Shown here in pieces: positions 1-64,000 of a DNA stretch of 64,000 bases. How positions within the stretch are numbered: the first letter of the stretch is position 1; each line of letters starts with the position of its first letter. The stretch comes from Oscillospiraceae bacterium. GTDB taxonomy: Bacteria > Bacillota > Clostridia > Oscillospirales > Ruminococcaceae. The notes below the pieces were generated by a model, which saw only the letters and a list, made by a program, of their open reading frames with translations, did not search any database and had not been told where the DNA came from. The stretch lies in NCBI GenBank assembly GCA_021769725.1, contig JAETSI010000001.1, positions 103,340 through 167,339 of the forward strand, written 5' to 3'. The translations under genes were made by a program, and so were the position numbers.

Positions 1-405
1 AGCATTGACGGCGCAACAAGCGGACAGGTATTCAGAAAGATTACTCTCCCGCTTCTCAGTCCTATTATGGTTTACACACTTGTAACATCTATGATAGGCG
101 GACTTCAGATGTTTGATATTCCTTATCTCTTCCATAAAGGAACTGGTATCAGTAGTATCAATCCGAATGTTCGTACAGTTGCAGTCTTCATTTATGAAAG
201 ATTCCATACAAGAGGAACAAATGACTTCTCATATGGTTATTCAGGTGCGGCATCTGTTCTCCTCTTTATTGTTACGCTTATTCTTGGTTCTATTACATTC
301 TATCTCAACAGAGACAAGGATGCTATTGCAAAAAAGAAGCAGCGTAAAAAGCTTGCACAGCAGGCAAAGATTAAAAATAAGCAGTTTGGAGGTCTGAGCA
401 TATGA
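1..405 (+). CDS. carbohydrate ABC transporter permease, C-terminal fragment (gene begins upstream of window)
   Basis: Frame 1 is open from base 1 (SIDGATSGQVFRKITLPLLSPI...), the IDGA/EAA-loop signature of MalF-type permeases; stop overlaps next permease start (ATGA at 402-405). Confidence 0.8.
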   Translation, partial: SIDGATSGQVFRKITLPLLSPIMVYTLVTSMIGGLQMFDIPYLFHKGTGISSINPNVRTVAVFIYERFHTRGTNDFSYGYSGAASVLLFIVTLILGSITFYLNRDKDAIAKKKQRKKLAQQAKIKNKQFGGLSI

Positions 406-1298
406 GTGATATGAAATCTGTTTACGGACAGGGTAAAGATAACTATATGCTCAAGATCAGATTAAAGTCAACAATACTTTTTATCTGGTTTGTTATCCTT
501 ACTATCATCTGTCTGCTCCCTATTTATGTGCTGCTTATCAACGCAACACGAAGCAACAATGATATTTCCGGTGGTTTTTCACTGATCCCTGGTGATTATT
601 TTGCTACAAACTTTAAGAATATGCGTACTCTTGAATATGCTAAGAATGCATTCAAGCCTTTAATTGGTTACAGAAACAGCGCTATCATTACTTGCAGCGC
701 AACAATTCTTACTGTATTCTTCTCGGCGCTTACTTCTTATGGTATTCATGTATATGATTTTAAGCTAAAAGAAATTTCATATACATTTATTCTTCTTATC
801 ATGATGGTTCCGACCCAGGTAACTTCTGCCGGTTTTGTTAATTTCATGATTAAAATTGGACTTCAGAATACATATATTCCGCTTATTGTTCCTGCTATTG
901 CAGCTCCTGCGGTAATCTTTTTCATGAGATCGTATCTGAAATCCTCGTTCCCTCTGGATATCGTTGAAGCCGCACGAATTGACGGTTCAGGCGAGTTCAG
1001 AACATTCCTTACGATTGCTATTCCTATGATGAAGCCGGCTATTGCTGTTCAGGCAATTTTTGCTTTCGTTGCTAACTGGAATAACTTCTATACACCTTCT
1101 ATGATCCTTCTTGATGGTGATAAGATGAAGCAGACTCTCCCGATGATGGTGCAGGCTGTTCAGTCATCTGATAAGTTCACTGACTTCGGTATTGTTTATA
1201 CTTGTATCGCTCTCAGTATCATTCCGATCGTAATTGCTTACGTTCTTCTTTCCAAGTGGATCGTTGGCGGCGTTGCTCTCGGTGGTGTAAAGGAATAA
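402..1298 (+). CDS. carbohydrate ABC transporter permease (MalG-like)
   Basis: 298 aa, 6 predicted TM segments, EAA loop AARIDGSGEFRTFLTIAIPMMKPA; translationally coupled to upstream permease. Confidence 0.85.
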   Translation: MSDMKSVYGQGKDNYMLKIRLKSTILFIWFVILTIICLLPIYVLLINATRSNNDISGGFSLIPGDYFATNFKNMRTLEYAKNAFKPLIGYRNSAIITCSATILTVFFSALTSYGIHVYDFKLKEISYTFILLIMMVPTQVTSAGFVNFMIKIGLQNTYIPLIVPAIAAPAVIFFMRSYLKSSFPLDIVEAARIDGSGEFRTFLTIAIPMMKPAIAVQAIFAFVANWNNFYTPSMILLDGDKMKQTLPMMVQAVQSSDKFTDFGIVYTCIALSIIPIVIAYVLLSKWIVGGVALGGVKE

Positions 1299-1310
1299 TT
1301 TACGATTTAA

Positions 1311-1346
1311 AGTGCCTTCGGAGGTATTTCCGGAGGTACTTTTTTC
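1311..1346 (+). terminator. intrinsic terminator after ABC permease operon
   Basis: 12-bp stem agtgccttcgga/tccggaggtact (2 G.U), 6-nt loop, T5 run. Confidence 0.7.
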
Positions 1347-1348
1347 TA

Positions 1349-1377
1349 TTGACAAAAACACAGTTATGTGATATAAT
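1349..1377 (+). promoter_or_regulatory. sigma-70-type promoter TTGACA-17-TATAAT
   Basis: Exact consensus hexamers at 1349-1354 and 1372-1377 with 17-nt spacer. Confidence 0.7.
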
Positions 1378-1542
1378 AAATACTGTATCTGGCAGTGGGA
1401 TTTATTCCACGATCAGAAGATGAAAATTTACATTTGTTTTCGGGCAGCAGGATTTTATTTTGCTATTGGATTACAGATAATAAGGCATTACTATATGTTG
1501 ATTCTGTCCGCCCGAAAAGGCGGTTTTTTATTTGGAGGGATA
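1378..1542 (+). promoter_or_regulatory. about 165-nt 5' leader with terminator/antiterminator alternative (candidate attenuator or riboswitch, class unknown)
   Basis: GC stem ccgcc(1508-1512)/ggcgg(1519-1523) followed by T6 just before the RBS; ttttcgggc (1437-1445) is complementary to gcccgaaaa (1510-1518), which overlaps the terminator 5' arm. Confidence 0.45.
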
Positions 1543-1791
1543 ATGGAAGATAAAAGAATAGCTGTTGCAGCCATAGTAATTGACGAAAGTTCGGCTGTCT
1601 CTGAAGTGAACAAGGTGCTTCACGAATACAGCGATATTATTATTGGTAGAATGGGAATACCATACAGGGATAGGGGAATTTCCCTTATATCTGTTGCTCT
1701 TGACGCTTCTCCCGATTCTATCAGCAGTCTTACGGGGCGTCTTGGCAGAATAGGCGGCGTTTCAGTAAAGGCCGCAATTTCAAAGAAATGA
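1543..1791 (+). CDS. TM1266-family putative iron-only hydrogenase system regulator (ACT-like small protein)
   Basis: 82 aa MEDKRIAVAAIVIDES...GRMGIPYRDRGISLISVALDA; GGAGGG RBS 4 nt upstream; directly precedes hydG as in this family. The ORF-track start at 1420 lacks an RBS. Confidence 0.65.
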   Translation: MEDKRIAVAAIVIDESSAVSEVNKVLHEYSDIIIGRMGIPYRDRGISLISVALDASPDSISSLTGRLGRIGGVSVKAAISKK

Positions 1792-1800
1792 GGAAAAATA

Positions 1801-3249
1801 ATGTATAACGTTAAATCATTAAAAGCAGAGGAATTTATCAGTAACGAAGAGATTCTTGAAACCCTTGATTATGCTGAAAAAAATAAGCATAACCGTGAAC
1901 TGATCGAGGAGATACTCGAAAAAGCTGCCCCGAAAAAGACCGGCAGGGGTGTAGAATGTGCTGGATTGTCACATCGGGATGCAAGCGTTCTTCTTGCCTG
2001 TGATATTCCGGAACTTACTGAAAAAATGTATAATCTTGCCCGTGAGATCAAAGAGGCTTTTTACGGAAACAGAATTGTGATGTTTGCACCGTTGTATCTT
2101 TCAAATTATTGTGTAAATCAATGCGTTTATTGTCCGTACCATATGCAGAATAAAGAAATCCCCAGAAAAAAACTTACTCAGGATGAAGTCCGCAATGAGG
2201 TAATTGCACTTCAAGATATGGGGCATAAGCGTCTTGCTATTGAATCAGGTGAGGATCCTGTGAATAATCCTATTGAATATATTCTCGAATGTATTAAGAC
2301 GATTTACTCGATAAAGCATAAAAATGGAGCTATCAGACGTGTAAATGTTAACATTGCAGCCACAACTGTTGAAAATTATAAGAAACTACATGACGCAGGC
2401 ATTGGTACGTATATTCTTTTCCAGGAAACATATCATAAGGAAAGCTACGAAAAGCTTCATCCGGCAGGACCTAAGCATAATTATGCTTATCATACCGAAG
2501 CTATGGATAGGGCTATGGAAGGCGGAATTGATGATGTTGGTCTTGGCGTTCTTTTCGGATTGGATATGTATAAGTATGAATTCGCCGGTCTGCTCATGCA
2601 CGCTGAACATCTTGAAGCTGTACACGGTGTAGGTCCGCATACTATTAGTGTTCCTCGAGTAAAAAGGGCTTCTGATATTGACCCGGATGTATTTGATAAC
2701 AGTATTGATGATGATACTTTTGCAAAGATTATAGCCTGCATCAGAATCGCTGTTCCCTATACCGGAATGATTATTTCCACACGTGAAAACGAGGAGTGCC
2801 GTGACAGAGTAATCGGACTTGGTATTTCTCAGATTTCCGGAGGTTCAAGAACTTCTGTAGGCGGCTACGCCGGATATTCTTCAGATGAACGTCCGCACGA
2901 TACAGAGCAGTTTGATGTTTCCGATCAGCGCTCACTGGACGAAGTGGTTAAGTGGCTTATTGATTTGGGATACATTCCGTCATTTTGTACTGCCTGCTAT
3001 CGTGAAGGCAGAACAGGCGACAGATTTATGTCACTCTGTAAAGTCGGACAGATTCAGAATTGCTGTCATCCGAATGCCCTTATGACGCTTCAGGAATTCC
3101 TTGAGGATTATGCTTCTCCTGAAACAAAGGCTGCCGGGGAGGCTCTTATTGCCAGGGAGATCAACAAGGTGACTAATCCGAAGGTTTTTGATAGGGCTGT
3201 TCAGAATCTCGAAAATATAAAGAAAGGTGAAAGAGATTTCCGTTTCTGA
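1801..3249 (+). CDS. hydG: [FeFe]-hydrogenase H-cluster radical SAM maturase HydG
   Basis: 482 aa; radical SAM CVNQCVYCPY motif; C-terminal FCTACYREGRTGDRFMSLC cluster motif that distinguishes HydG from ThiH. Confidence 0.9.
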   Translation: MYNVKSLKAEEFISNEEILETLDYAEKNKHNRELIEEILEKAAPKKTGRGVECAGLSHRDASVLLACDIPELTEKMYNLAREIKEAFYGNRIVMFAPLYLSNYCVNQCVYCPYHMQNKEIPRKKLTQDEVRNEVIALQDMGHKRLAIESGEDPVNNPIEYILECIKTIYSIKHKNGAIRRVNVNIAATTVENYKKLHDAGIGTYILFQETYHKESYEKLHPAGPKHNYAYHTEAMDRAMEGGIDDVGLGVLFGLDMYKYEFAGLLMHAEHLEAVHGVGPHTISVPRVKRASDIDPDVFDNSIDDDTFAKIIACIRIAVPYTGMIISTRENEECRDRVIGLGISQISGGSRTSVGGYAGYSSDERPHDTEQFDVSDQRSLDEVVKWLIDLGYIPSFCTACYREGRTGDRFMSLCKVGQIQNCCHPNALMTLQEFLEDYASPETKAAGEALIAREINKVTNPKVFDRAVQNLENIKKGERDFRF

Positions 3250-3281
3250 TCTGCAAATTATAGCAATTATATTGAATAAAT

Positions 3282-3315
3282 GCCGGATATGCGCAGTTTT
3301 ATCCGGCTTTTTTTG
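3282..3315 (+). terminator. intrinsic terminator after hydG
   Basis: gccggat/atccggc stem followed by T8. Confidence 0.65.
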
Positions 3316-3344
3316 TATCTAAACACGGTTTTTAATCCGTGATG

Positions 3345-3373
3345 TTGACATTAATAAGAAAAGGTGATATAAT
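3345..3373 (+). promoter_or_regulatory. sigma-70-type promoter TTGACA-17-TATAAT for lipoprotein cluster
   Basis: Exact consensus hexamers 3345-3350 and 3368-3373. Confidence 0.65.
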
Positions 3374-3448
3374 ACTTATTACTGAATTCTGCTGATTAGA
3401 GTGCGCTCCGGCTGAATTCATAATTAAATTTATACGGAGGAAATAAAA

Positions 3449-4321
3449 ATGAAAAAGGTACTCGCATTTATTATGGCAGTAACTACTTGCCTTTGCACTT
3501 TTGCAGCTTGTGGTGACAAGGATGACAGCAGCAGCGAAAAGTCCAATAATAAATCATCATCCGAGGTTGATGATAAGGACGATAAAGATGATAAGGACGA
3601 TGAAGACGACAAGGACGATGAAGACGACAAGGACGATGACGAAAAGAAATCCGGTAAGAAGGATTCAGAAAAAGAAACAGAGCCTGTAACAGATGATTCT
3701 GACGACAAGGACGATCCCGATGTTGATGTAACCGAGCCGGAAGGAGATGACCCTGTAAGTAATCCCGGCAGCATTTCCGATGATATTTATCTTGAAACAT
3801 TTACAGAATTTTGTCAGATGGCTATAGATCAGGACACAGAGGGGCTTATGAATCTTACTTTCCCTGATGTGCTGATCGACGCAATGAAAAAGACTAACGC
3901 ATATGACTTTATGGCTGAAGAACTTGATGGCTCGTATGACTCTATGTCTGCGGATGACCTCAGCAAGATCGAGATCGGCAGTGTTACCGACTGTGATGCT
4001 GTAACTAAGGAAAACCTTGAAAAGCTGTATTCCGTTTACTCAAATCTTTTCTTCTGCATGGCTGAAAACAACATTATGTATGATGATATGGAGTCCGGAA
4101 ATATTGACGAGGAAAAGGCGCTTCTCATTATGGAGCCCGCTATGCAGCTTGCTCAGTTAAACGATATTGAGAACCTTGACGTTGAGATCACTGTTCCTTT
4201 TGAGGAGGCTAAGTTTGTAACTCTGTCAGCTGACGGTGAAGATCAGAAGTTTGTTATGTATAAACTTGCAGGTGAGGACTGGAAGATGGACACTATCGGT
4301 CTTGCACTTTTTGGATTCTGA
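3449..4321 (+). CDS. lipoprotein, paralog 1 of 3 (acidic D/K/E linker plus conserved C-terminal domain, function unknown)
   Basis: Signal peptide with lipobox TFAAC-G; GGAGG RBS; C-terminal domain aligns with the two downstream genes (EKLYSVYSN..., GEDWKMDTIGL). Confidence 0.85.
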   Translation: MKKVLAFIMAVTTCLCTFAACGDKDDSSSEKSNNKSSSEVDDKDDKDDKDDEDDKDDEDDKDDDEKKSGKKDSEKETEPVTDDSDDKDDPDVDVTEPEGDDPVSNPGSISDDIYLETFTEFCQMAIDQDTEGLMNLTFPDVLIDAMKKTNAYDFMAEELDGSYDSMSADDLSKIEIGSVTDCDAVTKENLEKLYSVYSNLFFCMAENNIMYDDMESGNIDEEKALLIMEPAMQLAQLNDIENLDVEITVPFEEAKFVTLSADGEDQKFVMYKLAGEDWKMDTIGLALFGF

Positions 4322-4344
4322 TATAGTATTAAGGAGAACAAATC

Positions 4345-5049
4345 GTGAAAAAAATGCTTGCATTTTTTACGGCAGTCATATGCTGTTTCGGTTCGTTTAC
4401 AGCTTGTGGAAATAAGAAAAACAGCAGCCGGGAAGGGGACAGCGTCTCTGAAACGGCTGCTGCTCCTGAAAATGAGACAAGCGGCGCTGTGGAGGATAAA
4501 TCCTCCGAAGAATTTACGGAGACATTCCGCAAATTCTTTGGCAGCGGCGATCCTGTTCAGATGATGGAGGTTTCCCTTCCGGATGTCGTTATCAAATCAA
4601 TGAAAAATATCGGGGGATTTGAAACTATAAGTGAAACTATGGCGGTTTCTTCTGCAAGAGCTATGGCAGATATGCAGGGAGTTGATATATCGGCTGCGAA
4701 GTATATTTCCCAGCGTGAATGCGATCTGGAAATGCGCAGCAGGCTTGAAAAGCTGTATTCTGCATATTACAGTGTTTACAGGACTATTGAAGATAATGGT
4801 ATAAACTATGAGCAATATATTTCCGGCGATATTGATGAAAGTAAGATGAAGCTGATTTTAGAGGCTCTTGCAAATTACAACAAGATCGGCAACGGTGAAG
4901 ATGCCGATATCGGAGAGTTTGTTAAATTTGACGATATAAAATATGTTACTTTTTCAATGAATGGTGAACAAACTGAATTTCTGATGTACAAAATAAGTGG
5001 AGAAAGCTGGAAGATTGATATGATCGGTCTTGCTGTTTTTGAATATTGA
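4345..5049 (+). CDS. lipoprotein, paralog 2 of 3
   Basis: GTG start 8 nt after AAGGAG; lipobox SFTAC-G; shares LEKLYSAYYS and GESWKIDMIGL blocks with paralogs. Confidence 0.85.
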   Translation: MKKMLAFFTAVICCFGSFTACGNKKNSSREGDSVSETAAAPENETSGAVEDKSSEEFTETFRKFFGSGDPVQMMEVSLPDVVIKSMKNIGGFETISETMAVSSARAMADMQGVDISAAKYISQRECDLEMRSRLEKLYSAYYSVYRTIEDNGINYEQYISGDIDESKMKLILEALANYNKIGNGEDADIGEFVKFDDIKYVTFSMNGEQTEFLMYKISGESWKIDMIGLAVFEY

Positions 5050-5068
5050 TTATTTAAGGAGAATTTAT

Positions 5069-5782
5069 ATGAAAAAAATATTGGCTTTTCTTATGGCCGT
5101 AACAACGTGTTTCTGCGCATTTACTGCCTGTGGTAATACGGATGACAGCAGTGAAAAGGATAAATCCAATAAGTCTTCAAGTGAAGATTCTGATAAGAGC
5201 AGCAAGAAAGATAAAGACGATAAGGATAATAACGACTCTGAAAACGAAGTATACCTTGCGGCTTTTCAGAAACTTATTGATGCAGCTGCAGCTGAGGATG
5301 TTACAGCTACAATGAGAGCTACGCTTCCTGATATTACAATGGATGCTATTGAGAATACTGATTCCATGGATGCTATTTCTGATGCTATGGGAAGCCTTGC
5401 CGGATACGGTTTTGACAATATTACATCAGTAGAGATCGTTACTGTAGACGAGTGTGATGCGGATGTTGTTGAAAAGCTTGAAAAGCTCTATTCTGTTTAT
5501 TCTAATATGTTCCTTATCATGGATGAAAATGACATAAGCTATAATGACATAATGAACGGCAATATTGATGAAGATAAGGCAATGCTCATTATGGACGCTG
5601 CTACCCAGCTTACACAGATTAACAACTTTGACAGCCTTGACGTAGATTTGTCTGTTGAGTTTGAAGAAGCAAAAATGGTTACTTTCAGTTATAATAACAT
5701 GGAAGAAAAAGCTGTAGTATACAAAGTTGCAGGTGAGGATTGGAAAGTAGATACTATCGGTATTGATGCTATCGGATATTAA
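5069..5782 (+). CDS. lipoprotein, paralog 3 of 3
   Basis: ATG at 5069 after AAGGAG (ORF-track start 5030 lies inside the previous gene); lipobox AFTAC-G; EKLYSVYSN and GEDWKVDTIG blocks. Confidence 0.85.
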   Translation: MKKILAFLMAVTTCFCAFTACGNTDDSSEKDKSNKSSSEDSDKSSKKDKDDKDNNDSENEVYLAAFQKLIDAAAAEDVTATMRATLPDITMDAIENTDSMDAISDAMGSLAGYGFDNITSVEIVTVDECDADVVEKLEKLYSVYSNMFLIMDENDISYNDIMNGNIDEDKAMLIMDAATQLTQINNFDSLDVDLSVEFEEAKMVTFSYNNMEEKAVVYKVAGEDWKVDTIGIDAIGY

Positions 5783-5863
5783 TGTTCCGATTTGCGGCAG
5801 CATGATTCCCGTGAATTGATCGCTGAAAATCTTACGTCGGAAACATAATGGAGGAATTTAAAA

Positions 5864-6067
5864 ATGATGTACGAATTAATGGCAACAGTTGGAAATGCTC
5901 CTGTTACGGGTGATACTTTCCCGGTCAAGACAATTCTTATCATTGCAATAATTGCCGTGGCAGCAGCTGTTGGAATGGTCATTTTGACCAAAGGCAGGAA
6001 TAATGATGATGATGATGATGATAACAACGAGGAGTCAGAAGAACAGAATAATTCTAAAAATGAATAA
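5864..6067 (+). CDS. 67-aa membrane mini-protein with sorting-signal-like APVTGD-TM-KGR module and poly-Asp/Glu tail
   Basis: GGAGGA RBS; one TM (ILIIAIIAVAAAVGMVIL); followed by a strong terminator. Confidence 0.55.
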   Translation: MMYELMATVGNAPVTGDTFPVKTILIIAIIAVAAAVGMVILTKGRNNDDDDDDNNEESEEQNNSKNE

Positions 6068-6080
6068 TTACAGGAATGTC

Positions 6081-6115
6081 CCTCCGCATACAATATGTAT
6101 GCGGAGGTGTTTTTT
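6081..6115 (+). terminator. intrinsic terminator
   Basis: cctccgcatac/gtatgcggagg perfect 11-bp stem followed by a T-run. Confidence 0.75.
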
Positions 6116-6415
6116 ATGATATGCAGTCTTGATGATCTGAGAAGAAAGGAAGTAATAGACATAACGAGCGGCGAACGGCTGGGATACATAGACGACGCAG
6201 AAATGGATCTGGAAACGTCGGAAGTTGAGGCTCTTATGATCTACGGCAGACAGAAATTATTTGGCTTGCTTGGACGTGAAACAGATGTGTTGATACCATG
6301 TTCGGATATCAGGGTGGTCGGCAGTGATGTTATACTTGTAAAGTTGTCAGTACGTCCGGAATTGTCACATCCGGCAAAAAAAGAAGAGAATAAATTTAAA
6401 AGTTTGTTAAAATAG
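6116..6415 (+). CDS. YlmC/YmxH-family sporulation protein (PRC-barrel)
   Basis: MICSLDDLRRKEVIDITSGERLGYIDDAEMDLETSEV... typical family N-terminus; ATG 6116 follows GGAGG. Confidence 0.75.
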   Translation: MICSLDDLRRKEVIDITSGERLGYIDDAEMDLETSEVEALMIYGRQKLFGLLGRETDVLIPCSDIRVVGSDVILVKLSVRPELSHPAKKEENKFKSLLK

Positions 6416-6430
6416 ACAACCGTTTAGTAC

Positions 6431-6459
6431 TTGAAAAAAAAAGGAAAATATGGTATAAT
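6431..6459 (+). promoter_or_regulatory. promoter TTGAAA-17-TATAAT with extended -10 TG, upstream of rpsB
   Basis: Hexamers at 6431-6436 and 6454-6459, TGg at 6451-6453. Confidence 0.6.
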
Positions 6460-6570
6460 ATTAAAGCAATTCGCACGCAGGTGTTTTTACGGGCTGGTGC
6501 ATCTCAGATGTTGTCTGTAAGTTAAACTCTGCGGAGGATTAATTTTAACCAATTTAAGGAGGACTACACC

Positions 6571-7320
6571 ATGGGAGTAGTATCAATGAAGCAGCTTCTT
6601 GAGGCAGGCGTTCATTTCGGACACCAGACAAGAAGATGGAACCCTAAAATGGCTCCGTACATCTTTACAGAAAGAAACGGAATCTACATTATCGACCTTC
6701 AGAAGACAGTAAAGAAGCTTGAAGAAGCTTATATGTTCGTTCGTGATCTCTCGGCAGAGGGCGGCGAAGTTCTTTTCGTAGGTACAAAGAAGCAGGCTGG
6801 CGACTCTGTAAGAGAGGAAGCAACAAGAGCCGGTGCGCATTATGTAAATGCAAGATGGCTTGGCGGTATGCTTACAAACTTTAAGACCATCCAGACAAGA
6901 ATCAAGAGACTTGAGCAGCTCCATGCAATGGAAGAAGACGGTACCTTTGCTCTTCTCCCTAAGAAGGAAGTTGTTAAGCTTAATCTTGAGATAGAGAAGC
7001 TTGAAAAGTTCCTTGGCGGTATCAAGAATATGAAGAAGCTCCCTGCAGCTCTCTTTATCGTTGATCCCAGAAAGGAAAAGATCGCTGTAGCTGAGGCTAA
7101 GAAGCTCAACATCCCGATCGTTGCTATAGTTGATACAAACTGCGATCCTGATGAAGTTGACTATGTTATTCCCGGCAACGATGATGCTATCAGAGCAGTA
7201 AAGCTTATTGCAGGTACTGTTGCAAACGCTATCATCGAAGGCAGACAGGGCGATGACGCTGTTGAAGAAGCAGCAGAGGCTGAGACAGCTGAAGAAGCAC
7301 CTGCTGAGGATGCTGAATAA
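6571..7320 (+). CDS. rpsB: 30S ribosomal protein S2
   Basis: [27 protein letters not shown] canonical S2 N-terminus; 249 aa. Confidence 0.97.
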
Positions 7321-7393
7321 TTCATAAATAAAATCAAGGCAGCACCGCATGACAAAGGAGTAAGCCGCTGATTATGCGGAGTTGCCTTATAAG

Positions 7394-7418
7394 CCCGAAT
7401 GTGAACGTTCGGGTTTTT
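7394..7418 (+). terminator. rpsB-tsf intergenic hairpin plus T-run (partial terminator or attenuator)
   Basis: cccgaatg/cgttcggg stem, tgaa loop, T5. Confidence 0.5.
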
Positions 7419-7451
7419 GCAGATAATACAATATTACAGGAGGTAATTACA

Positions 7452-8369
7452 ATGGGAAAGGTTTCCGTTGCTGAAATCAAAGAACTTATGAAGTCTACCG
7501 GTGTTGGTATGATGGACTGCAAGAAGGCTCTCGAGACTAACGACGGCGATATGGATAAGGCTATCGAATTCCTCAGAGAAAAGGGACTTGCAACACAGGC
7601 AAAGAAGAGCGGCAGAGCTGCTGCAGAGGGTATCGTTACAGCTGTTGTAAACGGCAATGTAGGCGTACTTCTTGAAGTAAATACAGAGACAGACTTCGCT
7701 GCAAATACAGATGACATCAAGAATTTTGTAAACGGCGTTGCAAATACGATTATCGAAAAGAATCCTGCTGATGTTGAGGCCCTTAAGGCTGAGACCATCA
7801 GCGGCGGTACAGCTACAGTAGGCGATGTTCTCACTGAGCTTGCCGGCATGAAGATAAGAGAAAATATTGTTATCCGTCGTTTCGTAAGAATGGAAGGCGT
7901 TCTTGCTTCCTATATTCACAATGGCGGCAGCATCGGCGTTATGGTAAAGCTTGATACAGACCTTTCTGCCGATCAGGTAACTGCTATCGGTAAAGATGTG
8001 GCTATGCAGTCTGCTGCACTTAATGCTCCTTATATGAAGCGTGAAGATGTTCCTGCTGATGTTATCGAGAAAGAAAAGGAAATCATGCTCGCTCAGATGG
8101 CTGAAGATCCTAAGATGGCAAGCAAGCCTGAAAAGGTTAAGGAAGGCATCGTTCAGGGTAAGATCGGTAAATACTATAAGGAAAACTGTCTTCTTGAACA
8201 GGCATTCGTCAAGGATGATAAGCTTTCTGTTCAGGGATATGTTGACGCTGAAGCTAAGAAGCTTGGCGGTTCTATCGTTGTAACGGACGTTATCCGTTAT
8301 GAGAGAGGCGAGGGCGTTGAAAAGAAGGAAGACAACCTTGCAGACGAAGTCGCAAAGATGATAAAGTAA
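7452..8369 (+). CDS. tsf: translation elongation factor Ts
   Basis: MGKVSVAEIKELMKSTGVGMMDCKKAL UBA-like N-terminus; ATG 7452 after AGGAGG; 305 aa. Confidence 0.95.
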   Translation: MGKVSVAEIKELMKSTGVGMMDCKKALETNDGDMDKAIEFLREKGLATQAKKSGRAAAEGIVTAVVNGNVGVLLEVNTETDFAANTDDIKNFVNGVANTIIEKNPADVEALKAETISGGTATVGDVLTELAGMKIRENIVIRRFVRMEGVLASYIHNGGSIGVMVKLDTDLSADQVTAIGKDVAMQSAALNAPYMKREDVPADVIEKEKEIMLAQMAEDPKMASKPEKVKEGIVQGKIGKYYKENCLLEQAFVKDDKLSVQGYVDAEAKKLGGSIVVTDVIRYERGEGVEKKEDNLADEVAKMIK

Positions 8370-8376
8370 TATATTT

Positions 8377-8406
8377 CGGCACACGGTTATGCTGTGTGCC
8401 GTTTTT
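8377..8406 (+). terminator. intrinsic terminator after tsf
   Basis: cggcaca/tgtgccg stem followed by T5. Confidence 0.7.
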
Positions 8407-8417
8407 CGGAGGCTTAT

Positions 8418-9191
8418 ATGAAAAATAAAATAGTTATTTTGTTGCTGGTTATGGTTGTCAGCGGTATTTTTTCATTCCTTGGCTTTTCAGATGCAAAGCT
8501 TGTATTTGAGGATAAGCGGCTGGATATAAATAGTGCGGAAAGAGATGATTTCAATTTTCCTGCAATTGCCGAGGGCGAGGCTTATATTATTTCCGGACCG
8601 TTTGCTGAACTTGAAGAAAAGAATACGGTTTACGGAATTCCGGTAGGAAAGAAAAGTACATATTATTATCTTGTCAGCAATACTGACTACGAAACATTCT
8701 CTGATATCATAATGTCTGATACCGACAATATATTTGGTGAAATGACCTGGTATATAGCATCTGTGTCTGATGAGGATCTTGTCGAGAAGTTTGATTCTGC
8801 TGCATTAAAAATGGATAGATGGATGCAGAATTACTCAAATCTTGTTTCTCTTTTTGAAGAAAGTGGTTATGATGAGTCCGATGCTGAAAAAATTGATAAT
8901 TTGCTCGACCAGCTGCCTGATGATTCAATTAAAATCAAAGGTTTTCTGAAAAGTCAGAGTTCCGATTCTGATTACGAAAAGTATAGGGACGATTTCCTTG
9001 CTTCCGCAGATTTTGACTCGTCAGATATAGGCGAACTTTTAATCAAGGCAGAGGGTGAAGGTTCAAAAACCGGAACTATTGAAGTTGTAATTTTCTTTGC
9101 AGCATCAGCTGTTTTCCTTATTTCATTTGTTCTCCTTATAGTTTCGCTGGTAAAGAAAGCAAGAGCAAAGAAGTCACAGGAACTGTGGTAA
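8418..9191 (+). CDS. hypothetical bitopic membrane protein (N- and C-terminal TM segments, acidic central region)
   Basis: ATG 8418 after GGAGG; no motif recognised. Confidence 0.6.
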   Translation: MKNKIVILLLVMVVSGIFSFLGFSDAKLVFEDKRLDINSAERDDFNFPAIAEGEAYIISGPFAELEEKNTVYGIPVGKKSTYYYLVSNTDYETFSDIIMSDTDNIFGEMTWYIASVSDEDLVEKFDSAALKMDRWMQNYSNLVSLFEESGYDESDAEKIDNLLDQLPDDSIKIKGFLKSQSSDSDYEKYRDDFLASADFDSSDIGELLIKAEGEGSKTGTIEVVIFFAASAVFLISFVLLIVSLVKKARAKKSQELW

Positions 9192-9372
9192 TTAATTCAA
9201 AAAATAATGTATAAAATAAATGAATTATGTCCTTGAAACTTTGTACGAAATAACGAAGGGTCAGGGACTCTTTTTTTGTACAATTTGCTTGCAGTTCTGG
9301 TAAAAGTATGTTATAATAATATGGAATAGATATATCTGTTCTTTTATTATGAAAATCAGCGAGGTGGATTAT

Positions 9373-10314
9373 ATGAATCAGAATATAACAAGGATTGCGG
9401 AATCTGTGGGCAGAGTCATTGTTGGAAAAAATGATACGATCGTCAAACTGATTGCTGCAATGCTTTGTGAAGGTCATGTCCTTCTTGAAGATGTTCCGGG
9501 CGTTGGAAAAACCCAGCTTATCACGTCGCTGTCACGCTCTATAGGCGGAAAATTTAACAGAATTCAGCTTACCCCGGACGTAATGCCTTCAGATATCGCA
9601 GGTTTTACGATGATGGATCAGAAAAGCGGTGAATTTATTTATCGTGACGGCGCTGTAATGTGCAATTTCCTGCTTGCAGACGAGATCAACCGTGCTTCAC
9701 CGAAAGTACAGTCAGCGCTTCTTGAAGCAATGGAGGAACGTCAGATAAGCCTTGACGGAGTTACTCATAAACTGCCTCGTCCTTTTCTTGTAATGGCTAC
9801 TCAGAATCCGGTTGAAACATATGGCACATTTCATCTTCCGGAAGCTCAGATGGACAGATTTTTCATGAAGCTGTCAATGGGTTATCCGTCAGAGGATGAA
9901 GAGATAAAGATCCTTGAGCGTACTGAAAAGCATAATCCGATAAATAATATAGAATCTGCCGTCATGTCCCTTGATGATGTTCTGAAAATGCAGGATGATG
10001 TGAAGCGTATACGTGTTACCGATCAAGTCAAGCAGTACATAGTAAAGCTGGTAAATTCAACTCGTGATAACAGAAATACGATTCTTGGTATCAGTCCACG
10101 TGGAAGTATCGCTTTGTACAAAGCGGCAAAGGCTCTTGCATACATTTACGGCAGGGAGTACGCTACACCCGACGATGTCAAGAATATGGCGTGTGCTGTT
10201 CTTGCTCACAGGATAATTCTTTCGCCGCAGGGAAAAACGGCTTTTGGAACTAATGAAGCATATGTTGAGCATCTGCTTTCGGAAATCATTGTGCCGTCAA
10301 TGAGCGCAAAATGA
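9373..10314 (+). CDS. MoxR-family AAA+ ATPase
   Basis: Walker A EDVPGVGKT, Walker B LLADEINR, and the 'ATQNP.E..G...LPEAQ.DRF' MoxR block. Confidence 0.9.
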   Translation: MNQNITRIAESVGRVIVGKNDTIVKLIAAMLCEGHVLLEDVPGVGKTQLITSLSRSIGGKFNRIQLTPDVMPSDIAGFTMMDQKSGEFIYRDGAVMCNFLLADEINRASPKVQSALLEAMEERQISLDGVTHKLPRPFLVMATQNPVETYGTFHLPEAQMDRFFMKLSMGYPSEDEEIKILERTEKHNPINNIESAVMSLDDVLKMQDDVKRIRVTDQVKQYIVKLVNSTRDNRNTILGISPRGSIALYKAAKALAYIYGREYATPDDVKNMACAVLAHRIILSPQGKTAFGTNEAYVEHLLSEIIVPSMSAK

Positions 10315-11477
10315 TAAAGAAAATCGAAACTATTGTCAGCATTTTAGCTATTGCCTTTATTCTGTACATTTTTACTTTTTATATCGAAGGAGAAATGGGA
10401 GTAGTGCTTATTGCTTTTCTCATTGTTCCTCCGCTTGTTTCGTTTCTGTTTGCGTTTTACGCCAGAAAAAGAATTACGGTCAGTATATTCTCTGATGCAT
10501 ACGTAAAAAAAGGAAGCGAACTTGAAGTAACAGTAATTATTGAAAAGAAAGGAAAATTTCCGATAGCTGTGGCAGAGATCTGCCCCGGAGCATCTGAGGT
10601 GTTTGAAAAACAGAACAAGAAATACCGTCTTTCTCTTCTAACAGAAGAAAAAAGCGAATTTACTTACAAAGTAAAGGCATTGGTTGGCGGAAACGGCACT
10701 ATATCGGTAAAGAACTTCTGTTCATGCGGATTCTTGGGATTTATAAGGTTCAAGATCAAAAACGGTTTGCCTGCCCCCATATCTGTCGGTGTTATACCGG
10801 AAATTCCCGAAGTAAAACACTCTTCGCAGCTGCTTAGGCAAATTGCAGATTCTGTTCTTACCAGCGACGATGACAGCGAAAATGATACAGAGCTTCTTTA
10901 TTCTTTGAATTCTGCACCCGGTTATGAACATCGTGAATACGTTCAGGGAGACCCTCTTAAAAGAATCAACTGGAAGTTGTCTTCAAAGAAACGCCGACTT
11001 ATGGTGCGGCTTGACGAAGCGGTTGCAGCGGTGCAGCCACTTGTAGCATTGGATCTTTACAGGAGATCGGGGGCTGATCCCGAAAAAGCGGTGCTCATGG
11101 AAGAAAAGCTTATTTGTTCCGCTTTGGGACTGGCAAAGGTTCTTATCAAGCAGGGAATATCTTGTAAATTTGCTTATAATACAGGGGATGGAACGGTAGT
11201 TGAAAGTATAGACAATCCTGATTATCCGGATGTTGTTTTGCTGAAGATTCTGGCTGAAAAAGTCGTACCGGAACGAAGAATAGATATTGATTCTTTTGGT
11301 TCGGTATGTTCGTGCGTGGCTGCGACAACAGAACCAGGCGGAAGTTTTTCCGGTGTTCTGCAAGGTTCTGAAAATTTTCCGTCGGTAAGCATAATTATTC
11401 CGGAACCTGCTGCGTATGACGGATTTTCTGAACTCTGGTATCTTGACGAAACTGATAACGTGTTTAAAATGGTATAA
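10311..11477 (+). CDS. DUF58 domain protein (membrane-anchored)
   Basis: REYVQGDPLKRINWKLSSKKRRLMVRL DUF58 signature; 2 N-terminal TMs; 4-nt overlap with the moxR-like gene. Confidence 0.85.
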   Translation: MIKKIETIVSILAIAFILYIFTFYIEGEMGVVLIAFLIVPPLVSFLFAFYARKRITVSIFSDAYVKKGSELEVTVIIEKKGKFPIAVAEICPGASEVFEKQNKKYRLSLLTEEKSEFTYKVKALVGGNGTISVKNFCSCGFLGFIRFKIKNGLPAPISVGVIPEIPEVKHSSQLLRQIADSVLTSDDDSENDTELLYSLNSAPGYEHREYVQGDPLKRINWKLSSKKRRLMVRLDEAVAAVQPLVALDLYRRSGADPEKAVLMEEKLICSALGLAKVLIKQGISCKFAYNTGDGTVVESIDNPDYPDVVLLKILAEKVVPERRIDIDSFGSVCSCVAATTEPGGSFSGVLQGSENFPSVSIIIPEPAAYDGFSELWYLDETDNVFKMV

Positions 11478-11481
11478 ATAT

Positions 11482-13776
11482 ATGCATGAAACTGAAAAGA
11501 AAATAACAGGTTTGAAAGCTCTTTTGCTCAAATATCTCTGCGACCCGGTTTTGATTTATACCGTCATTGTTATGACATCAATTATGTATCATTACCGTGA
11601 CACTATGCTTACGGCTGCTTATGCGTTTGCTTCATTGGTTATAGGAGTGCTGATTTTCCGGCTGTTTGATTTTATGATGAATCACAGAGTGATCGGTACG
11701 GCAGCATATATCGGGACAATTTATGTCTTTATCCAGGCTGCGGTTATTTGTGCGCAAAAAGGAGCGGACGGTTATCCCATTTCATTCGGAGTATGGTTTA
11801 TCACACCGAAGGCAGTAGTTGATTTTAACAGTTGGTATACGATTAGTATGTTCCTGCTGTTTATGATATTTATGAGCTCGGTCATCTATTATTTTACTCG
11901 TGTGCGATACAGGATATTCATGGGATTTCTGATTTTTATAATTCCATTTGCTATTTATGGTAAAGAAGCTGAGCAAATGCCAATTGCTTTCATTATTCTT
12001 ATGGCGGTTGGATATATAATGCTTCTTGCTTATTTCAGACAGCTGAAAGACAGTGATACGGTAGTCGTTGCAGCTAAGAGGGAAACATGGCGGTCAGCCG
12101 GTATATACGCTCTTTTGTTTGCAGCTATTGCCGCTGTAGTTCCGAAGCCGCAGGTAGAAACTGACCGCTCTTTCATTGAATCCCTTATCTCGGCTGAACG
12201 TTTCACTGATCGTTTGATGGCTATGCTTGGAAATTTTCGTGATGAATCTTCTGGTGGACAGTACAGAGATGTTGATAATAATACGCCACTGTATTATGTC
12301 AAAGCTGATGAGGAACTTTATCTGAAGACAAACACGTTCTCAGATTATAGTTTTGATGATAAATGGCATGCCGTAGATAATGTAGATTATGTAAACGAAA
12401 ATAACGTAACAGTAAGAGTCAAAAGATATGATGATGCACCTGTTGAATTCGGACAGGCAGGCGAACTTACAAAGGCTGTTCTGGCTGCGGCGGTGCTTGA
12501 TGAAGATTTTGCACAGGAATACAGGCTTTCTGGTTATTCTCCGGAGGATATAGTGATACCAGATGAAAACAGAGCAGAAATATATTCTTCTTATAGCGCC
12601 GTAGAATTTGCGCCTGTTCCGCAATCCCCAAAAAGCCTTGTAATGACGAATGCCAACAAAAGTATGTACAAAACAATAACCGGTCTTATTCAAAGCGAAT
12701 ATTCAAGCAAATTTCCAAAATCGGCTGTTTTGGTATACGATTATTATGAAAATACGTTTTTCTTAAACAGGCGGAATAAGGAAATAATTGATATCATTTC
12801 TGAGGCGGATTATTCACAGCTTCTTTGGGATGCCAAACGTATTCTGAAAGAAAATTATCGTGAAAGCAGTGAAAACGACAAAGTGATTGGACAATATGCG
12901 GATGTTGTATCACGGGAATATGACGAATTCATTGATTATTGCAGAGGTCTGCTTGATTACGGAGACAGCATCAGGATCTACGATCTGGCACAGGAGATAA
13001 CTCAGGGGCTGGATTCTGATTACGACAAGGCAAAGGCTATTGAACAGTATTTTCTCACGAATGACTTTGTTTATGATCTGAAATATGTGAAGTCAAGGGG
13101 AGAAAATGTGGAGAATTTCCTCTTCAATACAAAGCGTGGCGTTTGCTATGAGTATGCTACGGCGATGGTTCTACTTTCGAGAGCGGCAGGGATTCCGGCA
13201 CGTTATTGTGAGGGATACCTTATGTCACAGCAGAATGAGAATTCTGATATTGATGCAAATTATGTCGTAACGCCGCAGGAAGCTCACGGATATCCGGAAT
13301 TGTATATAGAGGGATTCGGCTGGGTCACATTTGAGCCGACAATTGTCGCCGCCGAGCAGCAGGAAGAAAAAATGAGTCTTTCACAGATGCTTATGATAGC
13401 AGGAATTGTACTCTTTATTATTCTTGTTCTGGTTTTTGCAGCGATAAAAGTTTATTCGCCGATTTCACATAAGTTTTTCATTGTCAGGTGCAAAAATAAA
13501 GCTCCGGAGGACGCTGCAAAAGCAGTAATGTACAGACTTTGCAGACTGTACCGTATTTCAGGAGTGAATACGTCTCACCAGGCGGCAGAAAAAATGACAA
13601 ATATTTCAGGTGCTGAAATTTCAGTGCTGGCAGCTCTGTTTGATGCGGCTGTTTATGGAGATGCCGCTTTGGACAGTCAAAACAAAGAAATAATCATAAA
13701 TACCTATATATCAGCATATGAGGCATTTATGGAGATAAAGAAAAAGAAGAAAAAGAGACGCATAACGACCACTTGA
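11482..13776 (+). CDS. transglutaminase-like domain membrane protein
   Basis: Multi-TM N-terminus; Cys-His-Asp core RGVCYEYATAMVLLSRAAGIPARY...AHGYPELYIEGFGWVTFEP; ATG 11482 lies just after the DUF58 stop. Confidence 0.85.
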   Translation: MHETEKKITGLKALLLKYLCDPVLIYTVIVMTSIMYHYRDTMLTAAYAFASLVIGVLIFRLFDFMMNHRVIGTAAYIGTIYVFIQAAVICAQKGADGYPISFGVWFITPKAVVDFNSWYTISMFLLFMIFMSSVIYYFTRVRYRIFMGFLIFIIPFAIYGKEAEQMPIAFIILMAVGYIMLLAYFRQLKDSDTVVVAAKRETWRSAGIYALLFAAIAAVVPKPQVETDRSFIESLISAERFTDRLMAMLGNFRDESSGGQYRDVDNNTPLYYVKADEELYLKTNTFSDYSFDDKWHAVDNVDYVNENNVTVRVKRYDDAPVEFGQAGELTKAVLAAAVLDEDFAQEYRLSGYSPEDIVIPDENRAEIYSSYSAVEFAPVPQSPKSLVMTNANKSMYKTITGLIQSEYSSKFPKSAVLVYDYYENTFFLNRRNKEIIDIISEADYSQLLWDAKRILKENYRESSENDKVIGQYADVVSREYDEFIDYCRGLLDYGDSIRIYDLAQEITQGLDSDYDKAKAIEQYFLTNDFVYDLKYVKSRGENVENFLFNTKRGVCYEYATAMVLLSRAAGIPARYCEGYLMSQQNENSDIDANYVVTPQEAHGYPELYIEGFGWVTFEPTIVAAEQQEEKMSLSQMLMIAGIVLFIILVLVFAAIKVYSPISHKFFIVRCKNKAPEDAAKAVMYRLCRLYRISGVNTSHQAAEKMTNISGAEISVLAALFDAAVYGDAALDSQNKEIIINTYISAYEAFMEIKKKKKKRRITTT

Positions 13777-13799
13777 GATTTATATTAACGGAGGTAATT

Positions 13800-15095
13800 A
13801 TGCAGACTACAGAAAAAAAAGGAATTTTAAAGAGTATTCTGGGTATATTGACTGCCCTGATATTCCTTGTGGGTATCAATCCGCTGTACAGCGGAAAAAT
13901 AAATGAAATATCAGCAGCAGAGGACTATCATACATGGCGTCAGATGGATCCACGGTGGGGGAACGTCAGCATGAACGGAACTACTGTTGCAAAGTCGGGA
14001 TGCCTGATAACATCGCTTTCGATTATGGCAAGAGCTTCTGATTCACTTGACAGCAAAGCGCTCGAAAATCTTGGTATCAGCAGAGTTGACGATTTCAATC
14101 CCGGTATACTTGCCAATGCTTACACTAACAGAGGAGGTTTCAGCTACGGCGGAGCTATCGCCAGCTGGGGAACGATCAGTCAAATCATCCCGCAGATCAC
14201 ATTTGTAAGGGATTCATATTTCAATAGCTATACCCAGTCGGGAATTGCATCTGAAATAAAAGCAATGATGGATCAGGGACTTCATGTTATAGTGAATGTC
14301 AATTGGCATTGGGTATATATTGAGGGCGTTGTAGGCAATGACATATATATGATCGATCCGGCATCTGATACGGTTCTGCTTTACGATGAATATCAGCTCA
14401 GCGGCGGAAATGAATATTGGGCACTAACCTGCAAGAATCCGCCAGCACCTTTTAATCCTTCTGGAACATCAACCACGACAACTACAACTGAAACGACAAC
14501 TACCACCACTACTGAGGCTACTACAACATCAACAACTACAACAACAGCTACAACGACTACTACCACTACCGAAGCAACTACTACGACAACACCTGAAACG
14601 ACGACTACTACTAAAGCTACCACAACAACTGCTGTAACGACCACGACAGGAAGGCTGATTGATACAACTGTCACAGCAATGCAGACCGGAGAGTACTTTA
14701 ATTCCGGAACGGCTAAAATAGGCATGTATGATTCTTCTGATTGCACCGGGGAGCCTGTATCATATGTCATACCTGACGGAGTGGTGAATGTCCGTGAGTG
14801 TATCGGAACTATCGGTCATATAGCAGGAGCTGATGACTTTGCCGGCTGGATTGATCTTTCCGGTATGACTTTTGTAAAGGCTGAAATGCCCCATGAAAAA
14901 GGGGACATCAATGGTGACGGAAAAATTGATATGTATGATCTCGGACTGCTCGGCGAATATTTGAACAGCCTTGCCTATATGCCCGATGGTGTGTCGATGC
15001 TGACTGCCTGCGAGATAAAAGCAGCCGATATCAACGGAGACGGCAAGGTAAACAGCGGGGATGTTCTGGTGTACCTGATACTTGTCTGCAAATAA
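13800..15095 (+). CDS. secreted peptidase-C39-like (papain-fold) protein with Thr-rich linker and C-terminal type-I dockerin
   Basis: WRQMDPRWGN...SGCLITSLSIM motif; 60-aa Thr-rich linker; duplicated Ca-binding repeats DINGDGKIDMYD and DINGDGKVNSGD. Confidence 0.75.
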   Translation: MQTTEKKGILKSILGILTALIFLVGINPLYSGKINEISAAEDYHTWRQMDPRWGNVSMNGTTVAKSGCLITSLSIMARASDSLDSKALENLGISRVDDFNPGILANAYTNRGGFSYGGAIASWGTISQIIPQITFVRDSYFNSYTQSGIASEIKAMMDQGLHVIVNVNWHWVYIEGVVGNDIYMIDPASDTVLLYDEYQLSGGNEYWALTCKNPPAPFNPSGTSTTTTTTETTTTTTTEATTTSTTTTTATTTTTTTEATTTTTPETTTTTKATTTTAVTTTTGRLIDTTVTAMQTGEYFNSGTAKIGMYDSSDCTGEPVSYVIPDGVVNVRECIGTIGHIAGADDFAGWIDLSGMTFVKAEMPHEKGDINGDGKIDMYDLGLLGEYLNSLAYMPDGVSMLTACEIKAADINGDGKVNSGDVLVYLILVCK

Positions 15096-15107
15096 GGAGA
15101 ACAGTTT

Positions 15108-16079
15108 ATGGAATGGACAGAAGTTAATATTTATACAGCTACAGCGGGAATAGATCTGCTGTGTGCAAAGCTTATGGATATAGGAATTAAGGGATTTGTT
15201 ATTCAGGATGCCGAGGATTTCAACGAATTCCTGGAAAATAAGAATGGTAAATGGGACTATATCGACGAAGATCTTATGGGGTTGTCAACCTGTGAAACAA
15301 GGGTAACGGTTTATTTGCCCTCAAATTCTCAGGGAGCAGATATGCTGCTGTCAATACGTGCAATGCTTTCAGAAATGAAGGCAGGTGATGAAGATGGTGC
15401 ATACGGGCGTCTTGAGGCAGAACTTTCAAGTATTTGCGAAGAGGACTGGGCAAATAACTGGAAGCAATATTTCAAACCGGTAAAGATTGGTGAAAAGCTG
15501 GTGATAAAGCCATCATGGGAAGAATATGAAAATGACGGCAGCCGGATTATTCTTGAGATAGATCCAGCATCAAGTTTTGGAACGGGTCAGCATCACACGA
15601 CAAGATTATGTCTGGAACTTCTGGAAAAAAGTCTTAAAAAAGGCGATAGGATTCTTGATATGGGATGCGGCAGTGGAATTCTTTCAATAGGAGCAATGCT
15701 GCTGGGAGCAGAAAGTGCCGTTGCTGTTGATATTGAGCAGAATGCAGCAGAAACGGCTATGGAAAATGCCGTTAAAAATCATATAAACCCTGAAAAATAT
15801 CAGACGTTTTACGGCAACATATTGACGGATGAAGAGCTTGCAGATAAGATTGACGCAAAATATGATGTGATAGCTGCAAATATTGTAGCAGATGTGCTTA
15901 TTGCAATGAAAGGCCATTTTCTGCGGTATATAAAAAGCAGCGGAACTCTGATTGTGTCAGGCATTATTGAGGAGAGAATGCATGAGGTGATCGGTGAACT
16001 TGAAAGCGTAGGATTCAAGGATCCTCAGATCAATGTAAAGGAAGGCTGGGCAGCAGTTAGATTTACGTCACCTGTTTGA
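15108..16079 (+). CDS. prmA: ribosomal protein L11 methyltransferase
   Basis: 323 aa; W..NWK.YFKP, IDP...FGTG.H.TT and DMGCGSGILSI SAM motif. Confidence 0.9.
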   Translation: MEWTEVNIYTATAGIDLLCAKLMDIGIKGFVIQDAEDFNEFLENKNGKWDYIDEDLMGLSTCETRVTVYLPSNSQGADMLLSIRAMLSEMKAGDEDGAYGRLEAELSSICEEDWANNWKQYFKPVKIGEKLVIKPSWEEYENDGSRIILEIDPASSFGTGQHHTTRLCLELLEKSLKKGDRILDMGCGSGILSIGAMLLGAESAVAVDIEQNAAETAMENAVKNHINPEKYQTFYGNILTDEELADKIDAKYDVIAANIVADVLIAMKGHFLRYIKSSGTLIVSGIIEERMHEVIGELESVGFKDPQINVKEGWAAVRFTSPV

Positions 16080-16167
16080 TTATTCCCGGAATAATAGTAT
16101 TACTGTACGATGTTTTTTGTGCGGAACTGTTCAAAGGGATCAATATACAATTTATAATATAAGGAGA

Positions 16168-17424
16168 ATGGTAAAAGTGGCACTTTTTAAGAAAAAGAAG
16201 AAAGAAGAGCAAATCGAGGAAGTAAATCCGCAGGTTAAGGCTAAAAAGGAAAATGACGCTATAATTCTGGAGGTACTTTCAAAGCTGAACGAAAAACTGA
16301 ACGGAACGCTTTATGACAACTGTATCATTATGCCCAAGGGATACACGATAGATGTTCAGGTGGGACATAAGGAGGACAAGGGCGGAATAAAGCTTGTTCA
16401 GGTTATATTTATTGTAAAGAATGATGCATTTGATGAGCCGCTTATTGATCCGGTTGATGCTCAGGGCGCTACAGAGATGGATGCGGCAAAAATGGCAGCG
16501 GATATTTTCTATGCAGGGTTGTGGCATCCCATAGATCAGTCGATAAACAAGAAAAATCCAATACCTGTTTCTGTGGATTTTCTGAGACAGCACTACGATT
16601 TTGATATGTATTGTCAGTCGGTTGTAAGAATCAGGGCGGGCGAGCAGAAAAAAGAACCTGTTATGCTTGTGAAATTTCTCATGAACGAGCTTCCCAAGTA
16701 TCTTGGCTCAAAGAAATATTACTGGGTAAGGATATATCTTGCAAGAATGCTTGTGCCCGGAAATGCAGAGAATGATAATCAGCCAAAAGTAAGAAAGATG
16801 ATCGAGGTTCGTGTTAACGGTTCTGTATGCCCCCAGCTTAACAAACTCATGGAGCCATATATTGACTCATGGGGAGACGAGGAGGGCTTTGCCTGCGAAA
16901 AGCAGCACGCTATTTTCGTTCAGCGTGAGGATGATAAGTGTCCCTTTGACAAGGAAACTGTAATGAAAGCAGCAGAAGAATGTCTTAATTCTATGGTAAA
17001 GATTGAAAAGAAGGAAGATTATGTGGATCTGGCAAAGAGACTTGAAGAAATGACAGGAAACAAGTCTCTTGCTTCGGAGATCAGGATCTTTATTCCGGAG
17101 ATCCTTGCAAAGCTTACACTTGGCTATCAGGAGGGGGACAGTCTGTTTTTGATCGAGGGTGAAGGCGATGACCAGAAACAGATCGAATTCAAAAAAACCC
17201 AGCTCAGGTCATATTTCTATCTTCAGCAGGCAATTTTGGAATTTCTTGGCAAGCGTCCGGCACAGGAGGATGTCAAGAAAATCGTGGTGAACAGCGTTGC
17301 ATTCAGAGAAATGATGAAGATTCAGAAGCAGCTTACAGATCAAGGTAAGGAATTCAAGATGTCTGATTTGTTTGTTCCCGGAACATCTTATAAAATCGGT
17401 GAACCCGGATATAAGGTCTGGTAA
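16168..17424 (+). CDS. hypothetical protein, no recognisable domain
   Basis: 418-aa ORF with codon usage like neighbours; the alternative GTG start at 16177 has better spacing to AAGGAGA. Confidence 0.6.
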   Translation: MVKVALFKKKKKEEQIEEVNPQVKAKKENDAIILEVLSKLNEKLNGTLYDNCIIMPKGYTIDVQVGHKEDKGGIKLVQVIFIVKNDAFDEPLIDPVDAQGATEMDAAKMAADIFYAGLWHPIDQSINKKNPIPVSVDFLRQHYDFDMYCQSVVRIRAGEQKKEPVMLVKFLMNELPKYLGSKKYYWVRIYLARMLVPGNAENDNQPKVRKMIEVRVNGSVCPQLNKLMEPYIDSWGDEEGFACEKQHAIFVQREDDKCPFDKETVMKAAEECLNSMVKIEKKEDYVDLAKRLEEMTGNKSLASEIRIFIPEILAKLTLGYQEGDSLFLIEGEGDDQKQIEFKKTQLRSYFYLQQAILEFLGKRPAQEDVKKIVVNSVAFREMMKIQKQLTDQGKEFKMSDLFVPGTSYKIGEPGYKVW

Positions 17425-17485
17425 ACCGGAAAGAGCACAGAAGTCTGCCTAAACGGCCATTTTTTCAAAAAATCTTAAAAAAACC

Positions 17486-17514
17486 TTGACAAAGGTTACT
17501 CTTTGTGATAAAAT
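17486..17514 (+). promoter_or_regulatory. promoter TTGACA-17-TAAAAT with extended -10 TG
   Basis: Hexamers at 17486-17491 and 17509-17514. Confidence 0.65.
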
Positions 17515-17597
17515 ATTATTACCGCTTGTAAACGGGTTTCAAAGATGTGTGTTCACACGCCCGGTACAGCGAGTTTATGAAAAGGCAGGTGCCATAA
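17515..17597 (+). promoter_or_regulatory. candidate ribosomal L21-operon leader RNA
   Basis: About 75-nt structured 5' UTR (gtgtgttcacacgc hairpin) upstream of rplU, where Firmicutes carry the L21 leader; not verified against a covariance model. Confidence 0.35.
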
Positions 17598-17909
17598 ATG
17601 TACGCAGTTATTGAAACCGGCGGAAAGCAGTATCAGGTAAACGAGGGCGATGTTATCTTCATTGAGAAGCTTGCAGCTGAGGCTGACGAGACAGTTACAT
17701 TCGATAAGGTTGTAGCACTCGGAGCAGACGATGGTCTTAAGATTGGTGCTCCCTATGTTGACGGTGCAGCAGTTGAAGCTAAGGTTATTAAGAACGGTAA
17801 AGCTAAGAAAATCACTGTTTTCACATACAAGCCTAAGAAGGGCGAGAAGAAGAAGCAGGGACACAGACAGCCTTACACTCAGGTGAAGATCGAAGCTATC
17901 AAGGCTTGA
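17598..17909 (+). CDS. rplU: 50S ribosomal protein L21
   Basis: [14 protein letters not shown] canonical N-terminus. Confidence 0.97.
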
Positions 17910-18223
17910 TCATGATCCGTGCAGAATTTTATGAAACAAAAGGGAAAATAAGTGGTTTCAGGCTCAGCGGTCATGCAGGAATGGCGGCAAGAGGAAGAGA
18001 TGTGGCTTGTGCATCAGTTTCTTCAGCAGTTCAGTTAACGGTGAATCTGCTTGATGAATTTGGTTGTTATCCTGTTGTAAAAACAGGAGTTAATACCATA
18101 AAGTGTACAGTCGGCAGTCAGTTTGATGATGCGTCAAAAATGCTTGGACGGCTGAAACAGCATTTTGAAGCAATACTTGAAGAATTCCCGAACACAATTA
18201 AAATCACTATTTCGGAGGTGTAA
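17906..18223 (+). CDS. prp: ribosomal-processing cysteine protease Prp
   Basis: 105 aa between rplU and rpmA; GH...C motif (SGHAG...DVACASVS). Confidence 0.85.
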
Positions 18224-18225
18224 GT

Positions 18226-18504
18226 ATGTTTAAGATCAGTATGCAGTTCTTCGCTCATAAAAAGGGTGTTGGTTCTACAAAGAACGGCCGTGACTCTGAG
18301 TCTAAGAGACTTGGCGTCAAGAGAGCTGACGGTCAGTTTGTTAAGGCAGGAAACATCCTCGTTCGTCAGAGAGGTACACATATCCATCCCGGCGAGGGCG
18401 TTGGTATTGGTTCAGATGATACATTATTCGCAACAGTAAGCGGTAAGGTTAAATTTGAGCGTTTAGGCCGTGATCGTAAAAAGGTTTCTGTTTACGAGCA
18501 GTAA
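18226..18504 (+). CDS. rpmA: 50S ribosomal protein L27 (with cleavable N-terminal extension)
   Basis: [24 protein letters not shown]; the extension matches a Prp cleavage site. Confidence 0.97.
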
Positions 18505-18514
18505 CCACTTTTAA

Positions 18515-19858
<1,344 letters not shown>

Positions 19859-19859
19859 T

Positions 19860-20276
19860 ATGAATAAAAAGAAATTGTCAGAAGGTGAAGCAAATTCATA
19901 CAGTCCGCTGAGCTTGGCTTTTCTTGGTGATAGTGTTTACGATACTTATGTCAGGGAATATCTGCTGAAGAAAGCCAATATGCCGGCAGCAAAGCTTCAT
20001 TCCGCTAAGATTAGACTGGTATGTGCAGAGTTTCAGTCAGAGATATTTGGAATCTTTTTGGACAAGCTTACGGGGCATGAACTGTCGGTGATGAAGCGTG
20101 GACGTAACGCTACGGGGAATACAGTGCCAAAGCACGCTGATGCGGCGCAGTATAGGCGTGCAACGGCGGTAGAGTGTCTTTTCGGATACCTTTATATTAC
20201 GGGACAGCTTGAAAGGCTGGATGAATTGTTTGAATCAGTTATAGATTTTATTGAAAATGAGCAGATAGGAGTGTAA
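19860..20276 (+). CDS. mrnC: mini-ribonuclease 3
   Basis: LAFLGDSVYDTYVREYLL RNase III-like signature; ATG 19860 lies just after the obg stop. Confidence 0.8.
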   Translation: MNKKKLSEGEANSYSPLSLAFLGDSVYDTYVREYLLKKANMPAAKLHSAKIRLVCAEFQSEIFGIFLDKLTGHELSVMKRGRNATGNTVPKHADAAQYRRATAVECLFGYLYITGQLERLDELFESVIDFIENEQIGV

Positions 20277-20279
20277 AAT

Positions 20280-21011
20280 ATGTCAGGTCATTCAAAATGG
20301 AATAATATTAAACGTAAAAAGGAAGCTACCGATGCTGTAAAGGGCAAAATATTTACAAAAATAGGCCGTGAGATCACTGTTGTGGTACGGGAGGGCGGTC
20401 CCGATCCGAATAACAACAGCAAGCTTCGTGATCTTATTGCAAAGGCAAAGGCAAATAATGTGCCAAATGATAACATCGAGCGTGTTATAAAAAAGGCGGC
20501 CGGCGGCGAGGACAAGAACAATTACGAAAATATTGTTTACGAGGGATATGGTCCGAACGGTGTTGCTGTTATCGTTGAGTGTCTTACAGACAATAGAAAC
20601 AGAACTGCCGGTGAAATTCGCCATTATTTTGATAAATTCGGCGGAAATCTCGGAACTATCGGATGCGTTTCCTTTATGTTCAGCACTAAGGGAATCGTTG
20701 TTCTTGAAAATACCGGTCTTGATGAGGACGCCGTTATGGACGACGTATTTGAGTGCGGCGGAGACGATTTTGACATAAATGAAGAAACCGTTGAGATCGA
20801 GTGTGCTCCCGAGAATGTTCATGCTCTTCGTGAGGGGCTGGCAGCCAAGGGATATAATGTAATATCCGCCGAAACAGAGCAGATTCCGGCAAATTATACA
20901 ACTCTCACTGACGAGGAGCATATCAAGAAGATGAATCTTCTTCTTGAACATCTTGAGGATAACGATGATGTTCAGAATGTCTATCACAACTGGGAGATGC
21001 CTGAAGAATAA
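20280..21011 (+). CDS. yebC: YebC/PmpR-family DNA-binding regulator
   Basis: MSGHSKWNNIKRKKEATDAVKGKIFTK canonical N-terminus. Confidence 0.92.
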   Translation: MSGHSKWNNIKRKKEATDAVKGKIFTKIGREITVVVREGGPDPNNNSKLRDLIAKAKANNVPNDNIERVIKKAAGGEDKNNYENIVYEGYGPNGVAVIVECLTDNRNRTAGEIRHYFDKFGGNLGTIGCVSFMFSTKGIVVLENTGLDEDAVMDDVFECGGDDFDINEETVEIECAPENVHALREGLAAKGYNVISAETEQIPANYTTLTDEEHIKKMNLLLEHLEDNDDVQNVYHNWEMPEE

Positions 21012-21017
21012 TAATAA

Positions 21018-21042
21018 AGAACAGCTTTCGGGCTGTTCTTTT
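21018..21042 (+). terminator. intrinsic terminator
   Basis: agaacagc/gctgttct stem followed by T4. Confidence 0.6.
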
Positions 21043-21055
21043 CAGGAGTGAGAAA

Positions 21056-21556
21056 ATGAGCATAGAAATTTTAAAGGTCGAAACGGACGAAGAACTCCAT
21101 GAAGTTGCCGATTTGGCTACGGAAATCTGGCATGAGTGCTTTCCGGGAATAATTTCCATGGAACAGATAGAATATATGATAGAGAAATTTCAGTCATACA
21201 GAGCTATGGCTGAGCAGATATCCAGTCAGGGCTATAACTATCTTGCTGTCAGAGAAGATGGCAAATTATGTGGGTATATCGGCGTGAAGCCGGAGGACGA
21301 TGAGCGTTTTTTCCTGAGTAAACTTTATCTTCGTGCAGATAAAAGGGGCAGAGGAATTGCTTCCTCCATGCTGAACAGGGTTTTTGATGAAGCACGCAGA
21401 TCAGGAAAAAAATCGGTTTATCTGACAGTGAACAGGCACAACGATCATGCTGTAGCTGTATACAAGAAAACAGGATTTGAAATTATCAGACAGGCTGTCG
21501 CTGACATAGGAAACGGATTTGTGATGGACGATTATATTATGGAATACAAACTGTAA
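21056..21556 (+). CDS. GNAT-family N-acetyltransferase
   Basis: 166 aa; RGRGIASSMLN acetyl-CoA-binding motif. Confidence 0.8.
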   Translation: MSIEILKVETDEELHEVADLATEIWHECFPGIISMEQIEYMIEKFQSYRAMAEQISSQGYNYLAVREDGKLCGYIGVKPEDDERFFLSKLYLRADKRGRGIASSMLNRVFDEARRSGKKSVYLTVNRHNDHAVAVYKKTGFEIIRQAVADIGNGFVMDDYIMEYKL

Positions 21557-21617
21557 TATATCAGCGCCTGTCCGTATATAATATAATGATTACAATATTA
21601 TTACGAGGTGTAAAATT

Positions 21618-22187
21618 ATGGGAATCATTGAATTGACGCTTCTTTCCGCTGGGCTTGCTATGGACGCTTTTTCTGTTGCCGTATGTCAAGGACTCAGCAT
21701 GAAAAAGTTGTGTGTACGCAGCGGTCTGATAATCGCATTGTTTTTCGGAGCTTTTCAGGGGGTAATGCCCCTTATCGGATATTTTCTGGGTAGTCGTTTT
21801 GCCGGATATATAAATTCTGTCAGCCATTGGATTGCATTTGTACTCCTTGGTGTGATAGGCGGAAAGATGATATGGGAGGCGCTTCACGGCGATGAGGAAT
21901 CTGACGGAAAGTCAGAATATAAGCTTGCTTTGGGCGAACTTACACTGCTCGCTGTAGCTACCAGCATAGACGCTCTTGCGGTAGGAATTGTTTTTGCAGC
22001 GGCTAAGGTGAATCTTATACTGTCTGTAATTATGATCGCTGCTGTGACCTTTGTTATATCTTTTGCAGGCGTGGTGATCGGCAACAAATTCGGAAGCCGT
22101 TTTGAAAAGAAAGCGGAGATCGCCGGGGGAGTAATTCTTATACTTATAGGACTGAAAATGCTCTTGGATGGACTTGGAATATTATAA
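21618..22187 (+). CDS. mntP: manganese efflux pump MntP
   Basis: 189 aa, 6 TM, duplicated DAFSVA and DALAVG motifs. Confidence 0.85.
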   Translation: MGIIELTLLSAGLAMDAFSVAVCQGLSMKKLCVRSGLIIALFFGAFQGVMPLIGYFLGSRFAGYINSVSHWIAFVLLGVIGGKMIWEALHGDEESDGKSEYKLALGELTLLAVATSIDALAVGIVFAAAKVNLILSVIMIAAVTFVISFAGVVIGNKFGSRFEKKAEIAGGVILILIGLKMLLDGLGIL

Positions 22188-22191
22188 AAGC

Positions 22192-22220
22192 AACGGACGG
22201 AGATCTCTCCGTCCGTTTGT
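22192..22220. terminator. bidirectional terminator between convergent mntP and MATE genes
   Basis: acggacggaga/tctccgtccgt 11-bp stem, T-run on + side. Confidence 0.7.
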
Positions 22221-22255
22221 ATTATAGGCGTCATCCGCTAATTATGCGGTGTTGA

Positions 22256-23662
22256 CTATACTTTTGCTCCCATTTTGGCAGATCTTTTAATTTCTGCATC
22301 CAGTTTTTTCATTGCGTTGAATTCATATATCGCCATTAATATTGCCACGACGGCTGACAGCACATCGGCAATAGGACCGGTGTAGAGGATGCCGTTTATT
22401 CCGAAGATCAAAGGAAGAACCAGCAGAATAGGGACGAAGAAAATAATCTGTCTCGTCAGCGACAGGAAAACACCCTTGATAGATTTGCCGATAGAGGTAA
22501 AGAACGTTGAGGTGATAGGCTGTAGGCAGTTTATCCAGGTGAAGAACAGGAAAATGCGGAAAAATTTTATTCCGAATTCAAAATATGCTTCACTGCCTTT
22601 TCCAAAGAGCATAAGAATTTCCCGGGGGAATATCTGGAACAGTACAAAAGCGCAGATAGATATTCCTCCTCCGGTTATAACAGCAAGACGGTATGCTTCC
22701 CGGACACGGCTGAAATTGCGTGCGCCGTAGTTGAAGCTCTCGATAGGCTGCGTTCCCTGAGCAAGACCGATAACAATTGAAAAAACGATCATATTGACTT
22801 TCATGACGATTCCTGCCACAGCAATAGTATCGTCAGCTCCGTAGGAGGAAAGACTTCCGTAATGCTTGAGGGAGTTGTTGAGAACGATCTGAACTACACC
22901 GATAGCGATCTGGTTGAAAAACGACGCCATTCCTATGGAAGAAACTCGTTTTATATGGCATCCACGGGGGATAAAGTGATTTGTTTCAAGCCTGACTGTT
23001 TTGAACCTGAAAGCATAAACAATAACTATTACAGCTGAAACGAACTGCCCGATGACTGTTGCAGCGGCAGCACCTGCCATGCCCCAGCCGAAAATAAGCA
23101 CGAAAACTGCGTCAAGAATAGTATTTATAACAGCTCCGGTGATATTGAGCAGCATGGTTATCTGAGGGCTTCCGTCGGCTCTGATAAGATGTCCGCCCCC
23201 TGTGGACAGTAACAAGAACGGGAATCCTAATGCCGTGACACGTACGTAATCCTGGGCGTATGGCAGATTTTTTGCGGTAGCTCCGAAAAGCTTCAGCATG
23301 GGGGTGAGAAATATTAGAGTGATTATTGATATCAGCACACCGCAGACGGCAAGCATTGTCAGAGCGTTTCCGGCGTAATATCCGGCATTCTTCTTGTCAC
23401 CTCTGCCCATTGCAAGATTGAAGCATGAAGCGCCTCCGATTCCGAAAAGCAGGGCGAGGGACATACATATCGTGGTCAGAGGAAAGGCAATGTTGGTGGC
23501 GGCGTTTCCGAGTGAACCGACTTTTTGTCCGATGAACAGCTGGTCTACCATATTGTAGAGAGCGCCTACCAGCATTCCGATAATACTTGGCACCGCAAAC
23601 TTTACCATAAGTTTTCTTACGGGAACAGATGCCAGTGGATTAACTTCTTTTGTTTTTTCCAT
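22256..23662 (-). CDS. MATE-family efflux transporter
   Basis: 468 aa, 12 TM; N-terminal PVRKLMVKFAVPSIIGMLVGALYNMVDQLFIG typical of MATE. Confidence 0.88.
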   Translation of the reverse strand: MEKTKEVNPLASVPVRKLMVKFAVPSIIGMLVGALYNMVDQLFIGQKVGSLGNAATNIAFPLTTICMSLALLFGIGGASCFNLAMGRGDKKNAGYYAGNALTMLAVCGVLISIITLIFLTPMLKLFGATAKNLPYAQDYVRVTALGFPFLLLSTGGGHLIRADGSPQITMLLNITGAVINTILDAVFVLIFGWGMAGAAAATVIGQFVSAVIVIVYAFRFKTVRLETNHFIPRGCHIKRVSSIGMASFFNQIAIGVVQIVLNNSLKHYGSLSSYGADDTIAVAGIVMKVNMIVFSIVIGLAQGTQPIESFNYGARNFSRVREAYRLAVITGGGISICAFVLFQIFPREILMLFGKGSEAYFEFGIKFFRIFLFFTWINCLQPITSTFFTSIGKSIKGVFLSLTRQIIFFVPILLVLPLIFGINGILYTGPIADVLSAVVAILMAIYEFNAMKKLDAEIKRSAKMGAKV

Positions 23663-23772
23663 TTATATCCTTCTTTACATTATAATATATTTTATTATAA
23701 CACTAAATTACCCGATTTGTCAAATGCAAAAAACTTTGGTAATTTTTTTGTATATAAATTTTTAAAAATATA

Positions 23773-23801
23773 TTGAAAAAAATCTGAGAATATTGTATAA
23801 T
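23773..23801 (+). promoter_or_regulatory. promoter TTGAAA-17-TATAAT (extended -10) for rnf operon
   Basis: Hexamers at 23773-23778 and 23796-23801. Confidence 0.6.
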
Positions 23802-23839
23802 TATATGGTATGGCATATTTGATTATAAAGGAGAAAAAT

Positions 23840-25117
23840 ATGAACAAATTGAACGGAATAAGGCTGAATCACCGTAAAAATACGGAAAACAGCCCTACTG
23901 AAGAATTCCATCTGCCTGCCAGGGTAAAAATTCCCATGTCAATGACCATGGGAGCTTCGTGTCAGCCGCTTGTAAAGGCAGGAGATATGGTAAAGGTGGG
24001 TCAAAAAATAGGCGACTCTGACGCCGCATTCAGTGTTCCCATTCATTCTTCTGTATCGGGAACAGTTACAGCCATCAGCGATTACAGAACGGCTTCGGGA
24101 GCTGTATGCAAGGCGGTTGAGATCGAAACAGACGGTCAGCAGACTGTTTCAGAAGAAGTGAAGCCGCCTGTTGTGACTGACAGGAACAGCTTTATAAAAG
24201 CTGTAAGGGAAAGCGGAGCCTGCGGTCTTGGCGGTGCAGGTTTTCCGACGCATATTAAGCTGAATCCTAAAACTCCGGTCGATACCCTTGTTATAAACGC
24301 TGCAGAATGTGAACCGTATATAACAGCGGACTACCGTGAAATGATAGAGAATTCAGCAGACGTTATAGGCGGAATAAAGCTCGTGCAGTCTCAGCTCGGC
24401 ATAAAAGGCGTTAAGCTGGCTATTGAAGCAAATAAGCCGGAAGCAATAAAAAAATTTACAAAAATGGCAGAGGACGATGATTCGATTGATATTGTAACCC
24501 TGCCCTCAAGCTATCCTCAGGGAGCAGAAAAGGTAATTATCTATAATTCCACCGGAAGGATCGTCATGGAGGGACAGCTTCCGTCAGATGTTGGAGTCAT
24601 CGTAATGAATGTTTCAACTGTCGCTTTCCTTTGCCGCTATATGCATGACGGTATGCCTCTTGTGCGGCGCCGTCTGACTATTGACGGAAACGCAGTGAGT
24701 GATCCGAAAAATATAATGACCGTTATCGGTACTTCTTTCAGGGAATTGCTGGAATATTGCAAGACGGATATGGATTCCGTAAAAAAGATCGTAGCTGGCG
24801 GGCCTATGATGGGCATGAGTATTCCGGATGCGGATATGTCTGTGGTGAAAACTTCCAATGCGCTGCTTGCCTTTGACCGCTACGATCAGCGAAAAACATC
24901 TGCCTGTATTCGCTGCGGACGCTGTGTAAGAGTTTGTCCCATGGGTCTTATGCCTGCTGATATTGACAGAGCTTATAAGATAAAAAATATTGAGGAACTG
25001 CGTAAACTCAAAGTAATGCTCTGCATGAACTGCGGAAGCTGTACATACGTATGTCCTGCAAACCGTAAGCTTGCGGAGACAAATCAGCTGGCAAAGACGC
25101 TTATACCAAGAAAGTAA
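23840..25117 (+). CDS. rnfC: Rnf electron-transport complex subunit C
   Basis: GLGGAGFPTHIKL NADH/FMN site; two 4Fe-4S motifs CIRCGRCVRVCP and CMNCGSCTYVCP. Confidence 0.92.
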   Translation: MNKLNGIRLNHRKNTENSPTEEFHLPARVKIPMSMTMGASCQPLVKAGDMVKVGQKIGDSDAAFSVPIHSSVSGTVTAISDYRTASGAVCKAVEIETDGQQTVSEEVKPPVVTDRNSFIKAVRESGACGLGGAGFPTHIKLNPKTPVDTLVINAAECEPYITADYREMIENSADVIGGIKLVQSQLGIKGVKLAIEANKPEAIKKFTKMAEDDDSIDIVTLPSSYPQGAEKVIIYNSTGRIVMEGQLPSDVGVIVMNVSTVAFLCRYMHDGMPLVRRRLTIDGNAVSDPKNIMTVIGTSFRELLEYCKTDMDSVKKIVAGGPMMGMSIPDADMSVVKTSNALLAFDRYDQRKTSACIRCGRCVRVCPMGLMPADIDRAYKIKNIEELRKLKVMLCMNCGSCTYVCPANRKLAETNQLAKTLIPRK

Positions 25118-25129
25118 GGAGGATACAGA

Positions 25130-26068
25130 ATGAACAAGCTTATTGTTTCACCGTCACCACATGACGAAAATTATATGAAGACCTCCGGCATTATGCTCAA
25201 CGTCATCATTGCCCTTATCCCTGCCCTGTGCGCAGGATGCTATATCTTTGGCTGGAGAGTTATCACTCTGACAGCAGTCTGCGTGTCCAGTTGTATGATC
25301 TTTGAATATTTCAGCCGGCGCATCATGAAACGCAGTAATACTGTAACCGACCTTTCTGCCGTCGTTACAGGCGTGCTTCTGGCTATGAATCTTCCTGTAA
25401 CCCTGCCTTACTGGATGGCAGTTATCGGATGCTTTGTGGCTATCGTGATCGTAAAGCAGCTTTTCGGAGGTCTGGGACAAAACTTTGCCAATCCGGCAAT
25501 CACTGCAAGAATAGTGCTCATGGTGTCTTTCCCGTCTGCCATGTCGCACTGGATCCAGCCTGCTTCATACGAATACGACGCCGTTTCCTCTGCAACTCCG
25601 CTTGCAATGGGTGAAGGAGCTGAACTGCCCTCGTATCTTGATCTGCTTCTAGGAAATGTCGGCGGATGTCTCGGCGAAACCTGTGCGCTGGCTCTTCTGG
25701 CAGGCGGACTTTACCTTGCAGCAAGAAGAATAATCTCTCTTGCCGCACCGGTCGCTTTCATCGGAAGTCTTGCCGCACTTATGGCAATCGCCGGAGAGGA
25801 TCCTCTTTATCACATACTGGCAGGAGGCGTTTTCCTCGGAGCGTTCTTTATGGCTACAGATTACGCTACTACCCCGATAACCTTTAAGGGAAAGCTTGTT
25901 TTTGGTCTGGGATGCGGAATCATTACCTTTGTTATACGCAAGTTCGGTTCTTATCCGGAGGGTGTTTCTTTCTCGATCCTGCTTATGAATATTCTTACTC
26001 CCTATATTGATCAGATGACACGTACAAAGATTTTTGGTGCAAAGGAGGCTGAAAAGAATGAAGGATAA
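25130..26068 (+). CDS. rnfD: Rnf complex subunit D
   Basis: 312 aa polytopic NqrB/RnfD-like protein; conserved SSATPL flavinylation motif. Confidence 0.9.
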   Translation: MNKLIVSPSPHDENYMKTSGIMLNVIIALIPALCAGCYIFGWRVITLTAVCVSSCMIFEYFSRRIMKRSNTVTDLSAVVTGVLLAMNLPVTLPYWMAVIGCFVAIVIVKQLFGGLGQNFANPAITARIVLMVSFPSAMSHWIQPASYEYDAVSSATPLAMGEGAELPSYLDLLLGNVGGCLGETCALALLAGGLYLAARRIISLAAPVAFIGSLAALMAIAGEDPLYHILAGGVFLGAFFMATDYATTPITFKGKLVFGLGCGIITFVIRKFGSYPEGVSFSILLMNILTPYIDQMTRTKIFGAKEAEKNEG

Positions 26069-26588
26069 GATAAAACCTACTATAGTTCTTACCGCGATCT
26101 GTACAGCAGCGGCGCTTCTACTTGTTCTTGCCTACGAAATGACCAAAGACAGAATAGCCGAGCAGAGAGCCCTGAAATTCAATAAAAGCGTTGAAACACT
26201 TTTCGGGGAATGTGAGACGACCATTATTGATAATAATTTCGGATATGACGAAATACAGCAGATCGCCGTGGCTTCCGACGGAAAGACAGTAATACAGGTC
26301 TGCACCGATGGTTATTCAAAGGGTGGAATCAATATTCTTGTGGGTATTGATGAGAAAGGCGTTCTGACGGGAATTTCCTTTATATCTCTTGGAGAAACGC
26401 CCGGTCTCGGTTCAAATGTAAAGGATGATAAGTCTTTTGTGAAAAAGAATTTTATTGGAATAACAGAAGCTCCGGCGGAGATTGATTCCATAAGTGGTGC
26501 AACATATTCTTCAAACGGAATGAAAAAGGCTGTTGAAATTGCAATGAACGTATATAATGAAAATAAGGAGGAGATTCTCGGTGGCTGA
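26058..26588 (+). CDS. rnfG: Rnf complex subunit G
   Basis: N-terminal TM plus FMN-binding domain (ISGATYSSNG); ATG 26058 after AAGGAGG. Confidence 0.88.
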   Translation: MKDKIKPTIVLTAICTAAALLLVLAYEMTKDRIAEQRALKFNKSVETLFGECETTIIDNNFGYDEIQQIAVASDGKTVIQVCTDGYSKGGINILVGIDEKGVLTGISFISLGETPGLGSNVKDDKSFVKKNFIGITEAPAEIDSISGATYSSNGMKKAVEIAMNVYNENKEEILGG

Positions 26589-27261
26589 AAAGAAATCCCT
26601 TTTAAATGAAATAACAAAAGGTGTAATAAAGGAAAATCCAACTCTTGTAATGCTTCTTGGAATGTGCCCTACCCTGGCTGTTACTACCCAGGCCAAAAAC
26701 GGCATCGGCATGGGATTGGCTACAACTTTTGTACTTCTTGGCTCGAATATCGTTATTTCGGCTCTCAGAAAAGTTATTCCCGATAAGGTGAGAATTCCTG
26801 CATTTATCGTTATTATTGCAAGTTTTGTTACCTTTATCGGATTTATTCTCGAAGGATTTGTTCCTGATCTTTACGACAGTCTTGGAATTTATCTGACGCT
26901 TATTACTGTAAACTGTATTATATTTGGCAGAGCTGAAATGTTTGCAAGCAAAAACGGTGTAGTGGCTTCTGCCTGCGATGCCATTGGAATGGGCATTGGA
27001 TTCACTCTTGCGCTGTTTCTTATGGGATCTGTCCGTGAAATATTGGGAGCAGGTAAGTGGATGGACATGAATATTCCGGTGATTCATGACAACCCCATGA
27101 TGTTGTTTATTATGCCGGCAGGAGGATTCTTTACTCTGGGTATGATAATCGCAATTGTAAACAAGCTCTCTAAAAAGAAACCTCCGCAGGAGCTTGGATG
27201 TCATGGATGTCCCAATGCAAGCGCTTGTGCACAGGCAGGAAACGGAGGCTGTGAATCATGA
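26581..27261 (+). CDS. rnfE: Rnf complex subunit E (with Cys-rich C-terminal extension)
   Basis: NPTLVMLLGMCPTLAVTT signature; GTG 26581 lies 8 nt after AAGGAGGA. Confidence 0.88.
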   Translation: MAEKKSLLNEITKGVIKENPTLVMLLGMCPTLAVTTQAKNGIGMGLATTFVLLGSNIVISALRKVIPDKVRIPAFIVIIASFVTFIGFILEGFVPDLYDSLGIYLTLITVNCIIFGRAEMFASKNGVVASACDAIGMGIGFTLALFLMGSVREILGAGKWMDMNIPVIHDNPMMLFIMPAGGFFTLGMIIAIVNKLSKKKPPQELGCHGCPNASACAQAGNGGCES

Positions 27262-27836
27262 AAAGCTTAATGGTAATTCTTCTTGCTGCAATGCTGACAG
27301 ATAACTTTGTTCTTTCAAAGTTTATGGGAATATGTCCTTTTCTTGGAGTATCCAAAAAACTTGACAGTGCAACGGGAATGGGTCTTGCCGTAACCTTTGT
27401 AATGGTATGCGCCACTGTTGTTACATACCCAATACATCACGGAATACTCGTTCCGAACGGACTTGAATACTTTGATACTGTTGTGTTTATTCTGGTTATC
27501 GCTCTTTTTGTTCAGCTTGTAGAGACTATGCTGAAAAAATGTATTCCTTCGCTGTACAGCGCTCTTGGCGTATATCTGCCGCTTATCACTACCAACTGTG
27601 CTGTTCTTGGCGTAACCGTCCTGAATATTGACAACGGTTACAGTTTTGTTCAGTCCATTGTAAACGCAGTAGGCGGAGGTCTGGGATTTATGCTGTCACT
27701 GGTTATTTTTTCAGGCGTCCGTAAGAAAATGGAGTATGCTGATATTCCCGAAACATTTAAGGGAGTACCGGCAACTCTTATTGCTGCCTCTATCGTTTCA
27801 GTGAGCTTTCTTGGCTTTTCGGGACTGTTCAATTAA
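27258..27836 (+). CDS. rnfA: Rnf complex subunit A
   Basis: NFVLSKFMGICPFLGVS signature; 192 aa. Confidence 0.92.
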   Translation: MKSLMVILLAAMLTDNFVLSKFMGICPFLGVSKKLDSATGMGLAVTFVMVCATVVTYPIHHGILVPNGLEYFDTVVFILVIALFVQLVETMLKKCIPSLYSALGVYLPLITTNCAVLGVTVLNIDNGYSFVQSIVNAVGGGLGFMLSLVIFSGVRKKMEYADIPETFKGVPATLIAASIVSVSFLGFSGLFN

Positions 27837-27848
27837 GGAGGATTATTT

Positions 27849-28640
27849 ATGACATATTTGATCCCTGCGCTTATCGTAGGTCTATGCGGAGCATTGGCAG
27901 GAGTTCTGTTGACTGTTGCCGCAAAGGTGTTCTATGTTGAGGTGGATGAGCGTATTGAAAAAATCAGCGAAGTTCTTCCACAGGCAAACTGTGGTGCGTG
28001 CGGCTATGCCGGATGTACGGATTATGCAGGTGCTGTTGTGAATAGCGGGGCAGCAACAAATCTTTGCCGTCCGGGAGGAGCTGACGCAGCGTTGAAGATT
28101 GCTTCGATACTTGGAACAGACGCTGCGGATGTGGTGCCGATGACAGCTGTTGTTCACTGTAACGGCGACTGCAATGCTACTCAGCAGGCGTTTATTTTTG
28201 ACGGAGTTCAGTCATGCAAGGCGGTAAAGCGTTTCTACGGCGGAAACGGTATTTGCAGATACGGATGTATCGGACTTGGCGATTGTATGAATGTTTGCGA
28301 ACACGATGCCATAAAGCTTGAAAACGGTGTGGCAAAGGTCATTCCATCCTTGTGCGGAGCCTGCGGACAGTGTGCGTCAGTTTGCCCGAATCAGCTTATT
28401 TCTATTAAGCCGCTTGCTAAACATATTGATGTGCTCTGCTCTTCTGTCGCAAACGGCAAGGAAACAAAGCTAAGCTGTAAAAACGGATGTATCGGCTGTA
28501 AGATTTGTGAAAAGAAGTGCCCGGAGGGCGCTGTAAAAGTGGAGAATTTTCATGCATCTATTGACTATGACAAATGTACAAACTGCGGAACTTGTATGGC
28601 AGCGTGTCCGGTAAAGGCTATTCACAGCTGCGAAAAATAA
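27849..28640 (+). CDS. rnfB: Rnf complex subunit B
   Basis: N-terminal TM; LPQANCGACGYAGC motif; multiple ferredoxin CxxCxxCxxxCP motifs. Confidence 0.92.
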   Translation: MTYLIPALIVGLCGALAGVLLTVAAKVFYVEVDERIEKISEVLPQANCGACGYAGCTDYAGAVVNSGAATNLCRPGGADAALKIASILGTDAADVVPMTAVVHCNGDCNATQQAFIFDGVQSCKAVKRFYGGNGICRYGCIGLGDCMNVCEHDAIKLENGVAKVIPSLCGACGQCASVCPNQLISIKPLAKHIDVLCSSVANGKETKLSCKNGCIGCKICEKKCPEGAVKVENFHASIDYDKCTNCGTCMAACPVKAIHSCEK

Positions 28641-28694
28641 TACTAATGCTAATCTCTGATCGGATCTATGAAAAAGTTTGGGATTAGTATAAAT

Positions 28695-28738
28695 AAAAAA
28701 ATCTCCCCCGAACCGAAGTTCAGGGGAGATTTTAGTTA
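28695..28738. terminator. bidirectional terminator (better T-run on - strand)
   Basis: atctcccc/ggggagat stem 28701-28730, flanked by A6 on + strand (T7 for the - strand transcript). Confidence 0.75.
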
Positions 28739-28745
28739 TTGCCCG

Positions 28746-28799
28746 TTATTTGCAGCAGATTCCAAACATCTCACAGAGCATTTTCCAGATATTGCACAT
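28746..28799 (-). CDS. 17-aa Cys-rich micro-ORF MCNIWKMLCEMFGICCK (below ORF-track cutoff)
   Basis: GGAGGT 8 nt upstream of the ATG; own promoter and terminator. Confidence 0.45.
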   Translation of the reverse strand: MCNIWKMLCEMFGICCK

Positions 28800-28869
28800 A
28801 ATATGTACCTCCTATAGATATTGTTCCATGTAATGATTTTTTCTGTCTCTCTTGGAACAATTATATTAT

Positions 28870-28898
28870 ATCATACGGATATAATTAAATCAATGCAA
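28870..28898 (-). promoter_or_regulatory. promoter TTGCAT-17-TATGAT for micro-ORF transcript
   Basis: Read on the - strand: TTGCAT (28898-28893), 17-nt spacer, TATGAT (28875-28870). Confidence 0.5.
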
Positions 28899-28921
28899 AA
28901 ATAATGGAAAATAATTTGCCA

Positions 28922-29587
28922 CTATTTCAGAGGTATCACATTATTGAAAACAGCAAAGAATTTAATGGGAATGTGCTTATCTATGTGGCATTTTCCGAAG
29001 AACCACTTCTGGTATGAACAGGTTTTGATGATGTCCTCAAAGAGCGCATGGACTTCAAGTCGCTGGAGAACGTCAACATTAAGGCAATCCTTGAGGGAGA
29101 CAGGCGGCTCATGGGTTATGACATAATCGACCGTATTATCGTGGCGTTTAAGATTGTCGATCGCTTCGATGATCTCCTCGTGAGAAGGTTTCTCACGCTT
29201 CCACCAGTTATCACTGCTTCGGCGGAAATCAAAATCCTGACTGTGACCGCCGCCGAATGTAAATATTTTTTTCCCTTCAATAGTGTATACCTGACCACGC
29301 ATCAGATGAACAAGGTTTTTATCTATAACTCGTGCTTTTCCGCCGTTCCACTCAGTTATGGGAAAGCTTTCCAGGATATCGAAATTTTCGTGGCATCCGT
29401 CGAGAAATGCTACGGTATATCCCTTGCCGACAATTTTTTTGATGATAGATTTTTCTTTCCGTGAACCGTCCCAGAAGAATCCGAAATCGCCGCAGATTAT
29501 AAGAGTATCTCCACGGCGCAGTTTTTTGACTGCCGGATCACGAAAACGGCTGTAATCTCCGTGTGTATCGCCTGTTACATAGATCAT
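28922..29587 (-). CDS. metallophosphoesterase (calcineurin-like)
   Basis: MIYVTGDTHGD, GDFGFFWD and GCHENF motifs. Confidence 0.8.
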   Translation of the reverse strand: MIYVTGDTHGDYSRFRDPAVKKLRRGDTLIICGDFGFFWDGSRKEKSIIKKIVGKGYTVAFLDGCHENFDILESFPITEWNGGKARVIDKNLVHLMRGQVYTIEGKKIFTFGGGHSQDFDFRRSSDNWWKREKPSHEEIIEAIDNLKRHDNTVDYVITHEPPVSLKDCLNVDVLQRLEVHALFEDIIKTCSYQKWFFGKCHIDKHIPIKFFAVFNNVIPLK

Positions 29588-29698
29588 TTTTGTTTCCTCC
29601 AGATTTTTTGTATCGTTATTATCTCTTATTATATTGTATCATATCTTAAAGAAAAGGTAAAGAGAAATATTTGCAAAAATTCGGAAAACGAGAAATCA

Positions 29699-29727
29699 TT
29701 GACAAACGGCTGTGAATATGCTACAAT
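29699..29727 (+). promoter_or_regulatory. promoter TTGACA-17-TACAAT for que operon
   Basis: Hexamers at 29699-29704 and 29722-29727. Confidence 0.65.
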
Positions 29728-29735
29728 AATTACAC

Positions 29736-29778
29736 GACAGTTCGTTTGCACCATCCTGTCAAAAAACAAAACTATGGG
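29736..29778 (+). promoter_or_regulatory. preQ1-I riboswitch aptamer
   Basis: P1 GACAG/CUGUC, UUC after the 5' arm, A-rich tail AAAAAACAAAACUAUGG; sits upstream of queDE-folE-queCF. Confidence 0.7.
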
Positions 29779-29800
29779 CAGATCACAGTGTAATTTCCTG

Positions 29801-29831
29801 ATGCGTGTGTTTCTGTTCACACGCATTTTTT
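29801..29831 (+). terminator. riboswitch expression-platform terminator
   Basis: atgcgtgtg/cacacgcat stem followed by T6. Confidence 0.75.
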
Positions 29832-29865
29832 GGTTAGAATTTCTATATTTTTAAGAGGTATGTTT

Positions 29866-30291
29866 ATGTATGAATTAAAGGTACGGGCAGCTTTTGACAG
29901 CGCTCATTTTCTCAGTGGATACAACGGTAAATGCGCCAATATTCATGGTCATCGTTGGACGGTTGAAGCTGAGATCTCACAAAAGTCATTACAGGAAAGC
30001 GGTGAATTCCGCAGTATGATCGAGGACTTTGGTCCGCTGAAAAAGCGGCTCAGGTCTATGGCGGATAATTTCGATCACGCTCTTATTTACGAGACAGGCA
30101 CGCTGCGTCAAGCTACCATTGATGCACTTGATGCCGAGGGATTCAGGCTGATTCCCGTGGGTTTTCGTCCTACGGCGGAGTGTTTTGCAAAGTATTTCTT
30201 TGATCTTCTCCGTGAGGCAGGAGAGCCGGTCAGCAGAGTGACGGTTTACGAGACGCCCGACAACTGTGCCTCTTACAGGGAGAATGAATGA
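29866..30291 (+). CDS. queD: 6-carboxy-5,6,7,8-tetrahydropterin synthase
   Basis: MYELKVRAAFDSAHFL...CANIHGHRW motif; ATG 29866 lies 8 nt after AAGAGG. Confidence 0.9.
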   Translation: MYELKVRAAFDSAHFLSGYNGKCANIHGHRWTVEAEISQKSLQESGEFRSMIEDFGPLKKRLRSMADNFDHALIYETGTLRQATIDALDAEGFRLIPVGFRPTAECFAKYFFDLLREAGEPVSRVTVYETPDNCASYRENE

Positions 30292-30953
30292 TGATATACA
30301 AGGTCGCAGAGATTTTTTCAAGCATTAACGGAGAGGGGACACGTGCCGGCGAATTGGCGGCTTTTGTTCGATTCCGAGGATGTAATCTTAATTGCAGCTA
30401 CTGTGATACCTCATGGGCAAATCAGCTTGATACGCCGTTTACGCCCATGGATAAGGAAGAGATACTCGGAGCTTTGCTGGAGACAGGTATCCATAATGTG
30501 ACGCTTACCGGAGGTGAACCGCTGCTTGTTCCGGGGGTGGAGGAAGTTATCGAAACCCTCGGCAGAAACGGATTGTCCGTGGAGATCGAGACAAACGGCA
30601 GCGTTGATCTTTTGCCGTTCGACGCAATAAACCATAGACCGCTGTTTACAATGGATTACAAGCTTCCGGGCAGCGGAATGGAAGATAAAATGAATCTCCG
30701 AAACTTTGAACTGCTTAAAAAGAACGATACTGTAAAGTTCGTGACAGGATCGGAGGAAGATCTTGAACGGGCGTTGGAAATAATCAGAATGTATTCTCTG
30801 ACAGAGCGGTGTCATGTATATTTCAGCCCTGTTTTTGGCAGGATAGATCCGGCGGATATAGTTGAATTTATGATAAGACATAAGTTGAACGGTGTAAGGT
30901 TACAGCTTCAGCTGCATAAATTCATATGGGATCCTATGGCGAGGGGAGTGTGA
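30288..30953 (+). CDS. queE: 7-carboxy-7-deazaguanine synthase (radical SAM)
   Basis: SINGEGTRAG...FVRFRGCNLNCSYCDT motif. Confidence 0.9.
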   Translation: MMIYKVAEIFSSINGEGTRAGELAAFVRFRGCNLNCSYCDTSWANQLDTPFTPMDKEEILGALLETGIHNVTLTGGEPLLVPGVEEVIETLGRNGLSVEIETNGSVDLLPFDAINHRPLFTMDYKLPGSGMEDKMNLRNFELLKKNDTVKFVTGSEEDLERALEIIRMYSLTERCHVYFSPVFGRIDPADIVEFMIRHKLNGVRLQLQLHKFIWDPMARGV

Positions 30954-30956
30954 CAA

Positions 30957-31526
30957 ATGGCTATAGATAAGGAAAAAATAGAGTATCATATACGGGAGAT
31001 CTTAAAAGCTCTCGGCGAAGATCCTGACCGTGAGGGACTTGTTGAAACTCCTGAAAGAGTCGCGCGTATGTATGAAGAGGTTTTTGAGGGAATTCAGTAT
31101 ACCAATCATGAAATAGCGCAGATGTTTGGAAAGACTTTTTCATCTCCGGATAAGGAAAACAGACAGTCAGCAGTTGTTATGCGTGATATAAGTGTGTTCA
31201 GCTACTGTGAGCATCATATGGCTTTAATGTACGATATGACGGTCAATGTGGCGTACATTCCCGACGGGAAAGTTCTGGGACTAAGCAAGATCGCCCGTAT
31301 CTGCGATATGGCAGCAAAAAGATTACAGCTCCAGGAACGTCTCGGCGAGGATATTGCCGAAATCATCAGTGAAGCTGCCGGAACAAAGGATGTCGGAGTG
31401 GTCATCACCGGATCTCACAGCTGCATGACTGCCAGAGGTATAAGGAATGTTCCGGCAAGGACGACGACTACAACGTTTTATGGAAGGTTTGCAGGCGATG
31501 AAAAGCTTCAGAAGCTTGTATTGTGA
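30957..31526 (+). CDS. folE: GTP cyclohydrolase I
   Basis: GLVETPERVARMY and FSYCEHHM motifs. Confidence 0.93.
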   Translation: MAIDKEKIEYHIREILKALGEDPDREGLVETPERVARMYEEVFEGIQYTNHEIAQMFGKTFSSPDKENRQSAVVMRDISVFSYCEHHMALMYDMTVNVAYIPDGKVLGLSKIARICDMAAKRLQLQERLGEDIAEIISEAAGTKDVGVVITGSHSCMTARGIRNVPARTTTTTFYGRFAGDEKLQKLVL

Positions 31527-31538
31527 GAGGAGAATATT

Positions 31539-32216
31539 ATGAAAGCAATGGTATTATTCAGCGGCGGAGTGGACAGCGCTACCTGTCTTGCACTTGCCGT
31601 AAAGGAGCATGGAGCTGAAAATGTTACGGCGCTGTCGATCGGATACGGACAGAAACACAGCTGTGAGATACAGGCGGCGCAGAAACTTGCCGATTATTAT
31701 AATGTGGAATGGAAACAGCTTGATCTTTCAACGATCTTTAAGTATTCCGATTGTTCGCTGCTTACAGGCGCCGAAGCAGAGATTCCGAAAGAGACATATG
31801 CAGAGCAGCTTGCTGAAACAGACGGAAAGCCGGTTTCAACTTATGTTCCGTTCCGTAACGGACTTTTCCTTGCTTCTGCCGCAAGCATGGCTCTTTCGCT
31901 GGGATGTGAGATAATTTATTATGGACCACATGCCGATGACGCTGCCGGAAACGCATATCCGGATTGCAGTGAGGAATTTAACAGCGCCATGAATAACGCT
32001 GTATATCTTGGCAGCGGAAAGCAGCTCCGCATAGAAGCACCGTTTGTAGCAAAAACTAAAGCAGAGATCGTAAAGCTCGGTCTGGAACTTGGCGTTCCCT
32101 ATGAACTGACCTGGAGCTGCTACGAAGGCGGCGAAAAGCCCTGCGGAGTATGCGGTACCTGTCGTGACAGACAGGCTGCGTTCCTTGCCAACGGCATTAC
32201 TGATCCATTGCTATAA
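31539..32216 (+). CDS. queC: 7-cyano-7-deazaguanine synthase
   Basis: VLFSGGVDS PP-loop; C-terminal CGVCGTCRDR zinc motif. Confidence 0.93.
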   Translation: MKAMVLFSGGVDSATCLALAVKEHGAENVTALSIGYGQKHSCEIQAAQKLADYYNVEWKQLDLSTIFKYSDCSLLTGAEAEIPKETYAEQLAETDGKPVSTYVPFRNGLFLASAASMALSLGCEIIYYGPHADDAAGNAYPDCSEEFNSAMNNAVYLGSGKQLRIEAPFVAKTKAEIVKLGLELGVPYELTWSCYEGGEKPCGVCGTCRDRQAAFLANGITDPLL

Positions 32217-32232
32217 ATAAGGAGAGATTACT

Positions 32233-32712
32233 ATGACAGGAAGAACTAAAGAAGAAACCGCAGGACTGAGTCTGCTTGGAAATAAAAAGACTGAGTATCC
32301 CGATGACTATGCTCCGCAGATGCTTGAGACATTCATAAATAAGCATCAGAACCGAGACTATTTTGTCAGGTTCAACTGTCCGGAATTCACCAGCCTTTGC
32401 CCTATTACAGGACAGCCGGATTTTGCCACGATATATATACAATATGTTCCGGATGTAAAAATGGTGGAGAGCAAATCCCTGAAACTTTACCTGTTCAGTT
32501 TCAGGAATCACGGCGATTTCCACGAAGACTGCGTGAATATCATACTAAACGATCTTGTTAAGCTTACTGACCCCAGATATATGGAGGTCTGGGGTGAGTT
32601 CACTCCGAGAGGAGGAATTTCTATCCATCCATACTGCAACTACGGCAGACCGGGAACACGCTGGGAACAGGTTGCTCTCGATCGTCTCTCCAACTGGGGA
32701 CAACCAAGATAA
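32233..32712 (+). CDS. queF: NADPH-dependent 7-cyano-7-deazaguanine reductase
   Basis: [15 protein letters not shown] and KSLKLYL.SFRNH motifs. Confidence 0.93.
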
Positions 32713-32824
32713 ACGTTCAACACCGTACAATGCATACATAGCGGTTTTGTACAGTGTTGCCTACGTTTTTTCTTGACATCCAATACCTGATATGTTAAAA
32801 TAGACTTATTGAGGACGTGATAAA

Positions 32825-33399
32825 ATGAAAATAATTCTCGCTTCTGCATCACCAAGGAGAAGAGAGCTTATGAAGCTCATAACCGAGGATTTTACGGCAG
32901 TTTCGGTAGATGCTGACGAAACTCTTCCGGATGATATCGTAATGAAAGGAATATGCGGCGCAGCTGAATATCTTGCACGTGTCAAAGCTTCAAAAGCCCA
33001 TGAAATGTTTCCGGAGGATATGGTTATAGGATGCGATACGACAGTAGTATGCCAGAATAAAATTCTTGGTAAGCCGAAGGATAAGAAGCAGGCTCGTGAA
33101 TATCTTCATATGCTGTCGGACAATGTCCATTCAGTGTTTACAGGATGCTGCATTATGTATGGAGACAGAATTGTTTCGTTTGACGAGGGCACAGACGTTT
33201 TTTTCAATGAGCTTTCAGATGAAGAAATCGAGGATTATATTTCTACCGACGAGCCTTATGACAAGGCGGGCGGATACGGTATTCAGGGCAGAGGGGCGCT
33301 GTTTGTGAATAAGATCAACGGTGATTTCTTTAACGTTATGGGGCTGCCTGTTTCACGTTTGAATAAAGAATTAAAAGAATTTATCAAAGGAGTAAGATA

Positions 33400-33400
<1 letters not shown>
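32825..33400 (+). CDS. maf: Maf-family nucleoside triphosphate pyrophosphatase
   Basis: MKIILASASPRRRELM N-terminus and KAGGYGIQG motif. Confidence 0.92.
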
Positions 33401-36712
<3,312 letters not shown>

Positions 36713-36724
36713 TGGTGAATTGAT

Positions 36725-39700
36725 ATGGCTTGGACAAAGCAGCAGGAAAATGCTATAAATGCACGGAATACTTCCATTATAGTATCGGCTGCGGCAGGAA
36801 GCGGAAAAACTTCGGTGCTGACAGAGCGGCTGGTAAAACTGATTGCCGATCCTGAATCCGGGGTTAGGGCAGACAGGATGATAGTAGTTACTTTTACCAA
36901 CGATGCCGCTGCGGAAATGAAAAAAAGACTTGACAAGCGTCTGAGAGAGCTTATAAATCAGAATCCAGGCAGCAGTCATCTGTTAAAGCAGCAGACACTT
37001 TTGCAGAGTGCAAAAATCTCTACTATAAATTCTTTCTGCTTTGAACTTATCAGGGATAATATTACCGATCAGGGAATTACTTCCGGTTTTGGAATTCTTG
37101 ACGAGGCGGAAAACAAAGCTCTGAAAGCACAGGCAATGGATGAACTTATAAACTGGTACAGTGAAAACGAATATGACAAGATATCCTTTTTGTATGATCA
37201 TTTCTGTATCAGGAATGATCGTGTGCTGGTGGAAGTAATTTCTCTTGCCGATGAATTTCTGGCTTCTGTGGCTCTTCGTGACAAATGGCTCGAAACTGCT
37301 GAAAATGAGTACAGAAAGGATTTCCGCAGCTCTGTTTATTACAGATCTCTTATGAAAAGCCTCGAGGAGAGGGCAGAAAAGGCACTGAAACTTGCCGATG
37401 ACTGTCTTGGAATGATCGGCAGGATATTCTCGGATATTCAGAATTATCCCCAGGCAAAGGCGTCATTTCAGCAGGCGGAGGAGGAATACGACCGGGTAAA
37501 TGAGCTTATGGAAATCATCCGCTCCGGACGTTTTCCTGACGATGCGGAATCAGGACGGCTGTGTTCTTTTGGCAAACTTGTGACCGTTACGGCTAAAACG
37601 CCCCATAATAAGGAACTGCGTGAGGTATATAAGAAAAAGCGTGAGAAAATGAAAGAACTTGTTTCGGGTATCGTATCAGGTACGTCTGCGGCAGAAAGCG
37701 ATTTTGTAGAATCCGCAGAAGTGACATTCGTACTGACAGAGATGCTGAGGAAATATCAGGAGATAATCTGGGCGAAGAAGTGTGAAAAAAACGCTGTAAG
37801 CTTTGACGATGGTGAACGGCTGGCTTTGGAAATTCTTGCTGATACCGACGATCAGGGCAGAATAATCCCCTCGGAAACTGCACGTCGTACCGCAGAATTT
37901 TATGATATTATCATGATTGACGAATATCAGGATTCAAATAACAAGCAGGATCTCATATTCAGGCTGATCTCAAAAAACTACAGGCATACCTCGGACGGTG
38001 AGCCGATGTACGGAAATAATGTTTTTCTGGTAGGTGATGTAAAGCAGTCGATCTACGGATTCAGACTGGCAAATCCCGGAAATTTTATCAGCACGCTGAG
38101 AAATTCCGTGACCTATGCCCCGGAAAACAACTGCCCGAATCAGGCGATAGTGCTGAATAAGAACTTCCGCAGTTCCCGGGGCGTTATTGATTTTGTAAAC
38201 TTTGTTTTCGGACAGATTATGTCTGAAAAATGCGGCGGAATCAGATACAGCGAGGATGAAATGCTGTATTTCGGAGCACAGGTCTATTCTGATGCAGGGG
38301 AATCCTGCCTGACCGAAATTGCTCTGGTGAACGACGATCCTCCGGAAGAAAACGATGCTGAAAAGCCGGAAGCCCAGGACATCAATTATGAGGCTGAGTA
38401 TACCGCCGACAGAATAGCTGCCATGATAAACGGAAAATATCCTGTTATTACCGGTGACGGCACACGTCCGTGCCGACCGTCGGATTTCAGTATTCTTGTC
38501 CGTGGCAATAAGTTTATCAGCGTCTACTCCAAAGCTCTTAACGACAGAGGAATATCAGCAAAGGCGGGTGAAGAAACGGGATACCTTAAATCACGTGAAA
38601 TAGCTGTTCTTATTGATCTGCTGAGAATAATTGACAATCCGCTGTCAGATGTTCCGGCAGCAGCGGTGATGATGTCTCCGATGTTCATGTTTACAATTCA
38701 GGAGCTTGCCTATATCAAATCGCTGGACAGGGATAAGCCGATCTATTCTGTTCTTCTTGGTTTGTCAGACGGTTTGTACGCAAGCTGTACTGACGGAGCT
38801 CTTATTGGAAAATGCCGTGATTTCCTGGGATTTATAGATTCTTTTCGGCTAAGTTCGGTAACTATGACTATAGGTGAACTTATCGGTCTGATATATGATA
38901 CCACTGATTTTATTTCTGTTATGCAGATGAGCCGTGACGGAGAAAAGAAGCGTGCCAACCTTCGGCTGCTTATCCAGTATGCGCAGAATTACGAGGGAGC
39001 TTGTGCATACGAGGGAACGGGAGGTCTGAGCGGATTTCTCCGGCATATTGACAGGGTGCTGGAAACCGGGGACTATCCACAGGGAAAAGTTTCTGCTGCG
39101 TCCGGAGATTACGTTGCAATACAGACTCTTCACAGCTCGAAAGGACTTGAGTATCCGTTCGTGTTCATTGCCGAGACATCACGGAAATTCCGTTGTGATT
39201 CGCTGAATGTTATGTTTTCGGATGACGGACGTATAGGATATAATTTGTATGATCCCCGGCTGATAAGACGATATAAGACATTCCAGCAGGTCATGCTCTA
39301 TGAGGAGGAGAAATCTAAAGTCCGCAGTGAGGAAATGCGTCTGCTCTACGTCGGAATGACAAGAGCTAAGCAGAAGCTTTTTATTAATCTTAAAGCGGGG
39401 GAGAAGTCATTAAAACGTGCAAAAGCCTGTATTGACAGGATAAAGCTCAGCAGCGGAGATATTTCCGAAACTGTTTGCAGCGCCGATATGTTTTCTGACT
39501 GGCTGTGGGCGTCTCTTGTCAGGCATGAGGAATTCAGAGACATCTTGCAGCAGCGGGGGCTGGATATACCGGAAAGCTGCATCTGCTTTCATGATAAGCT
39601 TTTTGACACAGTGACCGCAGAACCAGGAGAACTCCCTGTGCGGGAGCAGCAGACGGAAGTGTATGAACAGGCTTCTCCTGACCCTGAGATATGCCGGGAG

Positions 39701-40369
39701 ATAATGCAGATGATAGGCACGAAGTATGACCGTTCGTTGTCAGATATGCCTGCGAAGCTCAGTGTCACACAGATCACCAGGAAATTCAAGAAAGAGGACG
39801 AGGAATTTGATTTTAGGCTCAAACGTCCGAGATTCATTTCTGAGGGCTCACGTCTTTCCGGTGCAGAGCGTGGAACTGCCATACATACTTTTTTTCAGTA
39901 CTGTGATTTTGAAAGCTCAAGGAGTGATTTCAAAACTGAGCTTGAAAGAATGATAGGCATGGGGTATCTCAGCCGGACGCAGTCTGAAGCAGTAGATGCA
40001 GAAAAGGTCAGAGCATTTTTTGAAAGCAGTCTGTACCGCCGCATGACTGCTGCTAAAAATATCTGGAGAGAAAAGAAATTTATGGTTGCAGTTGCTCATC
40101 TTGACATTGATAATTCTCTTATGGAACTGTTGAAACGCTCTGACGGAATGATAAAGGGAATTGTGGATATGATGTTTGAGGAGGATGACGGCACAGTCAT
40201 TGTTGATTATAAATCTGATAGGGGAGTTACTGCCGGAGAGCTGGCAGAACGTTACCGTACTCAGTTACAGTTATATAAATCGGCAATGGAACTGACCATG
40301 AAAAAGAAAATCAAAGAAACATATCTTTATTCCATAGAACTGAAAAAGGAAATTCCTATAAATCTGTAA
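36725..40369 (+). CDS. addA: helicase-nuclease AddA-like (UvrD-family helicase with C-terminal PD-(D/E)XK nuclease)
   Basis: 1214 aa; WTKQQENAI...SAAAGSGKT Walker A, DEYQDSN motif II, C-terminal GIVDMMFEE..VIVDYKSD nuclease motif. Confidence 0.85.
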   Translation: MAWTKQQENAINARNTSIIVSAAAGSGKTSVLTERLVKLIADPESGVRADRMIVVTFTNDAAAEMKKRLDKRLRELINQNPGSSHLLKQQTLLQSAKISTINSFCFELIRDNITDQGITSGFGILDEAENKALKAQAMDELINWYSENEYDKISFLYDHFCIRNDRVLVEVISLADEFLASVALRDKWLETAENEYRKDFRSSVYYRSLMKSLEERAEKALKLADDCLGMIGRIFSDIQNYPQAKASFQQAEEEYDRVNELMEIIRSGRFPDDAESGRLCSFGKLVTVTAKTPHNKELREVYKKKREKMKELVSGIVSGTSAAESDFVESAEVTFVLTEMLRKYQEIIWAKKCEKNAVSFDDGERLALEILADTDDQGRIIPSETARRTAEFYDIIMIDEYQDSNNKQDLIFRLISKNYRHTSDGEPMYGNNVFLVGDVKQSIYGFRLANPGNFISTLRNSVTYAPENNCPNQAIVLNKNFRSSRGVIDFVNFVFGQIMSEKCGGIRYSEDEMLYFGAQVYSDAGESCLTEIALVNDDPPEENDAEKPEAQDINYEAEYTADRIAAMINGKYPVITGDGTRPCRPSDFSILVRGNKFISVYSKALNDRGISAKAGEETGYLKSREIAVLIDLLRIIDNPLSDVPAAAVMMSPMFMFTIQELAYIKSLDRDKPIYSVLLGLSDGLYASCTDGALIGKCRDFLGFIDSFRLSSVTMTIGELIGLIYDTTDFISVMQMSRDGEKKRANLRLLIQYAQNYEGACAYEGTGGLSGFLRHIDRVLETGDYPQGKVSAASGDYVAIQTLHSSKGLEYPFVFIAETSRKFRCDSLNVMFSDDGRIGYNLYDPRLIRRYKTFQQVMLYEEEKSKVRSEEMRLLYVGMTRAKQKLFINLKAGEKSLKRAKACIDRIKLSSGDISETVCSADMFSDWLWASLVRHEEFRDILQQRGLDIPESCICFHDKLFDTVTAEPGELPVREQQTEVYEQASPDPEICREIMQMIGTKYDRSLSDMPAKLSVTQITRKFKKEDEEFDFRLKRPRFISEGSRLSGAERGTAIHTFFQYCDFESSRSDFKTELERMIGMGYLSRTQSEAVDAEKVRAFFESSLYRRMTAAKNIWREKKFMVAVAHLDIDNSLMELLKRSDGMIKGIVDMMFEEDDGTVIVDYKSDRGVTAGELAERYRTQLQLYKSAMELTMKKKIKETYLYSIELKKEIPINL

Positions 40370-40389
40370 GAAACTTATGGAATAAATTT

Positions 40390-40417
40390 AACCGTCATCC
40401 AAAAATGGATGACGGTT
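40390..40417. terminator. bidirectional terminator between convergent addA and htrA
   Basis: aaccgtcatcc/ggatgacggtt 11-bp stem. Confidence 0.7.
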
Positions 40418-40465
40418 AAGAAAGGAGAAGATGTGGAGAATTCTTTTAATAATGAAGCGCTTGTG

Positions 40466-41899
40466 TCAGGATTTTTTCTCCTGAAGAACGAGCGTTATTT
40501 TTATATCCTGACCGGATCTGTAGAGCTTGAGATTTATCTCATCTCCTGCCTTGTACTGGCTTATGATCTCGTTAAGTTCAGCTCCGGTCGTAACAGCCTT
40601 GCCTTCAACGTCGATAATTACATCGCCTTGTAAAATGCCGGCATTTTCAGCGGCACTGTCCGGCAGCACGGAAAGGACATATACGCCCATAGGCAGATTG
40701 AGGTAACGTGAATAAGTTTCAGTTATGTCACTGGTAGTTATACCAATCTGTGGTCTGCCGGTGACGTATTTGTAATTGATAAGATCATCAATTATTGTTT
40801 TTGCGTCAGATATGGGAATTGCAAATCCAAGACCCTCAACGCTTGCGCTGCCGTAGTTGGAGGACATTTTTGCAGAATTTATTCCGATTACCTGTCCGCA
40901 GCTGTTAAGAAGAGGTCCTCCCGAATTACCGCTGTTGATTGCAGCATCAGTCTGGATAAGGGACATACTCTTTTCATTTACGGAAATTTGACGGTTAAGA
41001 GCGGAGACTATTCCACTTGTAACAGAACCAAAAAGATCAAATCCTAGCGGATTTCCAACAGCAATTACCAGTTCGCCGACCATAAGATCATCGCTGTTTC
41101 CGATAACTGCCGGTTTGAGACCTGTCTTGTCTACCTTCAGAACGGCAATATCTGTCTCGATATCATAGGCAATAATCTTTGCATCCATTTCACTTTCATC
41201 ACTGAAAAGTATGGAAACATCAACTGCTTCTCCTGCGTGATAATCGCTTGAATCGTATACGCAGTGAGCATTTGTTACAATATATCCGTCCTCGGAAATA
41301 ATGAATCCTGTACCTGTACCGGTTGCCTCACGTTCCTGAGTACCGGGGTTCCATCCAAAGAAATCGTATGATTCCTGAGTGAATTTAAAGGTTGACGATA
41401 CTCCTACAACTGACGGCATGATTTCATCAACAATCTCGGGAATTGGTTTTGCATCCTCACGTGAAGCAAGCTGGATAAGGCTGGGAATATCGCTGTTTTC
41501 ATGAGAATTTGCAGAATTCGTATCTTTTTTGGAGTCTGATATTTCATTGTCTTTTTCAGCACTTTTTTTGTCGGGATCAAATTCTGAAATTTCAGTTTTA
41601 TCCTTGTTGTCCATGTAGATCTTGTAACCCTGAACAGAGCCAACGCCAACTATTGCAAGGCACAGAACAAATATTACAGATTTCAGAAAAAAATGTCTGT
41701 GTTTCTTTTTGGGTTTCGGGCAATTTTCAGAAGTATATGCGTATGAATTTAGATCTGGTGTTACTTGTTCGGATGTTTCCGGACTGCCATAATAATTTTC
41801 ATAAGATTTGCTTCCTATGTCGTCGATATCGGACAAAGAGTCTGATTCGTTTATAATTGTGTCCTGATTATCGTCAGGATTTGTAAATTTATCTGTCAT
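40466..41899 (-). CDS. htrA: HtrA/DegP-family serine protease (TM anchor, trypsin-like domain, PDZ)
   Basis: TNAHCV (His), DIAVLKV (Asp), GNSGGPLLN (Ser) triad; C-terminal PDZ. Confidence 0.9.
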   Translation of the reverse strand: MTDKFTNPDDNQDTIINESDSLSDIDDIGSKSYENYYGSPETSEQVTPDLNSYAYTSENCPKPKKKHRHFFLKSVIFVLCLAIVGVGSVQGYKIYMDNKDKTEISEFDPDKKSAEKDNEISDSKKDTNSANSHENSDIPSLIQLASREDAKPIPEIVDEIMPSVVGVSSTFKFTQESYDFFGWNPGTQEREATGTGTGFIISEDGYIVTNAHCVYDSSDYHAGEAVDVSILFSDESEMDAKIIAYDIETDIAVLKVDKTGLKPAVIGNSDDLMVGELVIAVGNPLGFDLFGSVTSGIVSALNRQISVNEKSMSLIQTDAAINSGNSGGPLLNSCGQVIGINSAKMSSNYGSASVEGLGFAIPISDAKTIIDDLINYKYVTGRPQIGITTSDITETYSRYLNLPMGVYVLSVLPDSAAENAGILQGDVIIDVEGKAVTTGAELNEIISQYKAGDEINLKLYRSGQDIKITLVLQEKKS

Positions 41900-42045
41900 A
41901 AGAACTTCCTTTCATTGATGTAATGAGTTTTTCAGCTCTGTATCTTTTATTATAAGCTTTTATGTGATAATTTTATGATAGCCTATGGAAAAAATAAAAA
42001 AAATGCTAATGAAACGTTAAAAGCCTGTAGAAAAAGTGCGTTTTG

Positions 42046-42068
42046 ATTAATACCGGGATTCCTAAAGG
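42046..42068 (-). repeat. second copy of 22-nt motif CCTTT(A)GGAATCCCGGTATTAAT
   Basis: Reverse complement of 58874-58895 with one inserted base. Confidence 0.8.
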
Positions 42069-42142
42069 ACAATGTTCATCTGGCGGAGGGCCAGAGGCAG
42101 CGCCCTGCAAGAGAGGGGGCCTTAGTTTTTCGACAAGCTGAA

Positions 42143-42164
42143 AGCTCCCGTAAAACCGGGAGCT
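42143..42164 (-). terminator. hairpin after thioesterase gene (weak T-run)
   Basis: agctcccg/cgggagct stem. Confidence 0.45.
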
Positions 42165-42170
42165 TTTATA

Positions 42171-42560
42171 TCATTTTTTTGCTTTAGTTTTTTCTGTGAA
42201 TTTGTTACCGTTAACCAGAAATCTTTTATGAGTTCCTTCGCCGATCAGAGATGCTTCATCATATGCACGAACATCAAAGGTAAATTCTCTGCCGTTTATT
42301 TCACGAAGTACTGCTTCTGCATGAACAACCATTCCCTCCGGAGTTGCAGAGGTATGAACGATATTCAGCATAGTTCCCACAGTTGTTTCGTCATCTTCCA
42401 TAAAATCCGCAAGACAGCTACACGCAGCTTTTTCCATAAGCATCGCCATTACAGGGGTAGCCATAACCTCCAGACTGCCGCTTCCTACATTTACAGCAAG
42501 GTCGTTTTTCGATACTGTCAGTTCAGCGCTGCCTGTACAGCCAGTTTCAATTTTCCTCAT
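42171..42560 (-). CDS. hotdog-fold thioesterase-family protein
   Basis: 129 aa from MRKIETG (AGGAG RBS just after the upstream stop); pattern VGSGSLEVMATPVMAMLME..., HTSATP resembles FlK-type thioesterases. Confidence 0.65.
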   Translation of the reverse strand: MRKIETGCTGSAELTVSKNDLAVNVGSGSLEVMATPVMAMLMEKAACSCLADFMEDDETTVGTMLNIVHTSATPEGMVVHAEAVLREINGREFTFDVRAYDEASLIGEGTHKRFLVNGNKFTEKTKAKK

Positions 42561-42564
42561 TTGT

Positions 42565-44490
42565 TCACTCCTCATTCTGGCTGACAGGTGAATCGGAGTA
42601 AATATCACCGATTACACGGTCGTAAGTAAGTTCATCAAGCTCTTCAACGTGTTCGATTTCCGGATCGAATGCCGTAGAGTATATCGGGAGTTCTTTCATA
42701 TAGTTCATCATTTTTTCAATGAATGTATCTCTCGGTGCGTCAATTATATCAAGGATAACATACGGAACGTAGAAGAAAGAAAACTTTTCGTCAGGAACTT
42801 TTGAAAGATCAGCGTCATAGTTGCTCCAGAAGAAACAGGTCTGCTCGTAAAGTAGACTTTCTCTCTCCTCAGTAAGGTCGATGTCGTTGTATACGCTCGT
42901 TTCGTTTCTAAGTGACGGGAAATGATCTCCAACAAAGAAAACAAGAGTAGGCTCGTCAATATCTTCAAGCTGTTTCAAGAATTCATCAAGGGCATCGTTG
43001 GAAGTCTGTATCCACTGGAGATAGTTGCCGAATTCATCATCAGGATCTTCGCCGAGATTGTAGGGTTGATGATTCTGCATAGTAGTAGTGTGAATGTATA
43101 TTGGATCATCTGAATCATTCAGCAGATCAATAAGCTGATTGAAAATAGTAGCATCATCTACGTATGTACCGTAATGATTTACGTCAACAGTGAAGTCTGA
43201 TTCTCCCGTAGAGTCGTCGTGGAAGAGAAGATTCTTGAAGCCGAAGAGAGGATAAGTACTCTTTCTGCCATAGAATGTCGGCTGAAACGGATGAACATAT
43301 GCGGTATTGTAACCCCAGCTATCGTAATACTGAGCCATGGCCGGAAGATCATGTTCCTTGTTGAGATCCCTCTGCGGCATATTCGGATCGTTGAGCCCCT
43401 TTACCGGGAGACCAAAAAGAAGCTCAAATTCAGCACGTACAGTCCAGCTTGCAAATGTAGGAGTTATAATACGTCTGCTCTCGCCTTCCTGACAGGCTTT
43501 ATCGAATTTCTCATACGCTTCATTGTTTATTCTGCCTTTCAACTCGTCAAAAACACGGAAATCTGCGAATGATTCACTCATTATAACAATGACATTAGGT
43601 TTTTTTCCACCATTGAAATCACCGTTTGCAGCAACCTGAATATTACTCTGGATATCTTCTACATGTTCTTTGCTGTAGTTTTCAGGTTCTTTAAGTCTGT
43701 GTTCGTAATCTTCTGAGAGTGTCTGGAGAAGAAATCCTATAAACCCGTTTTTGTTAAATTTATCGTTGATCTTGCTCTGTCTTATCGTATATGTATCGTC
43801 GATGCCGAATGCTGAATAAGCAGTTCTGTAAAACGGAGGGCACATAACGAATCCGAAAGCAATGAGAACGAATGCGGCGCCAATTGATGCTCTTGGAATC
43901 GGTTTCCACTTTACCTTCGGGTTGAAGAAATAAATAAGGAAAATTGCTGCAATGACAATCAGATAGCATAAAACAAGATCCCAAGTGATCTTTATGTATG
44001 CAAATGAAGTCAGACTCTTGACGCTGCGAACCAGCTTCATATCTGAAATTATAAGATGATTACCGTTGGTATTGTATTTGAAACGCTCAGTGGTAGCCAG
44101 AGCAATATATATAAAACTCTGAATCAATGCAGTGATCCAGCCTGTTCTGAATAATGCCGTGAAAAAAGCGAAAATCAGATAGGTTATGACAAGACCGAAA
44201 AGCATTGGACCAAAGTGGTGCCCCCACATATTTAAATATCGTGTAACACTGCATCCCTGAATTATTTCTGCCATCGACAAAATAAAAACAGGAAAGATTA
44301 TAAGAAGTGCATAATTAAATTTTTTGAATTTTTCAGTTCGTTCCCCACGCCCCTGATTAAATAACTTTAATTTCCTGAAACGTTCTTTCTTTTCAGAAGC
44401 ATCTGTTTTTTCTTCCGGCTTTTCGGCAATATCCAGCATATTTCCTTTTGACCCGGAAGTCTGATCCTGTTTAATTGATTTACCAGCCAT
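42565..44490 (-). CDS. LTA-synthase-family sulfatase-domain membrane protein
   Basis: 5 N-terminal TMs plus an extracellular alkaline-phosphatase-superfamily domain (VIVIMSESF...). Confidence 0.75.
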   Translation of the reverse strand: MAGKSIKQDQTSGSKGNMLDIAEKPEEKTDASEKKERFRKLKLFNQGRGERTEKFKKFNYALLIIFPVFILSMAEIIQGCSVTRYLNMWGHHFGPMLFGLVITYLIFAFFTALFRTGWITALIQSFIYIALATTERFKYNTNGNHLIISDMKLVRSVKSLTSFAYIKITWDLVLCYLIVIAAIFLIYFFNPKVKWKPIPRASIGAAFVLIAFGFVMCPPFYRTAYSAFGIDDTYTIRQSKINDKFNKNGFIGFLLQTLSEDYEHRLKEPENYSKEHVEDIQSNIQVAANGDFNGGKKPNVIVIMSESFADFRVFDELKGRINNEAYEKFDKACQEGESRRIITPTFASWTVRAEFELLFGLPVKGLNDPNMPQRDLNKEHDLPAMAQYYDSWGYNTAYVHPFQPTFYGRKSTYPLFGFKNLLFHDDSTGESDFTVDVNHYGTYVDDATIFNQLIDLLNDSDDPIYIHTTTMQNHQPYNLGEDPDDEFGNYLQWIQTSNDALDEFLKQLEDIDEPTLVFFVGDHFPSLRNETSVYNDIDLTEERESLLYEQTCFFWSNYDADLSKVPDEKFSFFYVPYVILDIIDAPRDTFIEKMMNYMKELPIYSTAFDPEIEHVEELDELTYDRVIGDIYSDSPVSQNEE

Positions 44491-44693
44491 TTGCTATCAT
44501 CCCTTTTAATTATTTTATCATTTTTATATTTTATCTCCAAAAACTCCGGTTAGTATTTATAATATATCACAAATCAAAATAAAGTTCAAGTGCTCTCAAA
44601 AAATATCACAATTCTGTAATTATTTTCGGCGTATTAGTAATACTATACTGAAAAATAGGGCTTGTTTTGTGCAAATTTAACACGAATTTTACA

Positions 44694-45407
44694 TTAAATA
44701 ACCAATCCGCCGTTAACAGCAAGAATCTGTCCTGTGATATATTCAGCCTGATCCGAGGCTAAGAATGAAGCTGCGTCGGCTATATGCCGGGGTTCTCCGA
44801 AGATTCCAAGTGGAATATCCTCACGGATCAGGTCAAGATCTTCCGGCGAATATCGGCTGTTCATTTCAGTCATAATGAAACCGGGAGCTATGCAGTTTAC
44901 CCGTATTCCCGACGGTGCAACTTCCTTTGCCAAAGCTTTGGTAAATCCGATTATTCCGGCTTTTGATGCCGAGTAATCGACCTCACAGGATGCTCCGCAC
45001 TGCCCCCACATTGAGGAAATATTGATAATGCATCCTGATTTCCGGCGTATCATATGCGGCAGAACGGCACGTGAGCAGTTCATGACGCCCCACAAGTTGA
45101 TGTCAAGGAGCTTCCGTGCTTTTTCAGAAGACAAGTGCGTGAAAAGCTCTGTTTCCGAGATTCCGGCATTATTTACAAGAAGATCTATTTTTCCGGCTTT
45201 TTCAATGGCTGCTGCTGTTTCAGCATTGTCTGATACATCAAAGTACAGCGCCGTTCCGTAAAGTTCTGCGGCAAGAGCTTCAGCTTTTTGCTGCGAATGA
45301 TAATAATTAATGATAACAGCGTATCCATCTGCGGCAAGACGTCGGCATATAGCTTCTCCTATTCCTCCGGCACCGCCTGTTACGAGTGCAGTTTTTAACA
45401 TGTTCAT
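44694..45407 (-). CDS. SDR-family oxidoreductase (FabG-like)
   Basis: TGGAGGIG Rossmann motif, NNAG, YSASKAG catalytic motif. Confidence 0.85.
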   Translation of the reverse strand: MNMLKTALVTGGAGGIGEAICRRLAADGYAVIINYYHSQQKAEALAAELYGTALYFDVSDNAETAAAIEKAGKIDLLVNNAGISETELFTHLSSEKARKLLDINLWGVMNCSRAVLPHMIRRKSGCIINISSMWGQCGASCEVDYSASKAGIIGFTKALAKEVAPSGIRVNCIAPGFIMTEMNSRYSPEDLDLIREDIPLGIFGEPRHIADAASFLASDQAEYITGQILAVNGGLVI

Positions 45408-45519
45408 CCCTCCGGGTTTAAATTATAACACAGAATATTGAAAAAATCCAGTGGTAATACTTGAAAAAATCCTGAAAACATGATATAATTAATGCGATAA
45501 TTTTTGCAGAGGTGATTTT

Positions 45520-45723
45520 ATGGATCAGAAAAAGATAGATCGTATAAACGAACTGGCACGGAAGTCAAAAACAAGCGGACTTACAGAGGATGAAAAGTCG
45601 GAGCAGATACTCCTTCGCAATGAGTACAGAATGTCCGTTACCGGCAGTCTTGCTGCTCAGCTTAACAATACATATGTAATGACCCCCGACGGGAAAAAGC
45701 ATAGATTAGGAAAGAACGGGTGA
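45520..45723 (+). CDS. DUF896/UPF0291-family small protein
   Basis: 67 aa, [22 protein letters not shown]...LR.EY pattern. Confidence 0.7.
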
Positions 45724-45727
45724 TCCT

Positions 45728-46123
45728 GTGACAAACGGAGAACTTTTTTCAATGGCTGTCAGTGCCGCAGGTAATTCTTACAGTCCGTATTCCGGATTCA
45801 GTGTAGGGGCTGCGCTTATTGCAGCTGACGGCAGGATCTTTACTGGATGCAATATCGAAAATGCATCATTTTCCCTGACCAACTGCGCCGAGCGTACAGC
45901 GTTGTTCAAGGCAGTTTCTGAGGGGATCAGGGATTTCAGAGCCATTGCTGTGGCAGGCGGAAGCGGCGGTGACTTTTCAAAAAGATGCGTCCCCTGCGGA
46001 GCTTGTTTACAGGTTCTGAGAGAATTCTGCGGAGACGATTTCGTGATAATTCTTTCGGACGGATGGTTTCGTCTTGCAGATTTCCTGCCCATGCAGTTCT
46101 GTGGCAGCAATATTAAAAAGTAA
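45728..46123 (+). CDS. cdd: cytidine deaminase
   Basis: YSPYSGFSVGAAL, CAERTA and CVPCGACLQ zinc motifs; GTG start. Confidence 0.9.
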   Translation: MTNGELFSMAVSAAGNSYSPYSGFSVGAALIAADGRIFTGCNIENASFSLTNCAERTALFKAVSEGIRDFRAIAVAGGSGGDFSKRCVPCGACLQVLREFCGDDFVIILSDGWFRLADFLPMQFCGSNIKK

Positions 46124-46132
46124 GGAGCAATT

Positions 46133-47974
46133 ATGTTAAAAGAAAAAATAGAAAAACATCTGCTTGAAGTCCAGAAGCCGTCACGCTACATAGGCGGCGA
46201 GACAGGCAGTGTCGTCAAGGATATTTCAGGGGTAGACGTGCGTTTTGCCTTTTGTTTTCCGGATACATATGATATAGGTATGTCTCACTTAGGAATGAAA
46301 ATACTCTACTCTCTTATAAATGAGCGTGAGAACTATTGGTGTGAGCGTTGTTTTGCTCCGTCTGAGGACTTTGAGGCAGTTATGCGTGAAAATGATATTC
46401 CGCTTTACGCTCTTGAAAGTCTTGATCCAATAAAGGATTTTGACTTTATTGGCTTTACCATGCAGTATGAGCTTTCCTATACAAATGTACTGAATATGCT
46501 TGATCTTGCAGGAATTCCGGTATTTGCCTCCGAGAGGAGCGATGAGCTTACAGGTATCGTCGTTGCCGGAGGGCCGTGCGTCTGCAATCCTGAACCGCTT
46601 GCAGATTTCTTTGATCTTTTCATACTCGGAGAGGGTGAAGAGGTCAATCTGGAGCTTATGGATCTCTATTTCGAAATGAAAAAACAGGGCGCTTCAAGGA
46701 AAGAATTTCTTTTGAAAGCCGCTCAGATCGAGGGGATCTACGTTCCGTCGCTCTATGAATTCAACTACAAGGATAACGGAACTATTTCCGGTGTAACGCC
46801 TTTGAACGGAGCGCCGCCGGTTATCCGGAAACGTATTATAAAGGACTTTGACAAGGTATATTATCCTGATAATTTTGTTCTTCCGTTTACGGAAATAGTT
46901 CACGACCGTGCTTCTGTCGAGGTACTGCGAGGATGCATACGTGGCTGTCGTTTCTGTCAGGCAGGATTCATTTACCGGCCTTTCCGTGAGAAAGATCCTG
47001 ATACTATATGTCGTGAAACAAAAACTCTATGCGAAAACACGGGATATGATGAGGTTTCCCTGGTTTCTCTCAGCACCAGCGACCATAAGCAGATAGACGA
47101 GATGCTTTCAAAGCTTATTGACTATACGGCGGCGGAAAGGATAAATCTTTCTCTCCCGTCGCTCCGTGTGGATAATTTCTCTGAGTCCCTCCTGGAGAAG
47201 ATCAAGAAAGTGCGCAAAAGCGGTCTGACTTTTGCTGCCGAGGGCGGTACTCAGCGGTTGCGTGACGTCATCAATAAGAATGTCAGCGAAGAAGAGATAA
47301 TGAATACCTGCCGTATCGCTTTTGCGGGCGGATATTCTGCGGTAAAGCTGTATTTCATGATGGGATTGCCGACAGAGACCGACGATGATATCAGGGGAAT
47401 CGCCGATCTGGCACAGCGCATTGTAGATCTGTTTTACAGTATTGAGAACCGTCCGAAAGGAAAGGGAGTTCAGGTCTCTATCAGCGTCGCTACTTTCGTT
47501 CCGAAACCTTTTACACCGTTTCAATTCGAGCCGCAGGACACACGTGAGATGATCGAATATAAGCAGAAGCTCCTTATGGATTCCGTCAAGACAAAGAAAA
47601 TAAAGGTAAGTTATCATGATCCGGATGTGAGTATGCTGGAAGTGATACTTGCAAAAGGTGACCGCAGACTGTGCAAAGCGGTATATGCAGCATGGAAAAA
47701 AGGCTGTAAATTTGACAGCTGGGATGAGCATTTTAAGTTTGACAAGTGGATGGAAGCCTTTGAAGAATGCGGTATTGATCCGGCATTCTATGCCAACAGA
47801 CGCTTTGAATATGACGAGATACTGCCCTGGGATCATCTTGATTACTATGTTTCAAAGGAATTCTTTATTCGTGAGAACAAGACGGCTCATAAAGCGATAA
47901 CCACCCCGAACTGCCGCCAGAGATGCTCGGGCTGCGGTGTAACGGCAAGAACAGGAGGAAGATGTTTTGAATAG
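46133..47974 (+). CDS. B12-binding-domain radical SAM protein (TIGR03960-like, function unknown)
   Basis: 613 aa; CIRGCRFCQAG radical SAM cluster motif; C-terminal CRQRCSGCG. Confidence 0.75.
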   Translation: MLKEKIEKHLLEVQKPSRYIGGETGSVVKDISGVDVRFAFCFPDTYDIGMSHLGMKILYSLINERENYWCERCFAPSEDFEAVMRENDIPLYALESLDPIKDFDFIGFTMQYELSYTNVLNMLDLAGIPVFASERSDELTGIVVAGGPCVCNPEPLADFFDLFILGEGEEVNLELMDLYFEMKKQGASRKEFLLKAAQIEGIYVPSLYEFNYKDNGTISGVTPLNGAPPVIRKRIIKDFDKVYYPDNFVLPFTEIVHDRASVEVLRGCIRGCRFCQAGFIYRPFREKDPDTICRETKTLCENTGYDEVSLVSLSTSDHKQIDEMLSKLIDYTAAERINLSLPSLRVDNFSESLLEKIKKVRKSGLTFAAEGGTQRLRDVINKNVSEEEIMNTCRIAFAGGYSAVKLYFMMGLPTETDDDIRGIADLAQRIVDLFYSIENRPKGKGVQVSISVATFVPKPFTPFQFEPQDTREMIEYKQKLLMDSVKTKKIKVSYHDPDVSMLEVILAKGDRRLCKAVYAAWKKGCKFDSWDEHFKFDKWMEAFEECGIDPAFYANRRFEYDEILPWDHLDYYVSKEFFIRENKTAHKAITTPNCRQRCSGCGVTARTGGRCFE

Positions 47975-48623
47975 AGTCAGAGCTGTTTTTGAAAAAAAAG
48001 GACGTGCAAAATATATTTCTCACCTTGATCTTAACAGATGTATGTTAAGGATCTTCCGTCGTTCCGGACTACCGGTATGGTATACGGAGGGCTTCAATCC
48101 ACATCCCTACTACTCTTTCGCTCTGGCTCTTTCACTGGGTTTTGAGAGCAGCTGCGAAATCCTTGACTTCAACATAACTGATGATTCAATGTCATTGGAT
48201 GAGATAAGGGACAGGCTTAACAAGGTCATGCCGGAGGATATGAGAATCGTTTCGGTAAAGCCGCAGCGGCTGAAGATCACAGAGATTGCCAAAGCTGAGT
48301 ACGCTGTTTTTCTGGCATCGGAAAATGCAGAAAAACTTATTGCCGATGTGCAGGCGCTTATGAACTCGGATGAGATACTTGTTGAGAAAAAGACCAAAAG
48401 GGGATTTAAACAAGTTGATATCAAACCCGATACAGAGCTTGTTGAGTGCAGGAAAAACGGAGCATTCCTGGAGATCACCATGCGGCTTCCTGCCGGAACA
48501 CAGACAAATTATAATCCCACGCTTTTTCTGGATGCTCTGAAAAATGCCGGATCACAGCCTTTTTCGGTGGAAAGGATACGCAGAATAGGAATTTTATGCA
48601 AAAATAATGAAATTTTTTCATAA
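47967..48623 (+). CDS. TIGR03936/DUF2344-like radical-SAM-associated protein
   Basis: 218 aa; RAKYISHLDLNR...RRSGLPVWYTEGFNPHP signature; 8-nt overlap with the upstream radical SAM gene. Confidence 0.7.
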   Translation: MNRVRAVFEKKGRAKYISHLDLNRCMLRIFRRSGLPVWYTEGFNPHPYYSFALALSLGFESSCEILDFNITDDSMSLDEIRDRLNKVMPEDMRIVSVKPQRLKITEIAKAEYAVFLASENAEKLIADVQALMNSDEILVEKKTKRGFKQVDIKPDTELVECRKNGAFLEITMRLPAGTQTNYNPTLFLDALKNAGSQPFSVERIRRIGILCKNNEIFS

Positions 48624-48629
48624 AAACAC

Positions 48630-48658
48630 TTGCTTTTTTTTTTGAAATATGGTATGAT
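48630..48658 (+). promoter_or_regulatory. promoter TTGCTT-17-TATGAT with extended -10 TG
   Basis: Hexamers at 48630-48635 and 48653-48658. Confidence 0.55.
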
Positions 48659-48869
48659 ATAAAAGCATTTGAAATCCGTCTGGCGTTTTGTGCGTGCAGA
48701 TGAGAGTTAATGCCGAAAGACATTAAATCGGACAGTCCGCTGCCTGAATATACGGAGCGATCCGTACAGCGTTTATTGATGCGTATTTACATTTTTCCGC
48801 AGATGCCAAATGCTGAAAGGCTTTTGCGGAACGGGTAAGAATGTCCGGAAATTTTAGGAGGAAATTAAA
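48659..48869 (+). promoter_or_regulatory. long structured 5' UTR of rplS (candidate L19 leader)
   Basis: About 200-nt leader with several hairpins at the position where the L19 leader occurs in Firmicutes; not model-verified. Confidence 0.35.
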
Positions 48870-49214
48870 ATGGATGCACTCAAATTAATCAGCGAGTCAA
48901 GCATGAAGGAAAACGTTCCGCAGTTCAACATTGGTGATACCGTAAAGGTTCACGTACAGATCAAGGAAGGCGACAAGAGCCGTATCCAGGTATTTGAGGG
49001 AACTGTTATTGCTAAGAAGCACGGCGGAATCAGCGAGACATTTACTGTAAGACGTGTTGCACACGGATGCGGAATCGAAAGAGTATTCCCTCTTCACTCT
49101 CCTGTTGTTGACAAGGTAGAGGTCGTAAGACGCGGTAAAGTTCGTAGAGCTAAGCTTTATTACCTCAGAGATAGAGTGGGTAAGGCTGCTAAGGTCAAGG
49201 AACAGATCCGCTGA
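48870..49214 (+). CDS. rplS: 50S ribosomal protein L19
   Basis: [27 protein letters not shown] canonical L19. Confidence 0.96.
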
Positions 49215-49253
49215 TCGGATACAGACGGGGTTCGGTCGGTTTATGCCGGCTGA

Positions 49254-49349
49254 ACTAATACTAATCCCTGAAATGTTAGTAGATAATGCATACAGACGGA
49301 ATTTGTGACGTTAGATTTGTCTATTGTTATTTAAGGGATTAGTATAAGT
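49254..49349. repeat. 15-bp terminal inverted repeat pair (ctaatactaatccct / agggattagtataag) enclosing 64 nt
   Basis: 14/15 complementary; right arm GGGATTAGTATAA is repeated at 28680-28692. Confidence 0.7.
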
Positions 49350-49524
49350 TGTCTTGAATCAGAGAGTCTGTCCCCGGATTGCTGAGATGCGGTTTTTGAC
49401 GTACTGTGTTTGATTTTCAGCCATATTGTCAGTATCAGTATGCCTGCAAACGACCTGCCTGTCTGCCGCATCCGCACAGCAGACCAGGGACAGGCTTTTT
49501 ATTATATATTACAGGAGGATTATC

Positions 49525-50253
49525 ATGAACGAAAATAAAGATCTTGAAATAGAAAAAGACGAGGATGCTCCTGAAAACGAGCCGGAAACAGCGTCTCCGC
49601 AGGAATCAGCGCCTGGGCAGGGGAGCATTGGTGAAAATAAAAACGGCAAGCTGCTAAGAGATATAATGGATATAGTTGAATCAACTATGATGACTATATT
49701 CGTTATCATGATGATATTCACTTATCTGCTGCATCCGGTAAATGTAAAGGGAGAGTCCATGCAGCCGACCCTGATGGATTATGACAGGATTCTTATGACT
49801 ACTGTTTATTTTGAACTTGAATACGGTGATATCGTTATTGTTGATAATGATACTGCATACGATATCGACGAAAACGGAAAGCCCGTTGCTGTGAATATCG
49901 ACGGAAAGCAGCTTGATGAATGTATTATCAAGCGTATAATTGCAACAGGCGGACAGACGCTTGACATCCGTGACGGAAAGGTCTATGTTGATGGAAAGCA
50001 GCTTGATGAGCCGTATATAGCCAAAGGAGCACGCACATATCCTTTGAACGGATTTAATAACAAATATCCGATCACTATTCCTGATGGCTATTACTTTGTG
50101 ATGGGCGATAATCGTGAGCATTCTTCGGACAGCCGCCATGCCGATGTGGGACTTATCAAGAAATCGCAGATTTACGGAAAGGCTCTGGTAAGATATTCAC
50201 CCCTCAGCAAATTTAAATTCCTGTGGGATACTGAAGATGAGTCGGCAGAATAA
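49525..50253 (+). CDS. lepB: signal peptidase I
   Basis: GESMQPTL (Ser), IKRIIATGGQT (Lys), MGDNREHSSDSR boxes; ATG 49525 after AGGAGG. Confidence 0.9.
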   Translation: MNENKDLEIEKDEDAPENEPETASPQESAPGQGSIGENKNGKLLRDIMDIVESTMMTIFVIMMIFTYLLHPVNVKGESMQPTLMDYDRILMTTVYFELEYGDIVIVDNDTAYDIDENGKPVAVNIDGKQLDECIIKRIIATGGQTLDIRDGKVYVDGKQLDEPYIAKGARTYPLNGFNNKYPITIPDGYYFVMGDNREHSSDSRHADVGLIKKSQIYGKALVRYSPLSKFKFLWDTEDESAE

Positions 50254-50270
50254 GGTCGTTTTCTGATTAA

Positions 50271-50861
50271 ATGAAAAGGAAAAATAAATTTCCGGGGGTT
50301 CTTGCAGCAGTGTCCGGATTTATCGAAATGCTGTTTATAACGCTGTTGGTCGTGAGCCTTGTCTTTACATACTTGCTGCGGATAGTTGAGGTCAGCGGCG
50401 ATTCAATGAGTTCTACCCTTGAATCGGGGGATAAAGTTATAATGACGTCCAGGTGCAGGCACCCGAAGCAGGGAGATATCATTGTGTTCTATGCTTCCAG
50501 AGCTGTAATTCTGGACGATAATTCCGAAATCGTGGTGTCCGCCGGAATACGTCAGAATCTGATGAAGCGTGTGATCGCTGCGGAGGGACAGACGGTGGAT
50601 TTTGACTTTGCTGCCGGAAGGGTTTATGTTGACGGCAGAGAGCTTGACGAACCATATATCAGCGGACTTACTCACAGTGATCAGGGTGCGTTTACCGGAA
50701 AATATCCTGTAACCGTGCCGGATGGGTATGTTTTTGTAATGGGTGACAACAGGCGTGCTTCTATTGACAGCCGTGCAAGCGAACTGGGATTTGTTCCGAT
50801 AGATGATATAATCGGCAGGGTTGTTTTCAGTATATCTCCGTTCGGATTTATTGATGATTAA
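50271..50861 (+). CDS. signal peptidase I (second tandem copy)
   Basis: GDSMSSTL, MKRVIAAEGQT and MGDNRRASIDSR boxes. Confidence 0.9.
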   Translation: MKRKNKFPGVLAAVSGFIEMLFITLLVVSLVFTYLLRIVEVSGDSMSSTLESGDKVIMTSRCRHPKQGDIIVFYASRAVILDDNSEIVVSAGIRQNLMKRVIAAEGQTVDFDFAAGRVYVDGRELDEPYISGLTHSDQGAFTGKYPVTVPDGYVFVMGDNRRASIDSRASELGFVPIDDIIGRVVFSISPFGFIDD

Positions 50862-50873
50862 GAGGAGGTTCAT

Positions 50874-51752
50874 GTGGATAATACAGATATGAAACAGATT
50901 CAGTGGTTTCCGGGTCATATGGCAAAGACCAGAAGGCTTATTGCTGCAAATCTTAAGCTTGTGGATGCCGTTGCGGAGATCGTTGATGCGAGAGCACCGC
51001 TGAGCAGCCGTAATCCGGAAATGGACTTCATGACAAAGAACAAACCTCGTCTATTGATTCTGAACAAGTGTGATCTTGCGGACGAAAAGGCTACCCAGAG
51101 CTGGATAAATTACTTTAAAAACAACGGTACAGAAACTGTGGCAGTTGACTGCAAATCGGGCAAAGGACTTAAAAATATCCTGCCTGCGGTAAAAAATAAA
51201 GTTCTTGCGGAACTTATGGTCAAGCGTGAACAGAGCGGAATGTCAGGAGCTGCTGTAAGACTTATGGTCGTTGGGATTCCGAATGTGGGCAAGTCTACCG
51301 TTATCAACAGATTGTCGGGAGCAAAACATGCCAAGGCGGAAGATCGTCCCGGCGTTACCCGTACAAAGCAGTGGGTGAAGCTTGATAAGAGCACGGAACT
51401 GCTGGATATGCCCGGTGTTCTGTGGCCTAAATTTGAGGATCAGGATGCCGCCGTGCGTCTGGCGTTTACAGGCGCTATAAGCGACGATATCCTGGACATC
51501 GAAACACTGGCGGCAAAATTGCTTTCATTTCTTGCGGTCGGCTATCCGAATTCTCTCAAAGAGCGGTATAAGGTCGTGCCGGAAGCGGATATGAGTGGAT
51601 TTGAACTTCTTGAATCCGTAGGAAAAAAACGTGGAATGATGATTTCCGGTGGAGAGATCAACACAGAGCGTGCTGCCATTACCGTAATAGATGAATTCAG
51701 AAGCGGAAAACTGGGACGGATCACCCTGGAAATGCCGCAGAAAAGAGATTGA
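50874..51752 (+). CDS. rbgA: ribosome biogenesis GTPase A (YlqF)
   Basis: IQWFPGHMAKT; circularly permuted G motifs NKCDL ... GIPNVGKST; GTG 50874 after GAGGAGG (alternative ATG at 50889). Confidence 0.9.
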   Translation: MDNTDMKQIQWFPGHMAKTRRLIAANLKLVDAVAEIVDARAPLSSRNPEMDFMTKNKPRLLILNKCDLADEKATQSWINYFKNNGTETVAVDCKSGKGLKNILPAVKNKVLAELMVKREQSGMSGAAVRLMVVGIPNVGKSTVINRLSGAKHAKAEDRPGVTRTKQWVKLDKSTELLDMPGVLWPKFEDQDAAVRLAFTGAISDDILDIETLAAKLLSFLAVGYPNSLKERYKVVPEADMSGFELLESVGKKRGMMISGGEINTERAAITVIDEFRSGKLGRITLEMPQKRD

Positions 51753-51753
51753 T

Positions 51754-52380
51754 ATGGCGAGAATCATTCTTCACAAAGAGTTGTTTGACTATGACAGCAG
51801 ATTGCGTAAGGAATTTCCGCTGATCTGCGGTGTGGACGAAGCGGGCAGGGGACCTCTTGCAGGGGATGTTTATGCTGCTGCGGTGATTCTGAAAGACGGA
51901 GATATGATAGATTATCTTAATGACAGCAAAAAACTTTCAGAAAAACGCCGTGAGCAGCTGTACGATATTATCATAGATAAAGCGGAAGCTTACTGTATCG
52001 CCGTGGCTTCTGTTGAGGAGATCGACCGTCTTAATATTTTGAATGCAGCCATGCTTGCAATGAAACGTTCTGTCGAAGGATTGGGGGTAACTCCGGATCT
52101 TGCTCTTATTGATGGAAACCGTCTGCCTGATCTTGAATGCAATTCGAGATTCGTTATAAAAGGAGATGCCACATCTGCTTCGATTTCGGCAGCATCTGTG
52201 CTTGCAAAGGTTGCCAGAGATCGCTACATGAAAAAAATTGCGGAAAAATATCCGCAGTACGCATTTGAAAGGCATAAGGGATATGGTACGAAACTTCATT
52301 ATGAGATGCTTGAAAAGTATGGTATATCCGACGTTCATCGGCGATCATTCCTGAAAAAACTGACAGATGAAAGCCAGTGA
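51754..52380 (+). CDS. rnhB: ribonuclease HII
   Basis: ICGVDEAGRGPLAGDV and DSKKLS motifs. Confidence 0.93.
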   Translation: MARIILHKELFDYDSRLRKEFPLICGVDEAGRGPLAGDVYAAAVILKDGDMIDYLNDSKKLSEKRREQLYDIIIDKAEAYCIAVASVEEIDRLNILNAAMLAMKRSVEGLGVTPDLALIDGNRLPDLECNSRFVIKGDATSASISAASVLAKVARDRYMKKIAEKYPQYAFERHKGYGTKLHYEMLEKYGISDVHRRSFLKKLTDESQ

Positions 52381-52744
52381 AACGGGAAAGCTTGGTGAGG
52401 AAAGGGTCTGCGCATATTTGATTGGTCATGGCTACAGAATCGCTGCACGCAATTTCCGCATCAGAGGCGGAGAGATCGACATTGTTGCCGAAAATAGCTT
52501 TTATATTGCATTTGTGGAGGTCAAGACACGCAGACCAGACAGCATGACAACGGGATTTGAAGCTGTGACAAAACGAAAAAAAGGATTGATAATCCGAGCG
52601 GCGGCTGAATACTGCATAAGACATCCCAGCGGGCTTCAGCCAAGATTTGATACTGCTCAGGTTATTGCGGACGAAGGAAGGATTCTCCGGATTGATTATA
52701 TTGAAAATGCCTTCGATACGACAGGCTATAATTTTATATTCTGA
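52367..52744 (+). CDS. yraN: YraN-family (UPF0102) endonuclease-like protein
   Basis: GE..V..YL...GY.I.ARNFR...GEIDIVA...FVEVKTR pattern. Confidence 0.85.
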   Translation: MKASETGKLGEERVCAYLIGHGYRIAARNFRIRGGEIDIVAENSFYIAFVEVKTRRPDSMTTGFEAVTKRKKGLIIRAAAEYCIRHPSGLQPRFDTAQVIADEGRILRIDYIENAFDTTGYNFIF

Positions 52745-52755
52745 AAGGTGATATT

Positions 52756-54249
52756 ATGTTCTACAACAGCACAAGAAACAGCAATGTTAAGGTGAGCAGC
52801 GCCGAGGCCATTACTCAGGGAATCTCCGTGGATGGAGGTCTTTTTGTACCGGAGAGTATTCCAGCGCTTTCCCTTGAAGAGATCAGAGCTGTAGGTGAGA
52901 TGAAATATGCCGACAGAGCCGCTTTTGTTTTTTCAAAGTATCTGACGGATTTTACAGATGCAGAGATACATTACTGTACCGATAATGCCTACTCTGCAAA
53001 GAATTTCGAGACAGAGAGCATCGCTGAGATCGCTCATCTCTTTGACGGCACATATATGCTTGAACTCTGGCATGGGCCTACCTGCGCTTTCAAGGATATG
53101 GCTCTTCAGATCCTGCCGTATTTCCTGACAACATCCGCAAAGAAGATTAATCTTGACAAGAAGATCGTTATTCTGGTAGCAACTTCCGGCGATACGGGAA
53201 AGGCTGCTCTGGAGGGATTTAGGGATGTTGAGGGAACTTCGATCCTTGTATTCTATCCCGAGGACGGCGTAAGCCCTATGCAGAAGCGTCAGATGAAAAC
53301 GCAGGAGGGCGAAAATGTCGGCGTGTGTGCGATAAAGGGTAATTTTGACGACTGTCAGAACGGCGTCAAGGCTATCTTTACGGATTATGATGTTAAAAAG
53401 CAGCTTGAAGAAGCAGGTCTTATGTTTTCAAGCGCTAATTCTATTAACTGGGGACGTCTGGTTCCTCAGATCGTTTACTACATTTCTTCCTATGCTGAGC
53501 TTGTCAAGGACGGAGAAATTGAACTTGGAGATAAGATAAACATTGTTGTGCCGACCGGAAATTTCGGCAACATTCTGGCTGCATACTACGCCAAGCATAT
53601 GGGAATTCCGGTAAATAAGCTGATCTGTGCTTCAAATGTGAACAATGTTCTCACTGATTTTATCAACACCGGTGTTTATGACAGAAACCGTCAGTTCTAT
53701 GCAACAGTCTCGCCTTCAATGGATATTTTGATTTCCAGCAATCTTGAGAGACTTCTCTACCTTATGACCGGAAAAAATGACAAGATCATTCGTGACTGGT
53801 TCGGAAAGCTTGCATCTGACGGAAGATACGAGGTCACAGAGGATGTAAAGAAAAAGCTCGGCGAGGAGTTCTGGGCAGGATGCTGCAATGACGAGGAAAC
53901 CAAGGCTGCTATTAACGCAGTTTACGGAAAGTATTCCTATACCTGCGATACCCATACGGCAGTTGCAGTCAAGGTATATGAGGATTACAAGAATGCTACG
54001 GGAGACGCAACAAAAACTATTATTGCGTCAACTGCAAGCCCTTATAAGTTCAGTGCTGCTGTTCTTGAAGCTCTGGAGGGCGGCAAATCCGACATTGACG
54101 AGTATGCCAAGGTTGATCGTATTGCGGAGCTTTCAAAGCTTCCTGTACCTGCCGCACTTGCTGATCTTAAAAATAAATCGCAGCGTTTTAACGACGTTAT
54201 AGAAAAGGCGGATCAGAAGCAGTACGTTCTCAGGACGCTTGGTATCTGA
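52756..54249 (+). CDS. thrC: threonine synthase
   Basis: 497 aa; PTCAFKDMALQ PLP-lysine motif. Confidence 0.9.
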   Translation: MFYNSTRNSNVKVSSAEAITQGISVDGGLFVPESIPALSLEEIRAVGEMKYADRAAFVFSKYLTDFTDAEIHYCTDNAYSAKNFETESIAEIAHLFDGTYMLELWHGPTCAFKDMALQILPYFLTTSAKKINLDKKIVILVATSGDTGKAALEGFRDVEGTSILVFYPEDGVSPMQKRQMKTQEGENVGVCAIKGNFDDCQNGVKAIFTDYDVKKQLEEAGLMFSSANSINWGRLVPQIVYYISSYAELVKDGEIELGDKINIVVPTGNFGNILAAYYAKHMGIPVNKLICASNVNNVLTDFINTGVYDRNRQFYATVSPSMDILISSNLERLLYLMTGKNDKIIRDWFGKLASDGRYEVTEDVKKKLGEEFWAGCCNDEETKAAINAVYGKYSYTCDTHTAVAVKVYEDYKNATGDATKTIIASTASPYKFSAAVLEALEGGKSDIDEYAKVDRIAELSKLPVPAALADLKNKSQRFNDVIEKADQKQYVLRTLGI

Positions 54250-54250
54250 C

Positions 54251-54943
54251 ATGAGCCTGTACGTTATCGGTGATCTTCATTTGTGCAAAGGCAATTCCGA
54301 AAAGTCTATGAGTATATTCAGCGGCTGGGATGACTATCAGGAACGCATCGAGAGCAACTGGCTGAAAATCGTGAAACCGGAGGATACGGTGGTTCTTGCC
54401 GGAGATATTTCATGGGGAATGTCTTTGCAGGAGGCAGAGAAAGATTTCAGGTTTATAGACCGTCTGCCGGGAACGAAGATCATTCTGAAAGGAAATCACG
54501 ACTACTGGTGGACGACTATGAATAAAATGGAGAATTTCCTCAGTTCAAAGGGATTTTTCACCATAAAAATACTTCACAACAATCACTATCGGTACGGTAC
54601 TTATGGGATCTGCGGAACAAGAGGCTGGGTGAATATGCCCGGTGAAACTCAGGATGATAAGGTTCTGCGGAGGGAAGTACAGCGTCTGGAGACGTCAATA
54701 AAATCTGCGCTGTCTGAGGAGCTTACACCTCTTGTTTTCATGCACTACCCCCCGATATTTGCGTCTAACTTCAATTACGATATTCTGGAGATTCTTTATC
54801 GCTACAATATCGGAGAGTGCTATTACGGCCATATACACGGACGCTCTGCACATGAATTATGCGTGACGAATGCTTATGACGGCATAAATTTTCATTTGAT
54901 CTCTGGTGACTATCTACAATTTATTCCGGAAAAAGTACTTTGA
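54251..54943 (+). CDS. metallophosphoesterase
   Basis: VIGDLHL, AGDISWG and KGNHDYWW motifs. Confidence 0.8.
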   Translation: MSLYVIGDLHLCKGNSEKSMSIFSGWDDYQERIESNWLKIVKPEDTVVLAGDISWGMSLQEAEKDFRFIDRLPGTKIILKGNHDYWWTTMNKMENFLSSKGFFTIKILHNNHYRYGTYGICGTRGWVNMPGETQDDKVLRREVQRLETSIKSALSEELTPLVFMHYPPIFASNFNYDILEILYRYNIGECYYGHIHGRSAHELCVTNAYDGINFHLISGDYLQFIPEKVL

Positions 54944-55043
54944 TTTGTGCTAAATGCAGAACTGTCAAAATTTAGTAGAAAAATTTTTTTGAATGTGGTA
55001 TAATATACCAAGTATGTTATATAATTACATGGAGGATATATAA

Positions 55044-56360
55044 ATGAGCTTAAAATCATCAAACAAAACAGATGTGAATACTACAGAGTTAGTTATTTCA
55101 ATCGACCCCGAGACATTTGAGGCTGCTGTTGAAAAGGAATATCAGCGGCAGAAGAAGAATATTCAGATCAAGGGATTTCGTAAGGGCAAGGTTTCAAGAA
55201 AGCTTGCTGAGAAGGAGTTCGGCGAGGGTGCGTTCTATGAGGGCGCTATCAACTCTCTTGTAGGTCCTGAGATCGATGCAGCTGTTAATGAAACAGGCAT
55301 CATTCTCGTAGACAGACCCAGCCTTGAAGTTCTTTCAATTGATAAGGCCGAGGGTGTTGAGATCAAAGCTGTATGCATTACAAAGCCTGAGGTTGAGATT
55401 GCTGACTATAAAGGAATCAAGGCTCCAAAGCAGGTAAGCGAGATCACAGACGAAGATATCGACAAGCAGATCGAAATGATAAGAAAGAAGAATGCACGTA
55501 TCGTTTCTGTTGTTGACAGACCGGCTGAAATGAATGACGAAGTTATCATCGACTTTGAAGGATTCTTCGGCGAAGAGGCATTCGAGGGCGGCAAGGGTGA
55601 AGATCATCCTCTGCGCCTTGGCAGCGGTCAGTTTATTCCAGGATTTGAGGAGCAGATCGTAGGTCATAATATCGGCGATGAGTTTGATGTAAACGTAACT
55701 TTCCCCGAAGACTACCAGATGGTTGACTATGCAGGAAAGGACGCTGTTTTCAAGACAAAGCTCAAGGCTATCAGCTATGAGGAGCTTCCTGAGATTGACG
55801 ATGATCTTGTAAAGGATGCTACAGAGTTTGACACTGTTGAAGAATACAAGAATGATATAAGAGCAAAGCTTGAAGAAGCTGCTGTAAATCAGGCAGAAGC
55901 ATCATTCGAGAATGCTATTATGGAAAAGCTTATCGAAAAGGTTGATGCTCCTATTCCTAATTGTATGTATGAGCACAGAATTGATGCTCTTATTAATAAC
56001 TTCAATCAGCAGCTCCGTCAGCAGGGTATGGATTTGAAGCTCTATTTCCAGTACACAGGTATGGATATGGATTCATTCAGAGAAACTTACAGAGACAGAG
56101 CAGAGAGCGAAGTTAAACTTCGTCTTGCACTTGAAAAGATCGCTGAGCTTGAGGACATCGAGGTTTCAGAAGAAGAAATCAACAACGGTCTTTCAGAGAT
56201 CGCAGCTTCCAATAACATGGATGTTGAGACAGTAAAGCGTTTCATTAATGTAAACGAGTACAGCGAAGATCTTAAAGTTCAGAAGGCTGTTGACCTTGTC
56301 AAGGAGAATGCCGTTATCGACAATACTCCTGCTGAGGAAGAAAAGACAGACGCTGAATAA
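55044..56360 (+). CDS. tig: trigger factor
   Basis: 438 aa; GFRKGKVS ribosome-binding motif; central FKBP-type PPIase; upstream of clpP-clpX. Confidence 0.93.
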   Translation: MSLKSSNKTDVNTTELVISIDPETFEAAVEKEYQRQKKNIQIKGFRKGKVSRKLAEKEFGEGAFYEGAINSLVGPEIDAAVNETGIILVDRPSLEVLSIDKAEGVEIKAVCITKPEVEIADYKGIKAPKQVSEITDEDIDKQIEMIRKKNARIVSVVDRPAEMNDEVIIDFEGFFGEEAFEGGKGEDHPLRLGSGQFIPGFEEQIVGHNIGDEFDVNVTFPEDYQMVDYAGKDAVFKTKLKAISYEELPEIDDDLVKDATEFDTVEEYKNDIRAKLEEAAVNQAEASFENAIMEKLIEKVDAPIPNCMYEHRIDALINNFNQQLRQQGMDLKLYFQYTGMDMDSFRETYRDRAESEVKLRLALEKIAELEDIEVSEEEINNGLSEIAASNNMDVETVKRFINVNEYSEDLKVQKAVDLVKENAVIDNTPAEEEKTDAE

Positions 56361-56376
56361 TCGCAGATAACACACA

Positions 56377-56408
56377 TTGTCCCACATATCCTGTGGGACA
56401 AGTATTTT
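56377..56408 (+). terminator. intrinsic terminator after tig
   Basis: ttgtcccaca/tgtgggacaa stem followed by a short T-run. Confidence 0.55.
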
Positions 56409-56427
56409 AAGAAAGGGCAGTGAAATT

Positions 56428-57018
56428 ATGAGCAGTTTAGTACCTTACGTTGTTGAACAGACAAGTCGTGGAGAGCGGTCCTATGATATTTTCTCACGTC
56501 TCCTCAACGACAGGATCATTATGCTTTCAGATCAGGTAAATGACGCTACTGCAAGCCTTGTAGTAGCACAGCTCCTATATCTCGAAAGTCAGGATACGGA
56601 AAAGGATATATCTTTATATATAAACAGTCCGGGCGGATCAATTACCTCAGGCATGGCTATTTATGACACCATGCAGTACATCAAGTGTGATGTATCGACT
56701 ATCTGTATAGGTATGGCTGCTTCTATGGGAGCATTTCTCCTTGCTGCCGGTGCCAAGGGTAAACGTCTTGCTCTCCCAAATAGTGAAATAATGATCCACC
56801 AGCCTCTTATTTCGGGAGGATTGTCCGGTCAGTGCAGTGATATTAAAATCCAGTCAGATCACCTTGTAAGAATTCGTCAGAAAATGAACGAGATGCTTGC
56901 TGCCAATACAGGCAAACCTCTTGAACAGGTTCAGGCTGATACTGAGCGTGACAACTACATGACTGCTCAGGAAGCTATGGAATACGGACTTATTGACAAA
57001 GTGATCGAAAAGAGGTAG
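56428..57018 (+). CDS. clpP: ATP-dependent Clp protease proteolytic subunit
   Basis: [22 protein letters not shown]; catalytic GMAASMG and IHQP motifs. Confidence 0.96.
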
Positions 57019-57027
57019 GAGATCTGA

Positions 57028-58320
57028 ATGGCAGAAACATTTAAATCATGCAGCTTCTGCGGCAAGGGTGAGAACAGAGTACACAGTATGTTTTCAGCCG
57101 GTTCATCTAATATATGCGACGAATGCGTATGTTACTGCTATGAAATGCTTTTCGGTCCTTCGCCTGAAAAAACGCAGAAGAAAAAGAATAAAGATAAAAT
57201 ACAGCCGCTTTCTGAAATGAAGCTCTTTAAGCCAATGGAGATCAAGGCATTTCTGGATGAATATGTTATTGGTCAGGAAGAGGCAAAGATTTCTCTGTCA
57301 GTTGCTGTGTACAATCACTATAAGCGCATTCTTGCCCAGGAGCAGAAAAACGGCGATCAGGCAAACAATATTGACGATGTGGAGCTTCAGAAGAGCAATG
57401 TTCTCCTTTTAGGGCCTACCGGTGTGGGAAAGACTTTTCTTGCTCAAACGCTTGCCAAGTTTCTTAACGTTCCATTTGCTATTGCTGATGCCACTACGGT
57501 TACTGAGGCAGGTTATGTGGGCGAAGATGTAGAAAACGTTCTGCTTCGCCTTATTCAGGCTGCTGATTTCAATATTGAGGCAGCAGAGAGAGGAATCATC
57601 TATATTGATGAGATTGATAAGATTGCCAGAAAGTCCGAAAATACATCACTTACCCGTGATGTAAGTGGTGAGGGCGTTCAGCAGTCTCTTCTCAAAATCA
57701 TTGAGGGAACTGTTTCCAATGTTCCTCCACAGGGCGGACGAAAGCATCCGAATCAGGAATTTCTTCAGATAAATACGAAAAATATTCTGTTTATCTGCGG
57801 TGGAGCTTTTGATGGTCTTGAAAGGCAGATTCAGAAGAGAATAAGCAAGGCCCCTATCGGTTTCGGCGGAGAACTTAAATCCCACAAGGAAGAAATGGAC
57901 AATATTTTCAAGAAAGTGATTCCAAAAGATCTTGTAAAGTTCGGAATGGTTCCGGAATTTGTTGGCAGGCTGCCGGTTATTTCTGTTCTTGAAGCTCTTG
58001 ATGAGAATTCACTTGTAAGAATTCTCACAGAGCCGAGAAATGCGCTTATCAAGCAGTATAAGAAGCTTTTTGCTTATGACGATGTAGAACTGGAGATCCA
58101 GGATGACGCTTTGATTGAGATTGCAAAAAAGGCGATTTCTCAGAAAACAGGTGCCAGAGGTCTGCGGTCTATTCTGGAAAAAATTCTTATGCGTTCTATG
58201 TATGCAGTGCCGTCAGACGGCAGTATAGCCAGAGTAACGGTCACTGCTGAGTGTGTAACTCAGGATGCTGACCCTGTACTGACAAACAGGAGAAACAAGA
58301 CCGTCCAGCTGGCTAAATAA
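57028..58320 (+). CDS. clpX: ATP-dependent Clp protease ATP-binding subunit ClpX
   Basis: N-terminal zinc finger CSFCGK...CDEC; GPTGVGKT Walker A; IGF-type loop. Confidence 0.96.
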
Positions 58321-58328
58321 AATATGTA

Positions 58329-58359
58329 AGCTCTGTACCGAGGTACAGAGCTGTTTTTT
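58329..58359. terminator. bidirectional terminator (clpX / Cys-rich micro-gene)
   Basis: agctctgtacc/ggtacagagct 11-bp stem followed by T6. Confidence 0.75.
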
Positions 58360-58368
58360 ATGGGCAGA

Positions 58369-58530
58369 TTAGCATCCGCAGCCGCAGTCGTTGTTGTTGT
58401 TGCCGCATCCGCAGTTGTTATCGTTGCCGCATCCGCAGCCACAGCCGCCGTTTGCGAAGAGGATCACGAAGAGAATGATCACCAGGATAAGGCACCAGTT
58501 ATTTCCACAGCCAAAGTTTGAATTACACAT
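58369..58530 (-). CDS. 53-aa Cys/Gly/Asn-rich tiny membrane protein (below ORF-track cutoff)
   Basis: My own translation of the - strand: MCNSNFGCGNNWCLILVIILFVILFANGGCGCGCGNDNNCGCGNNNNDCGCGC; AAGGAG 9 nt upstream of the ATG; terminator follows. Confidence 0.6.
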   Translation of the reverse strand: MCNSNFGCGNNWCLILVIILFVILFANGGCGCGCGNDNNCGCGNNNNDCGCGC

Positions 58531-58673
58531 AAAGAACAACTCCTTAAAAGATGTATTTGAAGCGTTTTTGTTTTCGCTTCATAGTACATAGTATGCTATG
58601 GCGAAAAAAGTGTTACAAAAATTTTTCGTATCATTCGTTTCGACTGTTATCGCACTGCTGATGTGGCATAATA

Positions 58674-58702
58674 ATTATAGGTAACCTCTAAAACAATGTC
58701 AA
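58674..58702 (-). promoter_or_regulatory. consensus promoter TTGACA-17-TATAAT pointing toward Cys-rich micro-gene
   Basis: Read on the - strand: TTGACA 58702-58697, TATAAT 58679-58674; embedded in the left inverted arm. Confidence 0.6.
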
Positions 58703-59025
58703 CAACTTAGTGGGTACGCCGCTCCCAACGGTCGCCCGTACCCTCTGTCACTGTGTGACATCTCCCTACACCGTAGGGAGTCACCCACACACCTGCCAAA
58801 GGGGAGTACACGCCTAACTGGCGCCCGTCCCCTCTGTCACTTGGTGACATCTCCCCACACTGTGGGGAGTCACCCTTTGGAATCCCGGTATTAATTATTT
58901 TCAGTACCTCGTAAAGAGGTACTGGAAATAATCAGGGCAGAAGCCCATAGAATGAACACCCATTAAAAAGAGTGCAAGGGAACAAAATCTACTAAGCTGC
59001 TGACATTGTTTCAGAGGCTGCCTAT
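58677..59025. repeat. composite inverted-repeat / tandem-repeat element (35-nt arms, 2 x 89-nt units, 17-bp hairpin)
   Basis: Arms 58677-58711 and 58991-59025 are complementary at 30/35 positions plus one wobble; unit cores 58733-58786 and 58822-58875 are 48/54 identical. Confidence 0.85.
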
Positions 59026-59028
59026 ATA
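59000..59028 (+). promoter_or_regulatory. promoter cTGACA-17-TATATA pointing toward clpC-like gene
   Basis: Embedded in the right inverted arm; homologous to the promoter at 58674-58702. Confidence 0.5.
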
Positions 59029-59052
59029 CAAAGACTTATAAGGAGAGAGCAT

Positions 59053-61419
59053 ATGATAAACACAGACAAATTCAACAGGAAGTCGGTAAAGATCATTGAA
59101 GAAGCAGTACGGCAGGCATCTGAACTGGGGCATACCTATATAGGCAGTGAGCATATTCTGCTGGCTATGTCGAGGGACGCTTCCTCAAAAGCGTCAGATA
59201 TACTGACAGAAAACGGAGCTTCATATGACGATATCCGGAGAGCAATCATTGATCTCGTAGGCCAAGGAGCCCCCTCAATACTTAACCAGCGTTATTTTAC
59301 TACTGCTTCGAGAAAAATCCTGGAAACTGCTTGTTCGATTGCACTCAAAGACAAGAAAAAACAGGCAGCGCCGGAACATATACTTGCTGCCATTATGAAA
59401 GAATCATCATGCAGTGCGTGTGCGGTCATCAGAAAGATAGGCGGAGATCAGACAGGAATTTGTCAGGGACTGAATATGATAGATTCACCGGAAGTTATAG
59501 GGGAACTTTATGAATCCCTAAAACCCAAAGCGTCGCATCTGCCTAATCTGTTCAGATATGGCAGGAATATAACCGATATGTCAGCCGTTAAAAAGAATGA
59601 TCCGCTTATCGGACGAAGCCGGGAAATCGAACGCGTTATGCAGGTTCTTGCACGCCGAACGAAAAATAATCCATGTCTCATCGGCGAGGCAGGCGTTGGA
59701 AAGACAGCTATAGTAGAGGGTGTAGCAGAACTGTTTGTCCGTAACCTTGTTCCTGATTCACTGAAAAATCGGTTTATTTTTTCTCTTGACTTGACCGCCT
59801 TGCTTTCGGGAGCAAAATACCGTGGTGATTTTGAGGAACGCATTAAGGCATGCATTGAGGAGGCTGTAAATGCCGGCAATATCATTCTGTTTATTGATGA
59901 GATCCATACCATCGTAGGTGCAGGAGCTGCCGAGGGAGCGATAGACGCCGCAAATATCATGAAGCCACGTCTGGCACGTGGTGAACTCCAGGTAATCGGA
60001 GCGACTACCTTTGACGAGTATAAAAAGACCATTGAGAAAGATTCTGCCCTGGAGCGTCGATTCCAGCCTGTTCATGTAAACGAGCCTGATAAAAAAAGCT
60101 GCATCCGGATCATTAACGGTCTTAAAAGCAATTACGAATCTTTCCACCAAGTGGAGATAGGCAGTGAGATAGCGGAAATGGCTGTTGATCTTTCAGTCAG
60201 ATACGTTACCGATAGATGTCTCCCGGATAAGGCTATAGATTTGTTGGATGAAGCCTGTGCTTGTGCCAAGATACGCTGTAATTCCGGTATTATTACAGAA
60301 GATTCTGATTTTATCACGTCAAAAGATAAGGAAATTCGGCTGAGCGCTCTTGGAAAGGTTATTCGTGGCAGCGGAAAAACGCAGGTAACAGAGGAAGATC
60401 TTATTTCTGTAATAAATCTTCGTACCGGAATTCCGCTGAATAAAATCAGCGTGGAAGAAGAAAAGCAGCTTTCACTGCTTGAAGCTCAGTTGTCCCAGCG
60501 TGTTATCGGTCATCAATATGCTGTCAGCAAGGTTACGGATGCTGTGTGCCGTGCAAAATCCGGACTCCGTGACGAAAGACGTCCGATGGCTTCATTTTTG
60601 TTTGCAGGCCCTACCGGAGTTGGAAAAACCGAACTGGCACGTGCTTTGTCTGAGTGTCTTTTCGGGTCGGAAACAAGTCTTATACGTATTGATATGTCAG
60701 AATATATGGAAAAGCACTCCGTATCCAAACTCATCGGAGCGCCTCCCGGTTATGCAGGATATGAGGACAGCAGCGGAAATCTTTGCGAACGAGTGCGCAG
60801 AAATCCATATTCGCTGATACTTTTTGATGAGATTGAAAAAGCAGACATGGAGGTGCTTAACATACTCTTGCAGATACTTGATGACGGAATGCTTACAGAT
60901 TCAACTATGCGGCGTGTGAGTTTCCGCAGCTGCATTATAATTATGACTACAAATATTGGCGCAGGAAAGCAGTCAGGAAGCTCTGCACTTGGATTTTCCG
61001 GTGGCGGCAGAAAAGCAGACGAAGACATTGTGCAAAGGTGTGTCCGGGAGCATTTTACACCTGAGTTTATCAACAGGATAGACGAAATAATTGTATTCAG
61101 TCCTCTTTCAAGTGATAATATAGGTGAAATAAGCCGTATTGCACTTGAAGATCTGCGTGAAAGAGCAGAAAGCATAGGAATCAGCCTGACTTATACTCCG
61201 GAAGTTGTAAAAGCAGTAGCGGCAGCAGCTGGAACTGAAAAGTACGGAGCACGTCCTATAAAACGCAGGGTGACGGAGCTGATTGAAACGAAACTTGCTC
61301 ATCTTATAGTAACCTCGCAGCTTACCCGTGGTGATAAAGCGAAGATATGTCTTGTCAACGGTCAGATTTCCATTCTGGCAAATGCCGGCATGACTGTATC
61401 GTTTGGAAGCGAGGGATAA
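59053..61419 (+). CDS. Clp/Hsp100 AAA+ ATPase, ClpC/ClpA-like (two Clp_N repeats, two AAA modules, no obvious coiled-coil M-domain)
   Basis: 788 aa; Walker A GEAGVGKT and GPTGVGKT; putative ClpP-docking loop SALGFSGG. Confidence 0.88.
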   Translation: MINTDKFNRKSVKIIEEAVRQASELGHTYIGSEHILLAMSRDASSKASDILTENGASYDDIRRAIIDLVGQGAPSILNQRYFTTASRKILETACSIALKDKKKQAAPEHILAAIMKESSCSACAVIRKIGGDQTGICQGLNMIDSPEVIGELYESLKPKASHLPNLFRYGRNITDMSAVKKNDPLIGRSREIERVMQVLARRTKNNPCLIGEAGVGKTAIVEGVAELFVRNLVPDSLKNRFIFSLDLTALLSGAKYRGDFEERIKACIEEAVNAGNIILFIDEIHTIVGAGAAEGAIDAANIMKPRLARGELQVIGATTFDEYKKTIEKDSALERRFQPVHVNEPDKKSCIRIINGLKSNYESFHQVEIGSEIAEMAVDLSVRYVTDRCLPDKAIDLLDEACACAKIRCNSGIITEDSDFITSKDKEIRLSALGKVIRGSGKTQVTEEDLISVINLRTGIPLNKISVEEEKQLSLLEAQLSQRVIGHQYAVSKVTDAVCRAKSGLRDERRPMASFLFAGPTGVGKTELARALSECLFGSETSLIRIDMSEYMEKHSVSKLIGAPPGYAGYEDSSGNLCERVRRNPYSLILFDEIEKADMEVLNILLQILDDGMLTDSTMRRVSFRSCIIIMTTNIGAGKQSGSSALGFSGGGRKADEDIVQRCVREHFTPEFINRIDEIIVFSPLSSDNIGEISRIALEDLRERAESIGISLTYTPEVVKAVAAAAGTEKYGARPIKRRVTELIETKLAHLIVTSQLTRGDKAKICLVNGQISILANAGMTVSFGSEG

Positions 61420-61422
61420 AAA

Positions 61423-61448
61423 TAAGGCGGTCATTTTAGACCGCCTTA
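61423..61448. terminator. bidirectional terminator
   Basis: taaggcggtc/gaccgcctta 10-bp stem. Confidence 0.7.
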
Positions 61449-61450
61449 AA

Positions 61451-62365
61451 TTATTTTTCAGGATTTTCCTGTATATTGCTTTTAGTCATTTTATGATGTT
61501 CAGGCTTGTGACAACCAATAACCACATAGAGCACAACCATGGTAATTCCGACAGCACAAACAGCAATGCTGGCAGCCATGAATGCTTCCGTGAGTTTGAA
61601 CATTGCACCTGTGTAAGCAGCAAATATTTGGGGCTGTTTGATAGAAAAAGCGTTGAAGTAATCGGTAGAAAGAAGATATATGCTTGGCACCATGCCGATA
61701 GTTCCGGCAATAGCTGCTGAAATTCCCGTCCAGTAGAGAACAGTTTTCTTTTCCTTACGGTTTATGAAGATCAGGAAAAGAATCATCAGTGCTGCTCCGC
61801 CGACAGAAGCAAATGTAAGCAGCGGACGCATTCTGTATATTTTGGATGCCGGAGTAAGAACACCATGTTTCTCAAGGGCAGCAAATTTGTATATGTCGCA
61901 ACTCTCGCCGATAAGCTGATAGGCATTTTTTTTCGTATTTTCCAGCTTATTATAGAAATCGTTGTTTTTTTCGTAACCGGTTTCGTCAGCCATAGTATTG
62001 AAAAAATCATCAAGAGCTTTTTCCATTTTCATATTCTTCGGAATTTCAACATCCATTCTTTTGCCGGATTTAAGGATATCGTAGCCACTATTTATATATG
62101 CGTTTATTACAGATTGTATATATTTTTTATCCAGATTTTTTAAATAAATATCTGATGGAATTCCCGAAGCTCCCGAACTCTCTTTGAATTTACTGTTAAG
62201 ATGAGCAGCTGTCTTGTCTGAGATATCTTTTTTTTCCGAGAGTGTAATGGTTCTGCCAGCATTAAAATTAATATCAGCGATTATGATGCCGACATTGCAT
62301 ATCATCAGAATTACCAGAAGTATGGAAATCAGCAGAGAGGGAATGTATGCGCTTAACTTTTTCAT
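61451..62365 (-). CDS. hypothetical polytopic membrane protein, third gene of sortase operon
   Basis: 304 aa; N-terminal TM, extracellular segment, 4 C-terminal TMs; ATG lies 1 nt after the sortase stop. Confidence 0.65.
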   Translation of the reverse strand: MKKLSAYIPSLLISILLVILMICNVGIIIADINFNAGRTITLSEKKDISDKTAAHLNSKFKESSGASGIPSDIYLKNLDKKYIQSVINAYINSGYDILKSGKRMDVEIPKNMKMEKALDDFFNTMADETGYEKNNDFYNKLENTKKNAYQLIGESCDIYKFAALEKHGVLTPASKIYRMRPLLTFASVGGAALMILFLIFINRKEKKTVLYWTGISAAIAGTIGMVPSIYLLSTDYFNAFSIKQPQIFAAYTGAMFKLTEAFMAASIAVCAVGITMVVLYVVIGCHKPEHHKMTKSNIQENPEK

Positions 62366-62366
62366 A

Positions 62367-63044
62367 TCATTCAGCCTCCTTGTAGTATTTTGTTTCGGTA
62401 AGATCGCAGATAACTCCTATTCTCTGGTCGGAAGCACCGAAAATATCTTTTGTGCAGGTATAAAGCGTTAGGCGTGTATCGTCAGTGGGACGAACGTATT
62501 TCTTTTCACTGTCTTTGAATGAGATGGTCTCACGGACTGTATAGACGAATTTGCCGTAGTTGGTTCTGACTGTGATAACATCTCCGGTTCTGAGTTTGTC
62601 GAGTTCGGCAAAGAACGTATTTACATGAGCGCTTACAACTGAATTTCCAGAATCTCCGAACACAGACGAGCTTGATGCCTGACAGGCTCCGATCTCAAAG
62701 AGGTCGATATCACTGCCCCAGTAGACGGGAACGGTAGTTTCAAAAGCGTCGCAACTAAGATCGGCGTAATGTTCACCAAATACCGGACGTATAATTTCAC
62801 CTTTTTCAGAGGAGTAGTTATTATCATCACTGTTGATTGCATTATCTTTTATTTTCAGACCGGATTCTGCATTTTCAGGGTCGATCTTTAACTCATCCAT
62901 AAACACCAGACCTTTGTATCTTTGCAGCTTGTCCGAAGGAACTATGAGAGCTATCATAATTAATCCCATGCACATAGCAAACATGATAAATGGTGTGGCA
63001 ATATGGATCAGAAGAGTTCCGTGATTTAATTTATTTTTTTTCAT
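62367..63044 (-). CDS. sortase-family transpeptidase
   Basis: N-terminal TM; His (VVSAHVN), Cys (LTLYTCT) and downstream Arg (QRIGV) in the canonical order; start at MKKNKLNHG. Confidence 0.8.
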   Translation of the reverse strand: MKKNKLNHGTLLIHIATPFIMFAMCMGLIMIALIVPSDKLQRYKGLVFMDELKIDPENAESGLKIKDNAINSDDNNYSSEKGEIIRPVFGEHYADLSCDAFETTVPVYWGSDIDLFEIGACQASSSSVFGDSGNSVVSAHVNTFFAELDKLRTGDVITVRTNYGKFVYTVRETISFKDSEKKYVRPTDDTRLTLYTCTKDIFGASDQRIGVICDLTETKYYKEAE

Positions 63045-63858
63045 TTGCTGCACGTTCCTTTGACGAATATCTTCGGGACACAATGATTATTCCGGCAAGA
63101 GCCATAACGAAAAGACCTCCGGCTGCCGCATAGACCCAGCGTCTGTCGTAGCCTGTATTTTCGACGATATCACTGCCGATGCTTGATTGACCGATGAGTA
63201 CGCCGTTATCGTCATGAAGAGCCAATTTTACCGTGTTGTCATTTATGTCCTTTACGGTAAGGTTTATACCGAATTCATCCATGACATCTGCCATTCCATT
63301 TATTGTTTCGAGCTTTTTGTCTATGGGAAGTTGTTTGAGCATACTTCTTCGCTCTTCAGGCGAAAGATTGTCAAGAATGAATTGCTGCTGATCTGGTGGA
63401 AAAGTTGCGATATATGCTTGCTTGGCATCATAAGAAAGAGCAATAAATTCCTTTTTGCTGATACGTGTAATAGTTGTTCCGTCTGACATAGTAAGCGTTA
63501 CAGGCGGATCGGTATTTTCCGGTGCAGAAGTGCCGGGAACATCCGGATCAGCGGAAGCTGTAGTCGTGGTAACGGCTGACTGAGTCACCTGCGGACCAGT
63601 CGTAATATAGTATTGTCCTTGCTCGTGTATTGCGTCAATAGCTTTCTGGAGATTTTCTTCGTTCCAGTCACTCTCGTCAGTATATTCTGCACGAGCAAGA
63701 TTATAGTAATCCTGGATCATTTCTTCCGGATATCCGTAAGCACGTGCTTCATTCCATACATCGTCAACAGTAACAGCGTTTACTGTCAGTACACCGGCAA
63801 ACAGAATCGCCGCAGTGCCTATCAGGACAGTAAATCCTGTAATAATTTTTTTTATCAT
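63031..63858 (-). CDS. secreted protein with C-terminal sorting-signal-like module (candidate sortase substrate)
   Basis: Signal peptide MIKKIITGFTVLIGTAAILFAGVLTVNA; C-terminus IVENTG-YDRRW-TM(VYAAAGGLFVMALAGIIIV)-SRRYSSKERAANEKK; GGAGGG RBS. Confidence 0.7.
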   Translation of the reverse strand: MIKKIITGFTVLIGTAAILFAGVLTVNAVTVDDVWNEARAYGYPEEMIQDYYNLARAEYTDESDWNEENLQKAIDAIHEQGQYYITTGPQVTQSAVTTTTASADPDVPGTSAPENTDPPVTLTMSDGTTITRISKKEFIALSYDAKQAYIATFPPDQQQFILDNLSPEERRSMLKQLPIDKKLETINGMADVMDEFGINLTVKDINDNTVKLALHDDNGVLIGQSSIGSDIVENTGYDRRWVYAAAGGLFVMALAGIIIVSRRYSSKERAANEKK

Positions 63859-63891
63859 AATATCCCTCCATGTGGTTTTTATCATATCTCT

Positions 63892-63920
63892 ATTATACCC
63901 GTTTTTTTCAGGAATGTCAA
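63892..63920 (-). promoter_or_regulatory. consensus promoter TTGACA-17-TATAAT for sortase operon
   Basis: Read on the - strand: TTGACA 63920-63915, TATAAT 63897-63892. Confidence 0.65.
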
Positions 63921-64000
63921 GAAAAATCAGAATCTGTCCAACGGAAATCAGAAACGTAATATAATTGACTTTATATGTATTACGTGCTATAATATATGCA

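Follow-up and report, generated by a model that had tools for sequence, protein, structure and literature searches.

The window analysed here, a stretch of 64,000 nucleotides from a genome of 3.8 Mb in 213 contigs, carries htrA (Trypsin_2 plus PDZ) and a clpC-like gene encoding a Clp ATPase. A 22-nt motif, CCTTTGGAATCCCGGTATTAAT, lies at 58874-58895 (+) with its 3' end 158 nt before the clpC ATG (59053). The same string with one extra A, CCTTTAGGAATCCCGGTATTAAT (23 nt), is found at 42068-42046 (-), its 3' end 147 nt before the htrA ATG (41899), and both copies have the same orientation relative to their own downstream gene. An earlier note on this DNA had given these positions, distances and orientations, and they held when both loci were re-read. 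The features at the htrA locus are the following.

42139 to 42168, no strand assigned: terminator hairpin of the upstream FlK-type thioesterase gene
42069 to 42125, minus strand: GC-rich stretch with short palindromes, absent from four relatives and without significant similarity to the repeat family described below
42046 to 42068, minus strand: motif fragment of 23 nt with one extra A, read from the sequence and below detection by the family HMM
41936 to 42003, minus strand: htrA promoter block, downstream of the motif, aligning across five Ruminococcus species

The htrA motif lies between the thioesterase terminator and the conserved promoter block. It is upstream of the conserved promoter and therefore probably outside the htrA transcript. 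The promoter block (approximately 42003-41936) has the pattern TTTTTTC..G.TATCATA...TTATCACA......TTATAAT in common with the relatives G013, G053, G010 and G006, and contains a direct repeat, TATCATAaaatTATCACA (41980-41964), and a TATAAT (41954-41949). The block would be a better candidate for the real htrA operator, and its direct repeat, just upstream of the TATAAT, is perhaps a pair of response-regulator half-sites. Upstream of htrA the motif and the GC-rich stretch are missing in all four of these relatives.

The short palindromes near htrA, gcag/ctgc (42107-42096) and ctggc/gccag (42093-42079), are present as had been noted. The similar hairpin layout that was claimed for the two loci was not borne out: the 57 nt upstream of the htrA motif scored no better than shuffled sequence, either against unit 2 of the clpC side (z = -0.5; 369/500 shuffles score as well) or against the left half of a canonical repeat (z = 1.3; 66/500 shuffles as good). 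With no significant similarity, the idea that the htrA hairpins are homologous to clpC unit 2, or to P2 and P3 of canonical copies, was rejected. The 23-nt motif is the only demonstrably homologous part of the htrA locus, with homology possibly reaching about 15 nt beyond it when a variant on contig C143 of the same genome is taken as the guide. The stretch 42069-42125, which has a 17/17 match to the hairpin plus CTTTAGAATCCCG variant at C201:17605, is probably what is left, after decay, of this insertion or of a related one. Two variants in this genome, at C201:17605-17621 (CTTTAGAATCCCG) and C143:45437-45473 (CCCTTTGCAATCCCGGCATTAGT), have another P3 stem in the same 3' context, and no other copies are more closely related to the htrA fragment.

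At the clpC locus the motif is embedded in a much longer element, with these features.

58664 to 58672, plus strand: extended -10 region TGgCATAAT of the putative clpC promoter, conserved with the closest relative, G013, and assigned from the consensus
58674 to 58702, minus strand: promoter-like site, TTGACA-17-TATAAT, by a 12/12 consensus match only
58685 to 58694, plus strand: left outer flank cctctaaaac, 9/10 complementary to 59008-59017
58695 to 59007, plus strand: full composite copy of the repeat, 313 nt (AATGTCAACAAC...GCTGCTGACATT), matched by nhmmer with the family model, its termini read directly; absent in G013
58733 to 58786, plus strand: nested module X, copy 1 (cgcccgtaccctctgtcac...gtgac...ctccctacaccgtagggagtcaccc), extra relative to canonical copies
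58822 to 58875, plus strand: nested module X, copy 2, in the 3' side of P3, read from the sequence; the unit 2 of the earlier description
58874 to 58895, plus strand: 22-nt motif, placed by sequence and by position in the consensus structure
58896 to 58931, plus strand: hairpin P4 (tattttcagtacctc gtaa agaggtactggaaata), helix 4 of the consensus structure
59008 to 59017, plus strand: right outer flank gtttcagagg, complementary to 58685-58694

The element sits between the conserved -10 box and the ribosome-binding site. In G013, whose Clp ATPase is 87% identical in its first 200 residues, the divergent small Cys-rich ORF is also present, as is the promoter block as far as GTGGCATAATA, which is followed by about 55 nt to the ATG and no element. 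Pairwise alignment with G013 showed a clean insertion after the conserved -10 box, the genome studied here having the 313-nt element in the leader. Within 700 nt upstream of the Clp ATPase orthologue the element is missing in 27 of 29 congeners, and the other two have weak partial matches. The predicted ancestral clpC promoter is intact, and the element is predicted to lengthen and structure the leader. A putative effect of the element on clpC, through leader structure, mRNA stability or an outward -35 box, would be a by-product. The minus-strand site at 58674-58702 combines a -35 from the left terminus of the element with a pre-existing host TATAAT and faces the small Cys-rich ORF. The upstream block 58540-58672 (+), nearly identical in G013, holds CATAGTACATAGTATGCTATG and the TGgCATAAT and may contain the true control region of clpC, a gene that is not preceded by ctsR-mcsA-mcsB. 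The small ORF itself (58369-58530, minus strand, 53 aa from its ATG, MCNSNFGCGNNWCLILVIILFVILFANGGCGCGCGNDNNCGCGNNNNDCGCGC) encodes a single hydrophobic segment followed by a tail rich in Cys, Gly and Asn; it is conserved in G013, and NCBIfam gave no match.

The motif is the best-conserved stretch of a modular, quasi-palindromic intergenic repeat of about 195 nt. Alignment of the motif neighbourhoods gave the unit consensus AATGTCAACAACTTAAGT-GGGGACGCTGTCCCC-ACA-CCCCTGCCAAAGGGG..CCCCTTTGGAAACCCATTATTAAT-(long hairpin)-ATTAGGGTGAATATCCATAGAGAAAATTTCC..TTGACA..AAGAAACAGA..ACTTAAGTTGTTGACATT, which is composed of four paired parts.

Terminal stem P1: inverted termini of roughly 19 nt, AATGTCAACAACTTAAGT ... 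ACTTAAGTTGTTGACATT
Hairpin P2: GGGGACnnnGTCCCC
Hairpin P3: CCAAAGGGG...CCCCTTTGG
Hairpin P4: long, variable in sequence with its pairing kept

The motif spans the 3' arm of P3 (CCTTTGG), a 3-nt junction (AAT) and the 5' base of P4 (CCCGGTATTAAT). Since the family weakly matches its own reverse complement in nhmmer searches, the right half, which is A/T-rich, mirrors the GC-rich left half in degenerate form. Both termini end in TTGACATT, each of them being an outward-facing -35-like hexamer (TTGACA). Modules are gained and lost: P4 is optional, zero to three nested X hairpin modules of about 52 nt each are present, and at least 11 left-half copies end in ...ATTAAT. Minimal palindromes of 45-50 nt that consist of the termini and the GGGGAC/GTCCCC hairpin only (P1 plus P2) occur in the same genome at C20:113427, C153:25856, C84:278 and C167:5253, and may represent the ancestral unit of the family.

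A canonical copy folds with -88.5 kcal/mol (z = -9.7). The consensus structure was determined from an alignment of 33 full copies, of which 15 belong to this genome and 18 to other members of Ruminococcus. RNAalifold yielded the four helices P1-P4 with compensatory changes in 23 of 43 consensus pairs. Paired cells amounted to 96.7%, compared with 85.7% in shuffled controls (none of 500 as high as the real alignment) and 40-53% when the partners were slid. In P4, compensatory changes affect 13 of 17 pairs; this helix is hypervariable yet nearly all Watson-Crick, with very few G-U pairs or mismatches, and P1 likewise has few G-U pairs and is nearly all Watson-Crick. The left core of about 60 nt, motif included, is nearly invariant across species, and the termini and P4 vary far more. 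The P4 pattern fits selection at the RNA level and equally the correction of a quasi-palindrome at the DNA level by template switching, a process known from the literature on quasipalindrome mutagenesis. By eye, the consensus showed no T-run after a hairpin, no conserved promoter before the unit and no terminator after it, and a scan of the clpC copy gave no terminator-like site.

Across the whole genome, the exact 17-mer common to the two loci, GGAATCCCGGTATTAAT, has 19 matches at no more than two mismatches and the degenerate 22-mer has 53. A search by nhmmer, with an HMM made from canonical copies, retrieved 59 elements; the htrA copy is not among these, being too degenerate for the family HMM at E<=1e-3. 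With a simple ORF caller based on codon usage (3267 genes, 86% coding, leaving 14% of the genome non-coding), 58 of the 59 proved to be intergenic (p about 1e-48). Copies that run along the genes begin between -18 and +25 nt from the upstream stop codon, with some 30-50 nt left before the next start. Such stop-adjacent placement is expected if only those insertions survive that spare coding sequence and ribosome-binding sites.

In a survey of the genus the motif was present in 29 of 151 genomes and absent from the other 122, with a reversed-pattern control giving zero everywhere. The counts are patchy (129, 84, 61, 57, 39 in the genome studied here, 35 and 27; most genomes zero). Exact matches in species-representative genomes, at least 80 loci, were almost all in rumen or gut Ruminococcus MAGs (R. 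flavefaciens and relatives), and full-length copies were also found in several other Ruminococcus MAGs. Two viral contigs contained the motif, one of them with a full element. The X-module pattern, CCTCTGTCACnnnGTGACATCTCCC, was seen in 34 IMG/VR viral contigs (L152-L185) against these two for the main repeat and is far commoner in phage-like DNA. Rfam 15 gave no match in the window at the gathering threshold, and four loci with canonical copies searched at E<=1 gave one sub-threshold match, to BsrG (18.6 bits, the gathering score being 55). The literature searched contained no description of these repeat sequences or of any Ruminococcus repeat family, a 2024 survey of prokaryotic MITEs naming Ruminococcus in passing only. 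With no Rfam family and no description found in that literature, the repeat family appears to be undescribed.

The family has features of a mobile element, namely a short, non-coding, multicopy unit, inverted termini and presence/absence polymorphism. This polymorphism runs both ways: G013 lacks the copy that this genome has at clpC, and sites filled in G017 and G015 are empty here. Of 22 copies, 6 had direct repeats of 8-10 bp that resemble target-site duplications and scored above the 95th percentile for permuted flanks, one being a perfect 10-bp repeat (TAGCCCCAAA), and the rest had none. The exact target site is not definable from filled and empty pairs, their flanks being too diverged. 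Mutually complementary host flanks (at or below the 5th percentile of permuted flanks) were found in 8 of 22 full copies (p = 7e-6), and several copies whose pairing flanks are followed by T-runs look like insertions inside terminator hairpins. As a general rule, insertion into host hairpins was not upheld, since this enrichment in one genome compares with only 2 of 16 copies in other genomes, both in the same host hairpin of two species. In that hairpin the element lies in opposite orientations relative to co-linear flanks in two Ruminococcus species (L078:3716-3912, plus strand; L067:6280-6478, minus strand), which implies either a recurrent insertion hot spot or inversion in situ.

A mobilising partner was sought. 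In this genome all terminus matches lie in short elements, and the 80 loci elsewhere held no split left/right pairs, so that no autonomous IS with these termini was seen in either set. The genome has a single RAYT-like HUH/Y1 gene (C209:123258-123824) with an HVHMI motif, which overlaps the gyrB start and scores 63.8 bits against the NCBIfam model REP_Tyr_transpos (cut-off 80). This gene was rejected as the mobiliser: no copies flank it, its family has no match in the four genomes with the highest copy numbers (G164, G144, G125 and G059; 57-129 copies), and homologues are present in many genomes with zero copies. In the origin region dnaA-dnaN-recF-gyrB, repeat copies occur between dnaA and dnaN and after gyrB, and none beside the RAYT-like gene.

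The genes downstream of the 36 same-orientation copies are functionally unrelated and of an ordinary housekeeping kind. They encode ABC ATPases, a PBP transpeptidase, citrate synthase, flavin reductase, PheT, MiaB, Ppk (polyphosphate kinase), CarB, SpoIVA, a GH5 cellulase, Cmk (cytidylate kinase), ThiC, an arginase-family enzyme, NadA, IlvC, IlvB and an ECF ATPase. ClpC is the only proteostasis protein among the 36 (p = 0.52 against an assumed background rate of 2%). Neither a CtsR box (RGTCAAAnAnRGTCAAA) nor a CIRCE element (TTAGCACTC-N9-GAGTGCTAA) was detected near htrA or clpC; the only match to an operator consensus in the window, at 62504 with two mismatches, is at chance level.

These results bear on how htrA and clpC came to share the motif. 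It had been proposed in the earlier note that the motif is a shared cis-regulatory module, possibly the operator of a stress regulon, and a dispersed repeat family had been named beside it. Co-regulation of the two genes within a protein-quality-control regulon would be in keeping with the roles of HtrA and ClpC, both proteostasis proteins, and with the similar distance and orientation of the motif at the two gene starts. Nevertheless, we regard it as extremely unlikely. About 60 copies lie beside unrelated genes, neither gene has a CtsR or CIRCE site nearby, and the motif is placed awkwardly for an operator, some 90 nt upstream of the conserved -10 box and beyond the terminator of the previous gene at htrA, and buried in the 313-nt insertion downstream of the conserved promoter at clpC. 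The genome-wide search for enrichment near chaperone and protease genes and the comparison of orthologous upstream regions, both of which the note had suggested, were carried out. The regulon idea fails because the motif is scattered without functional bias and is missing from the orthologous regions of close relatives (27/29 for clpC, 4/4 for htrA), in which the promoters are conserved. A mere coincidence has next to no probability: a single exact 22-mer in a Dehalococcoidia MAG (L054), devoid of a surrounding element, is such a chance match, but the 17-mer occurs twice in the window against 0.01 expected (0/100 shuffles reach two), and the clpC copy sits within a full family member. The dispersed repeat is the proposal that stood, with its 59 copies, nearly all intergenic and next to functionally unrelated genes. 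The motif is shared by htrA and clpC through independent insertion and not through common control.

Very probably, then, the motif is the core of a Ruminococcus-specific, selfish, non-coding, quasi-palindromic intergenic repeat of a MITE, REP-BIME or BOX-like kind that spreads by insertion. The family would spread as DNA, because copies have been gained and lost at orthologous sites between species, and copies would survive only in intergenic DNA, often just past stop codons and sometimes within a hairpin of the host, for example a terminator. On this reading the clpC copy would be a species-specific insertion in the 5' leader, downstream of the ancestral promoter, and the htrA copy a decayed fragment caught between the upstream terminator and the ancestral htrA promoter. 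Against this reading speak the lack of an autonomous partner with the same termini in this genome and at the 80 loci elsewhere, the restriction of clear target-site duplications to a minority of copies, and a conservation that is lower at the termini than in the internal core, as would be unusual in a classical MITE.

Part of the evidence could indicate a selected RNA function rather than a purely selfish element, namely the covariation together with an orientation bias in gaps between tandem genes of this genome, where 29 copies run along the genes and 9 opposite (n=38, p = 0.0017). A bias of the replication strand was rejected here, the orientation not tracking local GC skew (27 copies with it, 32 against) and following gene direction even where the skew disagrees (12 vs 3). 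It is conceivable that copies of mobile origin now act in cis as RNA structures, as REP elements do, by protecting against 3' exonucleases, providing processing sites or damping translation termination at stops, the leader copy modulating clpC mRNA. Compensatory changes in all four helices, the skew-independent bias along genes, the starts close to upstream stop codons and the absence by eye of a hairpin with T-run from the consensus, which makes read-through of operons plausible, favour this. We consider it rather unlikely all the same. The orientation bias was discarded as evidence for RNA function when other Ruminococcus genomes failed to show it (28:22 overall, p = 0.48; 5:9 in one genome). 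In a host hairpin common to two species the element points in opposite directions, orthologous sites do not conserve their copies, and the nearly pure Watson-Crick pairing of P4 and P1 fits palindrome maintenance at the DNA level as well. A multicopy sRNA family, with every copy a gene transcribed on its own, is very unlikely; the fold is very stable and the left core of about 60 nt invariant across species, but the consensus has by eye no conserved promoter before the unit and no terminator after it, the copies fill short intercistronic gaps, many are shortened or carry inserted modules, and no Rfam family matches. A further but unlikely possibility is a hairpin-seeking mobile palindrome of an undescribed kind, in which a non-RAYT enzyme would recognise the invariant internal core of about 60 nt (P2, P3 and the junction, motif included) instead of the termini and insert the element in or beside host hairpins, for example terminator loops, with P1 rejoining the host stem and with P1 and P4 kept by template switching of DNA without selection on RNA. 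As a separate observation, on the 1.4-Mb contig C11 of G059 all 15 of the copies listed from 359 kb to 1.42 Mb are on the plus strand and most at 208-290 kb on the minus strand, a pattern that suggests a replichore or gene-strand bias, unlike the genome studied here.

The selfish repeat that is preferred here can be set beside several known systems. BOX elements of Streptococcus pneumoniae, built as boxA-(boxB)n-boxC, are modular and intergenic, have a stable predicted structure and occur in tens to hundreds of copies; to our knowledge they have no known transposase. Like them, the repeat is a non-coding intergenic sequence of a Firmicute with a variable number of internal hairpin modules (zero to three X, optional P4, minimal P1 plus P2 forms), a likeness of architecture only, placed next to BOX by description, the genus and the module sequences being different. 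It is set apart from BOX by its clear inverted termini, by a P4 that is hypervariable yet a perfect hairpin, and by the mirroring of its right half. REP elements, 20-40 nt long, affect mRNA stability and translation termination and are mobilised by the RAYT that they flank. With the REP, BIME and REPIN sequences of Enterobacteria and Pseudomonas the repeat has in common that its copies are multicopy extragenic imperfect palindromes after stop codons or between genes of operons, with mosaic composites and compensatory hairpins; it differs in size (about 195 nt) and in having no flanked or co-occurring RAYT. In Neisseria, Correia elements (CREE) duplicate a TA target; their TIRs are well conserved and carry outward -35-like boxes that can create hybrid promoters. 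Correia elements and MITEs such as RUP resemble the repeat in their length of 100-300 bp, terminal inverted repeats, intergenic position and patchy, lineage-specific copy number, and the Correia-like outward -35 is represented by TTGACA at both termini and by the 12/12 hybrid site at clpC. Unlike Correia elements, the repeat shows duplication-like repeats of 8-10 bp in about 6 of 22 copies, has termini that are more variable than its core, and has no parent IS among the sequences searched. On this comparison the repeat would behave like REP/BIME, BOX and Correia-type elements, and membership in any of these classes is not demonstrated.

For htrA and clpC the finding means that there is no shared stress operator, and for the genus that the repeat should be masked before regulon searches are made in Ruminococcus promoters. 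The repeat is abundant in some rumen and gut Ruminococcus genomes, and it breaks assemblies because many copies are at contig ends. It inserts in leaders and intercistronic gaps of housekeeping genes, and since it carries outward-facing -35 boxes it may, as a prediction, alter expression locally. The combination of an invariant core, a hypervariable perfect P4 and copies inside host hairpins is mildly unusual among bacterial repeats, and these features could help to identify a new mechanism of mobilisation.

Follow-up and report, generated by a model that had tools for sequence, protein, structure and literature searches.

What is a block of about 350 bp, non-coding and packed with predicted hairpins, doing in the short stretch of DNA that separates a small Cys-rich gene (- strand) from a clpC-like gene (+ strand) in a Ruminococcus species? 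The preliminary description of the window (the whole 64-kb stretch of DNA analysed here) offered three answers: a structured ncRNA, a mosaic MITE-like repeat that supplies promoters and is laid out like the pneumococcal BOX elements, or a large operator shared by the two divergent genes. The block has clpX, the small gene, clpC and sortase-region genes as its neighbours, none of the adjacent genes encodes a recombinase, and its sole ORF is a stop-free 47-aa repeat artefact. Below we describe the architecture of the block and the site it occupies, follow its repeated unit into other chromosomes and into phages, and weigh the possible origins of the block and its effects on the two genes.

Architecture of the block and its insertion site

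The sequence features named in the preliminary description are all present, each in its place, and far beyond chance expectation (Table 1). A repeat finder returned the arms as 58676-58711 and 58991-59026 (36 nt, 86% complementary) and the tandem units as a direct repeat of 63 nt (58724-58786 and 58813-58875, 86% identical, spacing 89), and a 24-mer pattern shared by the units has two matches in the window vs 0.00 expected from shuffles. Both copies carry the palindromes TGTCAC-N3-GTGACA and CTCCCYAC-N3-GTRGGGAG, with a compensatory T-A to C-G pair, and the stem proposed to close unit 2 (ccaaaggg at 58796-58803 with ccctttgg at 58873-58880) is found both in the sequence and in the predicted fold. 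The 17-bp hairpin is 94% complementary with a DNA z-score of -9.5, the core has 55-63% GC as compared to 30-40% in the flanks, and folding of the whole element against shuffles gives z-scores of -10.7 (+ strand) and -11.2 (- strand). One detail did not hold up: the bias of A.C mismatches in the arms toward G.U pairing on the - strand (4/5 transition mismatches) involves too few positions to be statistically meaningful. We also considered the 17-bp hairpin as a terminator and rejected it, as a T-run lies upstream and an A-run downstream on both strands.

Table 1. Features of the block and of the adjoining promoter-like sites (coordinates are those of the window; a dot means that no strand is assigned)
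Feature	Coordinates	Strand	Remarks
Extended -10-like TGgCATAAT, candidate native clpC-like promoter	58666..58674	+	just outside the insertion
Hybrid outward promoter	58674..58702	-	-35 from the element, -10 from the target
Left TATA flank	58676..58679	.	candidate target-site duplication or outermost 4 nt of the inverted repeat
Left arm of carrier, terminal inverted repeat	58680..58711	.	identical across all alleles of the species; arm ends read TATAGGTAACCTCT...
Unit 1 and linker	58712..58795	+	H0 within a GGGTAC/GTACCC stem, H1 TGTCAC/GTGACA, H2 CTCCCTAC/GTAGGGAG
Small carrier hairpin, 5' half (ccAAAGGGGAgta)	58796..58808	+	loop contains unit 2 in the window
Unit 2, 64-nt strain-variable insertion (CACGCC...GGGGAGTCA)	58809..58872	+	
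Small carrier hairpin, 3' half (ccctttgg)	58873..58880	+	all alleles
17-bp hairpin of carrier right module	58894..58932	.	inverted repeat I2
Rest of right module, including small GGGC-AGAA-GCCC hairpin (58935-58946)	58933..58990	.	kept in all alleles of the species; ~60% similar in L120
Right arm of carrier, terminal inverted repeat	58991..59022	.	inverted repeat I1
Weak outward promoter-like site facing the clpC-like gene	59000..59028	+	CTGACA-17-TATATA
Right TATA flank	59023..59026	.	direct reading of the sequence and of the relatives' empty sites

Without its units, the carrier amounts to about 175 nt (two arms, and a right module that contains the 17-bp hairpin). TATA stands on both sides of the block; it is self-complementary, so a duplication (of 2-4 bp) and the tip of an inverted repeat look identical.

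Relatives were found by searching a protein database with the ClpC-like protein and were then inspected on their contigs. In a Ruminococcus MAG whose ClpC is 70% identical (L001), the order tig-clpP-clpX-small Cys-rich gene (- strand)-clpC-like is kept, and the spacer measures 176 nt and lacks the block. Spacers of about 180 nt, likewise uninterrupted, are seen among relatives with 92, 88, 85 and 70% ClpC identity, and at 91% and 83% identity gene calls run uninterrupted across the short spacer. The empty site, ...GTGGCATAATATTATA|TGTAGCACAAAGACT..., was read from L156-158 (92%), L159-161 (88%) and L162-163 (85%), with ...ATTATA|TGTAG... at the junction, and an empty site was seen in six relatives altogether; the filled site of the window reads ...GTGGCATAATAATTATA[GGTAACC...GGCTGCC]TATATACAAAGACT..., with flanks that align cleanly with those of the relatives. 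Because relatives with the same gene order have an empty site, this sequence comparison shows the block (58676-59026) to be an insertion in this one Ruminococcus species, which would have entered the clpC-like spacer in an ancestor of that species. Within the 99-100% group, no contig that extends to the site lacks the element, and all Logan short-read contigs for the locus terminate within it. As for the small gene on the other side, the exact Cys-rich product is not on record in the protein look-up because gene callers took the opposite-strand ORF, and family scans of the protein matched no family; the gene is probably sporulation-linked.

The core of the element differs between strains. Three alleles were found in the species; they agree in the arms, the TATA flanks and the right module and differ in their units. 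Both u1 and u2 are present in the window. On a JGI metagenome contig (L108) there is one hybrid unit, its left half derived from u1 and its right half from u2. In four MAG/metagenome assemblies (L121-L124), u1 is the only unit and a plain hairpin, ccAAAGGGGAgtaaaTCCCCTTTg, comes after it; the site reads ccaaaggggagtaaatcccctttg there. The loop of this plain hairpin is the place that the 64-nt unit 2 (58809-58872) occupies in the window, and the L108 hybrid is what unequal recombination within the GTGACATCTCCC common to both units should yield. The three alleles thus show that strains differ in unit number, and that they came to do so when unit 2 entered a hairpin loop and when units recombined unequally.

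The 76-nt unit in chromosomes and gut phages

For the unit we built a covariance model, R1, with 76 positions and 19 pairs that form three hairpins (H0, H1 and H2). R1 finds exactly two copies in the window, 58715-58790 (unit 1, present in all alleles; 79.9 bits, E 1e-18) and 58804-58879 (unit 2; 91.2 bits), has no match in clpC loci of other taxa (731 kb), recovers all phage copies, and identifies 3.5 copies in tandem within 1.5 kb of intergenic DNA on a further Ruminococcus-like chromosome (L164). When viral contigs were scanned with exact patterns, 17, 23 and 43 contigs matched, with at least six different flanking contexts, and the core of unit 2 matches phage copies except for one loop base. 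The unit also occurs in three unannotated fecal phage records, where the matches are confined to it, and one unit-bearing contig carries the terminase, portal and prohead protease genes of a true phage. Using the four stop-free frames of the unit in a peptide search, we retrieved some 80 clusters of ORFs, the majority of them tiny, spurious gene calls from gut metagenomes and several with tandem arrays. These searches show the unit to be an interspersed family common to Ruminococcus-type chromosomes and gut phages, found at unrelated sites that include coding sequence. A check for tRNA-like features gave no tRNA or tmRNA, and a literature search with the unit sequence, its translated peptide and such repeats in Ruminococcus/Oscillospiraceae returned nothing specific.

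In a comparison of 29 distinct copies, the linkers stay conserved (CCCGTCCCCTC, ATCT and TCACCC) and the stems change in pairs. H0 is found as CACC/GGTG, CTCC/GGAG, CGCC/GGCG or CACG/CGTG, H1 as TGTCAC/GTGACA, TGTCGC/GCGACA, TGTCCC/GGGACA or TGTCAGC/GCTGACA, and H2 as CTCCCCAC/GTGGGGAG, CTCCCCGC/GCGGGGAG or CTCCCTAC/GTAGGGAG. In total, 93.9% of the pair cells are paired (33-50% with slid partners), six pairs are changed on both sides (a number reached in 1 of 500 shuffles), and the covariation score is 0.173 vs 0.062 in shuffles. Covarying stems are also compatible with an RNA-level function. G-U accounts for 3 of the 539 pair cells, so the constraint looks equal on both strands, which hints that it acts at the level of DNA or single-stranded DNA rather than RNA.

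Near-identical phage contigs allow filled and empty sites of the unit to be compared directly, as a C5 DNA methylase gene has two sites at which it is present in some contigs and absent from others. At the first site the unit adds 57 nt in frame (19 residues), turning SEG-L-SGYS into SEG-DSPQCGEMSRSDRGDGTVRV-SGYS. The empty form of the second site encodes the canonical AQYWGVPQRRKRIF motif; two different variants were inserted there independently, in opposite orientations, and both cause a frameshift. Two more copies overlap ORFs: one, in frame, close to the start of an ORF whose function is unknown, the other making up the end of a convergent ORF. In all this the unit acts like selfish DNA. 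Comparison of filled with empty sites reveals no duplication; the filled sites lack 1-6 bases of the target. A microhomology of 3-8 nt is seen at the junctions (GTA, ACA or GGGGCACT on the left, a C-run on the right), and three of the four targets resemble hairpins made of a G-run, a loop and a C-run. As far as these sequences can be read, the junctions do not fit classical transposition. Candidate routes of entry would be template switching, single-strand cutting of the HUH type, or reverse transcription of a tRNA-sized RNA. The hairpins would probably serve the propagation of the element itself, at the DNA or single-strand level, and not the host. We tentatively propose, as a possibility that is far from established, that the unit represents an undescribed class of tiny mobile elements of Oscillospiraceae chromosomes and phages, which would enter hairpin-like G-run/C-run targets by duplication-free microhomology, and that the copies in the window are nested in an arm-bearing element that rewires two promoters.

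Origin of the carrier

We probably deal with a nested hairpin-rich repeat, a TATA-flanked carrier that holds one or two 76-nt units. Of the three answers in the preliminary description, the mosaic MITE-like repeat that supplies promoters is the one that gained ground, along with its BOX analogy, from the insertion itself, the variable B units, the interspersed unit and the left-arm promoter (see below). The carrier has terminal inverted repeats and is small, non-coding and highly base-paired, as expected for a MITE, and would have arrived as a MITE-like element. MITEs are also multi-copy, and here we found no second arm-bounded copy in the 64-kb window, no match to the arm pattern or to a degenerate pattern of the 17-bp hairpin module in viral contigs, no arms or right module in 1.27 Mb of collected loci, and no match in a plasmid search; in JGI metagenomes the arms were found at the same locus only, and phage records that match the whole element do so in the unit, not in the arms or the right module.

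One diverged right half was found on an ENA contig (L120), which is the same as the species allele through ...cccctttggaa and continues with a right module of about 60% similarity. In its 17-bp hairpin four pairs have changed on both sides in a compensatory way, so that none of the 17 pairs is lost, and the module adjoins an unrelated FAD-dependent oxidoreductase gene, whose best database relatives are 74% identical and whose relatives' loci lack an intergenic element. L120 may be a recombinant genome or an assembly chimera. From L120 it follows that a second, diverged member of the carrier family exists somewhere. Since the arms were found nowhere else besides this one diverged right half, we infer transposon-type mobility of the carrier rather than observe it, and a MITE-like carrier is the best-supported reading.

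Alternatively, the block may have been built in place, as a BIME-like mosaic that grew by successive insertions or duplications at a hot spot and whose arms are an inverted duplication. Such a history would account for arms that are never found elsewhere, for the entry of unit 2 into a pre-existing hairpin loop, for the microhomology without duplication at unit junctions, and for the long intergenic arrays of L164, which contain several module types and no arms. It is at odds with the lack of intermediates (the 92% relatives are fully empty, and neither arm nor the right module is missing from any strain of the species), with the sharp, TATA-flanked ends of the block on both sides, and with the diverged right module beside a different gene in L120. 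We regard assembly in place as the less likely but still serious alternative, and compare the block as a nested, MITE-like repeat with known systems in what follows.

BOX elements of Streptococcus pneumoniae, with the structure boxA-(boxB)n-boxC, are regarded as parasitic repeats of low mobility and are reported to affect the expression of neighbouring genes (PMC3049150). The block shares with them the A-(B)n-C layout, mutually complementary ends, stable stem-loops predicted upon transcription, and a B module that folds largely alone and varies in number between strains (PMC3049150); here n takes the form of two units, one hybrid, or one unit plus a mini-hairpin. It differs in that the host lineage is another one (the likeness is one of layout), that we see one arm-bounded copy vs about a hundred copies of BOX, and that the B unit is an interspersed repeat in its own right, with solitary copies in phage genes and arrays at other places.

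Correia elements (CREE/NEMIS) of Neisseria duplicate TA upon insertion. They have 26-bp terminal arms, ends that give functional outward promoters, and an arm duplex that is, once transcribed, an RNase III substrate (PMC3049150). The block resembles them in its inverted arms (32-36 nt here), its TA-containing flanks and its ends with predicted outward promoters; Correia elements, however, are 100-156 bp long, number in the hundreds and lack nested tandem units.

REP/BIME/REPIN repeats, including GTAG- and CGTC-tagged REPs, are small GC-rich hairpins with a conserved motif and compensating stems that occur singly, as dimers or in mosaic clusters, and occasionally within genes (PMC3733652). The conserved linker of the unit contains CGTC, as in CGTC-tagged REPs, but the unit always combines three different hairpins in 76 nt and is not a single 20-40-bp palindrome. 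A CGTC-tagged REP is defined by a single 8-9-bp stem, a 4-5-nt loop and CGTC directly at one end, whereas in the unit CGTC is part of the linker CCCGTCCCCTC, lies 5 nt from H1 and abuts no stem, and the loops of H1 and H2 are 3 nt. Rickettsia palindromic elements (RPE) are hairpin repeats that enter coding sequence and can stay in frame, adding 20-30 residues (PMC3733652). The methylase copy that adds 19 residues is reminiscent of them, but other copies cause frameshifts, and lineage and sequence are unrelated. We do not claim membership of the block or of the unit in BOX, Correia, REP/BIME or RPE; the resemblance, drawn by analogy, is one of layout and structure.

Promoters and consequences for the neighbouring genes

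An outward sigma-70-type promoter had been noticed in each arm. The left-arm site, TTGACA-17-TATAAT on the - strand, matches the consensus at 12 of 12 positions, and its consensus sequence stands, but its -10 belongs to the target, as ATTATA is already there at the empty site of the relatives. In the right arm CTGACA-17-TATATA is likewise present, but it is weak, as its -10 lacks the invariant final T, and it was not listed by the consensus scan. The window contains five perfect TTGACA-17/18-TATAAT sites, the left-arm site among them, vs 0.065 expected (77-fold enrichment), and the organism appears to use canonical promoters of the sigma-70 type.

Outside the element, two sequences do not vary among any of the relatives with 70-100% ClpC identity: toward clpC, ttcgactgttatcgcac...gtggcataata, and toward the small gene, gtgttacaaa...catagtacatagtatgc. 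They are likely the native control regions of the two genes. The insertion lies 2-5 nt downstream of TGgCATAAT. Hybrid promoters that face outward are a classic outcome of insertion elements that supply a -35. In this case the left arm would set TTGACA 17 nt from the pre-existing TATAAT and so create a strong outward promoter toward the small gene, which would add constitutive transcription upstream of the conserved promoter-like block of that gene. The insertion thus probably brought a new outward-facing promoter. On the other side, predicted native clpC-like transcripts would start inside the left arm and carry a structured leader of 350 nt, in which the 35-bp arm duplex would be a plausible target of RNase III; alternatively, the weak right-arm site could give a short clpC leader of 18 nt.

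A transcript across the block also brings up the structured ncRNA of the preliminary description, which would be either a cis-regulatory leader of the clpC-like gene or a - strand sRNA closed by the arm duplex. Folding energies are very low on both strands, the unit has covarying stems and conserved linkers, and the candidate native promoter would transcribe the + strand across the block. Still, no relative with these genes and promoter blocks has the element, copies of its unit lie within phage genes in either orientation and one such gene is disrupted, unit number varies between strains, and so few G-U pairs would be unusual under RNA-only selection. An Rfam check over the window gave 0 matches at gathering thresholds and nothing relevant at E up to 10 (permissive settings added a weak match to a uup-like terminator hairpin, which lies at 58330-58360 and thus not in the element, plus two chance matches). 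A dedicated structured RNA is therefore improbable.

The third answer, an operator shared by the two divergent genes with the arms as duplicated binding sites of a regulator, draws on near-identical arms that overlap promoter-like hexamers facing each gene. It fails to explain why the block is missing in relatives in which the genes and the native promoter blocks are conserved, and no match to the CtsR operator consensus, as known in general, was seen by eye; we regard it as very improbable. The least credible reading is an invertible promoter switch, in which a recombinase flips the 279-bp segment that 36-nt inverted repeats bound between the divergent genes: all full-length assemblies (L108, L121-L124 and the window) as well as partial Logan contigs, for the stretch that these span, have one internal orientation, the promoter-like sites sit in the arms and face outward so that inversion would alter nothing, and no recombinase gene is adjacent.

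Overall, the block is one more small interspersed repeat of the MITE/BOX/REP kind, lineage-specific and nested, with a probable promoter side effect. It is not a conserved riboswitch-like leader or a clpC operator, which removes a false lead. We note that repeats of this type break short-read assemblies, spawn spurious ORF calls and can act as strain markers. The parts worth following up are the insertion chemistry of the 76-nt unit and its distribution over phages and chromosomes. For the species itself, the lineage-specific insertion most likely changed the transcription of a Clp ATPase gene and of the small gene beside it, and the repeat family, which is absent from Rfam and from the literature searched, links Ruminococcus chromosomes with the phages of the human gut.

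Genes and probable promoters in the window

As seen in the table below, the small Cys-rich gene beside the hairpin-rich element is predicted to encode a membrane-type protein, whose gene keeps its synteny in all of the relatives (genomes with the same gene order but without the element at this site). The protein has no match in Pfam or NCBIfam, and the public annotation calls an opposite-strand ORF instead (53 aa, 58360-58521). Upstream of the gene we found a conserved block, gtgttacaaa...gCATACTAT (- strand), which we take to resemble a mother-cell sporulation sigma promoter. The hairpin between this gene and clpX is a bidirectional terminator serving the convergent pair; a weak, sub-threshold match to Rfam 'uup' at the same place reflects no more than this terminator.

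Besides the site in the element's left arm, the window contains four perfect TTGACA-17/18-TATAAT matches (0.065 expected by chance), and these are probably real strong promoters.

Features of the locus and of the L164 repeat array
Feature	Position	Strand
Small membrane-type protein, 53 aa, Cys/Gly/Asn-rich (MCNSNFGCGNNWC...CGCGC)	58369-58530	-
Perfect 10-bp hairpin, T-runs on both strands, between clpX and small Cys-rich gene	58329-58352	
Perfect TTGACA-17/18-TATAAT	1349, 3345	+
Perfect TTGACA-17/18-TATAAT	23723, 63920	-
Logan contig ends	58749, 58787, 58853, 58890 or 58895	
Second module, 3 copies, period ~120 (CCTCCCTTGTAAAGGGAGG and GGTTGCCGAAGGCAAGCC hairpins)	L164, within 2150-2930	

Repeat units in assemblies and in another chromosome

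All Logan short-read contigs of the locus (L081-L090, L125-L127) terminate within the element; unit 2 of its 76-nt three-hairpin repeat and the phage-borne copies have stretches of >31 nt in common, and this causes de Bruijn assemblies to break up at the repeat. The ENA contig L120 (3290-3440) passes from the clpX side of the locus, by way of a diverged version of the right half of the element, to a FAD-dependent oxidoreductase gene. Either two copies of the element have recombined here, or the junction is a chimera of the k141 assembly.

In L164, another Ruminococcus-like chromosome, repeats of two kinds fill part of an intergenic region of 1.5 kb that lies near a dockerin gene. At L164 2150-2930, the three second-module copies come first and the three-hairpin unit then recurs 3.5 times in tandem. 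The gene call of a 144-aa ORF in this region was rejected as a repeat artefact.

Repeat units in a phage methylase gene

Viral contigs that are otherwise near-identical (L091, L094, L109 and others) differ in the number of repeat units within a phage C5 DNA methylase gene, which may be 0, 1 or 2. Since some of these insertions shift the reading frame, methylase activity may vary between phage variants.
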